64,000 nucleotides of DNA, from NCBI GenBank assembly GCA_046116545.1, contig CP175956.1:77219-141218 (forward strand), given 5' to 3'. The notes beneath the pieces are model-generated. The model worked only from the letters and a program-made list of their open reading frames with translations, had not been told where the DNA came from and searched no databases. The translations under genes were made by a program, and so were the position numbers. The DNA is from Candidatus Moraniibacteriota bacterium. GTDB taxonomy: Bacteria > Patescibacteriota > Minisyncoccia > Moranbacterales > GCA-2747515. Within the stretch, counting starts at the first letter, position 1. The number at the start of each line of letters is the position of its first letter. This document shows positions 1 through 64,000 of the stretch, one piece after another.

Positions 1-128
1 TCGAGGCAAAAGGTCATTCTGACGTTCAATGTATTGGATCGAGTTGTCAAATAATTGGTGGTCACTCCGATTCAAATTCCTTCTTAACTATCCTGACTAA
101 GGATATAAATGAGGTAATAGTAGTTACT

Positions 129-776
129 GTGACTGCAAGAAATTCGAATGGTAATTATACTGGTGTTAGAAAAACTTTTCTTATTGGTATTGAATGGAAA
201 GATAACATCCCATTTATTGATAATAGCCGTAACTTCGTATCATTTGCCACTGATCGTCACATTGCAATTTCTGGGGATGACTTAGATGCTCTCATCGACG
301 GGAAAATTTATACATCCCGCACAGATAACCAAGGTGACTATGTCATAGACGCTGATACTCTATGCAAATATGCTGCTCTCAAAATTGATGCTGATAAAGT
401 AAAATTAGTGGCAAAAGAGATTGCAGAAGAACAATCTCTTGTTGACAAACTCAAGCAGGAGCTGACAGATCAAACTACTGCAGCAAAAGGCAGAGCTTCC
501 GTGGCACAAAATCTTGTTGATAGACTTCAACGAGAAATTCACGCACGTGAGATTGAAGTGGATGAAGTAAATCTCAGTCTTACCACTACCGCTCATGAAA
601 TAGATGACTTACAAAATGATCTCAATAATAGCTTATCTAAAAGAGATACTTGGAGAACAGCTGCTCAAAAGTTGTTAGTAGTTTGCACAGATAATTGGAA
701 AGTTTTCCCCATTCCAAATAAAATTGCTATTGAAATGAAAAACATTAACGATCTAAGCAACGACTTGCCTAAATAA
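129..776 (+). CDS. Hypothetical coiled-coil protein. The N-terminus may lie upstream; the first in-frame start is GTG at 129 after a TAA at 96-98. The region is noticeably GC-richer than the rest of the window.
   Basis: 215-aa ORF. The central part is charged and heptad-like (KEIAEEQSLVDKLKQELTDQ...). I recognise no family motif. The composition differs from neighbouring genes. Confidence 0.35.
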   Translation: MTARNSNGNYTGVRKTFLIGIEWKDNIPFIDNSRNFVSFATDRHIAISGDDLDALIDGKIYTSRTDNQGDYVIDADTLCKYAALKIDADKVKLVAKEIAEEQSLVDKLKQELTDQTTAAKGRASVAQNLVDRLQREIHAREIEVDEVNLSLTTTAHEIDDLQNDLNNSLSKRDTWRTAAQKLLVVCTDNWKVFPIPNKIAIEMKNINDLSNDLPK

Positions 777-910
777 TTTAGGATGAACCACTACTCAATG
801 ACTCCAGAAGGAATTTATATTCCCTCTGGAGTTTTTTTATTTATTTTGTATATCACTTTTGTTTCTGTAGTGGTAGAACACTGTTCTACCACTACTTGAC
901 TAATGAACAT

Positions 911-2638
911 TTACCTCACAAAACAACCATTTGGAATTTGTATATCCATGTTATTTATCTTTTTTGGACTCATTCTATACAACATCAATGTTCCAAAATT
1001 CTTTTTATCAACAACATTATGAATTTCCAACATTTCATCAGCAATATGCACCTTTGATTTTGTTCGCACTAGTACGTAATATCCTTTTCCATCAACTTGC
1101 TCCGTTTCAAAACTACTTCTTTTTATATAACATTGTGCATTATCAATTCCATTTTCAATATTTGTCAAAAAATATAATGTACGTGCATAACGGTTATCAC
1201 CAACAATTAGAAATTTAGACTCATTCTGCTCTTCACTAATATACCGAGATACTTCACGCAATTGTCCAAGTGTAATATAATCTGCACGTTTCATTATTAA
1301 ATCACGCCATTGTAGAGACGCGATTAATCGCGTCTCTACGTTATTTAAAATTGTAAAATATTGCCATGAACTCACGAGGTTGAAAATAAGCAAACAACTT
1401 ACAATGACAATGCTTACGCCAATCCCAACTCTACCAAATTTCTTTTGTAATACTTGTAATACTGTTCCAAACATAATTAAAAATACCGGAACAATCAAAA
1501 GATAAAATCGTGGAGAAATTTGATATGCCATCAATACCAAAAATATATTTACAATACCAAGCCAGAGTACGATAAGTAACTGCCTTTGATACAAATTAAG
1601 TTCAATCTGACTCTCTTTCCGTTTTTTATAACTCACAATAAATGGATATAAGAATACAATACTAATAAGTATTAAGCTACTCATTGCAACTACATGTACT
1701 GGCAATCGTTCCTTACAATCCTTATCACACAAGAAATATCCTGTTGTCGTTTTTTTTGTGCGAATATTATCTCCACCAGACTGATTTCCGGTTAATACTA
1801 CAAAATTATATGTACTTGTTTCTTGTGCACTTCTAAATATTTTTTCAGCAATGTTATGTTTATCGTCTTTGTTGCCTTTTTCAAAGATGACATTTACCAA
1901 TGACTTTGCATTTGCACCACTAGTTTGTATTTCACTAAATATCACAGGAGCATATAACAAGCAAAAAAGTCCTACTGACATAAGCATAACTCTCCAGTCT
2001 ACTTTCATCTTTGTAAATAGGATGTAAGAAATTACTATCAATGGCAGTGTCAAAAATGCTATAAAATGCAATTGCATCGCTACTGCACTAGCTCCCACCA
2101 TCACTAAGAACCAACTTTTTGAAAAAACCTTATTATCCCATGCTCGTAAAAGTCCGTACATCGACAAAGTCATCCAAAAAGGTAACGCATTAGGATTCCA
2201 AGCAAAACGACCGTATGTAATCAAAAAAAGCGATGTCGCAGCCACAGCAACTAACATTACACTTATTGAACGAGAAAAATACAATCGAGCAAATAAATAA
2301 AATAACGGTAAAAATAAAATAGAAAATAATAAATCTGGCAATGCAACAATGCTCGGACCGACTCCAAAAAAGATAGCTGGAATTGCTTGAAAATAATAAA
2401 AAATTGGACCTAAATATAATTCACTTCCCCGTGCATATGGACCAAGTAATGGAATACTACCCCCATTCAACATATCATATACAACAAATACATCTCTAGC
2501 CTGATCTAACTCAAAGTGTAATAAATCTGCATAGTTATAAACACGCAAAAAAATACCCAGTAGAATAAAAATACCAAGCAAAATATATATCACTTTATTA
2601 GATTTGATTTCTGCTAATAAGTCTTTTATTTTCAACAT
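911..2638 (-). CDS. GT-C fold polytopic membrane glycosyltransferase (ArnT/PMT-like, GT39/GT83-type)
   Basis: 575 aa with more than 10 predicted TM helices. An early extracytoplasmic loop carries an acidic motif (ELDQARDVFVVYD) resembling the DE motif of polyprenol-P-sugar-dependent GT-C enzymes. It sits next to three further GT-C paralogs. Confidence 0.55.
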   Translation of the reverse strand: MLKIKDLLAEIKSNKVIYILLGIFILLGIFLRVYNYADLLHFELDQARDVFVVYDMLNGGSIPLLGPYARGSELYLGPIFYYFQAIPAIFFGVGPSIVALPDLLFSILFLPLFYLFARLYFSRSISVMLVAVAATSLFLITYGRFAWNPNALPFWMTLSMYGLLRAWDNKVFSKSWFLVMVGASAVAMQLHFIAFLTLPLIVISYILFTKMKVDWRVMLMSVGLFCLLYAPVIFSEIQTSGANAKSLVNVIFEKGNKDDKHNIAEKIFRSAQETSTYNFVVLTGNQSGGDNIRTKKTTTGYFLCDKDCKERLPVHVVAMSSLILISIVFLYPFIVSYKKRKESQIELNLYQRQLLIVLWLGIVNIFLVLMAYQISPRFYLLIVPVFLIMFGTVLQVLQKKFGRVGIGVSIVIVSCLLIFNLVSSWQYFTILNNVETRLIASLQWRDLIMKRADYITLGQLREVSRYISEEQNESKFLIVGDNRYARTLYFLTNIENGIDNAQCYIKRSSFETEQVDGKGYYVLVRTKSKVHIADEMLEIHNVVDKKNFGTLMLYRMSPKKINNMDIQIPNGCFVR

Positions 2639-2688
2639 TTTTTCGCTATACTCTATTTATATAGTAATTATAGTTTTTTTTATCATTT

Positions 2689-4932
2689 ATGCAAAGATTC
2701 ACATTAAAAGAATATATTTCTTCTCTCATAATTTTTCTTAGCACTTGTGGAATTATTATATATAAAGTGCATTTCTTCACATCATTGCGCATTGGCACAT
2801 CTCCACGCATATTATATGCGTTTTTTATAATTGCTCTTATATCTCTAATATTTTTTCTATACAAAAACAAGAACTCAGAATTTATCAAAAATTTCCTGAT
2901 ACTCACACTACCCACTGAATTAATTCTCTTGTTAGTAAATAATTTAACTCATAAACTTCACTGGACGTTTGATGTTCTTAGTGGCCTATGGCTATTGCTT
3001 CTTGGTTTTTTCATCATTCAAAAATATACAAAAAATCACAAGAGCACAGAAAACACTGAGACTACTGCAAAACTATATACACCTGTTATCATTACGATGC
3101 TTTTAATCATATCTGTTATTCATATTTTTTTTGGTGCTTATAATTTGGGTAAAGCAGCTTATATTGACGAACGCCTCTGGACTTATAGCAATGAAAAGCG
3201 TATCGAAAAATACTGGAATAATATTTTAGAACATGATTGGAGAAATACACGTCCTAGCGATAAACCTGGTGTCACTCTAGCAATACTTTCTGGTCCATCA
3301 CTCTTATCAGTAACACCTTCTGACTTCAAAGATGACATCAACGATAAAAATGCTTTTGCTCACATGCTTTTTACAATGCGTTTGCCTATAATTATCTTTA
3401 GCACATTGGCTCTATTCTTTTTTTATCATGTACTTGGAAAACTTTTTAACCCCACAATAGGAATGCTCTCTACTGCGTTCATTGGACTCTCCCCAATACT
3501 GCTTGGCGTTAGTCGCATCATTAATCCAGATGCTTTGACATGGATTTTTATACCCTTAACACTATATGCCTATTTCACATATCAAAAAACACAAAATATT
3601 AATTGGATTTATACAACCGGTATTTTACTAGGACTTGGATTGCTTACAAAATACATTGCAAATCTTATATTTCCATTCTTTTTCATTTTACTTTTCACAC
3701 ATACGCTATTTGGTAAATATACAAAAGATCAACTACGCACCCATCTGCGCAATACACTGTCAGGAATTGGAATAATTACACTTATTGCAATAATGACATT
3801 CTATATACTTTATCCTGGAACTTGGGTGAAACTTGATCGCATATTTATCGGTACACTTTGGAGTCAACCATTTGAACCAATTTGGCAATATTTTGTTATT
3901 TTTGTCGCACTTATTGTTATCGACTTTTTCTTTAACAACTCAACAGTAATCCTATGGATATCACTGCAACTACGCAAATTCAAATCTATTATTATTGCAA
4001 TAATTCCAATTATTTTTTTGATTGTGATTTCATTTACTCTATATCATACATATCTTGCCCCACAACCAATCAACTTTGAACAAATTTTAACATCACCAAA
4101 AATAACAGCTAATGAGACTGATAGCGCTACAACATTAGAGGCCTTTGCTACAAGTTTTTATGCTCTTATATTTGGCATATCTCCAATAGCACTACTAGGT
4201 ATATTATTTACATTAATTTTTATTACTTTAAATAAATGGTCTATACCGAACATTCAACGTTCTACAATATGGAATATTTTATTATTTATTCTTATCTTTT
4301 ATTTTGGATCTATATTTAGTTCTACAATACCCACTGTACGTTATCAAATAATTTTATATCCACTGATACTTACTGTATCTGCATTTGGTTGGTACTATTT
4401 ATCTAAAATACTATTTCCACGTAATAAAACCATCTTCTTTTATGTACTTTTTGCTATTATCATTGCCACCTCCACCTATACATTTCTCACATTCAAACCT
4501 TTTTACTTTAGCTATAACAGTCCCATCCTACCCAATGGACAACTTATAAATCCTAAAGACATGGGTGATGGTAATTATGAAGCAGCACAATTTCTCAATT
4601 CACTTCCAAATGCAAAAAATCTAAATGTTTGGTCTGACAAGAGAGGTGTTTGTACATTTTTCATTGGAGATTGTGTTAGTGTCATCCGTAAATCAGATTT
4701 TATAAAGAATGGACCACATTATGATTATTTTGTAATATCTAAAGGCCGTGAAACTCGCACAGTCAATATGTCTCGTGGTTATTCACAAGGACGAATTGAT
4801 TATCCTGTACGTCTAGATTTACTATATACTGAAAATCCTGAATCTATCTTTGAATTAAATCCTGGAAATATAAGTGCAAATTACATAAAGGTAATACCAA
4901 AAGAAAATGTAAATGTCTGGCGCGGTAATTAA
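2689..4932 (+). CDS. GT-C fold membrane glycosyltransferase paralog with a C-terminal soluble domain
   Basis: 747 aa and multi-TM. It has the motifs YIDERLW (DE motif), DKPGVT, RIINPDAL and GLLTKY. The C-terminal non-TM domain motif LNSLPNAKNLNVWSD...C.FF.GDC is conserved in the next two genes. Confidence 0.5.
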   Translation: MQRFTLKEYISSLIIFLSTCGIIIYKVHFFTSLRIGTSPRILYAFFIIALISLIFFLYKNKNSEFIKNFLILTLPTELILLLVNNLTHKLHWTFDVLSGLWLLLLGFFIIQKYTKNHKSTENTETTAKLYTPVIITMLLIISVIHIFFGAYNLGKAAYIDERLWTYSNEKRIEKYWNNILEHDWRNTRPSDKPGVTLAILSGPSLLSVTPSDFKDDINDKNAFAHMLFTMRLPIIIFSTLALFFFYHVLGKLFNPTIGMLSTAFIGLSPILLGVSRIINPDALTWIFIPLTLYAYFTYQKTQNINWIYTTGILLGLGLLTKYIANLIFPFFFILLFTHTLFGKYTKDQLRTHLRNTLSGIGIITLIAIMTFYILYPGTWVKLDRIFIGTLWSQPFEPIWQYFVIFVALIVIDFFFNNSTVILWISLQLRKFKSIIIAIIPIIFLIVISFTLYHTYLAPQPINFEQILTSPKITANETDSATTLEAFATSFYALIFGISPIALLGILFTLIFITLNKWSIPNIQRSTIWNILLFILIFYFGSIFSSTIPTVRYQIILYPLILTVSAFGWYYLSKILFPRNKTIFFYVLFAIIIATSTYTFLTFKPFYFSYNSPILPNGQLINPKDMGDGNYEAAQFLNSLPNAKNLNVWSDKRGVCTFFIGDCVSVIRKSDFIKNGPHYDYFVISKGRETRTVNMSRGYSQGRIDYPVRLDLLYTENPESIFELNPGNISANYIKVIPKENVNVWRGN

Positions 4933-4985
4933 TATTAATTGTAGAGACGCGATTAATCGCGTCTCTACGTAACCATACTATTAAA

Positions 4986-6818
4986 ATGTCACTAATAAAA
5001 AATAATCTAAAATCAATAGTCTTAATTATCGCTGTTGTTTTTGTATTTGTTGGAAGTGGCTTGTATCATCTAAATCAATTTGAAACAAGTGATGAACACT
5101 TTTGGAGACTAGAACGCATCCCACAATACTGGACTGCTATAACAACACTTGACCCAGCACAAACATATATAAATGATAAACCTGGAGTCAGCGTAGCACT
5201 TGTATCTGGGATGAGTCTACCATTTACATCATTAGAACGATCATCCTATCCAGATGTACAAGAATATACAATGACACTAAATTATGCTCTCCGCCTCCCT
5301 ATCCTTTTATTCAATGGACTTGTAATGTTGCCTTTGCTCTTTTGGTTAATGACACGAGCGTTTGATAGACGTGTTGCATCTATTGGTATTATCTTAATTG
5401 GAGTAAATCCAATTCTTATTGGAATATCTCAAATTATAAATCCTGATGCTCTCCTGTGGAGTTTTAGTGCTAGTGCACTTTTTAGTTTCTTTGCACTACT
5501 GAAAACTAATGAAAAGAAGTTTATTATACTAACTGGAGTCCTTACTGGATTCGCATTACTTTCTAAATATACCGCAAACCTTTTATTTGTTTTTTATATT
5601 ATGATTGCTGGACTATGGATTATTTACACAGACATCTCTAATATAAAAAAATGGCTACGCACATTTCTTTTAAATTATTTGTTTATCTTTCTGATTTCTG
5701 TTAGCATTTTTGCACTATTTTTACCTGCTACAATTTTAGATTTATCACTGTTTTTATATGGCACAATCCTATCTCCACCCATTAAACCAATTATCATTCC
5801 ATTATTTATAAGTATTATATTACTTACTATTGATGCGTATTTTATCAAAGCTCAAGTCACTGCATCTATTACAAATCTACTCAAAAAAATAAAACTTCCA
5901 ATTTTATATATTTCTGTACTACCATTATTACTTATAATTTTATTTTCACTATTAAATGCTTGGACAGACACACAATTTATTACATTGGATAATTTAAAAG
6001 AAGTAGTTGCAGACAAACAAGAATTGAGGTTTCCTATGCTCGAGGGACTTCCTGCACCTATTTATTTTGCTGGAGAAATAGCTATACAATCTTTTAATAT
6101 ATTATTTTCTCTCACTCCAATCGTTCTTATTTTCACTCTCACAACTTTACTACTTGTTTTTTTCAAAAAAATACCAACTAAATATTATGTGCTACTTATT
6201 TTTTGCGCAATTACCCCACTTTTATTTTTTGTAGGCGGTCTTTTATCTGAAACATTTGTCAACATCCGTTACGCTATAATACTGCAACCATTATTTGCAC
6301 TTATCGCAAGTATTGGATTATCGATCATCATTCCACAAAGAAAATATTTTTTCACATTCTCTTTGATATTTATATTTTTCATTCAAAGTTTGTCAGTGTA
6401 TTATGCTGCTCCATATTATTTCAATTACCAAAATATCTTTTTACCTCAAAAATTTATACTCACAGATTCCTGGAGTTATGGGATATTTGAAGCTACTCAA
6501 TACTTAAATTCCCTACCAAATGCCCAAGATCTAACTATCTGGTCAGATCGCAAAGCTGCTTGTTATTATTTTGATGGCAAGTGCATAATGAGACGAAAAT
6601 TAGATGGCAAAAATCAATTACCTGATTATTTCATAGTTACCAGAAGAGGTGTATTGCGACATCATTTCAAATGGCAAGATGCCGAAATAGCTCCCTTCCC
6701 TGTGGAAACTATCTATACTGAATCAGTTCTAAATAATCCTCATTGGCGTTATGATATATTGAATAGACCACAAAATTATATTAAAATAATTAAAACGCAA
6801 GACATACTTAATAAATAA
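4986..6818 (+). CDS. GT-C fold membrane glycosyltransferase paralog
   Basis: 610 aa and multi-TM. It has SDEHFW, NDKPGVSVA, QIINPDAL and the C-terminal motif YLNSLPNAQDLTIWSD. A ~320-bp stretch is almost identical to the next gene. Confidence 0.5.
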   Translation: MSLIKNNLKSIVLIIAVVFVFVGSGLYHLNQFETSDEHFWRLERIPQYWTAITTLDPAQTYINDKPGVSVALVSGMSLPFTSLERSSYPDVQEYTMTLNYALRLPILLFNGLVMLPLLFWLMTRAFDRRVASIGIILIGVNPILIGISQIINPDALLWSFSASALFSFFALLKTNEKKFIILTGVLTGFALLSKYTANLLFVFYIMIAGLWIIYTDISNIKKWLRTFLLNYLFIFLISVSIFALFLPATILDLSLFLYGTILSPPIKPIIIPLFISIILLTIDAYFIKAQVTASITNLLKKIKLPILYISVLPLLLIILFSLLNAWTDTQFITLDNLKEVVADKQELRFPMLEGLPAPIYFAGEIAIQSFNILFSLTPIVLIFTLTTLLLVFFKKIPTKYYVLLIFCAITPLLFFVGGLLSETFVNIRYAIILQPLFALIASIGLSIIIPQRKYFFTFSLIFIFFIQSLSVYYAAPYYFNYQNIFLPQKFILTDSWSYGIFEATQYLNSLPNAQDLTIWSDRKAACYYFDGKCIMRRKLDGKNQLPDYFIVTRRGVLRHHFKWQDAEIAPFPVETIYTESVLNNPHWRYDILNRPQNYIKIIKTQDILNK

Positions 6819-6828
6819 TCAAAATTAT

Positions 6829-8781
6829 ATGAAAAAATTCATGAAAAAATATTTTCCACTATTATTAGCGATGTTAATCTTTGTTGGATTTGGACTTTAT
6901 CACATCAGCAAATTTGAAACAATTGATGAACACTTTTGGAAATATGATCGCATAGAAAAATATTACAACGGTCTAAGTGAACATAATCTCAAGAAAACAC
7001 GTATAAATGACAAACCTGGTGTAACAGTTGCTCTACTTACAGGAATTGGTTTACCATTCTCTCCATCATTATCAGAACATCAAATTGTAACACAAAGACA
7101 ACAATACACCATGACAAAAGATAATGGTAAAGAACGTGTTTTATATAATTTATTCAACACAAATCAAACACAACAGATAAACTACTCTCTCCGACTTCCA
7201 ATTCTTCTATTCAATGGGCTTGTCATGCTACCTTTACTCTTTTGGTTAATGACACGTGCATTTGATAGACGTGTTGCATCTATTGGTATTATCTTAATTG
7301 GAGTTAATCCGATTCTTATTGGAATATCTCAAATTATAAATCCTGATGCTCTTTTATGGAGTTTTAGTGCTGGTGCTCTTTTTAGTTTCTTTGCACTACT
7401 CAAAACAAATGAAAAAAAGTTCATTGTTCTGACTGGAGTTCTTACAGGATTTGCACTTTTATCTAAATATACTGCAAACCTTTTATTTGTTTTTTATTTG
7501 ATTTCTTATATTTTTTATACAGTACTCAACCAAAATAATGCAGAGTCTTTCAAAAATATGCTTTTGTCATTTGCAAAAAAGATGGTCGGTATCTCTATTG
7601 TTGCATGGATAACCCTTTCAGTATTCATGCCAGCTGTCATTATAACTCCAAAACATTTTCTTTATGCAACATTATACTCTCCTGTTTTTGAGCCCATAGT
7701 AAATATTTTTGCATCATTATTACATATTAAAAATTATATTATCTTTAGCAATGGCACTTATAATACATTGCCATTGGCACTTTTTTCTATGTTAATCTTT
7801 GGTTTTTTATTTATAGCGCTTCCACCATTTATTGCATTTTTATTACAAAAAAAACCAATTATAATTCTTATCATTGGTAAAATATTTATTATAATTCTTG
7901 TGCTTATTTTCGTTTTATCATTTATCAATGCCTGGTTTAATACGCCTTTCTTCTCACTTGAAAATCTCAAAGAAGTTTCTCGCTCTGAAGGGAGTGTAAC
8001 ATTTCCACAATTAGCTAATGAACCCACCCCACTATTTTGGACTAAGGCATTACTAATACAAGCACAAAATTTTATATTCTCCATCCATTCTATTGTAATA
8101 TTTTTCATATTCACAGTATTTATATTTACATTTCGCACAAAACAAATTAAATATGAATGGTTTATATACTTTGCAGCATTCATGCCGTTTGTCTTTCTTG
8201 GAGGAGCTTTAATGTCCAATGTATTTGTGAATGTCCGATATAGTCTTATGCTATATCCAATGTTCATGGCACTTGGTGCAATTGGGATTATAACTCTTTG
8301 CGACGTAATTAATTGGAAATTTAAACGCCCCCTCTTTTTAGGATTATTACTCATCACAAGTATTTATTCGCTATGGATTATCAAGCCTTTCTACTTCAAT
8401 TATACAAACTTCCTATTACCTCATAAATATGTTGTTACAGATGCTTGGGGATATGGATTTTATGAAACAGCACAATATCTAAATCAACTAGATAATTCTA
8501 AAGATATTATCGTTTGGGTTGATCGTGAAGGTCTTTGTCAGTTTTTTGAAGGCAAATGTATCACATCACGTGAAGTATATCTTGATCACACTACAGTAGA
8601 CTATCTAGTTGTCACGCGACGTGGATCTCTCATACGAGAACCAATCCCCATTACCAAAAATGAAAACTCTATGACTTTCAAAAAATACTATACGCCCCAA
8701 TATTTCAATAACCCAATTTGGGAATTAAATATTGATAATCGTCCTGGAAACTTCATAAAGATTATAAAAATTGAAAAATAA
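6829..8781 (+). CDS. GT-C fold membrane glycosyltransferase paralog
   Basis: 650 aa and multi-TM. It has IDEHFW, NDKPGVTVA, QIINPDAL and the C-terminal motif YLNQLDNSKDIIVWVD...C.FFEGKC. Confidence 0.5.
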   Translation: MKKFMKKYFPLLLAMLIFVGFGLYHISKFETIDEHFWKYDRIEKYYNGLSEHNLKKTRINDKPGVTVALLTGIGLPFSPSLSEHQIVTQRQQYTMTKDNGKERVLYNLFNTNQTQQINYSLRLPILLFNGLVMLPLLFWLMTRAFDRRVASIGIILIGVNPILIGISQIINPDALLWSFSAGALFSFFALLKTNEKKFIVLTGVLTGFALLSKYTANLLFVFYLISYIFYTVLNQNNAESFKNMLLSFAKKMVGISIVAWITLSVFMPAVIITPKHFLYATLYSPVFEPIVNIFASLLHIKNYIIFSNGTYNTLPLALFSMLIFGFLFIALPPFIAFLLQKKPIIILIIGKIFIIILVLIFVLSFINAWFNTPFFSLENLKEVSRSEGSVTFPQLANEPTPLFWTKALLIQAQNFIFSIHSIVIFFIFTVFIFTFRTKQIKYEWFIYFAAFMPFVFLGGALMSNVFVNVRYSLMLYPMFMALGAIGIITLCDVINWKFKRPLFLGLLLITSIYSLWIIKPFYFNYTNFLLPHKYVVTDAWGYGFYETAQYLNQLDNSKDIIVWVDREGLCQFFEGKCITSREVYLDHTTVDYLVVTRRGSLIREPIPITKNENSMTFKKYYTPQYFNNPIWELNIDNRPGNFIKIIKIEK

Positions 8782-8798
8782 AAAAGGCACCGCAAACT

Positions 8799-9143
8799 TC
8801 ACGGTACCTCTTCAGTAAAAATAAGATTGTATAAGTTTATACAAAATTTTACTGCATCACTCAAATGCTCACTATTACTTATTTTTTTACAAAACTCATT
8901 ATATTCCTTTTTTGATAAATTTTCCTTCAAAATAAGCATATGTCTTTCCGAAAAAGATGTGACCACAAAATTATCATAAACTAGCTTACTAGCAAAGATT
9001 ATTTGATCACCAACAAACTTTTGTTTAATGCCTTCCCTCCGCAACGATTGAACTTCCGCAGCTGTAAAAATTTGACTTGCTTTGAAAGTATGTTTTTTGT
9101 GAATACCTTCATAAATCTTTTGCGCTAACTTTTCATAATCCAT
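8799..9143 (-). CDS. Hypothetical protein
   Basis: 114-aa ORF with no recognisable motif. A plausible AT-rich upstream region is present. Confidence 0.35.
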   Translation of the reverse strand: MDYEKLAQKIYEGIHKKHTFKASQIFTAAEVQSLRREGIKQKFVGDQIIFASKLVYDNFVVTSFSERHMLILKENLSKKEYNEFCKKISNSEHLSDAVKFCINLYNLIFTEEVP

Positions 9144-9273
9144 AATGACCTCCCAGTCTCAGACTTCAATATATAAAGAACTTGTTTTTGACTAAATATA
9201 TTATCATAAATTACATCATTCGTCAACTTAAAATATTGTAAGCTCTCACACATCTAAACAAAATACACAACCA

Positions 9274-9490
9274 GTCTTTGCGAACAGAAGTGATGCTTAC
9301 TGTGTTATGTGAAGCAATCTCAAAAGTTTATAAATAATCTAACCGAGATTGCTTCGTCGTACCTCCTCCACCCAGGTGGTCCATCTACTACGCTTTAAAT
9401 TCAGAATAGTCGCTATACAGCTCCTTTCTTCATTTATCTTGAACAGAGTTCAATTTATTATGCCCTTGTGGTACACCTTGACGCAATGAC
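9274..9490. repeat. Palindromic element family A, long variant. It has unit I (gtctttgcgaaca...gtgaagcaatctc) and unit II (gagattgcttcgtcgtacctcctccacccaggtggtcc...), and extends to cttgaacagagttcaatt...caccttgacgcaatgac.
   Basis: Two-stem imperfect palindrome. gaagcaatctc pairs with gagattgcttc, and gtctttgcga pairs with tcgcaaagac. The sequence recurs at 12 or more further sites. Confidence 0.8.
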
Positions 9491-9571
9491 GCACTTTTTT
9501 GAGGCTTGTTTGAGAGTGTTAGGGATTACAAAATATTTAAATTCTATCATTTTCGTAAAACAAACTTTTTG

Positions 9572-9712
9572 GTAGGGACAGTGCCTTGTGCCTGTCCATT
9601 CAAATTTTAGAAATCCTTTATCCGGAATCTAAACTTTAATATTATAGTATAGATTCCGGACAGATTTATTTGTATTCTGATATCTCGGACAGGCACAAGG
9701 CACTGTCCCTAC
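9572..9712. repeat. Palindromic element family C. A 26-bp inverted-repeat pair (gtagggacagtgccttgtgcctgtcc / ggacaggcacaaggcactgtccctac) flanks about 90 bp that contain a nested palindrome (ccggaatctaaac...tagattccgg).
   Basis: The perfect 26-bp inverted repeats are read directly from the sequence. Single arms recur at 15751..15776 and, degenerate, at 45184..45241. Confidence 0.75.
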
Positions 9713-9856
9713 CAAATAATATCTTCCGGAATGGCACAGGCCTATGTTTATTTGTTAATTGAGATTGGGTGTAGTATGTAAAATTCTTGAATTCTAACCA
9801 ATTTAAAAAGACATGACTAACATCATGTCTTTTTATTAAAATTTCATTTTTGAAAT

Positions 9857-10810
9857 TTATTCTTTTTCTTCCAGCTCATCTTCATCATTATCCACATCAT
9901 CACTTTCGTCAGCGTCAGATTTATCACCTTCTAGAGCAAGCTCACCTCCGAAAGCTTCAATTAATTCTGCACGTGCAGCATCAACTGTTACTTTAAATGC
10001 ACTAATAGCATCTTTTACAGCTGCTTTCCGTACAGCAACTAATTCTTGTACTTCTGGACCAACTTGTTTCATTTCTTGTACTTCTTTACGAAATGTTGTA
10101 GCGATACCTTTTAATTCAGCATTAAGATCTTTTGCAATATTTTTCAAATCATCTGCTGTTGCATCTTCACTACACGCGCCTTCTGATGCAGCGATTGCTG
10201 TATTATACGATGCTTGATATTCACTATATGATGCTGTTACTGTAGCTTTTTTTTCTTCAACTAATGCATCTACAGCTTCTTGTAATGCCAATGTTGCAGC
10301 GTCAATTGCTTCACGACGAACTATTACAGCCTCCTCAACAGTTGCTTTAAATGTTGATACAGCAGCTATTTGCTCATCTGTTTGTGCCTTTTCTTCTAAA
10401 TTATTGTAGGATGTCTCACGCTGCCCATCTCGCTTCTGTCGTTGTTCTTGCAATTCTTTATTTTGCATAACTCGCTTGTCCTGTACCTGTACCAATCTAT
10501 CTTCAAGTTTAGATGAATTTATTTCTTCACGCTTCGCAGACCGGTCTTTAAGTCGCAAAATTGTTTTGTCAACACGTTCACATATTCTTTCAACTTTTTT
10601 TGCATCAAGTTCTTCTTTTTTATCTGCAATTGCAGCTTCACGTTCCACCTTTTTATCTTCAATTATAGTCTCACGTTCTGCTTTTTTTGCATCACGTTCT
10701 GCTATCATAGCATCTCTATCTGCTGGTGCTGCAAAAACAACACTACTAGACATTACCGTTACAATTGCTAGACCTCCAATAATTTGATATTTTTTCATAT
10801 TCTTATGCAT
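9857..10810 (-). CDS. Secreted coiled-coil protein with an acidic C-terminal tail
   Basis: Signal-peptide-like N-terminus (MKKYQIIGGLAIVTVMSSSVVFAAPA). The body is a long charged helical-repeat region. The C-terminus is DESDDVDNDEDELEEKE. Confidence 0.5.
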   Translation of the reverse strand: MHKNMKKYQIIGGLAIVTVMSSSVVFAAPADRDAMIAERDAKKAERETIIEDKKVEREAAIADKKEELDAKKVERICERVDKTILRLKDRSAKREEINSSKLEDRLVQVQDKRVMQNKELQEQRQKRDGQRETSYNNLEEKAQTDEQIAAVSTFKATVEEAVIVRREAIDAATLALQEAVDALVEEKKATVTASYSEYQASYNTAIAASEGACSEDATADDLKNIAKDLNAELKGIATTFRKEVQEMKQVGPEVQELVAVRKAAVKDAISAFKVTVDAARAELIEAFGGELALEGDKSDADESDDVDNDEDELEEKE

Positions 10811-10825
10811 ATTTTTTATATAAAT

Positions 10826-11113
10826 TTAAAATACTATAATTTCTTCATCTACAAAACCATTGACATCGTCAAAATCACTCATATCAATAACTTCTACAAA
10901 ATCAAGCTCATCCATCTCAAAATCCTCATCTGTGAGAATATTAATTTCTTTTTTTAGAATGACTGCATCTTCATCCTTTGTAATTGTTGTCTTTTTTACA
11001 ACTGTTTTTTCACTAGGAACTGCATCGTAAACAGTACTAGAATTATATAGTAAAGCTCCTCCTACGACCACAAACACAACAACTAAAATTGCAATGTAAT
11101 ATCCACTTTTCAT
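10826..11113 (-). CDS. Small membrane-anchored acidic protein
   Basis: 95 aa with an N-terminal TM helix and a D/E-rich C-terminus. Confidence 0.35.
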   Translation of the reverse strand: MKSGYYIAILVVVFVVVGGALLYNSSTVYDAVPSEKTVVKKTTITKDEDAVILKKEINILTDEDFEMDELDFVEVIDMSDFDDVNGFVDEEIIVF

Positions 11114-11170
11114 ATTTATTTTGATTTAATTATTATAACAATTTTATTATATCACAGATTTACCTTTCTA

Positions 11171-12112
11171 TCACCTAAATTTATCTTTATTTTGCAAATA
11201 AAATGGAATTGCTATTAAGCTAACTAGCATCTGTAAGACTCTCGATAAAATAACAACTGTCACTGCAGCACTAGCACTCACTCCAAATATTCCAAACAAA
11301 AATACATAAGCCCATTCTTTCACACCAATATTACCCATACTTATAGGAACAGCAGCAATTATACTTGATAAAAATATAACACTCATAAAATCTTCCACAG
11401 ATAAACAAATCCCTATCGACTTAAATAGTAAATAATTTGCGATGGCAACTCCTACAAAAGCAAATACAAAAGCATACAATAAAGACTTAGTCATTATTTC
11501 AATATTTCTAAATTTAGCAAGTTGCTTTATATATACTTGTATAAAATTTGGTAATAAATTTATAAAATACCTTATGAACCTACTGTTAAAAAATATTATA
11601 ACAATAACGAATGTAGTAATTGTAATGATCAGTCCATATACTATCCAGACTATTATTTCATGATCTATCAAAACTTTAAAATTATAAAATGCAAAAATGA
11701 TTGATAAAATCATAATACCAATAAGCCCACTAATCCTATCAACAACAATTGTTGTTGAGCTCTCACTCACTCTACCAACAGGCTTCCCTAGTGAATACGC
11801 TCTATACGTATCCCCACCAATAAAAGAAGGGAGAAAATTGTTCAAAAAAGTTCCAAGTAAATATGACTTGATGTAGAAAATAAATTTATTAGTAAATTTT
11901 TTAAATCTAGCTATAATTTGCCATTTACGAGCACTTATCACAATTCCCAAAATATAAAAAATCACAAATGCAATAATATAATAAATATTTGCACCTACTA
12001 TATATCCCCACACCTCCGTCCAATCAACATTGATTATCAATAAAAATACCAAAAAAGAAGATATGGCTATCTTCAAAAAAGTTTTACATTTACTATTATT
12101 TTTACAAATCAT
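11171..12112 (-). CDS. Polytopic membrane protein, flippase-like (UPF0104 / lysyl-PG synthase TM-domain-like)
   Basis: 313 aa with about 8 TM helices. The motif FLPSFIGGDTYRAYSLGKP is typical of this family. Confidence 0.45.
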   Translation of the reverse strand: MICKNNSKCKTFLKIAISSFLVFLLIINVDWTEVWGYIVGANIYYIIAFVIFYILGIVISARKWQIIARFKKFTNKFIFYIKSYLLGTFLNNFLPSFIGGDTYRAYSLGKPVGRVSESSTTIVVDRISGLIGIMILSIIFAFYNFKVLIDHEIIVWIVYGLIITITTFVIVIIFFNSRFIRYFINLLPNFIQVYIKQLAKFRNIEIMTKSLLYAFVFAFVGVAIANYLLFKSIGICLSVEDFMSVIFLSSIIAAVPISMGNIGVKEWAYVFLFGIFGVSASAAVTVVILSRVLQMLVSLIAIPFYLQNKDKFR

Positions 12113-12141
12113 TTTTTATTATTATGTCAGTTGTTTTACAT

Positions 12142-12229
12142 GAGATTGCTTCGTCGTACCTCCTCGCAAAGACGATATCTAGTCATTGCGAACAGAACCA
12201 AAATCATCTGTGACCTGTGAAGCAATCTC
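12142..12229. repeat. Palindromic element family A (unit II then unit I, opposite order to 9274)
   Basis: gagattgcttcgtcgtacctcctcgcaaagac ... gtcattgcgaacagaacc...gtgaagcaatctc. Confidence 0.8.
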
Positions 12230-12236
12230 GATCATT

Positions 12237-12539
12237 TTATCCATTTTCTATCATTTTACCATATAAATCAACCCACTCAATATTACTATTTTCAATCAAT
12301 GCAATTTTATTTTTACGCGAACCACTTTTTATTTGTTTTTCTCTAGAAATTGCAGACTCAATTGATGGACATACTTCATAATGTACTAACTTATGCAAAT
12401 TATATCTTTGAGTAAATCCCCTTACAATATTATTTTTGTGTTCCCAAATTCGTTTTTGCAAATTAGTAGTAACTCCAACGTACAAAGTACCATCTTTTTT
12501 ATTCGTTAAAATATACACGCACGAAATTTTTTCATTCAT
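12237..12539 (-). CDS. GIY-YIG domain nuclease family protein (UPF0213-like)
   Basis: Motifs VYILTNKKDGTLYVGVTTNLQKRIWEHK and RPW-like. It is flanked on both sides by family-A repeats. Confidence 0.75.
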   Translation of the reverse strand: MNEKISCVYILTNKKDGTLYVGVTTNLQKRIWEHKNNIVRGFTQRYNLHKLVHYEVCPSIESAISREKQIKSGSRKNKIALIENSNIEWVDLYGKMIENG

Positions 12540-12575
12540 AATTTTGTCATATAATAAATCTCATGTCTTCATCTC

Positions 12576-12680
12576 GTCTTTGCGAGCAACTGTGACTTTT
12601 ATTATGTCTAGCGAAGCAATCTCCACCAGGTTTATTAATATACTCACTAAGATTGCTTCGTCGTACCTCCTCGCAATGAC
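12576..12680. repeat. Palindromic element family A. Its unit II overlaps the 3' end and supplies the stop codon of the GT4 gene.
   Basis: gtctttgcgagcaactgtgac...gcgaagcaatctc / ctaagattgcttcgtcgtacctcctcgcaatgac. On the minus strand, unit II reads ...V S L R G G T T K Q S stop. Confidence 0.8.
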
Positions 12681-13831
12681 ACATTATTATATAGCTCAAC
12701 ATACTCATTTGCCACATTTTCCCAGTTCATTGTCTCCGCTATCAATCTACTTGCATGTCCCATACCATCACATATTTCTGGATTTTCTATTAATATTTTT
12801 AATTTTTCTACGATTGACTGTACATCATTCATTTTTATGAGATAACCATTTTCTCCATTTCTCACAAGCTCCTCCGCTCCACCTGTTGGTGTCATGAGCA
12901 CTGGAAGACCTGATGCCAATGCTTCTAATAAATTATTACTCATTCCTTCATTTAACGATGGCATCACAAATACATCCGCACTATTATAGATACCTGCAGA
13001 TTCTTCCTTTGTATACAATCCACTAAATGTTACTCGTCCATCTAATCTATATTTTTTCACCTGAGCTTTTAACTCTTCCATTGCATTTCCCTCTCCCCCA
13101 GCTATTTGCATTTTGATATGAGGATACATATCAAATAATTCCACAAAAGCATCTATCGCATAATTAAATCCCTTTCGCCTTGATATTCTAGAAGCTAACA
13201 AAATTTTAAATTCTTTTTTTCTATCTTCAACTGTCCTGCTGCTACTACTATAAAAATCTGTATCCACTCCATTAAATATTTGTACAAATTCTTGTTCTGG
13301 CATAGTACTACTAGCAAGCTCTGTAAGACCTTTACTATTTGTTACAACATAATGTGCATCTTTCCATACTTTGTGAATTGTTGGTGTAATGATTTTATAT
13401 AATTTTTTAAATCTTTCACTGTAACCTGGCACATCAGCACCTCGCAGAGATACAATATATGGAATACCATATTTCTTTTTTAATCTTCTTGATATCACAC
13501 CACTAGGCACAGCAAAAAAACTATGCGTCAAATCATAATCATTTCTAGCAATTAATTTTTTGGCAAATTGATATGCCCTAAACGTGTACTTCAATAATTC
13601 TCCTTTTGTTTGATAATTTAAATTATTTGCACTTTTGCCTATTGGAAGTCTATGTATTATTATATTTTCCCCAACTCTCTCTTGCACGTATTCATCTATA
13701 ATTGAAGATGTAACAAGATCAACAAAAACATCATCTCGACGAGAATACTCATCCAAGATGTATTTTGTAGCATTTGCAGCACCACCTCCAAGTGGAGGAT
13801 ATTCATAATTAAAAAATAATACTCTTTTCAT
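12647..13831 (-). CDS. GT4-family (GT-B fold) glycosyltransferase. Its C-terminal 10 aa and stop codon are encoded by a family-A repeat.
   Basis: N-terminal motif FFNYEYPPLGGGAANA, and a C-terminal domain with an E-x7-E-like segment (FVMPSLNEGMSNNLLEALASGLPVL). It ends ...SLRGGTTKQS. Confidence 0.8.
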   Translation of the reverse strand: MKRVLFFNYEYPPLGGGAANATKYILDEYSRRDDVFVDLVTSSIIDEYVQERVGENIIIHRLPIGKSANNLNYQTKGELLKYTFRAYQFAKKLIARNDYDLTHSFFAVPSGVISRRLKKKYGIPYIVSLRGADVPGYSERFKKLYKIITPTIHKVWKDAHYVVTNSKGLTELASSTMPEQEFVQIFNGVDTDFYSSSSRTVEDRKKEFKILLASRISRRKGFNYAIDAFVELFDMYPHIKMQIAGGEGNAMEELKAQVKKYRLDGRVTFSGLYTKEESAGIYNSADVFVMPSLNEGMSNNLLEALASGLPVLMTPTGGAEELVRNGENGYLIKMNDVQSIVEKLKILIENPEICDGMGHASRLIAETMNWENVANEYVELYNNVSLRGGTTKQS

Positions 13832-13858
13832 ACATACAATTATACAACAAAAGAAAAA

Positions 13859-13886
13859 ATACTGGAAACATTTGTGTTTCCAGTAT
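13859..13886 (-). terminator. Hairpin followed by a T-run on the minus strand, downstream of ugd
   Basis: atactggaaaca-tttgt-gtttccagtat, then TTTTTCTTTT on the transcribed (minus) strand. Confidence 0.55.
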
Positions 13887-13897
13887 TTTATTTTATT

Positions 13898-15211
13898 CTA
13901 AAGTTGACCGTGGCCAACATATTTAAATCCTGCCTCCTCCATCTTTTTTGTCCTATACACATTTCTAAAATCAACAAATGCTGGATCTTCATTCATAAGA
14001 TCTTTCAATCTATTTAAATCCAATGCACGAAATTGATTCCATTCAGTCATTAGAACAATACAATCAGCTCCATCGGCCGCATTATACGCATCTGTCGCAT
14101 AATAAGTTTCCTCTGGCAATGAGCTGCGAGCTTCATTCATACCTTTTGGATCATAGACTCTAACTATCGCACCTTTCTCAGCAAGTGTATTAACAATCAA
14201 CACTGCTGCAGAGGCCCGAGTATCATCTGTTTCTGGCTTAAATGTTAAACCTAAAACAGTGATTGTTTTTCCTGCTACATCACCGTCAACAATACTTTTG
14301 ATTTTTTTGATCATTGATGCTTTTTGAGCACTATTTGCCTCAACAGTTGCACTAACAATACGCAAATTACTACCATATTCCTGAGCAATTCGCAAAAGCG
14401 CTAACGTATCTTTGGGAAAGCAAGAGCCGCCATAGCCTGGACCAGGATGTAAAAATTTATCACCAATTCTCCCATCCATGCCCATACCTTTGGCAAGTTT
14501 TAGCACATCAGCACCAACACATTCACAAAGATTAGCCATCTCATTAATAAAGCTAATTTTCATTGCTAAAAAAGCGTTTGATGCATACTTGATTAGCTCT
14601 GCCGTCTCCAAAGTAGTTTCTAAAATTGGTGCCTCTCTGATATACAACGGCTCATAAACATCACACATAATATCAAATGCTTCTTTAGTTTCAGCACCAA
14701 TAACAATCCTGTCTGGCCTCATGAAATCATCAATAGCCGCACCCTCTCGCAAAAATTCTGGATTAGATACCATGTCAAAGTTTGCATTTGGATTTGTGCT
14801 ACTGATTATTCGCTTAACCTGCATTGCCGTCCCTGCTGGAACTGTACTTTTGTTAACTATGACAGTGTAATCCCTGAGATGCGGTGCTATATTCTTAGCT
14901 GCCGCATGTACATAAGACAAATCAGCATATCCATCTCCACGACGACTTGTGGGAGTGCCTACTGCTATAAATATAACATCAGCACCCAGAACTGCCTCTT
15001 CTAATTCAGTCGTGAAAATCAAGCTTTTACCTGCAGAAACTTTGGAAATCAAGACTTCTAACCCTGGCTCATAAATCGGAACTCCTCCACCCTTGAGAAG
15101 TGCCACCCTGTCTTCATCAATATCCACACATGTAACATAATGACCAAGATCAGCAAAACATGCCCCAGTAACAAGTCCAACATAACCAGCGCCTATCATT
15201 GTAATATTCAT
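13898..15211 (-). CDS. ugd: UDP-glucose 6-dehydrogenase
   Basis: N-terminal NAD fold IGAGYVGLVTGACFADLGH, catalytic-cysteine motif GGSCFPKD, and the family's C-terminal domain. Confidence 0.9.
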   Translation of the reverse strand: MNITMIGAGYVGLVTGACFADLGHYVTCVDIDEDRVALLKGGGVPIYEPGLEVLISKVSAGKSLIFTTELEEAVLGADVIFIAVGTPTSRRGDGYADLSYVHAAAKNIAPHLRDYTVIVNKSTVPAGTAMQVKRIISSTNPNANFDMVSNPEFLREGAAIDDFMRPDRIVIGAETKEAFDIMCDVYEPLYIREAPILETTLETAELIKYASNAFLAMKISFINEMANLCECVGADVLKLAKGMGMDGRIGDKFLHPGPGYGGSCFPKDTLALLRIAQEYGSNLRIVSATVEANSAQKASMIKKIKSIVDGDVAGKTITVLGLTFKPETDDTRASAAVLIVNTLAEKGAIVRVYDPKGMNEARSSLPEETYYATDAYNAADGADCIVLMTEWNQFRALDLNRLKDLMNEDPAFVDFRNVYRTKKMEEAGFKYVGHGQL

Positions 15212-15377
15212 TTTCTACTTTCTCCTTTTTTAAATTGAATAGTTACACTTTTAATAAATGCTAACTGTATAATTAAAGAACACATCTCAAAATAAAGATG
15301 TGTCAAAAGTATAACAAAATAGGGAAACTCGTCAATGAAAAATAATCATATATAACTCCGTTCCTTTCTGTGTTTAT

Positions 15378-15543
15378 GTCATTGCGAACAGAGCCCACAT
15401 CATTTGTAACATGTGAAGCAATCTCATTACAATATCTATGTCTTTGCGAACAGAGCCCATGTTCATTATGACATGTGAAGCAATCTCATTGGGTTTATTA
15501 GTTCACTTACTGAGATTGCTTCGTCGTACCTCCTCGCAAAGAC
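15378..15543. repeat. Palindromic element family A. Two tandem unit-I copies are followed by unit II.
   Basis: gtcattgcgaacagagcccacatcatttgtaacatgtgaagcaatctc, then gtctttgcgaacagagcccatgttcattatgacatgtgaagcaatctc, then gagattgcttcgtcgtacctcctcgcaaagac. Confidence 0.8.
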
Positions 15544-15590
15544 GATAGCCTGTGGATAAACTTGAACAGTTATAGAATTATATCCAACCA

Positions 15591-15632
15591 AAACCACCCC
15601 TCAGTCCCCTCCTTAAAAAGGAGGGGAGGTAA
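15591..15632. repeat. Hairpin element family B, part 1 (accacccctcagtcccctccttaaaaaggaggggagg)
   Basis: Near-identical copies lie at 41471..41510 and 45381..45420. A variant lies at 19851..19880. Confidence 0.7.
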
Positions 15633-15635
15633 AAA

Positions 15636-15672
15636 CTAAACTAAACTAAACTAAACTAAACTAAACTAAACA
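15636..15672. repeat. Pentanucleotide microsatellite (ctaaa), about 7 copies
   Basis: Direct tandem ctaaactaaactaaa..., read from the sequence. Confidence 0.85.
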
Positions 15673-15750
15673 GAATAAAACAGAACTAAGCTAAACATAC
15701 ATCATACGCTCCTACAGACTTGTCATTCCAGAAAATATTATTTGTATCCT

Positions 15751-15776
15751 GTAGGGACAGTGCCTTGTGCCTGTCC
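15751..15776. repeat. Family C arm, single copy
   Basis: gtagggacagtgccttgtgcctgtcc, identical to the 9572 arm. Confidence 0.7.
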
Positions 15777-15850
15777 GAGATATTACTTTACAAATAAATT
15801 CATCAGGAATTTACACTATACGATTATTTCAAATCTTTAGTAACATTCAA

Positions 15851-15905
15851 GCCTCTCCCCTTTTTTAAAGGGGGAGATGTCCTAAGGACAGAGGGGGTTC
15901 CACGC
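15851..15905. repeat. Hairpin element family B, part 2 (ctctcccctttttt aaagggggagatgtcctaaggacagagggggtt)
   Basis: Copies lie at 19931..19980 and 41373..41420. Confidence 0.7.
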
Positions 15906-15981
15906 CAACAACTAATAATAAAAAAAGCTACTGTACCTTTTAAAGATACAGTAACTTCAACAAATACAATAACTGATTATT

Positions 15982-16929
15982 CTATAGTTCTACAACATTC
16001 TTAACAGTATAATTCATTCTTTTCTGACCTTTATAATAATTTTTCATTACAATATCTGCAAGAAGTCCAAACACAAAGAACTGTACTCCCAACATTATGA
16101 AAAATGTACCCATAAGTGGCCAGATTCGCTCTGACAATGCAGCGTCAAAAAATACTTTCTCAACACTCATCCATGCAAGAATTGTCATGCCAAAAAATAT
16201 AAACACCATGCCTCCTCCGCCAAAGAAATGTAATGGTCTTGAAGCATACTTACGCCAAAACCAGATTGATATCATATCAACAAACCCCTTCACTGAACGT
16301 TTCCAATTATATTTAGTAACACCCGCAACTCTAGCGTGATGAGAAACCTTCACCTCTCCCACTGTATATCCATCTAATTCTAAAATAGCCGGTATAAAAC
16401 GATGCATTTCTCCAAACAAATCAATTCCTCGAAGTGCATCACCATCATACACCTTTAAACTACAACCAGAATCATGTATAGAATCTTTCAATAATAATTT
16501 TCGAAGCTTGTCAGCTGTTCTAGAAAAGAATTTTTTTGAAAAAGAATCTTTTCTATCAAATCTCCAGCCTGATACAATATCATACCCTTCAGCCTTTTTT
16601 TCTAGTAACTTTCCTATGTCAGCAGGATCATTTTGCAAATCACCATCCATCGTAACAATTACATCACCTACAGATGCCTTGAAGCCAGCATCAAACGCAG
16701 CTGTCTGACCAAAGTTCTTACGCAATTCAATCAATGTTAAATTAGATAAAGACTTACAAATTTCAACAGTCTTATCACAAGAACCATCATCCACAAAAAT
16801 AACCTCGTATGATTTATTCAATCCATCACATGCTTCAACAATTTTCCTGTGTAATTCTGCAACATTTCCTTCCTCATTATAAACAGGAACTACAACTGAT
16901 AACTGTACCTTTTTTTCTGAATTTTCCAT
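15982..16929 (-). CDS. GT2 polyprenol-phosphate glycosyltransferase (DPM1/ArnC/GtrB-like) with C-terminal TM helices
   Basis: Motifs VVVPVYNEEGNV, FVDDGS and MDGDLQND (DxD), plus two C-terminal TM helices. This is the expected partner enzyme for GT-C transferases. Confidence 0.85.
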   Translation of the reverse strand: MENSEKKVQLSVVVPVYNEEGNVAELHRKIVEACDGLNKSYEVIFVDDGSCDKTVEICKSLSNLTLIELRKNFGQTAAFDAGFKASVGDVIVTMDGDLQNDPADIGKLLEKKAEGYDIVSGWRFDRKDSFSKKFFSRTADKLRKLLLKDSIHDSGCSLKVYDGDALRGIDLFGEMHRFIPAILELDGYTVGEVKVSHHARVAGVTKYNWKRSVKGFVDMISIWFWRKYASRPLHFFGGGGMVFIFFGMTILAWMSVEKVFFDAALSERIWPLMGTFFIMLGVQFFVFGLLADIVMKNYYKGQKRMNYTVKNVVEL

Positions 16930-17043
16930 TCTAGCTTTTTTAATTTCTTAAATTCTTAACTAAATACTAACATACCAAATACACAGATTCAACTCTAAGT
17001 TGTATAAGTGCTCCCAAATTTCAGTCTTTGCGAGCAACTGTGC

Positions 17044-17186
17044 CATTTCATACGTCCTGCGAAGCAATCTCGTCAAAATATTTATGTCATTGCGAACAGA
17101 AACCACATCATTTGTAACATGTGAAGCAATCTCCGTAGGTTTATTAATGCACCCACTAAGATTGCTTCGTCGTACCTCCTCGCAAA
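17044..17186. repeat. Palindromic element family A. Two unit-I variants are followed by unit II.
   Basis: gtctttgcgagcaactgtgccatttcatacgtcctgcgaagcaatctc ... gtcattgcgaacagaaaccacatcatttgtaacatgtgaagcaatctc ... ctaagattgcttcgtcgtacctcctcgcaaaaac. Confidence 0.8.
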
Positions 17187-17238
17187 AACAAAATACTTTA
17201 TTGCCTCTCCTTGTAAAGACGTTGTTTTTTAAATGTTT

Positions 17239-18216
17239 TTATTTGTTATCTTCCTTGCTCTTCTTTCCAAAAATATGCTTTGCTGCAAAATATAGAAACC
17301 ATGCGCCAACTGCAAATATAATTATAAATGGAAGTGATGTTATCGTAAATCTTATAACAATATTTAGTAGGTTAGTTGCTTTTTTGATAAGTGTATTAAA
17401 CGAATCTGTCACAACTTGCATTGGTCGCCAAGAATCAGAAACTACAATACTTGAATCTTCTCTCAAAGATACATTAATTGTTGAATATTGTGTTTGATCT
17501 TTTAAATATTTCAACTGTCCTTCCATACTCTCAACTTCTGTACGCACCCGAGCAAGTTCACGCTCAACCTGTATTAGCTCATCTACATCATCAGCTTTTT
17601 TGAAAAAACTTCTCAATCTTTCTTCATGTTCTTTTTTGTTTTTTATACGAGATTCCAAATCTATAAATCGAGCTGTTACATCTTGTGATTGTGATGATTC
17701 ATCAATTACAAGCGGAGCAATTCTTTTAATAGCTGCAAAAGTTTCTGCATATTGATTTACTGGCACCTTCACTACTATAAAACCATTTTTATAAGTATCA
17801 CTTTTTGATATATCAGACGACACCTCATCTCCACCATGTGCGTTTGTAATCCATCTAATTTCATCCATGGAATCCTCAACTGAATTAACTCTCATATCTA
17901 TTGAACCTGTTTTGATAACTTTTTTGTCGACTGCAACTTCGCCACCAACATTGTCAGCCGTCACTACCGTTGTTGTTTGACTATTTCTTGCTTTAACTTC
18001 TGGCGCCACAGGACTTTCCATCATTGGCTCCATCATGTCCACCGGCATAACATCCCCCATAGGCATTCCAACAACACTTTCCATACCACCACCATAGCCC
18101 ACATCAGACATTGTTTTATTTGAAGTTCTATTTGACAAAAACACTATCAAAAGTGCAAATGCAACAAAAATTATAATATAAATTACAATTCTTTTTTTAC
18201 CAGGTTTTTCCGACAT
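17239..18216 (-). CDS. DUF4349-like membrane protein (N-terminal TM, central coiled coil, C-terminal TM)
   Basis: The architecture and a segment (RFIDLESRIKNKKEHEERL...ELARVRTEVESMEGQLKYLKDQ) resemble DUF4349. Confidence 0.4.
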   Translation of the reverse strand: MSEKPGKKRIVIYIIIFVAFALLIVFLSNRTSNKTMSDVGYGGGMESVVGMPMGDVMPVDMMEPMMESPVAPEVKARNSQTTTVVTADNVGGEVAVDKKVIKTGSIDMRVNSVEDSMDEIRWITNAHGGDEVSSDISKSDTYKNGFIVVKVPVNQYAETFAAIKRIAPLVIDESSQSQDVTARFIDLESRIKNKKEHEERLRSFFKKADDVDELIQVERELARVRTEVESMEGQLKYLKDQTQYSTINVSLREDSSIVVSDSWRPMQVVTDSFNTLIKKATNLLNIVIRFTITSLPFIIIFAVGAWFLYFAAKHIFGKKSKEDNK

Positions 18217-18333
18217 AATATTATTATTACTTTTTACTATATTTAATATTATAGCATAAATTATATTTTACTACTTATATTTTTATCTACATTAGTTTGA
18301 TGTGAAATATTTGATTGGTCTTATGCGTAATAT

Positions 18334-19842
18334 TTGATATACTGTTTATATATTCACATTGAAATAAATACTAAAATGTTACATAAAAAAAATATTACAA
18401 TTGCAAATTCAACAATATTCTTAACTATCCTGTGCTTATTATTTTTTGGCATGACTAAATTTTCTTTTGCTGCTGAGTGGCGCTATGAGGGGGTTGCCTA
18501 TTATGTACCAACCTCATCAAGTAATAACCTTCCTATATATCGATTTTATTCTCCGAAAAATAAATCTCATTTCTTTACAAAGTCAAAATCAGAAAAAGAT
18601 GCTATTATCAAAAAATATCCTACAACAGAGTGGAGATATGAAGGAGTTGCCTATTATGTGCCAAAGTCCTCAACAGGAAACCAGGCTGTTTATCGATTTT
18701 ATTCTCCTAGCAAAAAAACACATTTCTTTACAAAATCAAAATCAGAAAAAGATGCTATTATCAAAAAATATCCCACAACAGAGTGGCGATATGAAGGAGT
18801 CGCATATTATGTGCCAATAACTTCTACTAACAATAAACCTGTATATCGATTTTACAATACTATAAACAAGGCACATTTTTTTACAGCCTCAGAAAGTGAA
18901 AAGATTAGGTTAACTGCTAGTATTTATGGACCGTATATTTCTATTGGACTTCATGAATATTCACGTAGCACACTAAAAGACTCTGCATTCAAAATTGACT
19001 CAAAAAAAGATTATCTCATCAAAGACAAAAATGGTACAACAATTGCAAAAATTAAGGCTGGTGTACAAACAAAAGTTAAATATGATTCTGATGGAAATTT
19101 AAAAATATATAATTCCATATCAGAAAAAAAAGTTAATAAAGAGGTTAGATTTGAAGCAGCTGATGGAAACAATAGTGGTATGATATTTGATATACACAAA
19201 CCAGAATCTGATTTTGATGAATACCGTGGCAAAACAAAACTACGTTATAGTGATACAAGCAAAAATATTTGGGTTATCAATGAATTACCATTGGAATATT
19301 ATATTTGGGGTATGGGTGAAATCACTGGAACAGGTCCAATGGAATATAATAAAATGATGACCACAGCATATCGTACATATGGTTATTGGAAAATCCTCTA
19401 TTCCACCAAGTATGCTACTGAAGGATTTAAAGTAAATGCAACGCCTGGTAATCAAATTTATTATGGTTATGAATGGGAAAAAAGGTATCCTCGTATTAGA
19501 GAAGGAGCTGAATCAACACGTGGGAAAATTGCAAAACATGGTGATGATGTGGCATTAACTCCTTACTCAAGCTGGACTGATGGCAAGACACGTAGTTTTG
19601 AAGAACATTGGGGATCAACACTATATCCATGGTGTCAGTCTGTATCAGACCCTTATGGTGATTATAATGGTGACTATTGGGACAATTCATATAAAAGTAC
19701 ATCCGACCTTGTAGCAAGTGGCAATCATATGGTAGGTATCAGTGCACATGGAGCACTAACACTAGCAAATGATAAAAATTGGAATTGGGACAGAATTATG
19801 AAATACTATTTAGATGGAATTAATATTGTTTCAATTTATTAA
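18334..19842 (+). CDS. Secreted SpoIID/LytB-domain protein with three N-terminal 42-aa tandem repeats
   Basis: Signal peptide, then three copies of EWRYEGVAYYVP...PVYRFYSP.NK.HFFT.S.SEK. The C-terminal domain has SpoIID-like motifs INELPLEYYIWGMGEI...AYRTYGYW and YPWCQSVSDP. Confidence 0.65.
   Translation: MIYCLYIHIEINTKMLHKKNITIANSTIFLTILCLLFFGMTKFSFAAEWRYEGVAYYVPTSSSNNLPIYRFYSPKNKSHFFTKSKSEKDAIIKKYPTTEWRYEGVAYYVPKSSTGNQAVYRFYSPSKKTHFFTKSKSEKDAIIKKYPTTEWRYEGVAYYVPITSTNNKPVYRFYNTINKAHFFTASESEKIRLTASIYGPYISIGLHEYSRSTLKDSAFKIDSKKDYLIKDKNGTTIAKIKAGVQTKVKYDSDGNLKIYNSISEKKVNKEVRFEAADGNNSGMIFDIHKPESDFDEYRGKTKLRYSDTSKNIWVINELPLEYYIWGMGEITGTGPMEYNKMMTTAYRTYGYWKILYSTKYATEGFKVNATPGNQIYYGYEWEKRYPRIREGAESTRGKIAKHGDDVALTPYSSWTDGKTRSFEEHWGSTLYPWCQSVSDPYGDYNGDYWDNSYKSTSDLVASGNHMVGISAHGALTLANDKNWNWDRIMKYYLDGINIVSIY
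18475..18860 (+). repeat. Three 126-bp (42-aa) tandem coding repeats
   Basis: Periodicity is visible in the DNA and in the protein. The alternate-frame ORF 18467..18820 is an artefact of this periodicity. Confidence 0.8.
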
Positions 19843-19850
19843 TAACCACC

Positions 19851-19980
19851 ACTCAATCACCTCCTTTAAAAGGAGGTGAGATAAAAACTAAACTAAACAG
19901 AATTAAAGTTAAGTTAAATTAATCATACTATCCTCTCCCCTTTTTAAGGGGGAGATGTCCGAAGGACAGAGGGGGTTTTG
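19851..19980. repeat. Hairpin element family B (part 1 variant + ctaaa x2 + part 2)
   Basis: tcacctcctttaaaaggaggtga ... ctctcccctttttaagggggagatgtccgaaggacagagggggtt. Confidence 0.7.
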
Positions 19981-20024
19981 CAACAATTTTCTAGACATTT
20001 TCAAATCTATTTAATAACAATAAT

Positions 20025-20528
20025 ATGAAAAAAATATTGATAATAATTTATATACTAATATTTATTGCTCTTGCCTATTATGTTGTAACCATGTTTATAC
20101 GTAGAGACCATACTAAAGTGGATACAAAACAGGAAATTAAAATAGAGTCCTCTATAGAGTACTCCACAAAAGACTCTACAGAGAATTCTGCAGAAAATGA
20201 TTCAGCTGATAATGAAATAACTAATACTATTGAAACTACTCCAGAAAATACTGCCTATGATATAACAACTGAAGATTGTACTACTGAATGTATTAATATC
20301 GAAATTGATTCTAAAAAAGACTACTGTCTACAAGTTTGTGGCCTTATGGGCACCTCAAATGGCGAATCATGCAATGATTTAACTAAAATTGAAAGGGACT
20401 ACTGTTTAAGAAACGCTGCAATATCAGAAAAAAATATAGAAAAATGTAATGACATAAATGATGGTGGCATAAAGAAACAATGTGAAAATAGATTAAAAGA
20501 AGATCTTATTGATGAAATGATGCAATAA
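20025..20528 (+). CDS. Membrane-anchored Cys-rich hypothetical protein
   Basis: N-terminal TM helix, S/T/E-rich linker, and a C-terminal domain with 8 Cys. Confidence 0.4.
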   Translation: MKKILIIIYILIFIALAYYVVTMFIRRDHTKVDTKQEIKIESSIEYSTKDSTENSAENDSADNEITNTIETTPENTAYDITTEDCTTECINIEIDSKKDYCLQVCGLMGTSNGESCNDLTKIERDYCLRNAAISEKNIEKCNDINDGGIKKQCENRLKEDLIDEMMQ

Positions 20529-20604
20529 AAATAATTATCATTATTAAGAGAGATTAATAAAACATCCAGAGCTGAAAGCTACTTAAAATAACACTAGAAA
20601 AATC

Positions 20605-22467
20605 ATGAGAAACATCAAAAATATATATCTAATAATACTTGCATTATTTTTAATAGCATTTCCCACAGTAATTCATGCACAATCAAAATTGCCATCAATC
20701 CCCATACAATCAATCGCAGCTGAAAAAAACTATGTTGAAGGTGAAGTAATTGTAAAATATAAAATAAATACAAAAAAACAACAATTACTAAAAACATCTA
20801 CAGAAAAAAATGAATCACCAAGACTACTGCAATCTCTACAGGAAACACAATCCATGCATGATCTAAAAATAAAAAATACATTCAAAAATTTAAATATCAC
20901 AACATTACAATCAGATATACAATCAACCCAAGATTTAATAACTAAACTAGAACAAGATCCTGAAGTGGAATATGCGGAACCTAACTACAGAAAATATCCT
21001 ACATCAATACCAAATGATACTTATTTCAAAAGTACACAATGGGCACTATACAATACAGGACAGGAACTTTGTACACCTGACTGCACTACAGGAACAATCG
21101 ATGATGATATTGACGCAACAAATGCTTGGGATATAGAGATTAGTGCTGCCCAAAAAATAACCGTTGCAGTAATAGACAGTGGCTTAAATTATAATCACGA
21201 AGATTTATTACAAAATTTATGGAATGGTGCTAGTTGTGTAAATGAAAATGGAACAACTATACATGGTGGTTGTCCATATCATGGATGGGATTACGCCGAT
21301 AATGACAATAATCCTGCTGATACTACTGGAAGTGCGCAAGGACATGGAACAAGCGTTTCAAGTATATTTGGTGCAACAACAAATAATTCAAAAGGACTTG
21401 CAGGCATCAGTCTATATGGCAATGTAAAGGTTATGGCACTTCGATTTGATTTGGATACAATCTCTGAAATAAAAGCTATTGAATTTGCAAAAAATAATGG
21501 TGTCAAAATTATAAATGCAAGTTTTGCAGGAGATGCCTATTCACAATCAGAAAAAGATGCTATTGATGCATTTCCTGGAATATTTATAACAGCATCTGGC
21601 AACGGTGGCATTGATGGCTTACGTGATAACAATGACGTTACACCGCAATATCCATGTAATTATTCATCAAGTAATATAATATGTGTAGGTGCATCTGATC
21701 AAAATGATAATCTTGCTAGTTTTTCAAATTATGGACAAACAAGCGTTGATTTAGTGGCTCCTGGAGTAAATATATTAATTGCTTGTGATAATGTCTACTG
21801 TACTGGTGATGGTACTTCATTTTCTACACCCTACGTAACAGGTGTTGCTGCAATCTTGTCTAGCCACAATACAAAATTGTCTACATCACAAGTGAAAAGT
21901 TTAATACTTGATAATGTCGATAATGTTGGACTATCAACACAGATAAAAACGGGAGGTCGTCTTAATATGTATAAATCTCTTTACGATTTGAAAACTAGTT
22001 ACGGATATTCATACTCCACAAAACCAGTTTACAGATTCTATTCACCAAGCAATAAAGCACATTTCTTTACTGTATCCGAAACTGAAAAGAATCATATTGT
22101 TGCAACTTACCCAACCACTGAATGGCGATATGAAAATATTGCTTATTATGTACCAACAACATCTACTGGCAATAAGCCTGTGTATAGATTCTATTCACCA
22201 CGCAACAAAGCTCATTTTTTCACTGTATCAGAAACTGAAAAGAATCATATTGTTGCAACTTACCCAACCACTGAATGGCGATATGAAAATATTGCTTATT
22301 ATGTACCAACAACATCTACTGGCAATAAGCCTGTATATCGATTTTATTCTCCACGTAACAAAGCACATTTCTTTACTGTATCAGAAAGTGAAAAGAATCA
22401 TATTGTTGCAACTTACCCAACCACTGAATGGCGATATGAAAATATTGCTTATTATGTACCAAAATAA
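20605..22467 (+). CDS. Secreted subtilisin-like serine protease (peptidase S8) with three C-terminal 42-aa tandem repeats
   Basis: Signal peptide. Catalytic triad motifs VAVIDSG (Asp), HGTSVSS (His) and GTSFSTPYVTGVAA (Ser). The C-terminus has three near-identical repeats PVYRFYSPRNKAHFFTVSETEKNHIVATYPTTEWRYENIAYYVP. Confidence 0.85.
   Translation: MRNIKNIYLIILALFLIAFPTVIHAQSKLPSIPIQSIAAEKNYVEGEVIVKYKINTKKQQLLKTSTEKNESPRLLQSLQETQSMHDLKIKNTFKNLNITTLQSDIQSTQDLITKLEQDPEVEYAEPNYRKYPTSIPNDTYFKSTQWALYNTGQELCTPDCTTGTIDDDIDATNAWDIEISAAQKITVAVIDSGLNYNHEDLLQNLWNGASCVNENGTTIHGGCPYHGWDYADNDNNPADTTGSAQGHGTSVSSIFGATTNNSKGLAGISLYGNVKVMALRFDLDTISEIKAIEFAKNNGVKIINASFAGDAYSQSEKDAIDAFPGIFITASGNGGIDGLRDNNDVTPQYPCNYSSSNIICVGASDQNDNLASFSNYGQTSVDLVAPGVNILIACDNVYCTGDGTSFSTPYVTGVAAILSSHNTKLSTSQVKSLILDNVDNVGLSTQIKTGGRLNMYKSLYDLKTSYGYSYSTKPVYRFYSPSNKAHFFTVSETEKNHIVATYPTTEWRYENIAYYVPTTSTGNKPVYRFYSPRNKAHFFTVSETEKNHIVATYPTTEWRYENIAYYVPTTSTGNKPVYRFYSPRNKAHFFTVSESEKNHIVATYPTTEWRYENIAYYVPK
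22018..22464 (+). repeat. Three near-identical 126-bp tandem coding repeats
   Basis: The copies differ at only a few nucleotides. The alternate-frame ORF 22097..22525 is an artefact. Confidence 0.85.
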
Positions 22468-22540
22468 AATAATACCTACCAACTCATCGCCATTGCTAGG
22501 AAGTACAACGAAGCAATCTCAATAATAAACTCCAGCATTC

Positions 22541-22575
22541 AAAAAACACCATTAATATTTATAATGGTGTTTTTT
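22541..22575. terminator. Bidirectional hairpin terminator between convergent genes
   Basis: aaaaaacaccattaatatttataatggtgtttttt. The stem is perfect, with T-runs on both strands. Confidence 0.6.
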
Positions 22576-22588
22576 ATATAGACTTCTA

Positions 22589-23539
22589 TTATTTAAAATA
22601 CTCTCTACCATGCACAATAAAGTTTTTTATATCAGATATAAATTTCTTTATTCCTTGTTGCCTAAATGTTCTCCATCCTTTGCGAGATAATGTCAAAAAA
22701 TAATCAGTATCCATCTTGCCCAATTTGAAATATATACCTCGATGTTTCTTGCGAAAGGTTTTCATGTTTTCTTCCATCATCTCTTCAATTTCATCCTCAG
22801 TATATCGTTTTTTAAATGTTGTACGATGATTATGAAATATAAATACATCACATGCGAGTACTAACTTCCATCCAAATTTTCGTGAACGTTCTGCATAATC
22901 ATCATCATCACGAAATCCCACTCCATACTCTTCTGACAACATTCCTACCTGTTCTATAACTTCTCTCTTTAGCAATGTAGAAAAGAACGCCAATATTCCA
23001 TCTCCAACTTGATAAGTCATTCCGCTATATTGTTTATTTATGATTTTTGCATATGATTCAAAATCATCATTATAATCTGGTAAATTTTCAAATATACTCA
23101 TCTTACCTTGTAACCGTTCCACTGACTGCCAACTGTCACATGGTGATGTCAAAGGTCCTACAAGCCCGATTTCAGGATCACTTTCTGCTATTTCAATATA
23201 CCTTTCAAGCCAACTTTCCGTCACTTCAGTATCATTATTTTGAAAAATAGCATAATCAACATCCACATTTTCTAAAAATTTCTCAAGACCTTGATTTGTT
23301 CCCTGCACAAACCCAAGGTTTTCATCATTCAAAATTGCAATATGTGGAATATTATTATCATTCAAAAAATTTTGAACAATTTCCCTATCTTCTTTTTCAC
23401 TTGCATTATCAACCCAAACAATACAATAATCTTTTGTATGTTTTGCAATACTATCAAAGCAACGAATCGTATAATCCGCGTTATTCCATGTTGGTGTAAT
23501 AATATATGTCTGTACTTTTTTCATATTAAAATATTTCAT
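22589..23539 (-). CDS. GT2-family glycosyltransferase (rhamnosyl/WbbL-like), paralog group 1
   Basis: N-terminus IITPTWNNADYTIRCFDSI...VWVDNAS. DxD-like motifs. Paralogous to 28484..29419 and to the N-terminal domain of 26371..28464. Confidence 0.7.
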   Translation of the reverse strand: MKYFNMKKVQTYIITPTWNNADYTIRCFDSIAKHTKDYCIVWVDNASEKEDREIVQNFLNDNNIPHIAILNDENLGFVQGTNQGLEKFLENVDVDYAIFQNNDTEVTESWLERYIEIAESDPEIGLVGPLTSPCDSWQSVERLQGKMSIFENLPDYNDDFESYAKIINKQYSGMTYQVGDGILAFFSTLLKREVIEQVGMLSEEYGVGFRDDDDYAERSRKFGWKLVLACDVFIFHNHRTTFKKRYTEDEIEEMMEENMKTFRKKHRGIYFKLGKMDTDYFLTLSRKGWRTFRQQGIKKFISDIKNFIVHGREYFK

Positions 23540-23622
23540 AATTTTCCTATCATATTACCTGTCTTTGCGAGGAGCGTTTAGCGACGTGGCAATCTCGACA
23601 ATAATACCACTAAACTCTCTAA

Positions 23623-24765
23623 TTAAGGATTCAACAATTTCCTTATTCCTTTTTTATTAAAAATAATATAATCTATCTCATCAAAACTATCACATTGAGT
23701 CAATTCATTATCTGCACTATAACATGCATCACATCGTCTTTGTAATTTACAGATGACATCATCCTTAGCATCATTTATCACGACAAGATAGTTCATGCTA
23801 TATGCTGGCATGTACTCACTCATACGAAGTCCTTTAAGCACTATGTCAATACTATTTTGATGTATTACACGATATACAACATCCTTTTCCTGCAACACTT
23901 TTTTCATATTCATTAAACTACCTCTATCACCGATATCCATAATATAAACAAATATTTTTTTTATACGTTTTATATTCACAATTTGCTCTAATATCTTCTC
24001 ATTATCATTTTTTGCAACAATTATACATGCAATATTTCCTTTTACCTTCCTCAATATATCACCTCCATCAGAATTATCACAAATAGTCATGAGGTCGTGT
24101 TTTGTCATTACACGCATTCTTTCCATATACAATTGCACAGTAGACGTCTTAGATGTCCCATGCAATCGTTTAAACAATAGATGTTCTGATACCCTCTGTG
24201 CCTGTTTATCTTTCAAAAAAGTAAGCCAAGCATCCCAGTCCTGAAATCGTCGCACATTTTCATCAAAGCCTTTAAAATCTTTCTTCCGTATTAAAGATGT
24301 TGTGTCAATATAATTCATCTGTTGTAATGAATTATATTCAAAATTCTTTGACATCCAATACTTTCCTTGTGCTGTTGCAGCAATTAATTTCTCGTCACCA
24401 AAAACAAGATGATCCGTATACACTAAATCAATATCAGTATTTGCATCAAGCACTTTTTGAGTTTTTTCAAGAAACTTATCATCTAAATAATTGTCAGCAT
24501 CCATATTCAAAATATATTCTCCTTTTGACTTTTCCAAACCAAAATTACGAGCCTTTTGAACAGATTCAAAATCAGCAACAAAATACTGCACCAAATCATT
24601 ATCAGTGTATTTTTTCATAACATCCTCAGTATTATCTGAACTAGCATCATTTATAACAATAATTTCAACCGGTAATACACTTTGCGCAAGCAAAGAATCC
24701 ACACACTGTTCAAGATAACATGCGTAATTATGTGCTGTAACAATAATAGTTGTTTTTTGATTCAT
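23623..24765 (-). CDS. GT2-family glycosyltransferase with a C-terminal extension
   Basis: Motifs IIVTAHNYACYLEQCVDSLLAQS...IIVINDASSDNT and MDADNYLDD. Confidence 0.7.
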   Translation of the reverse strand: MNQKTTIIVTAHNYACYLEQCVDSLLAQSVLPVEIIVINDASSDNTEDVMKKYTDNDLVQYFVADFESVQKARNFGLEKSKGEYILNMDADNYLDDKFLEKTQKVLDANTDIDLVYTDHLVFGDEKLIAATAQGKYWMSKNFEYNSLQQMNYIDTTSLIRKKDFKGFDENVRRFQDWDAWLTFLKDKQAQRVSEHLLFKRLHGTSKTSTVQLYMERMRVMTKHDLMTICDNSDGGDILRKVKGNIACIIVAKNDNEKILEQIVNIKRIKKIFVYIMDIGDRGSLMNMKKVLQEKDVVYRVIHQNSIDIVLKGLRMSEYMPAYSMNYLVVINDAKDDVICKLQRRCDACYSADNELTQCDSFDEIDYIIFNKKGIRKLLNP

Positions 24766-24820
24766 TTATTTATAGTCACTAAAAATATATCTATATCCAA
24801 TAATACTACAATCAACTCCA

Positions 24821-24926
24821 CGAAGCAATCTCAAAAAGAACACTCCTCTGTCTTTGCGTCAAGGTGAATTGAGCTCTGCTCAAGAGAGGGACCACCTGGG
24901 TGGAGGAGGTACGACGAAGCAATCTC
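24821..24926. repeat. Palindromic element family A, long variant (intergenic)
   Basis: cgaagcaatctc ... gtctttgcgtcaaggtgaattgagctctgctcaagagagggaccacctgggtggaggaggtacgacgaagcaatctc. ORF 24854..25048 is a read-through of this element. Confidence 0.8.
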
Positions 24927-24933
24927 CACAAGA

Positions 24934-26346
24934 CTATACAAAACAACTCTCCTTATCAAATCCCTTTCTCTCCCCTCTACCACTCTGTTCAATGAAAAAT
25001 GCATCATCCTTTTTATACGTATGCTCACCATGTCGCACACGGATATAATTATATCTATGTGTCGAATAAGCAGAATCACCATTCTCAATGATACGCCCCA
25101 CTAACTCAGCATCAATTGACTTTTTTATACTGGCAAACTTATATTTTTTCATGTCATCTGTTCGTATCAATATAGTTCCACCAGGCAGATGTGACCACCA
25201 ACGATCCTCCGCCTGCTCTCCAAACTCTATCATGACATCACTTTGCTCCAGATACGTAAAATTACCAGTCTTACCCACAATAGTAGCTTGTGAATAATGC
25301 AAGGCAAGATAGATATCATCTAAATGATTTGGACCATAATAATCATCATCATCCATTTTTGTAATATAATCTCCTGTGGCATTATCAACTCCAATATTTA
25401 AATTGTCTCCAAAAATTGTTAATGCATCTTTTTGTATAATCCTCACATCATAAGCCAAGTTCAATGTTTTAGATTTTATTTCATCAACATCAAACTCATC
25501 TCCATGCAATATCAAAATCAATTCTTTATTTGGATAATTTTGCAAAGAAATATTTTCAAATAATTGATTAATGTTCTCTGGACGCATAGTCGAAACAATG
25601 ATTGAAATTTTTTCCAACTTCTTTTTTTCAGACATGTTTATTTGTCCAAACTCAGTCATAACATATCGCCTCAAAACAATACTAAGTTTTTCTCTATAAA
25701 ACAAATCTTCACACTTCATTACAAATTCATCGGCATCATCATATGAACCAATGAAATTCATATATTCTTTTGGTATATATTTTTCCAAAGATGCTTTATC
25801 TCCCACTATCAAAGGCGCTCCCATTGCCATCAATTTCAATACACACCTAGTATAAGCATATTTTGTCTCAAATAATTCATCATCACAAATAACTACACTA
25901 CATAACTTCAATTTTTCTTTATCATATTTATCAGAAAAATCAACAAAATATTTTTTAATTTCGCTATAATTACTAAAATGCTTATCAAAAATACCTGTTT
26001 TAAATAAACTTTTCAGTTTCTTATTATTTCGCCTCTCCCCCACAATACAAATTTTTTCATTAGGATTATTTTGCCAATTGATTGGATTGTATTTCAATAT
26101 ATCTACAATACATTTGGCATTCTTCACATCATTTTCATCACACCCGCACATCTCATCAATTTTCTTACTACCATTTGCTACAAATATCAATTCTTTATTT
26201 TTATTTTCAAATAATATTTTACAGCAATTAACTGGCAGAGTAATGATTTTTACAGAACTTTTTACAGAACGAAAAAATAGCGCCTTTAGCCGCTCTTTTT
26301 TCGTTTCAAAAGTTAAAATATTTTCGATAATATTTAGATTTTTCAT
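24934..26346 (-). CDS. Two-domain protein with a C-terminal GT2-like glycosyltransferase domain
   Basis: C-terminal half has SIIVSTMRPENINQLFENISLQNY...LILHGDEFD and a DDD motif. Confidence 0.5.
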   Translation of the reverse strand: MKNLNIIENILTFETKKERLKALFFRSVKSSVKIITLPVNCCKILFENKNKELIFVANGSKKIDEMCGCDENDVKNAKCIVDILKYNPINWQNNPNEKICIVGERRNNKKLKSLFKTGIFDKHFSNYSEIKKYFVDFSDKYDKEKLKLCSVVICDDELFETKYAYTRCVLKLMAMGAPLIVGDKASLEKYIPKEYMNFIGSYDDADEFVMKCEDLFYREKLSIVLRRYVMTEFGQINMSEKKKLEKISIIVSTMRPENINQLFENISLQNYPNKELILILHGDEFDVDEIKSKTLNLAYDVRIIQKDALTIFGDNLNIGVDNATGDYITKMDDDDYYGPNHLDDIYLALHYSQATIVGKTGNFTYLEQSDVMIEFGEQAEDRWWSHLPGGTILIRTDDMKKYKFASIKKSIDAELVGRIIENGDSAYSTHRYNYIRVRHGEHTYKKDDAFFIEQSGRGERKGFDKESCFV

Positions 26347-26370
26347 TAATTTTATCTAAAACTATAAAAA

Positions 26371-28464
26371 TTAATTTATATCATCTGTATCCACAATCAT
26401 ATCAGTTGGAGCAAAGAATTTTCTATTTTTTTGAGGAAAATCAATATAACAATTTGAAATATTTATACTTTCATGCCATTTTTTATGAGATTTACTATAT
26501 TTTTTTCTAATTTCTGATATGCCATTATTTGTATTTGTGCCAGTGTCAGGATGATTAGTTAATGAACCTGCTTCATTTAAACAAAACATTGATACAAAAT
26601 ATTGATCTATGAATTCATCCTTATCCACAACAGCTCTTAATCTTCCTATAAATTCACTATCTGCACCATATTTAATATTATCCCAATATCCTATATATTT
26701 CTCTAAAAATGTTCTTTCTATTAAACAAGATATTGATGCTACTCTCATAACACCATCTTTTGAAAATGGATCTTCTTCTTGAATTTGAAACTCTCCTTGG
26801 TATGTCAACCTCAACATTCTAGCTAGTACAACCTTAGCATTTGTGTCTATGATATCTTCCATTTGTCTTTCAATTCTTTGAGGATGTGCCCAATCATCAG
26901 CATCATGTCCTGTAATGTAATCACCAGACACTTGTTTTAAAGCAATATTTTTTGATACATAAGGGCCAACATTTTGCTTATTATTTATAATTTTTATACG
27001 TTCATCATTATTAGCAAGAGATTGAATGATATCCCATGTATTATCAGAACTTTTATCATTAATGATAATAAGTTCTATATTTTTCCATGTCTGTGACAAC
27101 ACTGAGTCTACAGCCATCTCTATCGTATCCTCTGCATTGTATACTGGCATAATAACACTAACAACTGGACCATCTACTATATTTTTTTCTATTTTGCAAT
27201 GAAATCGATCAAATAAAGTATTTTTATTTTTTTTCAAAAATACTGGAGCTAACCTAAAACCTTCCAAATAAGCGTTAATATGTTTAAGCCATTTTTCCTC
27301 ATTACCTATATTCATATTTGCACTCAAAATATCAATTGCATCCCTATTTTTTTTTGATACATTTTTTTTTGCATGCAACAAAGATTCTTCTTTATCGTTG
27401 TCAATTTTAAATAATTTATATGCCCTTAATAATGCATCTTTAGTAGAAGGTTTTTCCGTTATTATTTTAAATAAATTAAATGGGAATGTTAATAGCTTAT
27501 ATGGCTTTCGCAAACTTCGAAAAAATAAGTCTCCCAAACGAAAACTCCTTGATTCTTTTAATTCCAAAACTTGCCTATTATTTTCCTGGATTTGTTTATT
27601 ATTTTCTTTTTTTTGATCTCGTAGTATACACCGTAATTCATCAATGTCATTTATATTTTCGAGATTTTTATTTCTATATTTTCCCTTGCCAAATTTTTGA
27701 TCTAATATTTTTTTATTACTTTTCTGCAAATCAACTATTTCATTCTCTGAATAAATTGATTTGAATGTTGTTCTATGATTATGAAAAATAAATACATCTT
27801 TAGCAAGAGCAACTCTCCAGCCAGCATTCATGGCACGATGATTAAAATCATTATCATCTCCAAAGCCAATGCCATATTCTTCAGCCAATAGACCTATGTC
27901 TTCAAATACTTCACTACGTATTAACGCACAAAAAAATGCTATGTAACGATAATCAGCAAGCACTTGTCTGTCATATCTTTTTGCAACTTTCTTTGCATAA
28001 CCTTCATTATCTTTTTTATATTCAGGAAAATCTGCAAACCCATCAACTTTATTTTTCAAATTATTTACAGATTGCCAACTGCCCTCAGTAGGAGAAACAA
28101 CAGTTCCCACTATACCCATTTTCTCGTCACTATTTAAAACTCTCGCCATTCTTTCAAGCCATCCAGCATATACTTCAACATCATTATTCAATAAAACAAT
28201 TTTTTTAACTTTATCATTTAAAGCAAGTTTCACACCTTGATTTGTAGCCTTTACAAAACCAAGATTTTTTTCATTAGAAATTAGAATATATGGTATATCA
28301 TTATTCATCAAAAAATCCTTAACTTCCTTCTTATCTTTTATATTAGATCCATTGTCTACCCAGATGATTTTATAATTCTCTGTATTCTTTGCCACGCTTT
28401 TAAAACAACGAATTGTATAATCCGCATTGTTCCAAGTTGGTGTAATAATATATATTGTAGACAT
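26371..28464 (-). CDS. Dual-domain glycosyltransferase: an N-terminal GT2 (paralog group 1) plus a C-terminal second GT2 domain
   Basis: N-terminus IITPTWNNADYTIRCFKSV...WVDNGS. C-terminal domain VSVIMPVYNAEDTIEMAVDSVLSQT...IIINDKSSDNT...HDADDW. Confidence 0.7.
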   Translation of the reverse strand: MSTIYIITPTWNNADYTIRCFKSVAKNTENYKIIWVDNGSNIKDKKEVKDFLMNNDIPYILISNEKNLGFVKATNQGVKLALNDKVKKIVLLNNDVEVYAGWLERMARVLNSDEKMGIVGTVVSPTEGSWQSVNNLKNKVDGFADFPEYKKDNEGYAKKVAKRYDRQVLADYRYIAFFCALIRSEVFEDIGLLAEEYGIGFGDDNDFNHRAMNAGWRVALAKDVFIFHNHRTTFKSIYSENEIVDLQKSNKKILDQKFGKGKYRNKNLENINDIDELRCILRDQKKENNKQIQENNRQVLELKESRSFRLGDLFFRSLRKPYKLLTFPFNLFKIITEKPSTKDALLRAYKLFKIDNDKEESLLHAKKNVSKKNRDAIDILSANMNIGNEEKWLKHINAYLEGFRLAPVFLKKNKNTLFDRFHCKIEKNIVDGPVVSVIMPVYNAEDTIEMAVDSVLSQTWKNIELIIINDKSSDNTWDIIQSLANNDERIKIINNKQNVGPYVSKNIALKQVSGDYITGHDADDWAHPQRIERQMEDIIDTNAKVVLARMLRLTYQGEFQIQEEDPFSKDGVMRVASISCLIERTFLEKYIGYWDNIKYGADSEFIGRLRAVVDKDEFIDQYFVSMFCLNEAGSLTNHPDTGTNTNNGISEIRKKYSKSHKKWHESINISNCYIDFPQKNRKFFAPTDMIVDTDDIN

Positions 28465-28483
28465 TGATTTATATTTCTAAAAT

Positions 28484-29419
28484 TTAAAGCCAGCTTTTAC
28501 CCTTCTTAAAAAGAAAATATTTAACATATCTAAATGTAAATTTAATACTTTCAACTAAACCATCGTTTTTGTATGTCACTTTTAAAAATTTTAAAAATTC
28601 TTCTAAATTTTTTGGATTTTTATCAATAAGATCTTTATATCTACCATGTTTCTTCTTGAGAATTTCTTGATTTTTTTTCCCCATTTCTTTAATTTCTTCT
28701 TCGGAAAAATGCTTTTTAAATGTCGTTCTATGATTATGAAAAATAAATACATCTTTTGCAAGGTATATTTTGTATCCTTTATCCAATGTTCTTGAACAAT
28801 AATCGTCATCATCACTAAATCCTAATCCATAATCCTCCGAAAGTATGCCAACCGTATTTAACAATTCTTTTTTTATTAATGTACAAAAAAATGCCACATT
28901 TGGATAAACCTCTATTGATTCTCCATTATATTTGTCTTTTATAATTTCTGAATATTTTTCTGGATTATCATTATAATTTGGAAGATTATCAAATTCGTCT
29001 GGCCTTTTTTTACGAAGATTGTTTATATCCTGCCATCCATGACTAGGTGAAGCCAATGGTCCTACAATTCCAATTTTTCTATTTTTAGTAAAAATAGAAA
29101 TCATGCGATTAAGCCAACCCCCATAAACTTCTGTGTCATTATTAAGTAAAACAACATAATCAACATTATCTTCAATTGCTTTTTTCATCCCTTGATTCGT
29201 GCCCTTTACAAAGCCCAGATTTACATTATTTAAAATTGCAATATGCGGCACATTGTTCTCTTTAAGAAAATTTTCAACCATTTCCACTTCTTCTTTTTCT
29301 GAACCATTATCCACCCAAACAATTTTATAATTCTCAGTGTTCTTTAATACACTTTCAAAACAACGTACAGTATAATCTGCATTGTTCCATGTTGGTGTAA
29401 TTATATATGTTTGACTCAT
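28484..29419 (-). CDS. GT2-family glycosyltransferase, paralog group 1
   Basis: YIITPTWNNADYTVRCFESV...VWVDNGS. Same architecture as 22589..23539. Confidence 0.7.
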   Translation of the reverse strand: MSQTYIITPTWNNADYTVRCFESVLKNTENYKIVWVDNGSEKEEVEMVENFLKENNVPHIAILNNVNLGFVKGTNQGMKKAIEDNVDYVVLLNNDTEVYGGWLNRMISIFTKNRKIGIVGPLASPSHGWQDINNLRKKRPDEFDNLPNYNDNPEKYSEIIKDKYNGESIEVYPNVAFFCTLIKKELLNTVGILSEDYGLGFSDDDDYCSRTLDKGYKIYLAKDVFIFHNHRTTFKKHFSEEEIKEMGKKNQEILKKKHGRYKDLIDKNPKNLEEFLKFLKVTYKNDGLVESIKFTFRYVKYFLFKKGKSWL

Positions 29420-29438
29420 GATATAGATTATTAAATAA

Positions 29439-30188
29439 TTATTTTATGTGACTACTATCATAAAGTTTTTTATCCCATTGAAATTGACTTTCTAGAATAT
29501 CAAAATCAACATTATCATTAATGGTAACAAGTACACGTATTTCAAAAAATACATCAATTTCATCAGGAAATATTATCGACATATCTTTTGGAGGGTGCTT
29601 TTTTGAATCATAATCATGTTCATCTATGTTGGCCATCAATGGATGTATTTTTTCATTAGTTGAATCACAAACTGTCTTAAATCCATACAACGCATATCTA
29701 GAAATTTTATTTGTATACAACATTTTCATAAGTAATTGATGAAATTCTATCGCAAGCATATGATTTGGATGTCCTGTCCAAAAAGACCAATAAAACTTCA
29801 ATCCTTTTGAAAACAAAAAACCATCAGCATCAAAAAATGGTTGCTGAATATAGAAAAAATCACGTGAATTATCTGCTGTAACATCTAATATATTTGCAAC
29901 ATCATCCATATTTGATATATGTTCAAGAAAGTGAGACATAATAGTAAATCTAACTTTATTTTCCAATTGTAAATCAATAACATTCGCGTGAAAAGCATTA
30001 TACCCAGCTTTTTTCATTATAAGAATTTTTGATTGATCAATGTCAATACCAAGTCCATTACCCGAATCTATACAAAAATATTTTTGTGCAAAATCAATAC
30101 TGCCACCCTTACTTGCTCCCAAATCAAGAAACTCTATATTATTTTCTTCAATATATTGATCAATGTCTTTATTTAAATCCATGCCCAT
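29439..30188 (-). CDS. Putative SAM-dependent methyltransferase (FkbM-like)
   Basis: Glycine-rich motif FLDLGASKGGS near the N-terminus. The family call is weak. Confidence 0.4.
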   Translation of the reverse strand: MGMDLNKDIDQYIEENNIEFLDLGASKGGSIDFAQKYFCIDSGNGLGIDIDQSKILIMKKAGYNAFHANVIDLQLENKVRFTIMSHFLEHISNMDDVANILDVTADNSRDFFYIQQPFFDADGFLFSKGLKFYWSFWTGHPNHMLAIEFHQLLMKMLYTNKISRYALYGFKTVCDSTNEKIHPLMANIDEHDYDSKKHPPKDMSIIFPDEIDVFFEIRVLVTINDNVDFDILESQFQWDKKLYDSSHIK

Positions 30189-30193
30189 TTATA

Positions 30194-30973
30194 TTATTTT
30201 TTAAAAAAATTCTGAAGTTGTAAGTATCTTCCTCTGATTTTCCAAAATTTTGACTTTTCCATTGTTGTAATTTTTTGCTTTAACATATTAATCTCATGAT
30301 TTTCACGTTGTCCTTCATGATGTGCAACAAAAAAATTTTCATTATCTCGTGCATTGGCATTGATACGATAATAATCTAAATTATTTTTCCAAATTACATA
30401 ATCAAAACTTAATTGATCACGTCTGCTATGTTTTTCAATTTCTCTCCACCAATCTTCATTTATTTTTTTTGTATTTTCTGCTAAATTTCTTCGAAAAACT
30501 ATTGGTGTTTCTGCTAACCCGTTATTCGGTGGATAGCCCTCTTTAATATAAGAAATGATTTGTTTTAACATATCAGCAGGATCATCTTTTGCTCTATAAA
30601 AACATTCAAGCATCTCATCATAAATACAATTTCTTAGTGAGTGTTGGTGTATTGCAACATCATGTTTCTTTAAATACTTATCAATAAGATATTCGATATC
30701 TTCAGTTCGAATCACAACTGATCCATCAATCCACACCACATATTCATATTCTGGAAGGAATTTATGTGTCAATATTTTACGCATCCTAGCATCAAGTGTA
30801 GGATCTGAAAAATAACGATTTTCTAGTCTTACATCAAAAACATCTGAATGAACTGATGCATCATCTGTAAAACAAATAAAATCACAACCTTTTATTTTTT
30901 TAGATGGCTCTTTTATTTTGTCATATCCATCACCAAATACTGCTGTATATATTGCTATTTTATTTTTATTCAT
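30194..30973 (-). CDS. Putative glycosyltransferase of the DUF616-like type
   Basis: N-terminus IAIYTAVFGDGYD...CDFICFTDD resembles the DUF616/TOD1 motif. The C-terminal tail SKFWKIRGRY is shared with the next gene. Confidence 0.4.
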   Translation of the reverse strand: MNKNKIAIYTAVFGDGYDKIKEPSKKIKGCDFICFTDDASVHSDVFDVRLENRYFSDPTLDARMRKILTHKFLPEYEYVVWIDGSVVIRTEDIEYLIDKYLKKHDVAIHQHSLRNCIYDEMLECFYRAKDDPADMLKQIISYIKEGYPPNNGLAETPIVFRRNLAENTKKINEDWWREIEKHSRRDQLSFDYVIWKNNLDYYRINANARDNENFFVAHHEGQRENHEINMLKQKITTMEKSKFWKIRGRYLQLQNFFKK

Positions 30974-30976
30974 AGA

Positions 30977-31861
30977 CTATGCTTTAAACATCTTATTTTT
31001 ATACGCCACATAATGATTTCGTATCTTCCAAAACTTTGATTGTTTAATTATTTGTAATTGGTGATTTTTTTGTTTAATTTCTTGATTTTTTTGTTTAATT
31101 TCTTGATTTTTTTGTTTAATTTCTTGATTTGTTCGCTGTATTTGTGTATTTCTTTTTTTGTGGATCTTTTTTTCTATTTTCAGCATATTAAATGCAAAAC
31201 GATCAGCACGATTTGCATAATACCCTTTTATTTCATCTTGGTTATTAAAGAAAATATCTCGAGATCCATCTTTCATAAATAAAACTCCTAGACCATGCCA
31301 ATGATAAAATTCTATAGTATCATACCTTTCTTTTAATTCATTCCACAATTTATATACACCAAAATCATCTTTTTTTTCATGTATGTCATGAAATAATATA
31401 AGTCCATCTTCCCTAACTTTAGGTAACCATGACTCAAAGTCATGCTTCACTGCCTCATAAGTATGTAATCCATCAATATGTAATATATCTATACTACTAC
31501 TATCAAACTCTTTTAAAGCTTCATCAAAAAATTTACGATGCAACTTTACATCTATTTTGCTATAACTTGCTTTTACTTCTTTTTTAAACACATTAAATAC
31601 CTCATCTTTTTTTTCATATCCTGCTCTAGCATGTGCATCACCTTCCCAAGAATCTACTGCATGCATTTCTGTCCCAAAAGAGTCATCTTTAACTGCCTGA
31701 CACATTGCAAAAAAAGATGCTCCATAATGCGTTCCCAATTCAACAACTCTCTTAGGTTTTACATTTCTAATTAAATCATACGCAAAAAAAGTATGTCCCC
31801 ACCATGTACTTGGAGTTTTACTATCAAATTCAAACTTTGGTTTATAATATTTCCATTTCAT
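30977..31861 (-). CDS. Class I SAM-dependent methyltransferase (Methyltransf_24/CmcI-like) with a C-terminal coiled coil built from QEIKQKN heptad repeats
   Basis: Motifs VVELGTHYGASFFAMCQA, VDSWEGD and ILHIDGLHTYEAV...LILFHDI. The C-terminus has NQEIKQKNQEIKQKNQEIKQKN, then SKFWKIRNHY. Confidence 0.6.
   Translation of the reverse strand: MKWKYYKPKFEFDSKTPSTWWGHTFFAYDLIRNVKPKRVVELGTHYGASFFAMCQAVKDDSFGTEMHAVDSWEGDAHARAGYEKKDEVFNVFKKEVKASYSKIDVKLHRKFFDEALKEFDSSSIDILHIDGLHTYEAVKHDFESWLPKVREDGLILFHDIHEKKDDFGVYKLWNELKERYDTIEFYHWHGLGVLFMKDGSRDIFFNNQDEIKGYYANRADRFAFNMLKIEKKIHKKRNTQIQRTNQEIKQKNQEIKQKNQEIKQKNHQLQIIKQSKFWKIRNHYVAYKNKMFKA
31058..31141. repeat. 21-bp tandem repeat (ttgtttaatttcttgatt ttt), 3-4 copies. 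It encodes the QEIKQKN heptads on the minus strand.
   Basis: Exact direct repeats read from the sequence. The alternate-frame ORF 31058..31282 is an artefact. Confidence 0.85.
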
Positions 31862-31865
31862 AATG

Positions 31866-32744
31866 TTAGTTTACTATAATTATATCATATATTTCAGTAT
31901 GTCTAGGTAAAAAATTCAACTCTTTAATTAATTCATATTCTTTCAATAATTCATCTTTTCTATATAATAATACTCTACAATCTTCTTCAAGAACTCCAGG
32001 ATCAGCAGGATTATTAATTAAACCCGTACTATGAGATCTCTTCCTTCCGCTACTAGTTCCTAAAACTAAATAGTCTTTATTTAAACTCAACCCTCTAGTA
32101 TATCCAACTTTTAATTTTAGCACTTCTGTTTTATTAATTTTTACACTTCTAGACGATGACTCACAATAATACACATTTCTATTTTTAATAAAAACAGAAT
32201 GCGGATGATAAATTTTCTCTATTTTTTTTATTTTCTTGCTTATATTATAAATATACCCATCAGCTGCAGAACTCCATTTTTTTGACTTCTTCATCCCAAA
32301 AGCAGAAACATAAATATCATTATCATATAAAAATATTGAATTTATATGATGAGTATCAATTTCCCCCTTAGAGCCCTCTGGTGACCATTCCTTTCCAATT
32401 AAATCAACTTGCCTACCTTCCTTGTCAAAAGCATACTTAAAAACACTATCATTTCCAGTTGAGACAATATATATACTATCATCTTTTACAGCAATCGAAT
32501 GTGGTGCTAAAAGCTCTACTAACTTTTCATTAAAAATTATTTTTTTGGTTTTTTTGTCAATAATAAATAATCCTTCGTCAACATCTTTTGAAACTGCATA
32601 GAAAAAATCATTATCTTGAGTTATGCCAGTTATGCCTCCACTCTCACCAATAAGGTATTCTTCTTTGCCAGAATCTAAATCCACTAAAAGTAGATTTTTA
32701 CTAAAATTATTTGATTGTTTACAAAAGGATGTCAAAATCTTCAT
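31866..32744 (-). CDS. Hypothetical protein, possibly a beta-propeller-like fold
   Basis: 292 aa with repeated beta-rich segments. No family motif recognised. Confidence 0.35.
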   Translation of the reverse strand: MKILTSFCKQSNNFSKNLLLVDLDSGKEEYLIGESGGITGITQDNDFFYAVSKDVDEGLFIIDKKTKKIIFNEKLVELLAPHSIAVKDDSIYIVSTGNDSVFKYAFDKEGRQVDLIGKEWSPEGSKGEIDTHHINSIFLYDNDIYVSAFGMKKSKKWSSAADGYIYNISKKIKKIEKIYHPHSVFIKNRNVYYCESSSRSVKINKTEVLKLKVGYTRGLSLNKDYLVLGTSSGRKRSHSTGLINNPADPGVLEEDCRVLLYRKDELLKEYELIKELNFLPRHTEIYDIIIVN

Positions 32745-32764
32745 TTCAAAACTATGTTAAATTA

Positions 32765-33454
32765 TTACATCTTTATATTTTTTCTCTGTGCGCGTAATTC
32801 CAAAGCCTTCCTATAAATTTGCATATCTTTCGCATGAAATCTTTCCACATTCTTTCTAAACTCATCCGAAATATCCTCACTATTCTTTCTATTAACACGC
32901 TCATGATAAACTGACATTTCAACCTTTAAAAAAAATTTTGAAAAATATTTCACATCTTCTTCATAAAATTCAGTAATACCAATAAAATCAAAGTCTTCTA
33001 GCGGAAATTTCCATAAATATTTTGAATAAACATTTCTCAACTCATTGCTAAAGCAGAAATTCTCTAATGACCAATTTTCTTCAATTACTTTCTTGTGTAA
33101 ATTAAAGGATTCATTATAATTATAAGACTTCTGCCAATAATTATAATGTGAAATTAATCGATCTACTGGATTACGCATCCATGTTACAAATTTAACATCT
33201 TCTCCTTTTCTGAATTTAATGGGAAGATATTTAAATGGAAGAAAATGACCGTGAATACATTGAATATTCTGATATTTATTTGAAAAAATATAATTATTAA
33301 AATATGCAATATTTGTCATTCCATGTCTTATTAGTGAAGAGTGCTGCAATGGTGCATCTTTATGATCAATTAATAACTGATTACCAAAATAATCATGTAA
33401 AGATTTTCTAAAGCTACTTCCCGCAGTTTTTGGTAAGTGTAGTGATATTAACAT
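32765..33454 (-). CDS. PAPS-dependent sulfotransferase (Sulfotransfer_2 / HS2ST-like)
   Basis: N-terminal 5'-phosphosulfate-binding-like motif LHLPKTAGSSF (compare PKTASTSF in 2-O-sulfotransferases). An internal IHGHF is present. Immediately adjacent to cysQ and cysC. Confidence 0.6.
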   Translation of the reverse strand: MLISLHLPKTAGSSFRKSLHDYFGNQLLIDHKDAPLQHSSLIRHGMTNIAYFNNYIFSNKYQNIQCIHGHFLPFKYLPIKFRKGEDVKFVTWMRNPVDRLISHYNYWQKSYNYNESFNLHKKVIEENWSLENFCFSNELRNVYSKYLWKFPLEDFDFIGITEFYEEDVKYFSKFFLKVEMSVYHERVNRKNSEDISDEFRKNVERFHAKDMQIYRKALELRAQRKNIKM

Positions 33455-33482
33455 TATTTTTAAAAATTAAAAAATATAATTA

Positions 33483-34283
33483 TTATTTATTTATAAATAC
33501 TCTATTACTTACAATATACCCATTTAATAACATCGTTTCTTTGTTATTATATTTAATTGTACTATTCTGCATATCACAAACATATCCACCCGCTTCCTGT
33601 ATAATGATATCACTTGCGCAAATATCCCACAAGCCACTTTTATTACTTGAATTAATATACAATTCTGCATCACCTACTGCAACTTTACATATTTTAATAC
33701 CAGCTGAACCCATAGGAGCCTGTTTCATATTATTTTTCTCTGCAATTTCTTGTTCATAATCTCCCAAGTGATTTCGACTTACTAGAATTCTGCCATTTTT
33801 CATTGGTTTTTTGCTAGTTGAAATTCTTTTAGGAAGATTCCTGCCTTCGTAGGAATGACAATAGAAAAATGCGCCTTTATTTTTCTCGGCATAATATAAT
33901 TCATTTAATACTGGTGCATACACTATACCAAAAATTGACTCACCCTCCTTATTTACTAATCCAATCATTATTGAAAATTCTCCTGTTTTTTGTATGAAAT
34001 CAGATGTCCCATCTAGTGGATCAATAATCCACACAAAGTTTGCTTTTTTTCTATTTTCAAAATCATCCTCAATCTCTTCACTTAATATTGGATAATTATA
34101 TCTTGATAATTTATCCATCAAAAAATTATTCACTGCAATATCTGCCTCCGTTACAGGTGTTTTGTTTTGTTTTTGTTCTATGGTGTATTCTTTATCATAA
34201 AACTGCATGGCGATGTTACCTGCTTCAATTGCTATTTTTATTATTTCTTGGATATTTATATTGTAATTTTGCATGATTATCAT
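33483..34283 (-). CDS. cysQ: Inositol monophosphatase family protein, probably 3'(2'),5'-bisphosphate nucleotidase (CysQ-like PAP phosphatase)
   Basis: Motifs EEIEDDF...WIIDPLDGTSDF, IVYAPVLNELYYA and GSAGIKICKVAVGDAELY. Genomic context is cysC and a sulfotransferase. Confidence 0.7.
   Translation of the reverse strand: MIIMQNYNINIQEIIKIAIEAGNIAMQFYDKEYTIEQKQNKTPVTEADIAVNNFLMDKLSRYNYPILSEEIEDDFENRKKANFVWIIDPLDGTSDFIQKTGEFSIMIGLVNKEGESIFGIVYAPVLNELYYAEKNKGAFFYCHSYEGRNLPKRISTSKKPMKNGRILVSRNHLGDYEQEIAEKNNMKQAPMGSAGIKICKVAVGDAELYINSSNKSGLWDICASDIIIQEAGGYVCDMQNSTIKYNNKETMLLNGYIVSNRVFINK
33836..33860. repeat. Family-D hairpin (gattcctgccttcgtaggaatgaca) embedded in-frame in the cysQ-like CDS
   Basis: Differs by 1 nt from the copy at 45483..45508 downstream of another gene. 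Encodes HSYEGRN within the CDS. Confidence 0.6.
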
Positions 34284-34294
34284 TACTCAAACTA

Positions 34295-34320
34295 GATTCC
34301 CGCCTACGCGGGAATGACAC
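34295..34320. repeat. Family-D hairpin (gattcccgcctacgcgggaatgaca) in the 3' intergenic spacer
   Basis: Short palindrome ending in ggaatgaca. Terminator-like position downstream of cysC. Confidence 0.55.
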
Positions 34321-34328
34321 TAAAAAAA

Positions 34329-34853
34329 TTATAATTGTTTGTCTATGTAACTTACTATTTTTTGAACGCTTTCTTCTACTGTTTCCTTTTCCGTATTCAC
34401 TATTATTTCTGAATTAACTGGTTTTTCAAATGGGTCTTGTACTCCTGTGAAATCCATTATTTCTCCTTTTTCTGCTTTAGCATACATACCCTTCACATCC
34501 CTCCTTTTACATTCTTCTACACTACACTCTACATACACCTCTATAAAATTTTCACATAAACCTCTCGTAAAATTACGCATTTTTTGATATGGTGATACAA
34601 ATGCTGATACCACATTTACACCATTATCAGATAACATCTGTGCAATATATGATAATCGTTCTATATTTTTATTTCTATCCTCTTTGCTGAAATCTAAATC
34701 ATTACTAATTGTTTCACGTACAATATCACCATCTAATCTTTGAATTGATAAATACTTCTCTTGAAAATATTTTTCAATTTCTTTTGATAGTGTTGTTTTT
34801 CCGCTACAAGGTAATCCAGTAAACCAAATTACTAATCCTTTGTCTTTTTTCAT
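34329..34853 (-). CDS. cysC: Adenylylsulfate (APS) kinase
   Basis: GLVIWFTGLPCSGKTTLSKEI (P-loop), LDGDIVRETISNDLDFSKEDRNKNIERL, and VNVVSAFVSPY. Canonical APS kinase motifs. Confidence 0.9.
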   Translation of the reverse strand: MKKDKGLVIWFTGLPCSGKTTLSKEIEKYFQEKYLSIQRLDGDIVRETISNDLDFSKEDRNKNIERLSYIAQMLSDNGVNVVSAFVSPYQKMRNFTRGLCENFIEVYVECSVEECKRRDVKGMYAKAEKGEIMDFTGVQDPFEKPVNSEIIVNTEKETVEESVQKIVSYIDKQL

Positions 34854-34870
34854 ATTTATAAATATTTTCT

Positions 34871-34897
34871 AGATTCTCGCCTTCCACGAGAATTACA
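34871..34897. repeat. Family-D-like hairpin downstream of wzt
   Basis: agattctcgccttccacgagaattaca. Confidence 0.45.
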
Positions 34898-34902
34898 GCT
34901 GA

Positions 34903-36318
34903 TTATTTTTTGCTCCATTCGTGTTCAATGCGCATTATTCCTACTCCAGACCCTTTTTGTTTTTTAATTTTGATAATATGATTATTTAGTTCTTTTGTTG
35001 AATTAGAATCCACAATATCATTTTGTCCACTTTTATTTTCAAATAAAACAGCTTTTATATATATTTCCCCCGTGTTAAACATCGTGTTTTTAAAATAAAT
35101 TATAAATACATTTCTATCTTTTTGCCAACTGCAATTAAAATTATCTACATCTGTATTATTACCACACAAAAATACATTTGTTTCATTGTCAAAAATTTGC
35201 ACTGCTTGCACAAGATTATGCTTAATTTTTGAAACTTGCACTTCAATCTCTACAAAAAAATCATCACCCCATGTAATTTCAGTTAATTTATTTCTATCTA
35301 TATCAAAAACCTGTATATCTGTAATTATATTTTCATTTTTCACTTGTCTTTTCATACCACCTCTTAGTGATTTCTCATGTTCCTGCTCTTCTTTTTCAAT
35401 CCGTTCCTTTTTTTCTAATTCTTCACGTTGGTCTTCAGACATATTTTTAATAATATATTCATCACATACATCATTCACATCACCAGAACCAAGTAATTCA
35501 CCCTTATGTAATAATAAAGCTCTATCACAATATTCTCGCACTGTTGCCATACTGTGGGTTACTAATATTACAGTTTTTCCCCTCTCTTTATATCCTCTGA
35601 AAATATCAAGACACTTCTCTTGAAATCTACTATCCCCCACAGCCAATACCTCATCCATAATAAGTATTTCACGATCTGCATGAATTGACACACTGAAAGC
35701 GAGACGAGCCTTCATGCCACTTGAATAATTTTTTAATTGTTCGTCTATAAATTTTTCTAATTCTGCAAATGCGACTATTTCATCAAACTTTTCATCAATT
35801 TGTTTTTTTGTTAAACCTAGTACTGTCGCATTGAGATATATATTGTCTCGTCCTGATAATTCTGGATTAAAACCTATTCCTAGCTCAAGGAATGGTGATA
35901 TCATACCATTTACCTCAATTGATCCAGATGTTGGTTGATAAACACCTGCTAAAATCTTTAACAATGTAGACTTACCTGCCCCATTATGTCCTATAATTCC
36001 CAAAAATTCTCCTTTTTTTACTTCTACTGAAATATCTTTGAGAGCGTAGAATTCTTCATATGTATTTTTTTTCAAAGAATTCACAAAAGCACTTTTCATT
36101 GAATCAATTTTTTTGTGAGGAATTTTAAAGATTTTTGAGACGTTTTTTACTTTTACTGCTATTTCTTTATCTGGCTGAGATTGCTTCGTCGTACCTTCTC
36201 CACCCAGGTGGTCCCTCTCTTGAACAGAGTTCAATTCACCTTGACGCAAAGATGCATCTTTTTTTACTTTGATGCTTTTATCTTTTTTATTTGATTGTTG
36301 GTTATTTTTTTTATTCAT
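34903..36318 (-). CDS. wzt: ABC transporter ATP-binding protein of the Wzt/TagH/KpsT polysaccharide-export type, with a C-terminal substrate-binding (Wzt_C-like) domain. It carries an in-frame 84-nt family-A insertion near the N-terminus.
   Basis: Walker A GHNGAGKST, signature YSSGMKARLAF and Walker B ILIMDEVLAVGD. An extra ~180-aa beta-rich C-terminal domain is present. The N-terminal leader contains SLRQGELNSVQERDHLGGEGTTKQSQP, encoded by repeat A. Confidence 0.8.
   Translation of the reverse strand: MNKKNNQQSNKKDKSIKVKKDASLRQGELNSVQERDHLGGEGTTKQSQPDKEIAVKVKNVSKIFKIPHKKIDSMKSAFVNSLKKNTYEEFYALKDISVEVKKGEFLGIIGHNGAGKSTLLKILAGVYQPTSGSIEVNGMISPFLELGIGFNPELSGRDNIYLNATVLGLTKKQIDEKFDEIVAFAELEKFIDEQLKNYSSGMKARLAFSVSIHADREILIMDEVLAVGDSRFQEKCLDIFRGYKERGKTVILVTHSMATVREYCDRALLLHKGELLGSGDVNDVCDEYIIKNMSEDQREELEKKERIEKEEQEHEKSLRGGMKRQVKNENIITDIQVFDIDRNKLTEITWGDDFFVEIEVQVSKIKHNLVQAVQIFDNETNVFLCGNNTDVDNFNCSWQKDRNVFIIYFKNTMFNTGEIYIKAVLFENKSGQNDIVDSNSTKELNNHIIKIKKQKGSGVGIMRIEHEWSKK
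36177..36251. repeat. Palindromic element family A, long unit II, inserted in-frame in wzt
   Basis: gagattgcttcgtcgtaccttctccacccaggtggtccctctcttgaacagagttcaattcaccttgacgcaaagat. This is the reverse complement of the intergenic copy at 24850..24926. Confidence 0.85.
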
Positions 36319-36328
36319 TGCTTTATAA

Positions 36329-37156
36329 TTATATCTTTTCTGCTACATTTGTGATTAATTTCCTGTATGCCCAAATACTAAATATGAAAAATGCAATAAT
36401 TACACTTATAAACATTGCTATTTGACTCAAATCTGGATAATGATTGTTAAACATTGATTCTTTTGTGAAATGGATGATAAATGCCACTGGATTCAGAAGA
36501 ATAAACTTATGTGTCCACACTGGTAACATTGTCAATGGATATAGAATTGGCAATATATAAAACATAACTCTCAATGCAACTTGCCAGATCATTGCCACAT
36601 CACGAAGATACAAAAGTAATGGCGCTGTAATAAGTGAAAATGACAATATTAGTATATATAACGCTACTGCAAAAGTAATTGAAAGTATGATAGATGCAAT
36701 AGACGGCATAAATTGAAATCCTATGAAAAATGCAATGATGACAATTATATTCATCAGAAATACCATCCCTGTATTTATAGTTGATGCCAGAATAATTGAC
36801 CACCTTGGTACATAAATTTTTGTTACTAATTGTGCTTTACTCTTAAGCGCATTCATACCCGCATTAGTTCCTTCTGAAAAAAATGTAAAAAGCATCAATG
36901 CAACTAGTAATTGCAAAGAATAATTTTCTATTCCACCACCACGAGCACCTGTACCAAACACACCGGAAAAAACAGCTGCCAAAACCAAAAACAAAAGAAG
37001 TGGCTGTAATACCGCCCATACATAACCCAAAACAGATCCTTGATAACGAAGTTTAAAATCCGTTTTAGCAAGCATCCAGATTAGCTCTTTATAATTTTCG
37101 TGTTCTTGTAGTGATTCTTTAATTATTTTCATAAATAAATAGTACAATAAAAACAC
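36329..37156 (-). CDS. wzm: ABC-2 type transporter permease (Wzm/TagG-like)
   Basis: 275 aa with 6 TM helices. Sits immediately upstream of the Wzt ATPase, with overlapping or adjacent arrangement. Confidence 0.75.
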   Translation of the reverse strand: MFLLYYLFMKIIKESLQEHENYKELIWMLAKTDFKLRYQGSVLGYVWAVLQPLLLFLVLAAVFSGVFGTGARGGGIENYSLQLLVALMLFTFFSEGTNAGMNALKSKAQLVTKIYVPRWSIILASTINTGMVFLMNIIVIIAFFIGFQFMPSIASIILSITFAVALYILILSFSLITAPLLLYLRDVAMIWQVALRVMFYILPILYPLTMLPVWTHKFILLNPVAFIIHFTKESMFNNHYPDLSQIAMFISVIIAFFIFSIWAYRKLITNVAEKI

Positions 37157-37226
37157 CTATCCCAAGGCTTTTTCATTATATCACATGGTAGCATTGTTGC
37201 AATAATACAACAATGCCTGCCAAAAT

Positions 37227-37640
37227 TTACTTTGGCACATAGTATGATACTCCTTCATACCTCCATTCTGTTGTAGGATATGTTGCAATAATATGATCCT
37301 TTTCACTTTCTGAAACTGTGAAAAAATGTGCCTTATTACGTGATGAATAAAATCTATATACTGGTTTATTACCTGCTGCAACTGTTGGCACATAGTATGA
37401 TATACCTTCATATCTCCATTCTGTTGTAGGATATGTTGCAATAATATGATCCTTTTCACTTTCTGAAACTGTGAAAAAATGTGCCTTATTACGTGATGAA
37501 TAAAATCTATATACTGGTTTATTACCTGATGCAGATGTTGGCACATAGTATGATATTCCTTCATATCTCCATTCTGTTGTAGGATATGTTGCAATTATAT
37601 GATTCTTTTCACTTTCTGAAACTGTGAAAAAATGGGCCTT
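37227..37640 (-). repeat. Three near-identical 126-bp tandem coding repeats
   Basis: Visible DNA periodicity. The alternate-frame ORF 37181..37594 is an artefact. Confidence 0.85.
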
Positions 37641-40600
37641 ATTACGTGCTGAGTAAAATCTATATACAGCTTGTTTTTCTTGTCTATCTGCATTCTCTTC
37701 TTCTATACCGTCTACATCAAAACTTATTGGAAAATCTGTATCATTTGTATTTCCTGATTCTTCTGTACACCTTATATAATAATTGTACGTATTTCCGTCT
37801 GATAATCCTGTTATATCATGTCCATGATCCTCGCCTCCTGTAACATTTGTCATTGCTGACATATCTGCATAAACTGTATTTAGAGCATCAGAATATCTAC
37901 ATGTTGCATTTTCCCATGTATTTAAATATATTTCTACACTAGTTGTTCCACTTGGTTGTGTCCCATCTGGGCTACCATCAAATCTATCTGGCATTGTATT
38001 ATCTACTTCAAAAGAAGTAACACTTAATACATTACTGGTATTTGCAGAACCATCTGTCACACTAATTGTACAATTACTATGAGTTCCCTCCGATAAAAAA
38101 TTAAAAGTAATTGTGTTATTTCCAACAGTCGCTGTACTTGTAACACTAGAGCAATCACCTCCATAAGTAATAGTTCCTACTTCATCTGTGTTGAATGTAT
38201 AGTCTGGTGTATTATTATTTGTTGGAGTTGATACTGGTGTCACTTCCGTTACTATAGGCGCTACCACATCGCTAATTGATTCATCTTTTATTTTTGATAC
38301 AAAAATATCATAACATCCATATGATGTTAAAGTATTTCCAGTCATATTAATTGTATCTTTAAATCTTCCAACTAAATATCCTTTCCCATAGTCATTAAAA
38401 GCCATTGCTTCACCTGTGTCAGTGCTTGTATTGCCCCAAGACTCTAATGAACTAGCATCTCCAGTTACAACATCTAATATTCCATAAAATATATCATAAC
38501 CACCAGCAGAACTCACGGGCAATGCGTCTGCATATAATGTTCCATAAAATCCACCTGTTATATATATGTTATTATCATTTACTTTAATGTCTGTACTATT
38601 CGTTGATGACGCGTTAGTCCAATGCTTCATCCAATCTACATCTCCATCAGTATTCAATCTTGCAATATATATATTATCATTACTGATTCCTGCTAAGGCT
38701 TGTCCAAATACATCTGCATTATTTTGAAACGTGCCTGATGTATACACATTTCCACTATCATCTATATCAATTGTATATCCATAATCACGAGCATACTCTG
38801 CACTACCACCTCCCTGTTTGGACCATACACTATCTCCATTTACATCTAATTTTGCCAAAAATATATCATATCCTCCAGTTCCACCACCTTCCGTAAATAC
38901 ATTCCCAAAAATATTTGCAACATCACTAAAATAACCGGTAACAAATACATTTCCATTTGTGTCTGTGACAATATCATTGCCTTTATCTAGGCTAGAGCCA
39001 CCCGATCTTTTTGCCCAAATATTATTTCCATCACTATCTATCTTTGCTACAAAAATATCATCACTACCAGCTGATACTAGAGATACTCCTAAAATATCAG
39101 TAGTCCCCGCAAATGAACCAGTTATGTACAAATCATCATTATCATCTATATATATCGATTTAGGATATTCTGTACTTGTACCACCAAAATTATATGCCCA
39201 AATCACATTACCATCATTATCTAATTTTGAAAGATAACCATCATAACTTCCGTTTGATGTTAAATCTATTCCAAAAATATTTGCATCATTACTAAAATAG
39301 CCTGTTAGATATAAATTACCCATGCTATCAATTTCAATAGATGGACTAGTTACATAACCAGTACCGTAAGCATGTTTTGTCCAAACAGAATTCCCATCTA
39401 AATCCAACTTTGTAATGAACGTATCCCACGGTCCATCTGCCACTAAATTTGTACCAAATATATCAGCATCTGTGTTAATAATTCCAACAACATAAGCATT
39501 TCCAGAATCATCAATAACAACATCATAAGCACCTTCACTTCCGCCTGAGTACGTATATGAGTTACACAATCCTGCATAATCCCCACCAGCATGTTTTGTC
39601 CACTCTGTAGTTCCAATATTAATATTTTTCATCATCAATTTTGTACCATTTGAACCGTCTGGCATATTATCATTTGATTCAAATGCTATTTTACTTCTGT
39701 CGGGTGAGATTGATGGTGCTCCATCATATCCTGCAAAATTTGTAAGTCTCTCCACAGTACCGCCTGCAACTGGAATTTTATAAATTTGTGCTAAATTTGT
39801 TTCAAAATCACTACTGTAGATTATATAATGACCATATTCTGAAAATACAGCATCTGTCTTGTCACCTGCACCACTTGTAACTTTTGATTTGTCTGTTCCA
39901 TCTGTATTCATAGTCCATATATCCCACATACCTCCATCTAATTTTTGATATAAAATTTTATCTCCTTTTGGTGACCAATTTGGTTGTCTACAATCATCTC
40001 CCGTATCTGTTAGATTTATGTAACTACTACTTCCATCAATTTTATACTTTGTAATAATTCCATCAGTTGGCACATCTACATCATGAGTTTCAAAAACAAC
40101 CCACTGACCATCGTGACTAAATGACGGTTCATATGACATTTTAGCACTCCCGCCTATTCTATCTGTAATTTTAACTTCTGCTCCTGTTGTAGCACTATCA
40201 CCTATACGAAATACTTCATCATGTGGATCTTTAGATGAAGAAAATGTTATTTCATTTCCAACCCATGAACTCCCAGGTAAATTCACATTATCATTTCCAT
40301 CACTCATGAGTTCTGTCACATTTTCTGATGCTATATCATAAATGTATAAATCAGCCGGACCTTCATTATATCCATTTCTCCACCGTGTAAAAAGAATTTT
40401 ACTTCCATCGGGAGAAAAAGCAGGGTTTTGCAAACTACCTGTTAAATTTATATTTAATACTGTCTCCCCATCATTTCTGACTATATAATCCTCGCATCCA
40501 AATCTGTATGCATCTAAATCAAGATTTTTCTTAAGCCAAGAATATCCACTAGAGTTTGCCTGTGAACAAAATTTATCTGTATCTACTCTGTACTCAACTC

Positions 40601-41255
40601 CAAAAACTGGCTTATCTGCATTTATAAAAGTTTGATATCCGTCACATTCATTATATTGATAGCATTGTTCATTTAATGCCCAATCAAAACTTCCAACCAA
40701 GTCATTGATTTGATCTACATCGTTTTTAAGTCCTATTGATAAATCCCGACTGTGCGCTTCTGTTGCTAACCAATTATTATACGTGAGTTGATCGCCTGCT
40801 GTAAGTGGAAATCCTGTTGTATTTGTATACCCATCTATATTATCTGGTTCTACTCCATCACAATTTTTTGAAACAGCCAAATCCAATCTTGCCTGCATAA
40901 TTGGTTGTAGTGATGCATCTCTAATATCTAACCATTTTTCACCAGCCCAACCATCCAAATCATCACCTTTCACAGATTCTGCAAAATCACCCGCATCACT
41001 ACGCCAATCTTCCCAGCTCCCAGCAGAAAAATAACAAATAACTATTCTACCATCTGCATGTAATTCATCTATCTTACTTTGTGGAGTATCAAACAAATCA
41101 ACATCATACATATCAACATCATATGAAGTATCCACATCTCCAGAATTCAATTGCCACTGCCAAGTTAAATCTTGCGCAGCAGTAGGTTGCCACCAAGCAT
41201 CCGTAAAGCTAACTGGTATCAATAATAGTGCTATGAATAATATTATTTTTTTCAT
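37227..41255 (-). CDS. Giant secreted multi-domain protein. Domains: signal peptide, GH114 (endo-alpha-1,4-polygalactosaminidase-like) glycoside hydrolase, TolB/PD40-type beta-propeller, SBBP-type beta-propeller repeats, and three C-terminal 42-aa repeats.
   Basis: GH114 hallmarks WQWQL, VDLFD, ICYFSAGSWEDWRSD, EKWLDIRD and CDGVEPDNIDGY. PD40-like repeats SPDGSKILFT, SHDGQWVVFE, SPKGDKILYQ and SPDRSKIAFES. SBBP-like GNAYVVG, GNLYLTGYF, DLYITGSF and GNVFVTGYF. C-terminus has three copies of PVYRFYSSRNKAHFFTVSESEKDHIIATYPTTEWRYEGISYYVP. Confidence 0.65.
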   Translation of the reverse strand: MKKIILFIALLLIPVSFTDAWWQPTAAQDLTWQWQLNSGDVDTSYDVDMYDVDLFDTPQSKIDELHADGRIVICYFSAGSWEDWRSDAGDFAESVKGDDLDGWAGEKWLDIRDASLQPIMQARLDLAVSKNCDGVEPDNIDGYTNTTGFPLTAGDQLTYNNWLATEAHSRDLSIGLKNDVDQINDLVGSFDWALNEQCYQYNECDGYQTFINADKPVFGVEYRVDTDKFCSQANSSGYSWLKKNLDLDAYRFGCEDYIVRNDGETVLNINLTGSLQNPAFSPDGSKILFTRWRNGYNEGPADLYIYDIASENVTELMSDGNDNVNLPGSSWVGNEITFSSSKDPHDEVFRIGDSATTGAEVKITDRIGGSAKMSYEPSFSHDGQWVVFETHDVDVPTDGIITKYKIDGSSSYINLTDTGDDCRQPNWSPKGDKILYQKLDGGMWDIWTMNTDGTDKSKVTSGAGDKTDAVFSEYGHYIIYSSDFETNLAQIYKIPVAGGTVERLTNFAGYDGAPSISPDRSKIAFESNDNMPDGSNGTKLMMKNINIGTTEWTKHAGGDYAGLCNSYTYSGGSEGAYDVVIDDSGNAYVVGIINTDADIFGTNLVADGPWDTFITKLDLDGNSVWTKHAYGTGYVTSPSIEIDSMGNLYLTGYFSNDANIFGIDLTSNGSYDGYLSKLDNDGNVIWAYNFGGTSTEYPKSIYIDDNDDLYITGSFAGTTDILGVSLVSAGSDDIFVAKIDSDGNNIWAKRSGGSSLDKGNDIVTDTNGNVFVTGYFSDVANIFGNVFTEGGGTGGYDIFLAKLDVNGDSVWSKQGGGSAEYARDYGYTIDIDDSGNVYTSGTFQNNADVFGQALAGISNDNIYIARLNTDGDVDWMKHWTNASSTNSTDIKVNDNNIYITGGFYGTLYADALPVSSAGGYDIFYGILDVVTGDASSLESWGNTSTDTGEAMAFNDYGKGYLVGRFKDTINMTGNTLTSYGCYDIFVSKIKDESISDVVAPIVTEVTPVSTPTNNNTPDYTFNTDEVGTITYGGDCSSVTSTATVGNNTITFNFLSEGTHSNCTISVTDGSANTSNVLSVTSFEVDNTMPDRFDGSPDGTQPSGTTSVEIYLNTWENATCRYSDALNTVYADMSAMTNVTGGEDHGHDITGLSDGNTYNYYIRCTEESGNTNDTDFPISFDVDGIEEENADRQEKQAVYRFYSARNKAHFFTVSESEKNHIIATYPTTEWRYEGISYYVPTSASGNKPVYRFYSSRNKAHFFTVSESEKDHIIATYPTTEWRYEGISYYVPTVAAGNKPVYRFYSSRNKAHFFTVSESEKDHIIATYPTTEWRYEGVSYYVPK

Positions 41256-41370
41256 ATATTTTTATATTCCTGAACACTCAGTATACCATAATTATAAAAC
41301 TAATTTTGATTGATTTTTCGCTCTCTACTGTATGATTTTTGAAATTTCTTTGTTATTAAATCAATGATCT

Positions 41371-41512
41371 ACCTTCTCCCCTTTTTAAAAGGGAAGATGT
41401 CCGATAGGACAGAGAGGGGTTTGTTATAGTAGCTTTTTAATCTTTGTATTATTTAGTTCTTATTTTTACCAAAACCACCCCTCAGTCCCCTCCTTAAAAA
41501 GAAGGGGAGGCT
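41371..41512. repeat. Hairpin element family B (part 2 then part 1)
   Basis: ccttctcccctttttaaaagggaagatgtccgataggacagagaggggtt ... accacccctcagtcccctccttaaaaagaaggggagg. Confidence 0.7.
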
Positions 41513-41920
41513 TTATTTATTTTTCTTTTCTTTGATTGTCAGCCAAATGAACATTATAAGACTAATTATCACAAACATTATACTTGCAAATGTTGATACT
41601 TGCTCTTTTGTATCTAATATCTCTATAAAACTCCCTGAACTTTCAGATGAAATCATAATCCAAATTACTGATATAAAAAAATACCAAAAGGTAAACTTTA
41701 ACCATTTTTTGAATATTTTGTCTGAGATGAAAAATGTAAAAATTGCGGTTATTAATAATCCTAATGACATCCATGCTATCGGATCCACATACCAATTATA
41801 TTCAAAAATTATTTCAAACAAATTATTTTTAATATCTAAATATGCTGCAATATAACTGTACGTAAAAAAAGTTATGGCAATTACTAATACTTCGACTCTT
41901 TTAATATATTTTTTTTTCAT
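41513..41920 (-). CDS. Small integral membrane protein
   Basis: 135 aa with 4 predicted TM helices. Confidence 0.4.
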   Translation of the reverse strand: MKKKYIKRVEVLVIAITFFTYSYIAAYLDIKNNLFEIIFEYNWYVDPIAWMSLGLLITAIFTFFISDKIFKKWLKFTFWYFFISVIWIMISSESSGSFIEILDTKEQVSTFASIMFVIISLIMFIWLTIKEKKNK

Positions 41921-41934
41921 AATTTAATTTAATT

Positions 41935-44900
41935 TTATTTAATTAACTTTTTAAAAATAAACACACTAACAATCATCAAAAATAATAGGAATATTCCAAT
42001 CAAAATATCTTTGATTGATTTTTTGTTTTCGGAATTATTATCATCTTTTATTTCCTTATTTTCATTTTCTACTGTATTGTTTTGAGATTTCTCTACTTCG
42101 GTCGAAATAACGTCCTTTTCATTTGCCACATCATCCCCCAGAGATTGCTTCGTCGTACCTCCTCGCAAAGACTCATTATTAAAAATATTTTCCGTAATAT
42201 TATTTTTTTCGTCATCGTCATCATCATTGTCTTTGTCATCATCTTTATTTTCATTGCTTTCACTACTACTAAATACTGTACTTCCATCATTTCCATCCTC
42301 TAATGTAGTAGTTCCATTGATTTGTGGTACAACTTCATAATCATTACTTCCATCACCATCATAATCAGCTGTGAGTCTTGTAATATTTTCCAATCCAGTT
42401 CTTGGAATTGCAAAACTTACTTTTGTATTTTCTGATGTTGGTAGATTTTCCATTGTTAGATATGAGGTTACTTCTTCTCCTGCCTCCGTGATACTCACTT
42501 CCTCTAATTTGATAGTATATGAACCTGTATTATAACCATCCAACTCCACGATTATATCACTACCACCCCATCCTACAAATTTATGTTCTCCAAATACATC
42601 GTAATAACTATTTGGCATATTTTCTTCTATAATTTGATTTCCATTTTCATCTATTATGGGTCCTGTGTGATTTCCTTGATTGTCGTATAAATGAATGTCT
42701 AGTGGTGAATATAATGCCATTCTAAGTCTTTTTGCACTGTGTTTACTATGCTTTATTGCGTCAGTGTCATCTGGTCTATTTTTCGTGATATAATCAGACA
42801 ATTCTTCTTGAATTTCATGTTTACTGATGATATTTGAGATTAAATTTCGTAACGACTTAACTTCTAAAATATCTTTGTGCTTTCTATCTTTCGCAAAACC
42901 CTTATTTTCTTCATACATATCCAAAAAATATTTCTCAACATTCTCAGATTCTGACATCATAAGTGAACTTGGTGTTACTACAACATTATCTCCATCTACT
43001 GTATATTTTGGTATATATGATTCTACTGTTACATCTTTGCATTTCGTTCTTTTTATTCCTTCTTTTGTTACTTTATCTTCACATTCTACTTTTGTGATAC
43101 TTTCATAATCTATTTCACTTATTGTATCAAGCCCCCAGCCTCCTATTTGTATTAGATTTACATTTTCTGGTGGTGTCCAGTTATTTAACTCTTCGTGCAA
43201 TTCTTTATTTTCATCAAATAATTTCTCATTTAATATATTTGCTCTTTTTGTATCATTCTTATTTGGTTTGTGTCTATTATCTTTTTTTGCCAATAGAAAA
43301 TCCTTGAATTCATCATAACTATTTATTGTATCTCCATATGCTTTTTTGTATTTCTTGTATTCTGATTTTTCTGATTTAAAATTTATTATTGGTTTATCTA
43401 TTCTTCTGAAATATTCTTCTGTTGGTAAAAGTCCATAAGCAGATGGCATATTTCGTACTACCTCCCTAGCTTCTGCGTCACTGATAACTGAATTTAATTC
43501 TATTTTTTCATCAAATCCATACAACATTGTCAAGATTGCCTTTGATGTTCCCATTTGTGGTGAACTTACCATGACAATATTATCAACTTTATCTGTCATG
43601 TTCAATATTTCAAGTTGTTGCATTATGGATTTTGCTAGTAATCCACCATTTGAATGAGCTACAATTGTAACTTTTCCACTAACTGATGAGTCAGATAATC
43701 TCATCACTTCACTTATTGGATTTTTTATAGAACTCATTTCATAATTTGTTCCATTTATTGCAATATCGTCTACACTTTTTCTCCAATCATATGCATATAA
43801 AGAATAATCATTTATTATTCTATCATCTTTTAAGTTTTTTAAATCTCCAAAAAATCTTTTGTAAATATTTGGAGCTAATACACTAGGAAGTCCTGCTTCA
43901 TAAATTGGCTCTTCAGTGAAAATATCATTTATACTATTTCCATCTTCATCTAATAATATATTTTTGTAATCATCTCCACCTGGAGTAGGTGGCCATACTT
44001 GATTTGTACCGTCATATAATCTGCTAGCTTTTGCACCTGGTAAAAACAATACATTTGATGCAAAATCCGATGATCCTCTCCAATCGTATTCTAATACATT
44101 TGTATCTCCGCTTACTTTTTCACCTGCTGCTAATATTGCATAATCGTCTCCATTTTCATTAACAAAGTTACCTGTTGGACCGTTTGTATGTCCGTACCAA
44201 TTATTTTCTAAAATAACCTTGCTACTGTCATGAGTCATTGCATCATTTTCACATGTTTCACAACATGCATCATAAATAGCATCATTTTGATTATTGTTAT
44301 ATTCATCATCACAGTTATCATAACAAATATCTTCTCCTTCAAAGTCATAAACTACAACATTTGAAATTACTGCTATATTTTGTCCACTTTCTTCAAAATT
44401 AGAATTTTTAATATGTACATAACTATTTTCATTGTAATCTTCTTCAAGTTCCATCTCTACTTGAATATCTGCATACTTGCTATTTTTGAAAATAACATTT
44501 TCCATATCTAATTGTCCTGACATATGTAGTATTGCTGGTGCTTTTCGAATAGCTTCTTCATCTGCATAAACATTATTTGTTATGATGTCATGTATTGCTA
44601 TCCCTGGACAATGTAATTCATTGTAATCAAAATATTCTCCCAATCCATCAAATTCTACAAATTTAAAAAATGATGGTTCAAATATATAACCATCAATTTC
44701 ATACGTATCAAATTTAAATGCTGAAACTCCACCTAAATCACACTGCTCATCAAACTCATTTCCTTCATTAAATGGAGTTTTTGTAAAAACTATTTTATTA
44801 TCAATATCGCCAACTGCAACAATACGTCCAGCATCTTGTACTACGATATGCTTTATTGATATATGTGATCCAGCTTCAATAGTTACTGTTGCACCATCAA

Positions 44901-45090
44901 TGATATATACCGCACCATACTCACTCAAATCTGTATCACTGTTCCATGTTACATCTGTAGTAATATATAAGTCATCACCATACCAAGCGTTTATATATTT
45001 GTGTATATATAAAAAATCAAATCGCAATGGTGCGAGAATGATTATTAGGATTAGAATTGTATTGATCGACTTTAAGATAAAGTTTTTCAT
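41935..45090 (-). CDS. Large secreted alpha/beta-hydrolase (lipase/esterase, LCAT/PGAP1-like) with an acidic low-complexity region, an in-frame family-A insertion and a C-terminal TM anchor
   Basis: Signal/TM N-terminus. Nucleophile-elbow-like VTIVAHSNGGLLAKS. Acidic tract DDDKDNDDDDDEKNN. Insertion NESLRGGTTKQSLGDD. C-terminal TM ILIGIFLLFLMIVSVFIF. Confidence 0.55.
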   Translation of the reverse strand: MKNFILKSINTILILIIILAPLRFDFLYIHKYINAWYGDDLYITTDVTWNSDTDLSEYGAVYIIDGATVTIEAGSHISIKHIVVQDAGRIVAVGDIDNKIVFTKTPFNEGNEFDEQCDLGGVSAFKFDTYEIDGYIFEPSFFKFVEFDGLGEYFDYNELHCPGIAIHDIITNNVYADEEAIRKAPAILHMSGQLDMENVIFKNSKYADIQVEMELEEDYNENSYVHIKNSNFEESGQNIAVISNVVVYDFEGEDICYDNCDDEYNNNQNDAIYDACCETCENDAMTHDSSKVILENNWYGHTNGPTGNFVNENGDDYAILAAGEKVSGDTNVLEYDWRGSSDFASNVLFLPGAKASRLYDGTNQVWPPTPGGDDYKNILLDEDGNSINDIFTEEPIYEAGLPSVLAPNIYKRFFGDLKNLKDDRIINDYSLYAYDWRKSVDDIAINGTNYEMSSIKNPISEVMRLSDSSVSGKVTIVAHSNGGLLAKSIMQQLEILNMTDKVDNIVMVSSPQMGTSKAILTMLYGFDEKIELNSVISDAEAREVVRNMPSAYGLLPTEEYFRRIDKPIINFKSEKSEYKKYKKAYGDTINSYDEFKDFLLAKKDNRHKPNKNDTKRANILNEKLFDENKELHEELNNWTPPENVNLIQIGGWGLDTISEIDYESITKVECEDKVTKEGIKRTKCKDVTVESYIPKYTVDGDNVVVTPSSLMMSESENVEKYFLDMYEENKGFAKDRKHKDILEVKSLRNLISNIISKHEIQEELSDYITKNRPDDTDAIKHSKHSAKRLRMALYSPLDIHLYDNQGNHTGPIIDENGNQIIEENMPNSYYDVFGEHKFVGWGGSDIIVELDGYNTGSYTIKLEEVSITEAGEEVTSYLTMENLPTSENTKVSFAIPRTGLENITRLTADYDGDGSNDYEVVPQINGTTTLEDGNDGSTVFSSSESNENKDDDKDNDDDDDEKNNITENIFNNESLRGGTTKQSLGDDVANEKDVISTEVEKSQNNTVENENKEIKDDNNSENKKSIKDILIGIFLLFLMIVSVFIFKKLIK
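42141..42172. repeat. Palindromic element family A, unit II, inserted in-frame (encodes SLRGGTTKQS)
   Basis: gagattgcttcgtcgtacctcctcgcaaagac. Exact match to intergenic copies. Confidence 0.85.
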
Positions 45091-45183
45091 GTCTTTATTT
45101 TAGCATGCTTTATTTGTTGTGGTCTAGTTTTTTTGATATATAAACCATTTCTAACTAACGAGCACTACTCATTGTAGTGGCGT

Positions 45184-45241
45184 GGCCTTGTGCCCGCCAT
45201 GTAGATCTAATGCGAGGACAGCCACAAGGGCATGTCCCTAC
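45184..45241. repeat. Family C, degenerate copy
   Basis: ggccttgtgcccg...gacagccacaagggcatgtccctac. Confidence 0.5.
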
Positions 45242-45273
45242 AAAAAATAGATGTCACTCTTAAATGGCGAATC

Positions 45274-45321
45274 GAGATTGCTTCACATATCACAAATAAT
45301 GTCACTTCAGTTCGCAAAGAC
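45274..45321. repeat. Palindromic element family A, unit I in reverse orientation
   Basis: gagattgcttcacatatcacaaataatgtcacttcagttcgcaaagac. Confidence 0.75.
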
Positions 45322-45380
45322 GCTACACAAATGATACTGATTTTTCATTTAAAATTTGTTTTATACTTACGTTATATACA

Positions 45381-45420
45381 AAAACACCTCTCAGTCCCCT
45401 CCTTAAAAAGGATGGGAGGT
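45381..45420. repeat. Hairpin element family B, part 1
   Basis: aaaacacctctcagtcccctccttaaaaaggatgggagg. Confidence 0.7.
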
Positions 45421-45482
45421 TATTAAACTTACACAAAATAGATATTACATAATATTATAGGATTTTCTCAAACTTTTCGAAA

Positions 45483-45508
45483 GATTCCTGCCTTCGCAGG
45501 AATGACAT
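45483..45508. repeat. Family-D hairpin immediately downstream of the GT gene (terminator-like)
   Basis: gattcctgccttcgcaggaatgaca. Confidence 0.6.
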
Positions 45509-45514
45509 TGATTT

Positions 45515-46714
45515 TTATTTTAACTTACTTTTTAAATACTCATAATATTCCGCATTCTTTGTATTTTGTGTTGTATATTCTTTTATTGTTTTTTGATATG
45601 CTTTTTGTCCCATTTTGATTCTTAGATCTTTATTTTCTATTAACTGTGCTAGTTTGTCTGTCCATTCTTCTGAGTTTTTTGCTGTGAATCCATCCACTCC
45701 ATCTTCAATAGCATCTTGATATGTTTGATTGTCTATTGCTATTGTTGGAACTTTTACTATTCCTGCCTCAAAAAACTTTAATTCTGACTTTGCTTCACAA
45801 AATGGATTATTATATTCTAATGGCGCAAGATTAATATCACATTGTGCTATATTTGCAAAATGTTTACTACGCTTCACGTAGGGTAATTGTTTAATTCTAT
45901 CTCCAAACTTTTTCACTAAATCATTTTCAACATCCAATGGACCGACTAATAATAACTCTACATTTTTATACTTTTCCATTATTGTCATCAATGGTTCTGT
46001 GATTGTTGCAAAATCTTTGTTGTGGCTTATTGTTCCACTGAAGTAGCCTAGTTTTACTATATCCTCTCGAGATTGCTTCGTCGTCGTACCTCCTCCTCGC
46101 AATGACAATAAAGCTTTTTTTGCACCATCAATATCTTTTTTTGATAATTTATTTTGTACTATGAAAACTTCTTTATTTTCTTGTCTTAATTTGTTTGCAA
46201 GAAATTTTGTGGTTGTGGTTGCGACTTTCACATATTCATCTTTTAATATTTCTCCACCCACTCCATTTTCATAAAGCTTCTTTTCCAGACTATTCATTTT
46301 TTTATAATAATCCATATGTTCTAAATATTTTGGATCATATACCAAATCATCTGTTTCAAAAATGATTATCTTATTTTGTTTTTTTATTTCTTCTACTAGC
46401 TTTGCTATTTTTTTTGTATTTAAAGTTCTATGAAAAATAAATATTGAAAATTTATTTACATAACTAACTAGTCTTGGATTATCTTGTACTGTAACTGAGC
46501 ATTTGAATCCATTAAATTCTAATTCTTCGGCTATATGAGTTGTCCTGTGTAACGCACTATCACCTACTCCACCTGAAATAAATAAAATGTCTCCACTGCC
46601 AACCTTGCGAAATAATGCAAAGAACGCACTTAAAACACGTTTTGAACCATTGATGAGTCCATCTCGTTTTATTACTTGCCACGACTTTCCTATTTTAATT
46701 AAGAATGTATTCAT
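45515..46714 (-). CDS. GT-B fold glycosyltransferase (GT1/GT4-like) with an in-frame family-A insertion in the inter-domain linker
   Basis: C-terminal Rossmann domain with an E-x7-E-like segment (CEAKSELKFFEAGIVKVPTIA). Linker contains LSLRGGGTTTKQSRED. Confidence 0.55.
   Translation of the reverse strand: MNTFLIKIGKSWQVIKRDGLINGSKRVLSAFFALFRKVGSGDILFISGGVGDSALHRTTHIAEELEFNGFKCSVTVQDNPRLVSYVNKFSIFIFHRTLNTKKIAKLVEEIKKQNKIIIFETDDLVYDPKYLEHMDYYKKMNSLEKKLYENGVGGEILKDEYVKVATTTTKFLANKLRQENKEVFIVQNKLSKKDIDGAKKALLSLRGGGTTTKQSREDIVKLGYFSGTISHNKDFATITEPLMTIMEKYKNVELLLVGPLDVENDLVKKFGDRIKQLPYVKRSKHFANIAQCDINLAPLEYNNPFCEAKSELKFFEAGIVKVPTIAIDNQTYQDAIEDGVDGFTAKNSEEWTDKLAQLIENKDLRIKMGQKAYQKTIKEYTTQNTKNAEYYEYLKSKLK
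46068..46106. repeat. Palindromic element family A, unit II, with internal triplet duplications, inserted in-frame
   Basis: gagattgcttcgtcgtcgtacctcctcctcgcaatgac. The tcg and cct triplets are duplicated relative to the canonical unit. Confidence 0.85.
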
Positions 46715-46738
46715 ATTAACTTAAAAAATATTAATATT

Positions 46739-47989
46739 CTACTTATAAAGTATATTTGCTATATTCCTATAATCAATATAATTAACATTATCAATTTTAT
46801 TTAATTGATTTAGGCTGAGCACAAACATTTCTTTCTTTTTATTATTTTTCCCTTCAAAACCTCGTAATACACGAGAATCAATTTGTTTTTTTAGACTTTT
46901 GTATTTAACTTCAACAAGTTTAATTGTTTTTGCACGATCTACAATGAAATCAATTTCAGATTTTGATATCGTTCTATAAAAGAATATTTTATTTTTCACA
47001 TCACTACTTAATTCCAAAAATACAAAATTTTCAAATAACATTCCATTATCTTGCCTATCCTCAATTTCCAAAAAATTGTTCAATATTGCATTACGTAGAC
47101 CTAAATCAGAAAAATATATTTTTGGCATCTTTATAATTTCTTTTCTAATATTATTTTGAAAAGAGCTTACTTTATTCAAAATGAATGTGTATTCCAATAG
47201 CTCTATATATTTTTCAACATTTCTTCTAGAAATATCAGCTGTATTTGATAATTCTGAAATATTCAACAAATTACCAATTTGAGATGCTAATAATTTAATA
47301 ATTATATTAAATTGTGAGATATTATCAATTCTTCCTATGTAACGAATATCTTTATTTATATAAGTATTTACATATTCATACAGCATTTTTTGTTTCAATG
47401 CAAAATCAGACTGCAATACGACAGCGGGCATGCCTCCATATATCAAATATTCATTCAAGTCATTATCAAATTTATTCTTTACTTCATTTGGAATTTCTTT
47501 TTTATCTAAATATTTTATATATTCAACTTGTTTGAATTGTAAAAACTCCTCGAAACAAAGTGGATTTACCAAAAAAGAAACTTTTCTACCCACCAAAGAG
47601 TCCTGTAACTGAGCTTTCAATTCTAAACTTGAAGAACCCGTTGTGATTATTTTTAATTGATCAGAATATTTATCATACAAATGTTTTAAAAAATTTGATG
47701 GATTATCTAAATATTGTATCTCATCTATAAAAAAATAATTTTTCTGACTATCCTTTGTTATATATTTTAATAAATTTTCCGGATCATTATTTAAATCTTC
47801 TAAAATATTTATTTCTTCCAAATTTAAATAAAATATATTATCCTCAGACACTTGTTGTTCTAAGAGTCTCTTTCTTATTAACTTCAACAAAGACGTTTTA
47901 CCCACCTGTCTGGGACCATTTAAAATAATTATTTCTTTCTCAAATAACCATTTATCAATATCTTCTTGTATTTTTCGTGAAAACAACAT
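46739..47989 (-). CDS. AAA-family ATPase with a C-terminal DUF4143-like domain
   Basis: Walker A ILNGPRQVGKTSLLK. Walker B-like FFIDEIQ. About 416 aa, matching the AAA_14+DUF4143 architecture. Confidence 0.65.
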   Translation of the reverse strand: MLFSRKIQEDIDKWLFEKEIIILNGPRQVGKTSLLKLIRKRLLEQQVSEDNIFYLNLEEINILEDLNNDPENLLKYITKDSQKNYFFIDEIQYLDNPSNFLKHLYDKYSDQLKIITTGSSSLELKAQLQDSLVGRKVSFLVNPLCFEEFLQFKQVEYIKYLDKKEIPNEVKNKFDNDLNEYLIYGGMPAVVLQSDFALKQKMLYEYVNTYINKDIRYIGRIDNISQFNIIIKLLASQIGNLLNISELSNTADISRRNVEKYIELLEYTFILNKVSSFQNNIRKEIIKMPKIYFSDLGLRNAILNNFLEIEDRQDNGMLFENFVFLELSSDVKNKIFFYRTISKSEIDFIVDRAKTIKLVEVKYKSLKKQIDSRVLRGFEGKNNKKKEMFVLSLNQLNKIDNVNYIDYRNIANILYK

Positions 47990-48092
47990 ATTTTTTATAA
48001 TAATTGTAAAAACTTATACTATAATATTAACATAATGTGTGAAAAATATCAATAAATCCATTTATACCAAGTTGAACTATTTGACTATACCA

Positions 48093-49214
48093 TTATGAAC
48101 AAAAAATATCATCTTGTTTGTTTAAGTATTCAACTATTTCTGGTCGCATAAATTTACCTGATATTTCTTTTTTATCTTGTAATAATCCTCGCATCTTCGT
48201 ACCTGACAATGAAACCTTGCAATTGTCATCGCATTCACATCCACTTATAAATACATTGTCATCACAGTTATCACAAAAAATTGCATTTTCATATTTCAAA
48301 ATATCTACACCTATATCACCATCCGTAAATCCATCAAAAATATCATGAGCTGCCTGTGGCTCATAATAATCACCTACACCTGCATGATCTCTACCGATTA
48401 TCATATGAGTACAGCCAAAGTTTTGTCTAACTTGCGCGTGAAAAACGGCTTCCCTCGGACCAGCATAGCGCATATATGTGTGAAATGTATTTAAGAAAAC
48501 AGAGTTTTTTGGAAAATACTTTTCAATTAAAATTTCATATGTACCGATAATATACTCGTCTTTTATGTCACCTTCTTTTTTCATACCAATTACTGGTTGA
48601 ATCATTATACCATTTGCATGTTCCAGTGATTGCTTTTGCAAAAATTCATGTGAGCGATGTGGTGGGTTCCGTGTTTGAAAAGCTGATATATATTCCCAAT
48701 TGTTTTTACGAAAAATTTCCTTTGTATCTTCAGGTTTTGTGTAAGCTTCATCATCCATTATAAATTCTTTTCCCTCTACGGTCTTCACATCCCCACTTAC
48801 AAAATATCTTCCATATCCCATAAATCTTTTTACACCTGGATGAATAATGTCATCTGTACCAAAAATAGTTTTTACATATTTATTCTTATTGATTTCATAT
48901 ATTGTAATATTTGTAAGCACAAATTCAGATTCACCATTATAAATAATGATTTCAGATGTAGTAACCAGGTTGCTATTTTCAATCTCTCTTTTCATTACAT
49001 CATCAATATCAAGAATTATAGGCATAGCCCATACCTGCCCATTAACAAGTTTCATTCTGTCACATACACTTTTGAAATCATCTTCACCCACAAAGCCTGT
49101 AAGTGGTGCATATACACCATCTACAATATTTTGTGCTTCTTGCATAATCTCATCAGATACAATTATTTTTTTCATCTTTATTATACTTAAAAATATATTT
49201 ATTACCTCAACCAA
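48093..49214 (-). CDS. sat: Sulfate adenylyltransferase (ATP sulfurylase, Sat type). The true start is probably the internal Met at MKKIIVSDEI.
   Basis: Motifs QTRNPPHRSHEFL and GRDHAGVGDYY. N-terminal PUA-like domain. A Cys-rich insert CDNCDDNVFISGCECDDNC lies near the C-terminus. Confidence 0.85.
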   Translation of the reverse strand: MVEVINIFLSIIKMKKIIVSDEIMQEAQNIVDGVYAPLTGFVGEDDFKSVCDRMKLVNGQVWAMPIILDIDDVMKREIENSNLVTTSEIIIYNGESEFVLTNITIYEINKNKYVKTIFGTDDIIHPGVKRFMGYGRYFVSGDVKTVEGKEFIMDDEAYTKPEDTKEIFRKNNWEYISAFQTRNPPHRSHEFLQKQSLEHANGIMIQPVIGMKKEGDIKDEYIIGTYEILIEKYFPKNSVFLNTFHTYMRYAGPREAVFHAQVRQNFGCTHMIIGRDHAGVGDYYEPQAAHDIFDGFTDGDIGVDILKYENAIFCDNCDDNVFISGCECDDNCKVSLSGTKMRGLLQDKKEISGKFMRPEIVEYLNKQDDIFCS

Positions 49215-49235
49215 ACAAATGCGAATAAAGAGACA

Positions 49236-49284
49236 TTGTCATTCCGGAAGTGAAAAATTAGAATTTTAACTTCCGGAATGACAA
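49236..49284. repeat. Family-D-like palindrome (ttgtcattccggaagtg ... cacttccggaatgacaa)
   Basis: Perfect 17-bp inverted arms around a 15-bp loop, read from the sequence. Confidence 0.7.
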
Positions 49285-49298
49285 CTTTCGTAAAGCCC

Positions 49299-50927
49299 TT
49301 ATTCTGCAACAACTAACTCCTTGCCATTTTCTGTATCCTGTAGCTCAAATATTGTATCTCCTTCAAATTCTAATTCTTTTGTATGTACTTTTCCATCTGA
49401 TGTTATGACTGTGACTTTAAGTGGGATATTTCCAATTCCTGATTGTTTTTGAATTTTTAATTTATAATTTTCTTCTGTAATTGTATTTGGAAGCGTATAT
49501 TGAAGCATTGTTGGTATTGTATCTCCAAGTAATACATCAAACTTATATGTATAGACCTGCTTGTCACCAAATACACCTTGTTCTGACCCAGGTGGTTCAA
49601 ACCATTCTCTTACATACCATTTACTTCCATTTGGCACATACAATCTTGTAAGTGAATGATAATCCATATTGAAATAACTAGGCTGGGTTGCTGTATTTTC
49701 ATATGTCATACGTGCAGTTGCCAATGGCTTAGTAGTAACAAATGTTCCATTCATAACTTGTTCTTTTATGTCTTCACCAATATATCGTACCATTCTACCT
49801 GCCGCTACATCATTTGCCTCTGCGCTCTTCCCTGTGAAATCAACTTTGTATTCCATCGCCCGTTTCATATAATAATCAGACTTCAGAGCTCCTACATTTG
49901 CATCAGATATCATAACGTAATCACCATTCCAATTTGTATCCACTTCACCTGCCCAATTTGCACTACTAGCTAATTGTTGTAACCCTTCATTTTTGAACCA
50001 TAGCTGAATATCTTTTTCGTTTAAACTAGTAGTGACCATCTTTATCATTGGTTCAATATTTTCTAATTTTGCAAGCTTCGGCACAATCGCTTTTGCAATC
50101 ACATCTATCACATACTTTCTTGCAGCTCTTTGACCATGGTTCATTTTTTTCATCTTCTTACCACCTTCATCATATTGACAATCTTCCCATCTATCGTCAT
50201 CATCTGAAACATTTAATTTTTTCAATGCTTTTTCACAAGCCTTTCTTTCATCAGCTCGAAAAACTGGTTCCTCTACTATTTTTTGTAATTTCATCAAACC
50301 TCCATCACTTGTAAATTCACCATATTTTTCATAATCCTTTTCTGTCAATGATATCGGACCAGTAATCGCTAAGATATCTTCAAAAATAGAAGCATTCATC
50401 GCTATGACACCATCAAAATCATTTTCTTGTCCTGAAAGTCCATAGAAATGTTTCGCATTTGAAACATTAGTTGGATAATCTGGAGAGTAATTACTATCTC
50501 TAAACTTCCACTTCTTCGTATCACTTAAATATTTCTGTAAAGCTTCTGGCAAAAACTTGTCTGATTTATATGTATTATCCAGATTATTTGAATCTTCAAC
50601 TTCATACGAAACTATCTCACCATTTTTCACTTCTACAACCGCAAATTGCCCTAAAAAACCTCCTCCAGGACGAAGTTCTAAGTTATTTTGAAGCAATATC
50701 AAATATCTCCTAGTTATATCATCTTGAGCTAACATCTGATTTGCAATATCTTGAATTACACCAAATTGTTCTCTAGTATTTTCATCGAGTTGATCAAATT
50801 TCAAAACATTATCAACAGACTGAATAGTCTTTTGTAATACAGCTCCTTTTTTATATTTAGCGACATACCAAATAATTCCTCCTCCTATCAGTGATATTAT
50901 TAATAAGACAGCAATAAACTTTTTCAT
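49299..50927 (-). CDS. DUF4012-like secreted/membrane-anchored protein
   Basis: N-terminal TM helix. Motifs LILLQNNLELRPGGGFLGQFAVVEV resemble the DUF4012 signature. Confidence 0.45.
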   Translation of the reverse strand: MKKFIAVLLIISLIGGGIIWYVAKYKKGAVLQKTIQSVDNVLKFDQLDENTREQFGVIQDIANQMLAQDDITRRYLILLQNNLELRPGGGFLGQFAVVEVKNGEIVSYEVEDSNNLDNTYKSDKFLPEALQKYLSDTKKWKFRDSNYSPDYPTNVSNAKHFYGLSGQENDFDGVIAMNASIFEDILAITGPISLTEKDYEKYGEFTSDGGLMKLQKIVEEPVFRADERKACEKALKKLNVSDDDDRWEDCQYDEGGKKMKKMNHGQRAARKYVIDVIAKAIVPKLAKLENIEPMIKMVTTSLNEKDIQLWFKNEGLQQLASSANWAGEVDTNWNGDYVMISDANVGALKSDYYMKRAMEYKVDFTGKSAEANDVAAGRMVRYIGEDIKEQVMNGTFVTTKPLATARMTYENTATQPSYFNMDYHSLTRLYVPNGSKWYVREWFEPPGSEQGVFGDKQVYTYKFDVLLGDTIPTMLQYTLPNTITEENYKLKIQKQSGIGNIPLKVTVITSDGKVHTKELEFEGDTIFELQDTENGKELVVAE

Positions 50928-50947
50928 AATGTATGTATTAATATTTT

Positions 50948-51154
50948 TTATTTAATCTCATGATCCTCCCTGACCAACTTTTCATTATTTTTTTGAATCC
51001 CTTTCAAAACATACTCATCTACCACGTCTTCTCCTGATCTTTCTTGTTCACTTTTCTCAAGTTCTCGAGCATTCTTTATAATTTCTTGCTTTTCTTCATT
51101 TGTTATAGGTTCTCTCTTTTTTTTCTCTATTTCATCTGGTGTAAACATTTCCAT
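50948..51154 (-). CDS. Small charged hypothetical protein
   Basis: 68-aa ORF, K/E-rich. Confidence 0.3.
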   Translation of the reverse strand: MEMFTPDEIEKKKREPITNEEKQEIIKNARELEKSEQERSGEDVVDEYVLKGIQKNNEKLVREDHEIK

Positions 51155-51164
51155 AATTATTTCA

Positions 51165-51815
51165 TTATCTTTTTACAATAAATTGTGGCAATATACCAAC
51201 CTCTTTATTTATATCCGAAAATTTATTTCTATCAACTTCATTTGTTAACAACAAAAATTGTTCTAATCTTTGACTTTCTTTCATTGATTGCTCATTTTTA
51301 CAAATTTTCCCTTCGTTTTCTTGAGCTTGTTTTTTTTGAGCTATAAACGGATTTACTTTTATAGGACTTCTCCGACCAACAACTTTTACAGTATTAGTTG
51401 ATGCATCAAAAATTAAAGTGTTTTCTTCTCCTGGTCTAGCAACTATAGTTATTGAAGCAACCTTCTTATCTTTGCTACGAATTTTTTCTTTATTATCATA
51501 TTTATGTTTCATACAATCTTTACATTTGTAAAAATTTATTAAATATGTTCCATTTTTTGCATCGTCAAATGTTGCATGTTTACCAAATTCAACTTCTATA
51601 TATTTTCCGTCCCGAAACATCATCGCTTTATACTTGTCAGTATTACTAGTTCCTTTCACCGTATAGCTAATTGTTGTACCACCGTTTTTGCGTACCCATT
51701 CTGGTGAACGATATCCTTCACCCCACCAAGCATCTGCACTCACAAATTCAAAAGACATTGCAAAAAATAACATCGCTACTAATAAAAATTTTAAATTATA
51801 AGTAATTTTATTCAT
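51165..51815 (-). CDS. Secreted hypothetical protein
   Basis: Signal peptide MNKITYNLKFLLVAMLFFAMSFEFVSA. No family motif recognised. Confidence 0.4.
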   Translation of the reverse strand: MNKITYNLKFLLVAMLFFAMSFEFVSADAWWGEGYRSPEWVRKNGGTTISYTVKGTSNTDKYKAMMFRDGKYIEVEFGKHATFDDAKNGTYLINFYKCKDCMKHKYDNKEKIRSKDKKVASITIVARPGEENTLIFDASTNTVKVVGRRSPIKVNPFIAQKKQAQENEGKICKNEQSMKESQRLEQFLLLTNEVDRNKFSDINKEVGILPQFIVKR

Positions 51816-51817
51816 AA

Positions 51818-54130
51818 TTAATCTTTCTTATATTTGCCACTAAGTGATTCATCCCACAATTTCATCATTGGATCCCTAAAGTTTGGCTTTGCACTTTCAT
51901 CCAATGGCATATCTTTATTTATAAAATGTAATATGCTCTGTCCTCCATATGATGATTTATACCTCTTTTCTAATTTTTCTGGATCCATCTTTCTTGCTTT
52001 TTCTGCTGAAATTTGCTTTCCTGTCCCTTTGTGATAATACTTCATTTCTCCACTTTCGCCCATACCATCTGGACGATTTCCAGTGACCATCATATTACTT
52101 GATGATACTGCCGTATATGGCTTAAATTTTGTATCTGGTAAACTTTCTAATTCTCTTGAAATAAACGTATTCCACAACGGTGCAGCAACCCTTGAGCCGA
52201 TACTCCCAGCTCGCATAAGTTTACCATCATTATTTCCAATCCATACCCCGACAGCTATCTCTGGTGTATAACCAATTGTAAGTGCGTCTCTGTAATCTTG
52301 TGTTGTACCAGTTTTTGCTGCAACAGTTTTACCTGGTACATAAACTGGAGCACTCGGACCAAATACATATGTTCTAGCTTTATTGTCTGACAATATACTA
52401 TTCATCTTTCTGGCAACATCTTCATTTATTACTCTTTCTGATCCTGGGGCAGACCCAATTTCTTTACCATTAGAATCTATGACTTTATGTATCCCATGAA
52501 CTGGAGTCCTTACACCATCATTTGCAAATACAGAAAATGCTCCAACATGCTCAAGTAGCTTTACTTCTCCACCACCTAGCACAAGTGACAAGCCATATCT
52601 ATCTCTCTGGGTAAGAGTTGAGAAACCAAGTGTTTCTGCAAAATCAATAGCATTATCAATTCCAGTCAAATAAAGCATCTTTACTGCTGGTACATTAAGT
52701 GAACCCTGAATTGCTTTTCTTACTGATACAAGTCCATGATTTTGTCCATCAAAATTTTGTGGTATATAATTTTTACCACTTCCATCTGCACCAAAATTTG
52801 TAGGCACATCGTATAATAATGTCTCTGGTTGATATCCCTTATCAAATCCTGCTGCATACACAATAGGTTTAAATGATGAACCTGGTTGCCTCAAACTTGT
52901 CGTAACATTTACCTCTCCATCATTTTCTTTATCAAAATAATCAACACTTCCAACCATCACTTTTATTTCTCCGCTACTTGGTTCAATCGCTACCATAGCT
53001 GCATTTGATGCTCCAAATCCTGGCAATTTTTCTGCATACGCACTAACGTCGTCCTCTGCTCGTCCTTGCATATCATAATCAAGTGTTGTGTATATCCTCA
53101 GACCTCCTCTTCTGAGTACATCTTCTCCATACATTTTTTCTAATTGCTCTCTTACATAAAAAACAAAATGTGGTGCATCAATTTCCTCCTGAAAATTAAC
53201 TAATTTTTCCAATGTGTTTGTATTTAATGCTTCTTGCACTTCCTCATCGCTATACATTTCTAATTCTCCCATCCTCTCTAAAATACTTGTTTGCCTATCT
53301 TCTAATTTTTTTATATTACTTCCATATGGAGAATAATATGTTGTAGCTTTTGGAAGTGATGCCAGCAGAGCTGCTTCATCTATGGTCAAATCTTTTGCAT
53401 CTTTATCAAAAAATACATTAGCTGCTACTTGTGCACCATACGCGTTTGAACCATACGGCACTTCATTTAAATAAAAATCTAAAATTTCATCTTTACCATA
53501 GTGTCGTTCCATTTTTATAGCCAAGACCATCTCCGTAAACTTACGCTTAATAGTTTTATCTCTAGTTAAGAATGTATTACGTACTAATTGTTGAGTTATT
53601 GTACTACCTCCTTGAGCTGCACTACCAGCTATAAAGTTTTTATGCATTGCTCGCATAATTCCAAATGGATCAATTCCTTTGTGGTTATAAAAATTATCAT
53701 CTTCAGCTGCAATTGTTGCATTTCTTAATGTATCTGGTATTTCATTATGTGAAACTACTTTTCTATTTTCTTCTCCATGCATTTTATATAATTCATGTTC
53801 ACCTGTTTTGTCATATATTATAGAAGTCTCTACAATAGCTCTATTTATAAGAGCCTCGGGACTCACAGTTGTATAATAAACATACAAAAATATAACAGCG
53901 ATAGCTAACGCAGTTATAAAACCAAGGTCAAAAATGCTTTTGAAAATTATTGCAAAAAAAGATTTTATCCCTAGCCAAATTTTCTTACCTACTGACTTTT
54001 CTTCTGGAGAAATATCTTTCTCAATTTGCTTTTCAACTTTCGGCTGCTTTTTCTCTACAGCCTTAACAGAAGAAGATTGCTTCTTCTTTTTTTTCTTAGT
54101 TTTCTTCTTTTTTGCATTCTTTTTTCCCAT
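51818..54130 (-). CDS. Class A penicillin-binding protein (PBP1A; glycosyltransferase GT51 + transpeptidase) with a poly-lysine N-terminal tail
   Basis: GT51 motifs EDDNFYNHKGID and RKFTEM. Transpeptidase motifs SSFKP (SxxK), SLN and KTGT. N-terminus MGKKNAKKKKTKKKKKKQ, then a TM helix. Confidence 0.9.
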   Translation of the reverse strand: MGKKNAKKKKTKKKKKKQSSSVKAVEKKQPKVEKQIEKDISPEEKSVGKKIWLGIKSFFAIIFKSIFDLGFITALAIAVIFLYVYYTTVSPEALINRAIVETSIIYDKTGEHELYKMHGEENRKVVSHNEIPDTLRNATIAAEDDNFYNHKGIDPFGIMRAMHKNFIAGSAAQGGSTITQQLVRNTFLTRDKTIKRKFTEMVLAIKMERHYGKDEILDFYLNEVPYGSNAYGAQVAANVFFDKDAKDLTIDEAALLASLPKATTYYSPYGSNIKKLEDRQTSILERMGELEMYSDEEVQEALNTNTLEKLVNFQEEIDAPHFVFYVREQLEKMYGEDVLRRGGLRIYTTLDYDMQGRAEDDVSAYAEKLPGFGASNAAMVAIEPSSGEIKVMVGSVDYFDKENDGEVNVTTSLRQPGSSFKPIVYAAGFDKGYQPETLLYDVPTNFGADGSGKNYIPQNFDGQNHGLVSVRKAIQGSLNVPAVKMLYLTGIDNAIDFAETLGFSTLTQRDRYGLSLVLGGGEVKLLEHVGAFSVFANDGVRTPVHGIHKVIDSNGKEIGSAPGSERVINEDVARKMNSILSDNKARTYVFGPSAPVYVPGKTVAAKTGTTQDYRDALTIGYTPEIAVGVWIGNNDGKLMRAGSIGSRVAAPLWNTFISRELESLPDTKFKPYTAVSSSNMMVTGNRPDGMGESGEMKYYHKGTGKQISAEKARKMDPEKLEKRYKSSYGGQSILHFINKDMPLDESAKPNFRDPMMKLWDESLSGKYKKD

Positions 54131-54132
54131 AC

Positions 54133-55323
54133 CTACACAGAACTAACTAATTGTTTATAAATATCATCTAATTTTTTACCAATTTGATTCCAATCAAACT
54201 TCTCAACATCCAGTCTGGCACCATTTGCACACTTATCTAAAAGCCCTCTATCATTATAAAAATTCTCAATCGCAACACTTAACGAACTAGCATCTACAGC
54301 GTCTATAAATTGTGCACTACTATTTGATAAATATTTGTGATTTGTTGGTCTATTTACACAAATTATTCCTACGCCTGCAGCCATGTATTGCAATAATTTT
54401 CCACTTGCCTGATTTACCGTGGCATCCTTTGGGTCAATAGCTATATCTGCCACACTATTTACTTGGGCTAATGTGAAATAATTAAGTGGTGATATTACCT
54501 TCACGTTTTTTTCCAACTTTCTTGTTTTTATATATTTTTTAACCCAACTAGCTGGATAACCACCCAACACAAATTGCACATCTTCATGTTTTTTTATAAC
54601 AAATGGAATTGACTCTAAGATATGATTAATTCCTTTATTTTCTATGAAAGCACCCGTATAAACAATTACAAATTTATTTTTTGCAATTTCATATTTTTTC
54701 CTCATAGCAAATTTATCTAGATCCTCGTCATAATCAGAAATATTTACACCATCCCATAAATAAGTTGCTTTTTTGTCATCTCTTGCATTTTCTATCGTAG
54801 CTACATTCTCTTCCCCACTCACTACAGCCACATCGCCCATACTACTTATCCATTTTTCTAATGAACGAAAAATAGTTCCAATTGGTGGAACTCCCAAATA
54901 TCCATGAGACCGCATTTCACCAACCAAACTTCCATGAAAATCTGAAACTAATGGTAACTTTCTGCCAAAAAATAAAATTTGCATCAATCGCCCAATCAAA
55001 ATACCTTCATGCAAATGTGAATGTACAACATCAGGTTTCCAAGAACGTATCATATTAAATGATTTCACTATGAGAAAAATATTCAAAAGTACCTTTTGCC
55101 AATCAGGTCCTGCCTCTGTTTTTTTATACCAAAAAAGCCACCTACGGATACGCCGTACGTCAATATTTGTATCTATAAAATCAGTAATATCATCACCATT
55201 GTGATAAGTCACAATCATGATTTTGTGCCCTAATCGTTCCAATGCCCGAGCTTCTTCTAAAATTCGAATATGTGTCCCCCGATGCGAAAAAAACGGTGTC
55301 GGTGCAATCATTAAAATCTTCAC
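54133..55323 (-). CDS. GT4-family glycosyltransferase
   Basis: N-terminus ILMIAPTPFFSHRGTHIRILEEARAL. GT-B two-domain layout of about 396 aa. Confidence 0.65.
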   Translation of the reverse strand: MKILMIAPTPFFSHRGTHIRILEEARALERLGHKIMIVTYHNGDDITDFIDTNIDVRRIRRWLFWYKKTEAGPDWQKVLLNIFLIVKSFNMIRSWKPDVVHSHLHEGILIGRLMQILFFGRKLPLVSDFHGSLVGEMRSHGYLGVPPIGTIFRSLEKWISSMGDVAVVSGEENVATIENARDDKKATYLWDGVNISDYDEDLDKFAMRKKYEIAKNKFVIVYTGAFIENKGINHILESIPFVIKKHEDVQFVLGGYPASWVKKYIKTRKLEKNVKVISPLNYFTLAQVNSVADIAIDPKDATVNQASGKLLQYMAAGVGIICVNRPTNHKYLSNSSAQFIDAVDASSLSVAIENFYNDRGLLDKCANGARLDVEKFDWNQIGKKLDDIYKQLVSSV

Positions 55324-55399
55324 GAAACCGACTGTTTACAAGTAATTTCTATACTAAAAATAACACATTTTTTTAGTTCTGACAAACTATTTGCAAATA

Positions 55400-57859
55400 C
55401 TAATCATCCAAGTCATCTACAGTAAAATTCAATGTTTCTCCCCTGTTTATATTTCCTGTTATTAACTTTTTTGCAAGTGCATCTGCTACTGTTTCATCTA
55501 TATAATGAATTAGTGATCTAGCACCAAAAATTGGATCAAATCCTTTTTCTATTATGTTTTGAAGCACTTCATCGTCAAATGTTACTGTTATGTGTTGTTC
55601 CTCATCCATCCTAGCCGCAAATTTATCCAATAACATCTTACCTACACGTACTACATGATCATCTCCCAATGGATGAAATATTACAACATCATCAAAACGA
55701 TTCAGAAATTCAGGCCGAAACTCTCCACTATTTATTACAACATCAATAACTTTCTTTTTCATTTTATCATCTTTAATTCCATTTTCTATCATTTTTTTAA
55801 TAGTGATTGCAGCAGCATTGGATGTTGCAATTATTATCATTGTTGTAAAATTCACTTTTCTACCAAAGGCATCATGCAAAAACCCCTCATCCAAAACCTG
55901 CAAGAAAATATCTAATACTCTAGGATTAGCTTTTTCAACTTCATCCAATAGAAGTAATGCATATGGATTTTCACGTGCTGCTGTTGTAAGAATACCTTGT
56001 TGATTTAATGCTCTTGATCCAATGAGTCTATCTAGTGCACTATCACCTTGGAATTCACTCATATCCAATCTAATAACTTTTTTTCTAGAGCCAAAATATT
56101 GATCAGCTAATACCTTTGCCATCTCAGTTTTACCTACACCAGTCGGACCAAGAAATAGAAAACTTCCTGCTGGCTTATTTGGACTTGCCATACCAGATCT
56201 CATCCGTCTTACAGCAGAAGCAACATTTCTCACAGCATATTCCTGACCTACTATATATTTATGAAAACTATCTTCTAGAGATAATAATTTATCAGATTCT
56301 TCTGCATCAATTTTTCCAACAGGCACTCCGGTTTTCTTTGTTATAAATTCATCTACTGTTTGAGCTACTATAAATCCAGAACCATTTGACTGCCAATTTA
56401 TAAAAACTTCCATTGCCAAATCGATTGCTCGAGATGGGAGTGGCGATGTATTTGTATATTTACTAGAATCTATTAGTATTTGCCTAAGAGCTTGATATGT
56501 AAACGGTGTATGATCTTTTCCATAAAATCTAGAAAATAAAACTCTCATAGCATGTTCATCATCCATTTCTTCAATATCTACAACGTCAAAATGTCTCATC
56601 AAAATTTGATTGTTATTTACATCAGTATAGAAATTCTCTTCTGTTGTTATTGCTATCATTCTAAATGTTTCCAATGATGCGTATTGATCTATTATTGTTG
56701 TAAATGAAAATCCATGACTTTCATTGGTGTTCATGTAATTTTTAAAGTTATCCACAACCAATATTACATTTCCAGCATGTGCCGCCTCATGAAATAAATT
56801 ATTTATAACAAGTTCAGCATCACCACCCTCACTCCTAACTTGTGCCATTATTCCAGAAAAATCACATTTGAGTACACGCATGTATTTCATGAAACTGTTT
56901 TCAAAATATCCATTTCTAATTCTACGTGATAGTTCTTCTACTATCATATGTCTACCTGTACCTGGTTCACCTGTTAAAATAACACTATTTTCACTAGGTC
57001 TGGATAAAACTACATTTATCAAATCCATTTCCCTTTCAAATCCATGAAATGCATCGAAGGCAATATTGCTCGTGTTAAACTTAGTTAAATCTTGTGCGTA
57101 TTTATCTAAATTCACAGTATACCCAAAATGCCAACTCAATCCTATTGGACGTTTTTTCAAAAACTTTTTTGCAGAAAATATTCTAGCATCTTCTTCCCTC
57201 TTTTTTTGTTTATCTATTTCCCATGCTACAATCTTTTCAAATTCTTCTATGGTTATATTCTTTTGAATTAAGAATTTTTTAAATTCTTCAAAGTCCTTCA
57301 AGATTGATGCTGGTATATTTTCTTTACTAACTCCAATTCTTTCATAAACACGATAAAACCACTTCTGATTATTCAATTCCATTATATCCATCTTGTGATA
57401 TGACTTATGTCCACTTATTTTATAAATTCTATATGCAAATAACGTGATCATCACAGATAATACAAAGAAAGCTACTGCTATTTGCCAATAAGTAGTAAAG
57501 AAAAATACAAATGTCACAATCCACAGAGCAGGCAATGTGATGTAAATTGATACAATAATTCCACCAACTACAACTGTTATGCTCCATATCATTATTGCGA
57601 CAGCAATCACACACAACCTAACAACCGCACCTATGATTCTAGAAAATATATTCCATAATATTCTTTCTGAGGATCTCACCAAACTAAACCCTCTCCAATT
57701 TTTTGCACTAACATCTTTGTGCCATGGAGATAATAATGTTCGTAATAATAATACAATTGAAAAATATCTTGGTATAAATAACACAAGCCTTTTCCATATT
57801 CCAAAAAACTCGCTAACGCCATCTGAAATATACCATTTTATAAAACTTTTTTTATTCAT
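55400..57859 (-). CDS. Membrane-anchored ClpA/ClpC-like double AAA+ ATPase lacking a long M-domain. Its D1 P-loop is non-canonical.
   Basis: About 150 aa of N-terminal TM helices. D1 Walker A GEPGTGRHM (Lys->Arg, Thr->His). D2 Walker A GPTGVGKTEMAK with Walker B LLLDEVEKA, sensor FRPEFLNRFDDVV. Confidence 0.65.
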   Translation of the reverse strand: MNKKSFIKWYISDGVSEFFGIWKRLVLFIPRYFSIVLLLRTLLSPWHKDVSAKNWRGFSLVRSSERILWNIFSRIIGAVVRLCVIAVAIMIWSITVVVGGIIVSIYITLPALWIVTFVFFFTTYWQIAVAFFVLSVMITLFAYRIYKISGHKSYHKMDIMELNNQKWFYRVYERIGVSKENIPASILKDFEEFKKFLIQKNITIEEFEKIVAWEIDKQKKREEDARIFSAKKFLKKRPIGLSWHFGYTVNLDKYAQDLTKFNTSNIAFDAFHGFEREMDLINVVLSRPSENSVILTGEPGTGRHMIVEELSRRIRNGYFENSFMKYMRVLKCDFSGIMAQVRSEGGDAELVINNLFHEAAHAGNVILVVDNFKNYMNTNESHGFSFTTIIDQYASLETFRMIAITTEENFYTDVNNNQILMRHFDVVDIEEMDDEHAMRVLFSRFYGKDHTPFTYQALRQILIDSSKYTNTSPLPSRAIDLAMEVFINWQSNGSGFIVAQTVDEFITKKTGVPVGKIDAEESDKLLSLEDSFHKYIVGQEYAVRNVASAVRRMRSGMASPNKPAGSFLFLGPTGVGKTEMAKVLADQYFGSRKKVIRLDMSEFQGDSALDRLIGSRALNQQGILTTAARENPYALLLLDEVEKANPRVLDIFLQVLDEGFLHDAFGRKVNFTTMIIIATSNAAAITIKKMIENGIKDDKMKKKVIDVVINSGEFRPEFLNRFDDVVIFHPLGDDHVVRVGKMLLDKFAARMDEEQHITVTFDDEVLQNIIEKGFDPIFGARSLIHYIDETVADALAKKLITGNINRGETLNFTVDDLDD

Positions 57860-57931
57860 TTATCGCTTATCTGCCACAGTTCCATGAACTAAGGAAGATT
57901 TTTTATTTTATTAATTTTTTTAGAACAATCT

Positions 57932-58957
57932 CTATAATACTATAACTTCAGCATCTCTTTGTGTTTTTATTACTTTTACAATTTTAAATTCTCTAAAAAG
58001 CATAAAAATAAATCTAGTAGTTAAAACTGTAATAAATCTAATTATAGCCGCTAATGAAAATATTATTATAAAAAACACTACAGCAAATATTTCTGATTTA
58101 TATTCTTTCAAAAATACATTTTCATTTACTACACTTTCTATTTGAGCAGATATTATTTCACCCATTACATCTGAAACCATCTCACTCCCATTTATTTCTC
58201 TACCAACTATTTCTGATATGTTTTCACGCATTGCATTTAATGTTGTTTCCTGTGCATCTACTTGAAGCGTCTCTATTTCTATGCCTGTACTCCCAGCTAA
58301 CCTCACAAGCATCTCCCTATCTTCATCCTTAACCCTTGGCCCCTGCGCAACTTCTTCTGACATATTTTCGATCATAAAGTTCAAAAAGTCATCAACCGAC
58401 ATGGTGTTTATTGATACAGCTTCAACTCCACTTTTTTGCAAAATATAATCAACTACCATATTTGAAAGTTCTACATTTTTGCTAGCATCAAATGCCAGTT
58501 CAGCATTATCCTTTATGAAGAAATAATACTGACTAGAAATAACTAGTATAAGTGAAAAAGTCAGATAAGCTATCCCACTCTTTACGATAGTGCCCATATT
58601 TATTTTCAATCCATTGAACAATGTTTCTCTCATTATCCACATCCCCTTAAGTGCCACAAGAATTGCCAACACCACCACTACCATATGAATTATCACTGGC
58701 ATAAAAATTACACTTGGTAAAAATGCGATTATAACTATAGGTATTATCATTTTTTTCTTTGCAACAGTTACTGCGAACACAGATAAAAATGTCAGAAATG
58801 CAACAGCACACATCATCGCAGAAAACCATGGATTCAAAATCGATTCGCCTGCTAATGATCTCGTTATACACAAAAAAAATAATGCTCCTAAAGTTGTGAC
58901 AATAAATGCCATTATTAAATCAAATGTCCTTATTTTATGTTTTTTATTTTCTTCCAT
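57932..58957 (-). CDS. Polytopic membrane protein, hypothetical
   Basis: 341 aa with several TM helices and a central soluble acidic region. Confidence 0.4.
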   Translation of the reverse strand: MEENKKHKIRTFDLIMAFIVTTLGALFFLCITRSLAGESILNPWFSAMMCAVAFLTFLSVFAVTVAKKKMIIPIVIIAFLPSVIFMPVIIHMVVVVLAILVALKGMWIMRETLFNGLKINMGTIVKSGIAYLTFSLILVISSQYYFFIKDNAELAFDASKNVELSNMVVDYILQKSGVEAVSINTMSVDDFLNFMIENMSEEVAQGPRVKDEDREMLVRLAGSTGIEIETLQVDAQETTLNAMRENISEIVGREINGSEMVSDVMGEIISAQIESVVNENVFLKEYKSEIFAVVFFIIIFSLAAIIRFITVLTTRFIFMLFREFKIVKVIKTQRDAEVIVL

Positions 58958-59070
58958 ATTTTATATATTTTTATATTTATTTCATTATATCACATTATAT
59001 TTACAATCACACGTTATTGTGCTAATTTACACTAAACTTCAATATTTACATAAATAAAGGAGGGGCTATA

Positions 59071-59421
59071 ATGGAGTTTTATTTATTTTATGATCGTCCA
59101 CAGCGACTGATTAGTGATGCAAAGATGATTCCAAATGGAATATTTTCAATCTATACAGCATTTAATCCAGAAAGTCTGATTTGTTTTGATGGTTTATTTT
59201 TAACCATCCACGCAACTGATTCATCACCTGCCGTGATACAATGCACACTTCTGGAAGAAACACCTCGTATATTAGATATTGAGTTGGATGAAACCACCTT
59301 ACAAACTTTTGATGAATTGATAGCTAATGAAGACTATCTACCAGCAACATTATCAGAGAAAATATCAAATATAGTAAAGAGTAGTGCGATGGATTTTGGT
59401 TCTCAACTTGTAACAAACTAG
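59071..59421 (+). CDS. Hypothetical protein
   Basis: 116-aa ORF with a strong RBS (aaggagg) 8 nt upstream of the ATG. Confidence 0.4.
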   Translation: MEFYLFYDRPQRLISDAKMIPNGIFSIYTAFNPESLICFDGLFLTIHATDSSPAVIQCTLLEETPRILDIELDETTLQTFDELIANEDYLPATLSEKISNIVKSSAMDFGSQLVTN

Positions 59422-59483
59422 GATATTTATTAAAATTTTATTAATAAATATCAAATCAACCACCTTAACAATAGGACTCTAAG

Positions 59484-59723
59484 ATGGAAAAGAAAGATTT
59501 AAAAATCATCAAAGAAAAACTCGAAACTGAATGGCCTGGAGAATCAGTGTATTTCTTTGATAGCAAGGACAATCCAAATAATGACGGTCACCGGACTATT
59601 GAATTATGGTCTCGACGACATGCAAGTCTTTCATCTGAACTATTTCGCTGTATTATATGTGAGCTTAATCATTCACATTCAACATGTCCAGAATGTGGAA
59701 TGACTGCAACGCAGGATGAGTGA
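59484..59723 (+). CDS. Small protein with a C-terminal Cys4/His zinc-ribbon-like motif
   Basis: CIICELNHSHSTCPECG. Followed by a hairpin terminator. Confidence 0.35.
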   Translation: MEKKDLKIIKEKLETEWPGESVYFFDSKDNPNNDGHRTIELWSRRHASLSSELFRCIICELNHSHSTCPECGMTATQDE

Positions 59724-59768
59724 GATTCCGTTGATTAACCTGGTTATCGTTTTTCCCACCACAAAACA

Positions 59769-59810
59769 AAAGGCACCTCACAAATGTGAAGTGCCTTTTT
59801 CTTTTTGAAT
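59769..59810 (+). terminator. Rho-independent terminator
   Basis: aaaggcacctcacaaatgtgaagtgcc, then tttttcttttt. Confidence 0.6.
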
Positions 59811-59827
59811 TTATACTAATATACTAC

Positions 59828-59947
59828 GTCTTTGCGAGCATTGCCATAACATATGTAATAAGCGAAGCAATCTCGTTTAATTTTTTAATATTCTAATTGA
59901 GATTACTTCGCCTTGTGGTAATAAATATCCCAATTGCTCGCAAAGAC
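59828..59947. repeat. Palindromic element family A, complete unit I + loop + unit II
   Basis: gtctttgcgagcattgccataacatatgtaataagcgaagcaatctc ... gagattacttcgccttgtggtaataaatatcccaattgctcgcaaagac. Confidence 0.8.
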
Positions 59948-59957
59948 ATTGAATTTA

Positions 59958-60320
59958 TTATGCTTTTTTATTCATAACAATTCCTTTGTTAAACCCACCC
60001 CGCTTTTGACGTTTTTCATCTTGTATCCGCAATACATCTTTCTTGTCGATATTCATCACTGCACACATAGCATCAATCACCTCAAGCACATCAGCCATTT
60101 CTTCAACAATGTGTTCTGTATTATTTGCATCCCTAAGCTCACTCGCCTCCTCAACAACTTTTTTCTTCAAATATTCTAAATGTTCATCCTTATCTTTAAC
60201 TAAAAACACATCAGCATCAATACCATCATTATCCTTAATGATTCGAGGAATCTCATCCCGCACAATCTTAGGATATTCATTTTCTTCTGGAATATTTGTT
60301 TGTGTATGTGTATATTTCAT
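59958..60320 (-). CDS. MazG-like nucleoside triphosphate pyrophosphohydrolase
   Basis: EExxE-type motifs KVVEEASELRDA...EEMADVLEVIDAM. Confidence 0.6.
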   Translation of the reverse strand: MKYTHTQTNIPEENEYPKIVRDEIPRIIKDNDGIDADVFLVKDKDEHLEYLKKKVVEEASELRDANNTEHIVEEMADVLEVIDAMCAVMNIDKKDVLRIQDEKRQKRGGFNKGIVMNKKA

Positions 60321-60336
60321 AAAATTATAGAAATAA

Positions 60337-60366
60337 AACCGAGAGATAAATCTCTCGGTTTTATTG
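60337..60366 (-). terminator. Perfect hairpin downstream of dnaK
   Basis: aaaccgagagat-ttat-atctctcggttt. The minus-strand transcript continues ATTTCTATAATTTT. Confidence 0.55.
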
Positions 60367-60375
60367 TTTTAAGAC

Positions 60376-62346
60376 TTATTTCTTGTCTTCGTCTTTTTTA
60401 TCATCCTCTTTTTTCTCTTCATCAGCTTTTTCATCTGATTCATCTTCTTTTTTATCTTCTTCTACTTCAGCTTCTTTTGTTCCGTCAGCATCACACGTTC
60501 CGCCTTCACAACCGTCTTTAGCTGCGTTAGCTTCTTGAGCTGCTTTGTACAATTTTTCTCCAATTGCTTGAGCTGCTGTTGAAAGCTCTTCTGTTGCAGC
60601 TTTTACTTTTTCTGCATCAGCTTTTTCATCTTTCAATACTTCATTCAATGCTTCAACTTTTTCTTCAACAGGTTTCTTTTCTTCATCTGTCAATTTATCT
60701 CCAGCATCTTTAATTGCCTTTTCAGTTGTGAAAACAAGTGTTTCAGCTGCATTTCTGATTTCAACTGCTTCTTTCTTTTTCTTGTCTTCCTCAGCATGTG
60801 CTTCAGCATCTTTTTTCATATTCTCAACTTCTTCGTCTGACAATCCACTTGATCCTTCAATTTTAATTGATTGTTCTTTGCCAGAAGCTTTATCAACTGC
60901 CTTTACACTAAGAATTCCGTTTGCATCAATATCAAATGATACTTCAACTTGTGGAACGCCTCTTGGTGCTGGTGGAATTGAATCTAGGATAAATTTACCT
61001 AATGCCTTATTATCAGCTGCCATTTCACGTTCTCCTTGCAATACATTTATTTCAACACTTGGTTGATTGTCCATTGCAGTAGAAAATGTTTGTGATTTTG
61101 TAGCTGGAATTGTTGTATTTTTCTCAATAAGTGCCGTTCGTACACCACCCATTGTTTCGATTCCAAGTGTAAGAGGTGTTACATCTAATAGAAGAACATC
61201 TTTCACATCGCCTTGGAACACACCACCTTGGATTGCAGCACCCATTGCTACTACCTCATCAGGATTAACTGTCATATTTGGTTTTTTACCAAAGAACTCT
61301 TCAACAGTTTTTTGTACAATTGGCATACGAGTCATACCACCAACTAAGATTACCTCGTCAATATCATCTTTAGAAAATCCAGAATCCTTCAAAGCTTGTT
61401 CTGTAGGGATTAAAGTTTTCTTTACTAAATCATGTACAAGTTCCTCAAGTTTTGCACGAGTCAAAGTCATAACTAAATGTTTCGGACCTTCATCACTTGT
61501 TGTGATAAATGGTTGATTGATTTCACTTTGATCTGCAGTTGAAAGTTCGATCTTTGCTTTTTCAGCTGCTTCTTTTACTCTTTGAAGAGCAAGGTTGTCT
61601 TTTGAAATATCAATTCCTTCTGACTTTTTGAATTCATCAAGTATCCACTTAATAAGAACCTGATCAAAATCATCACCACCTAAATGTGTATCACCATGAG
61701 TTGCTTTTACTTCGATAGTATCATCACTCACTTCCAAGATTGAAACATCAAATGTTCCACCTCCAAGGTCATAAACTGCAATTTGCTCATCATTTTTCTT
61801 ATTAAATCCATAAGCAAGAGCTGCAGCTGTTGGCTCATTGATAACACGACGAACTTTCATTCCAGCAATTTCTCCAGCCTCTTTTGTTGCTTTTCTTTGA
61901 GCATCATCAAAATATGCAGGAACTGTAATTACAGTTTCTTCGATTGTTTCACCAAGCTTTTCTTCTGCATCAGCCTTAAGCTTTCCCAAAATCATAGCAC
62001 TCACTTCTTGTGGAGTATAATCTTTATCTCCCATTTTTACTTTAATGCTACCGTTATCACCTTTGACCAATTCATACGGTGATAATTTGATGTCTTCCTG
62101 CACTTCAGCATCATCAAACTTTTTACCTATAAAACGCTTGATACTGTACAAAGTATTTTCAGGATTTGTTACAGCCTGACGTTTTGCCAAAAGACCTGTA
62201 AGTCTTTCACCGTTTTTGTTTACTGCCACCATTGATGGAGTTGTTCGATTACCTTCTTTGTTTTCTACGATTTCTGGTTGACCACCTTCAACAACAGCCA
62301 TTGCTGAGTTTGTAGTTCCTAGATCGATTCCCAATATTTTTCCCAT
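60376..62346 (-). CDS. dnaK: Molecular chaperone DnaK (Hsp70)
   Basis: [30 protein letters not shown] and [18 protein letters not shown]. 656 aa. Acidic C-terminal tail. Confidence 0.95.
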
Positions 62347-62372
62347 ATTATTTTATTTAAATTAGTACCATC

Positions 62373-62400
62373 TTGTCATTCCTGCGTAGGCAGGAATCTT
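62373..62400. repeat. Family-D hairpin (gtcattcctgcgtaggcaggaatc) in the grpE-dnaK spacer
   Basis: Read from the sequence. A related tggaatgacaa lies at 62490..62510. Confidence 0.5.
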
Positions 62401-62640
62401 TCTGTAATTTCAAAGATATTTTATAATCTGTTCAAAAGATTCCGGACAATGATATTTTTTGCCAATCACTTTGTTCTTGGAAAAATATACATTTCTGGAA
62501 TGACAATTTATATATGTTACTAACTTGATTGATTAAACTAGTTATAAATTGAATATTTATCATTCTCATGAACATAGAATCCTCGCGATTAAATTCTATA
62601 TTCATTTTGAATGACAATATTCTCAATGTTTGATTATTAA

Positions 62641-63537
62641 TTATTTAAGTACAACACGTGCTGGACGTAAAACTTTTTCTCCTATTTTGTATCCAGGTTG
62701 CGCAACCTTTTCTACTTTAGGATCTTCACTTAATTCTTCTTCATCATCATGCTTCACTGCCTCCATTGTAAGTGGATCAAATTCATCTCCAACCTTGATT
62801 TCAATTCTAGTAACATTATGTTCTTCAAAAACTTTTTCCATTTGTTGTTGTATAAACATTATTCCTGTCACCCATGGATTATCCGATTCACCCTCTGGAA
62901 TATGTCCTGTAGCTGCATGAAAATTATCTAGTACTGGTAACATGTCATTTATTACTCCTTCTGCTGCATATTTTGTAAATTCTTTTTGATTTTCTGTCTG
63001 CCTTTTTTTATAGTTATCAAAATCTGCCATACATCTGTGCCAACTATCAACTGAACTTTGTGATTCTAATTTCTCAACTGCTTTTTGCACAGCATCCTTT
63101 ATCCATGACTTCACATCCTTCATCTCAAGGATTTCTTCTGCGCTTAGCCATTTATATTCTTCATGCTCCTCAGAAAGAATAACAGCACCTGCATATTTCA
63201 CTAGATAAATAGTTGTTATTCCTGTATTTGGATTTTTACTATTAGCCATAAATTCTATACCGCACAATTCTCTTCCTAGATTTTCTAAATTTATTTCAGA
63301 CTCCTCTTTTATTTCTCTATCCATTGATATAGTAAAATCAGTTTCACCAATTTCTACATGTCCACCTGGCAAATCCCATGGCCCATATTTCTTAAACCAT
63401 TCTTTATGTGCCTCAATATCATCCTTTATTTTTGAAGCTTTCATTATTAAAAATTGATTTTTATCTTCATCAAAAAATAATACTTTTTGAGATAATCTAA
63501 ATAATTGCTTTTGATTTGTTATTTTTTCTTGTGTCAT
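62641..63537 (-). CDS. grpE: Nudix hydrolase domain fused to the nucleotide-exchange factor GrpE
   Basis: N-terminal Nudix box GGHVEIGETDFTISMDREIKEESEI (G-x5-E-x7-REUxEExGU). C-terminal GrpE motifs ADFDNYKKRQ, DNF..A...H and KVLRPARVVL. One continuous 298-aa ORF. Confidence 0.75.
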   Translation of the reverse strand: MTQEKITNQKQLFRLSQKVLFFDEDKNQFLIMKASKIKDDIEAHKEWFKKYGPWDLPGGHVEIGETDFTISMDREIKEESEINLENLGRELCGIEFMANSKNPNTGITTIYLVKYAGAVILSEEHEEYKWLSAEEILEMKDVKSWIKDAVQKAVEKLESQSSVDSWHRCMADFDNYKKRQTENQKEFTKYAAEGVINDMLPVLDNFHAATGHIPEGESDNPWVTGIMFIQQQMEKVFEEHNVTRIEIKVGDEFDPLTMEAVKHDDEEELSEDPKVEKVAQPGYKIGEKVLRPARVVLK

Positions 63538-63547
63538 TTATTTTTTA

Positions 63548-64000
63548 TTAAATTATTATGAGTACAATCACTACAATTCCTCCCAATGTTTTTTTCACAA
63601 GATCTATAAGTGATTTATTTTTTTCATATTCCATATTTTTTGGACCGATGAGTGCTACTATTCCCTTTTCTCCATTTTGTTCATATTGACTCACAATCAT
63701 TGAATAATTTTCTGTCTTACTGATAGGATTTTCATCTCCTATAAATATCTTTGTCTCTCCGTCTGATAATTCGGCCATGAGATCATCACATCTTTCATCT
63801 ATATAATCCAAACCTTCAGCTAATGCACAAATTTCATCCATATTGTCTGCATCAACATTTGAAAGTAATGACTTGAGTCCACACTCTGAGAAATCATTAT
63901 TACAAGGAACTCCGCTTATTGCCACATATCCACTTAATGTTGAAAGTAATTTTGCAGTAGTACGAGTCAATCTAGAATTTTGGGCTCTCAGCTGTAATAG
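63548..64000 (-). CDS. hrcA: Heat-inducible transcription repressor HrcA, C-terminal part. The gene continues beyond the window edge.
   Basis: C-terminal motif GIVALIGPKNMEYEKNKSLIDLVKKTL, compare HrcA GVIGPTRMDYERVIPLVD. The reading frame is open through to position 64000. Confidence 0.65.
   Translation of the reverse strand, partial: LLQLRAQNSRLTRTTAKLLSTLSGYVAISGVPCNNDFSECGLKSLLSNVDADNMDEICALAEGLDYIDERCDDLMAELSDGETKIFIGDENPISKTENYSMIVSQYEQNGEKGIVALIGPKNMEYEKNKSLIDLVKKTLGGIVVIVLIII

Follow-up and report, generated by a model that had tools for sequence, protein, structure and literature searches.

A Nudix hydrolase domain fused to GrpE in the hrcA-grpE-dnaK operon of one clade of Patescibacteria

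Introduction

GrpE dimerises through its stalk and helical bundle and drives the release of ADP from DnaK. At the locus described here, a single reading frame encodes a Nudix domain followed by GrpE, which raises the questions of whether the two domains truly form one protein and, if they do, whether the added domain is an enzyme tied to the Hsp70 cycle or only an ordinary Nudix protein that is made together with GrpE. In the literature on GrpE/Nudix fusions, on the candidate phyla radiation and on the hrcA operon, we found no description of such a protein; neither Nudix domains nor fusions come up in a 2025 review on GrpE-like factors, and where the terms GrpE, Nudix and fusion do occur together, the passages are unrelated.

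The fusion ORF and its operon

The ORF was found in a window of 64 kb, a term that here means the whole stretch of DNA that was analysed. The ORF and its surroundings are laid out as follows:

62641..63537, minus strand: Nudix-GrpE fusion ORF, 298 aa, stop codon included in the coordinates (ORF listing and Pfam)
63548..64000, running past the window end, minus strand: 3' part of hrcA, the heat-shock repressor (PF01628), with its stop codon 10 nt before the fusion ATG
60376..62346, minus strand: dnaK (Hsp70), 656 aa, the partner of GrpE (ORF listing; Pfam HSP70 on the same gene in contig L081)
62347..62640, no strand: grpE-dnaK spacer, 294 nt, with a 24-nt palindromic hairpin at 62375-62398 (repeat search and terminator-like scan)
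60332..60365, minus strand: terminator-like hairpin directly 3' of dnaK, a 15-pair stem followed by a T-rich tail

The ORF listing and a direct reading of the sequence agree that the fusion ORF starts with ATG and holds no in-frame stop codon. Pfam places NUDIX (PF00293) at aa 19-144, with 46.8 bits against a cut-off of 21.1 (E 3.7e-12), and GrpE (PF01025) at aa 150-296, with 129.1 bits against a cut-off of 25.8 (E 1.6e-37), the latter match covering profile positions 16-162 of 165. A preliminary description of this DNA had read one uninterrupted ORF with a Nudix part and a GrpE part, translationally fused within an hrcA-grpE-dnaK operon; both Pfam domains above cut-off and the flanking hrcA and dnaK genes bear this out, and the peptides that it had quoted are all present, GGHVEIGETDFTISMDREIKEESEI at aa 58-82, ADFDNYKKRQ at aa 171-180 and KVLRPARVVLK at aa 288-298. 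Taking into consideration both Pfam matches and the operon position, the Nudix-GrpE observation is far beyond chance. The NCBIfam GrpE equivalogs (PRK141xx) all scored below cut-off, the best of the 25 listed being NF010738 with 95.1 bits against 137; these models are tuned to particular lineages and the query comes from divergent Patescibacteria.

The identical 298-aa protein was found, with the same neighbours each time, on the NCBI MAG contig SWBY01010077 (GCA_008633355.1) and on a pair of JGI metagenome contigs that come from different samples, and it is also recorded on a 1.29-Mb contig labelled Candidatus Moraniibacteriota. A homologue search over about 5.8 billion proteins returned 1711 matches, and each of the best 120, which range from 100% down to 37% identity, carries both PF01025 and PF00293, so that the search for the same fusion in homologues also came out in favour of the preliminary description. 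Where these 120 proteins are named at all they are named only "GrpE", and since public annotation says no more than that, the extra Nudix domain is hidden at present. A frameshift or a hidden stop codon, against which the preliminary description had cautioned, is ruled out by the intact ORF, by its identical copies in independent NCBI and JGI assemblies and by the two-domain homologues. That an assembly or sequencing artefact joined two genes is a negligible possibility, because the same protein stands in three independent assemblies, the NCBI MAG and the two JGI metagenomes, and at least 120 homologues share the architecture, the best 120 being free of gaps where the two domains join.

The full hrcA gene was seen on contigs of the same organism (L081-L083), and on contigs of that organism a perfect CIRCE element, TTAGCACTC-N9-GAGTGCTAA, precedes hrcA by approximately 20 nt, shortly beyond the end of the window; inside the 64-kb window, which ends within hrcA, no CIRCE was found. 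The same perfect CIRCE precedes hrcA in four further fusion-bearing loci (L001, L003, L004 and L005). Because hrcA is preceded by a perfect CIRCE, the fusion belongs to a classical HrcA/CIRCE heat-shock operon, and with the order hrcA-fusion-dnaK it holds the genomic position of a GrpE gene. Wherever the locus of a relative extends as far as dnaK, the order hrcA-grpE-dnaK is kept, in fusion-bearing and fusion-free relatives alike. Judging from the sequence, the hairpin after dnaK probably marks the end of the operon. The spacer between grpE and dnaK is without a known RNA element, since Rfam gave no match at gathering thresholds over the whole window. In several relatives an hsp20 gene sits in this spacer. 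A MazG-like gene after dnaK was considered as a part of the system and rejected, as it is not conserved in relatives.

Predicted structure of the fusion protein

Within the fusion ORF, the following parts were delimited:

63109..63501, minus strand: type-A Nudix domain, aa 13-143, a predicted beta-sheet sandwich with helices at aa 42-51 and 68-80
63292..63363, minus strand: Nudix box, aa 59-82, GHVEIGE-TDFTISMD-REIKEESEI, near-canonical
63028..63108, minus strand: junction, aa 144-170, the C-terminal Nudix helix passing unbroken into the GrpE stalk helix
62650..63090, minus strand: GrpE domain (PF01025), aa 150-296, with stalk helix, helical bundle and C-terminal beta domain

AlphaFold2 was run for a single chain on an alignment of 112 sequences and gave a model with a mean pLDDT of 93 and a pTM of 0.70. 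The Nudix half is predicted to form an alpha/beta/alpha sandwich, in which the catalytic helix (aa 68-80) bears R74, E75, E78 and E79. From aa 144 to aa 211 the model shows one continuous helix, the start of which is the usual C-terminal helix of a Nudix fold and the remainder of which is the GrpE stalk and the first helix of the bundle; in blocks, the pLDDT is 95-98 for aa 141-180 and 89-91 for aa 181-210. The second bundle helix (aa 221-239) and the beta domain (aa 242-297) follow, so that the long helix, the helical bundle and the C-terminal beta domain of the GrpE fold are all predicted. Foldseek matched the GrpE half to GrpEL1 (9blt, 9bls) and to GrpE (9a81), and phmmer matched it to the Geobacillus kaustophilus GrpE 4ani (E 1.3e-16) and to human GrpEL1.

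In the alignment of 120 homologues, gaps between aa 141 and aa 170 are confined to a single column (aa 141), and the junction residues W145, K147, A153 and R168 are conserved. The joint between the Nudix domain and the stalk is thus predicted to be a rigid helical junction. The predicted helix reaches 27 residues (aa 144-170) upstream of the ADF(D/E)NY motif, approximately the length found in E. coli GrpE, and the first 10 or so of these residues are part of the Nudix fold. The preliminary description had given the GrpE core a shortened N-terminal paired helix, which is right only in that those first residues belong to the Nudix domain; with 27 residues before the ADF motif, the stalk is not much shorter. 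Ahead of the first Nudix strand there are about 12 poorly conserved residues, and in both the alignment and the model the disordered N-terminal tail of an ordinary GrpE is absent. According to the model, the fusion carries a complete GrpE, from about aa 155 to aa 298.

Nudix box and catalytic residues

The box of the query reads G-x5-E-x8-RE-I-K-EE-S-E-I, to be compared with the consensus GX5EX7REUXEEXGU, and all acidic positions and the Arg are present. It deviates twice: there are eight residues, not seven, between its first Glu and Arg-Glu, and aa 81 is Glu where the consensus has its final Gly. The preliminary description, which had placed a canonical Nudix box in the first 140 or so residues, was therefore right about the location (aa 58-82) and too generous about the motif, which is not strictly canonical. 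In a motif scan of the 112 aligned sequences, roughly half showed the x8 spacing and about half the x7 spacing, while the Glu in place of the final Gly is shared with only 4 of 120 homologues, 115 of which keep G81.

Conservation was counted over the same 120 homologues. G58, G59, E78, E124 and W130 are present in all of them, R74 and E79 in 119, H125 in 114 and S122 in 104; E65 and E75 are each present in 112, with Asp in seven others. The catalytic residues are thus at least 93% conserved, and the mean pairwise identity is 37% for the Nudix domain and 56% for the GrpE domain. Since the metal-binding and catalytic sites are near-invariant in a domain that is overall only 37% identical, selection appears to be centred on these sites, and this concentration favours catalysis over a mere scaffold. 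From the pattern of conservation, the Nudix domain is probably an active hydrolase; for the query protein itself activity seems less certain than for the family, because of its x8 spacing and of the Glu that replaces Gly.

Distribution, variants and evolution of the fusion

When GTDB species were scanned with one genome each, at least 587 GrpE relatives emerged, of which the best 80 were kept; six of these 80 are fusions (L001-L005 and L009) and the others are ordinary GrpEs. A neighbour-joining tree built from the GrpE domains places all fusions in one clade (bootstrap 67/100), and nested within that clade are four GrpEs without a Nudix domain (L006, L007, L008 and L010), which have a charged, low-complexity tail at the Nudix position. 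One of these, L008, pairs with the fusion P0086 in 99/100 bootstraps, the two sharing 76% identity in the GrpE domain. Because the solo GrpEs are nested among fusions, a single acquisition of the Nudix domain followed by several losses seems to be the simplest reading, with the reservation that neighbour-joining trees at such depth allow other histories. The suggestion made at the outset, that the fusion could be a lineage-specific domain accretion, agrees with its restriction to one clade of Patescibacteria, the same that holds the nested GrpEs without Nudix.

The Nudix domains of the fusions are of two paralogous types. Among 126 typed fusions, 113 carry type A, to which the query belongs, and five carry type B, in which the box is canonical throughout and a short GFE.EK insert is present; the other eight are A-B-GrpE tandems of 445-457 aa, and the gene of one of them (P0058) was located between hrcA and dnaK. 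The AlphaFold2 model of the tandem form is of low confidence (pLDDT 70, from an alignment of eight sequences) and was relied on for no more than the order of its secondary-structure elements, which it confirmed.

An exhaustive profile search also revealed Nudix proteins encoded apart from GrpE. Two of the top-scoring short Nudix proteins, P0121 and P0124, are products of separate genes, each located between hrcA and a Nudix-GrpE fusion. In one arrangement the order is hrcA, nudA, nudB-grpE, dnaK, with a spacer of 11 nt and the genes in different frames, as seen in three sequencing runs; in the other it is hrcA, nudA, nud-grpE. Four more Nudix matches of 150-190 aa (P0123, P0125, P0127 and P0138) were rejected as stand-alone genes, as they are fusions cut at contig ends. 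Two separate genes in orthologues had been named at the outset as evidence against the fusion; the separate nudA does not serve as such, since it adjoins a second Nudix-GrpE fusion, and the link between Nudix and GrpE is strengthened by it and not broken.

When the type-A HMM, the type-B HMM and a regular expression for the box were applied, the best 80 of the at least 587 GrpE loci showed no separate Nudix gene up to 6 kb from grpE, nor was any other Nudix gene found elsewhere in the 64-kb window. In every arrangement seen, the Nudix gene or genes lie inside the hrcA-grpE-dnaK operon. The association of Nudix with GrpE is therefore specific, given that about 70 other bacterial grpE loci have no Nudix gene within 6 kb. 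Nudix-GrpE is thus a real, conserved and apparently undescribed arrangement in a clade of Patescibacteria/Moranbacteria with tiny genomes.

Relatives of the Nudix domain and candidate substrates

When the single sequence was searched against the PDB, the human Ap4A hydrolase NUDT2 came first (3u53, E 1.2e-6), followed by 3grn and the C. elegans Ap4A hydrolase. A profile built from 37 Nudix halves ranked 3grn first (1e-19), then NudI (2e-13), NUDT2 (2e-11), BdRppH (5e-11) and NudG, and Foldseek with the Nudix half placed 3grn at the top, ahead of the C. elegans and human Ap4A hydrolases; 3grn itself is an uncharacterised MutT-like protein from M. mazei. The MutT equivalogs scored below cut-off (TIGR00586 with 22.7 bits against 97.9, NF052459 with 23.2 against 475), and with all NCBIfam equivalogs far under their cut-offs an assignment of the substrate by this route was rejected. 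ApnA hydrolases are reportedly marked by a conserved Tyr 16-18 residues past the Nudix box; the query has Ala-Asn-Ser at these positions (aa 98-100), and a Tyr at position 99 occurs in only 23 of 120 relatives. In sequence terms the domain is a small MutT-like Nudix, with dinucleoside-polyphosphate hydrolases over-represented among its nearest characterised neighbours, a subfamily of which it would be at most a tentative member.

Ap4A accumulates upon heat shock and forms crosslinks with DnaK, GroEL and ClpB (PMC10148737). It is the most attractive candidate because of this rise, of these crosslinks and of the Ap4A hydrolases among the nearest relatives; as an identification of the substrate it is tentative, and we hold it to be doubtful. 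A damaged or non-canonical NTP is an alternative candidate.

Proposed role and alternative explanations

Taking these observations together, we consider it fairly likely that the fusion is a bifunctional heat-shock co-chaperone, in which GrpE is combined with a working Nudix hydrolase at the tip of the stalk that acts on a stress nucleotide. The proposed course is the following: (i) aa 13-143 would form a compact MutT-like Nudix pyrophosphohydrolase, the last helix of which runs into the GrpE stalk; (ii) by analogy with established GrpE biology, the GrpE half would dimerise and speed the release of ADP from DnaK; (iii) because the Nudix helix is predicted to be continuous with the stalk helix, the dimer would carry two Nudix domains at the distal stalk tip, the site of the disordered tails of an ordinary GrpE, and these would presumably lie beside the substrate-binding domain of DnaK; (iv) they may hydrolyse a nucleotide derivative generated under stress, such as Ap4A or a damaged or non-canonical NTP; (v) as the operon stands under a CIRCE/HrcA operator, the hydrolase would be made together with GrpE under stress, in a ratio of 1:1. 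The preliminary description had suggested that the fusion could couple nucleotide exchange on DnaK to the hydrolysis of a nucleotide derivative or alarmone. Some such coupling may exist, but direct channelling or capture of ADP from DnaK is unlikely, since in the model the stalk tip is one full stalk length away from the DnaK nucleotide cleft.

A more far-reaching version of the bifunctional co-chaperone, and in our view a long shot, is an enzyme-armed exchange factor: GrpE docked on DnaK would present two Nudix sites to the substrate-binding domain and the interdomain linker, and would hydrolyse a nucleotide bound or attached to DnaK or to its client. Candidate targets would be Ap4A lodged on DnaK or a modification of the AMP or ADP-ribose type, so that each exchange cycle might also clear stress-induced nucleotide adducts off the chaperone. 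If true, this would be a previously unknown mode of Hsp70 regulation.

The main rival to a bifunctional co-chaperone is that the two halves work independently, an ordinary house-cleaning Nudix having become attached to grpE in a gene-dense, reduced genome where the fusion ensures its expression on heat shock. This explanation is plausible, if rather unlikely as the whole account. The Nudix domain has been lost without loss of GrpE in the four solo relatives, most clearly in L008 with its close pairing to P0086, and one Nudix copy can be a separate gene; because of these repeated losses and split-gene variants, the covalent linkage appears to be dispensable. Tandem Nudix-Nudix proteins without GrpE are common among the relatives of the domain, and the helix at aa 144-211 would keep the Nudix domain away from the DnaK nucleotide site by the whole length of the stalk. 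Simple co-expression, however, fits poorly with a junction that is ungapped, conserved at W145, K147, A153 and R168 and predicted to be a rigid helix and not a linker; nor does it fit well with Nudix genes that stay in the hrcA-grpE-dnaK operon in all arrangements seen, when about 70 other bacterial loci showed no Nudix gene up to 6 kb from grpE.

It is improbable that the Nudix domain is instead a ligand sensor, in which the binding or slow turnover of an alarmone at the stalk tip would alter the stability of the coiled coil and so tune GrpE, as temperature does for the E. coli stalk. The continuity of the Nudix helix with the stalk helix suits such a role. In E. coli GrpE, the disordered tails at the stalk tip bind the substrate site of DnaK and promote client release, and the stalk, which unfolds with temperature, is an established thermosensor (PMC12915176), so that both a sensing stalk and a modulation of the substrate-binding domain have a precedent. 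Regulators of the NrtR type use a Nudix domain as sensor, and one of them, 3gz8, is among the structural neighbours of a query whose box is slightly degenerate. Nevertheless, sensor Nudix domains usually lack the catalytic residues, which across this family are at least 93% conserved, and sensing is less likely for that reason.

The same conservation makes it very improbable that the domain lacks activity and serves as a structural cap or dimerisation module, standing in for the tails and the N-terminal stretch of the stalk: although the box of the query is non-canonical and the charged disordered tail of solo relatives at the same position suggests that Nudix and tail are interchangeable, Arg-Glu (aa 74-75), Glu-Glu (aa 78-79), E65 and E124 are near-invariant, which would be difficult to understand if they took no part in catalysis or metal binding, and the box of type-B domains is canonical throughout.

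The usual view of GrpE is that of a cofactor with a purely structural role, composed of tail, stalk and head; here, a probably active enzyme takes the place of the tail, and it is predicted to be rigidly mounted on a temperature-sensing stalk. The Nudix link persists as a single domain, as a tandem, as split genes and in two paralogous types, which is classic fusion and neighbourhood evidence for a functional tie to the Hsp70 cycle. The fusion would surprise chaperone specialists, and it offers a testable link between the hydrolysis of nucleotide derivatives and the Hsp70 cycle; Nudix-GrpE could serve as a test system for the old idea of an action of Ap4A and other stress nucleotides on DnaK, and it gives a context to a Nudix subfamily in Patescibacteria with reduced genomes.

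Comparison with known systems

The closest likeness is to the canonical GrpE proteins of E. coli (1DKG) and Geobacillus kaustophilus (4ANI) and to mitochondrial GrpEL1, with which the fusion shares the Pfam domain and the predicted stalk, bundle and beta domain; with canonical bacterial GrpE it also shares the position in hrcA-grpE-dnaK under CIRCE control. In contrast to canonical GrpE and GrpEL1, it has a folded enzyme domain of about 140 aa in place of the disordered tail at the N-terminus and of the first part of the stalk. A precedent for an extra functional domain on a bacterial GrpE is the cyanobacterial protein All4144 of Anabaena, in which GrpE is joined to a helix-turn-helix domain (bioRxiv 10.1101/2025.04.14.648684); the domain added there reportedly binds DNA and is non-enzymatic, and the protein belongs to a different lineage.

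On the Nudix side, the domain resembles small MutT-like Nudix hydrolases, namely 3GRN, the asymmetric Ap4A hydrolases of the NUDT2 type (3U53, 1KTG, 5CFI), CT771, NudI and BdRppH. It differs from them in its fusion to GrpE, with the C-terminal helix prolonged into a coiled-coil stalk, in the x8 spacing and the Glu for Gly of the query box, and in that the ApnA-type Tyr is not conserved. The NrtR proteins (Nudix and winged helix, 3GZ5/3GZ8), which are among the structural neighbours, likewise join a Nudix fold to a functionally different partner; however, the Nudix domain of NrtR is a non-catalytic sensor of ADP-ribose, whereas in Nudix-GrpE the catalytic residues are conserved.

The grpE-dnaK spacer and a 24-nt palindrome

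In several relatives, an ORF of 134-146 aa lies between grpE and dnaK and, judging its sequence by eye, resembles an Hsp20/alpha-crystallin small heat-shock protein. The following examples come from the grpE loci of three relatives (L001, L004 and L007), all assigned on this same basis.

Hsp20-like ORFs in the grpE-dnaK spacer of relatives
L001, 6959-7399: Hsp20-like ORF, sequence by eye
L004, 6903-7307: Hsp20-like ORF, sequence by eye
L007, 6479-6883: Hsp20-like ORF, sequence by eye

Unlike the spacer in these relatives, that of the window is non-coding and only 294 nt long. It carries one of the four copies of a 24-nt palindrome, GTCATTCC[T/C]GCG[A/T]AGGC[A/G]GGAATC, which a repeat search found in the window, where none would be expected from shuffled sequence.

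Copies of the 24-nt palindrome in the window
33836-33859, minus strand: palindrome copy
34295-34318, minus strand: palindrome copy
45483-45506, minus strand: palindrome copy
62375-62398, plus strand: palindrome copy in the grpE-dnaK spacer, with the dnaK start codon 28 nt downstream

In one copy the stem is kept by a compensatory pair of changes, T to C and A to G. The flanks of the copies are unrelated to one another, and two copies lie directly 3' of minus-strand ORFs. The element could be a hairpin, either REP-like or terminator-like. No Rfam family was matched at gathering score across the 64 kb, so neither a tRNA gene nor any other known RNA was detected in the window. GC skew is negative in all of its 4-kb blocks; in the stretches listed, which cover 33-64 kb, the minus strand holds nearly all long ORFs.

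The neighbourhood of dnaK

The first gene downstream of dnaK, past a terminator-like hairpin, is the following.

59958-60320, minus strand: MazG/PRA-PH-like all-alpha NTP pyrophosphohydrolase, 120 aa (PF01503, 27.8 bits)

Its product is predicted from the sequence to be a second nucleotide-cleaning enzyme adjoining the chaperone operon; none of the loci L001-L012 has a MazG-like gene at the same position. The C-terminal tail of DnaK itself is unusual, with a 12-residue stretch followed by a long Asp/Glu/Lys-rich run (60376-60500, minus strand).

Nudix, GrpE and HrcA proteins in the comparison set

Among the nearest relatives of the type-A Nudix domain, the type found in the window gene, there are many tandem two-Nudix proteins of 260-300 aa without GrpE. 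The type-A profile search returned P0133, P0139 and P0140 as examples, together with many further matches, and the A-B arrangement may derive from such proteins. In some relatives, among them a fusion (L005) and solo GrpEs (L006, L010), the GrpE beta domain contains a Cys-rich insert (e.g. CCHDEKCQDGKC, ECVDCKVDHKY), a candidate metal site that the window fusion protein lacks.

The record titles of the L001, L003, L004, L007 and L008 MAGs read Micavibrio, Fimivivens or Bdellovibrionales, at odds with the sequence evidence: their identity to the Moranbacteria window is 72-86% for DnaK and 47-73% for HrcA. On these values, the taxon labels of the five records are probably wrong.

On two other contigs of the window organism, the hrcA gene calls give a product of just 244-248 aa (L081, 1136-1870; L082, 3244-3990). 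HrcA is usually about 340 aa long, and that of the window organism may be a shortened form.
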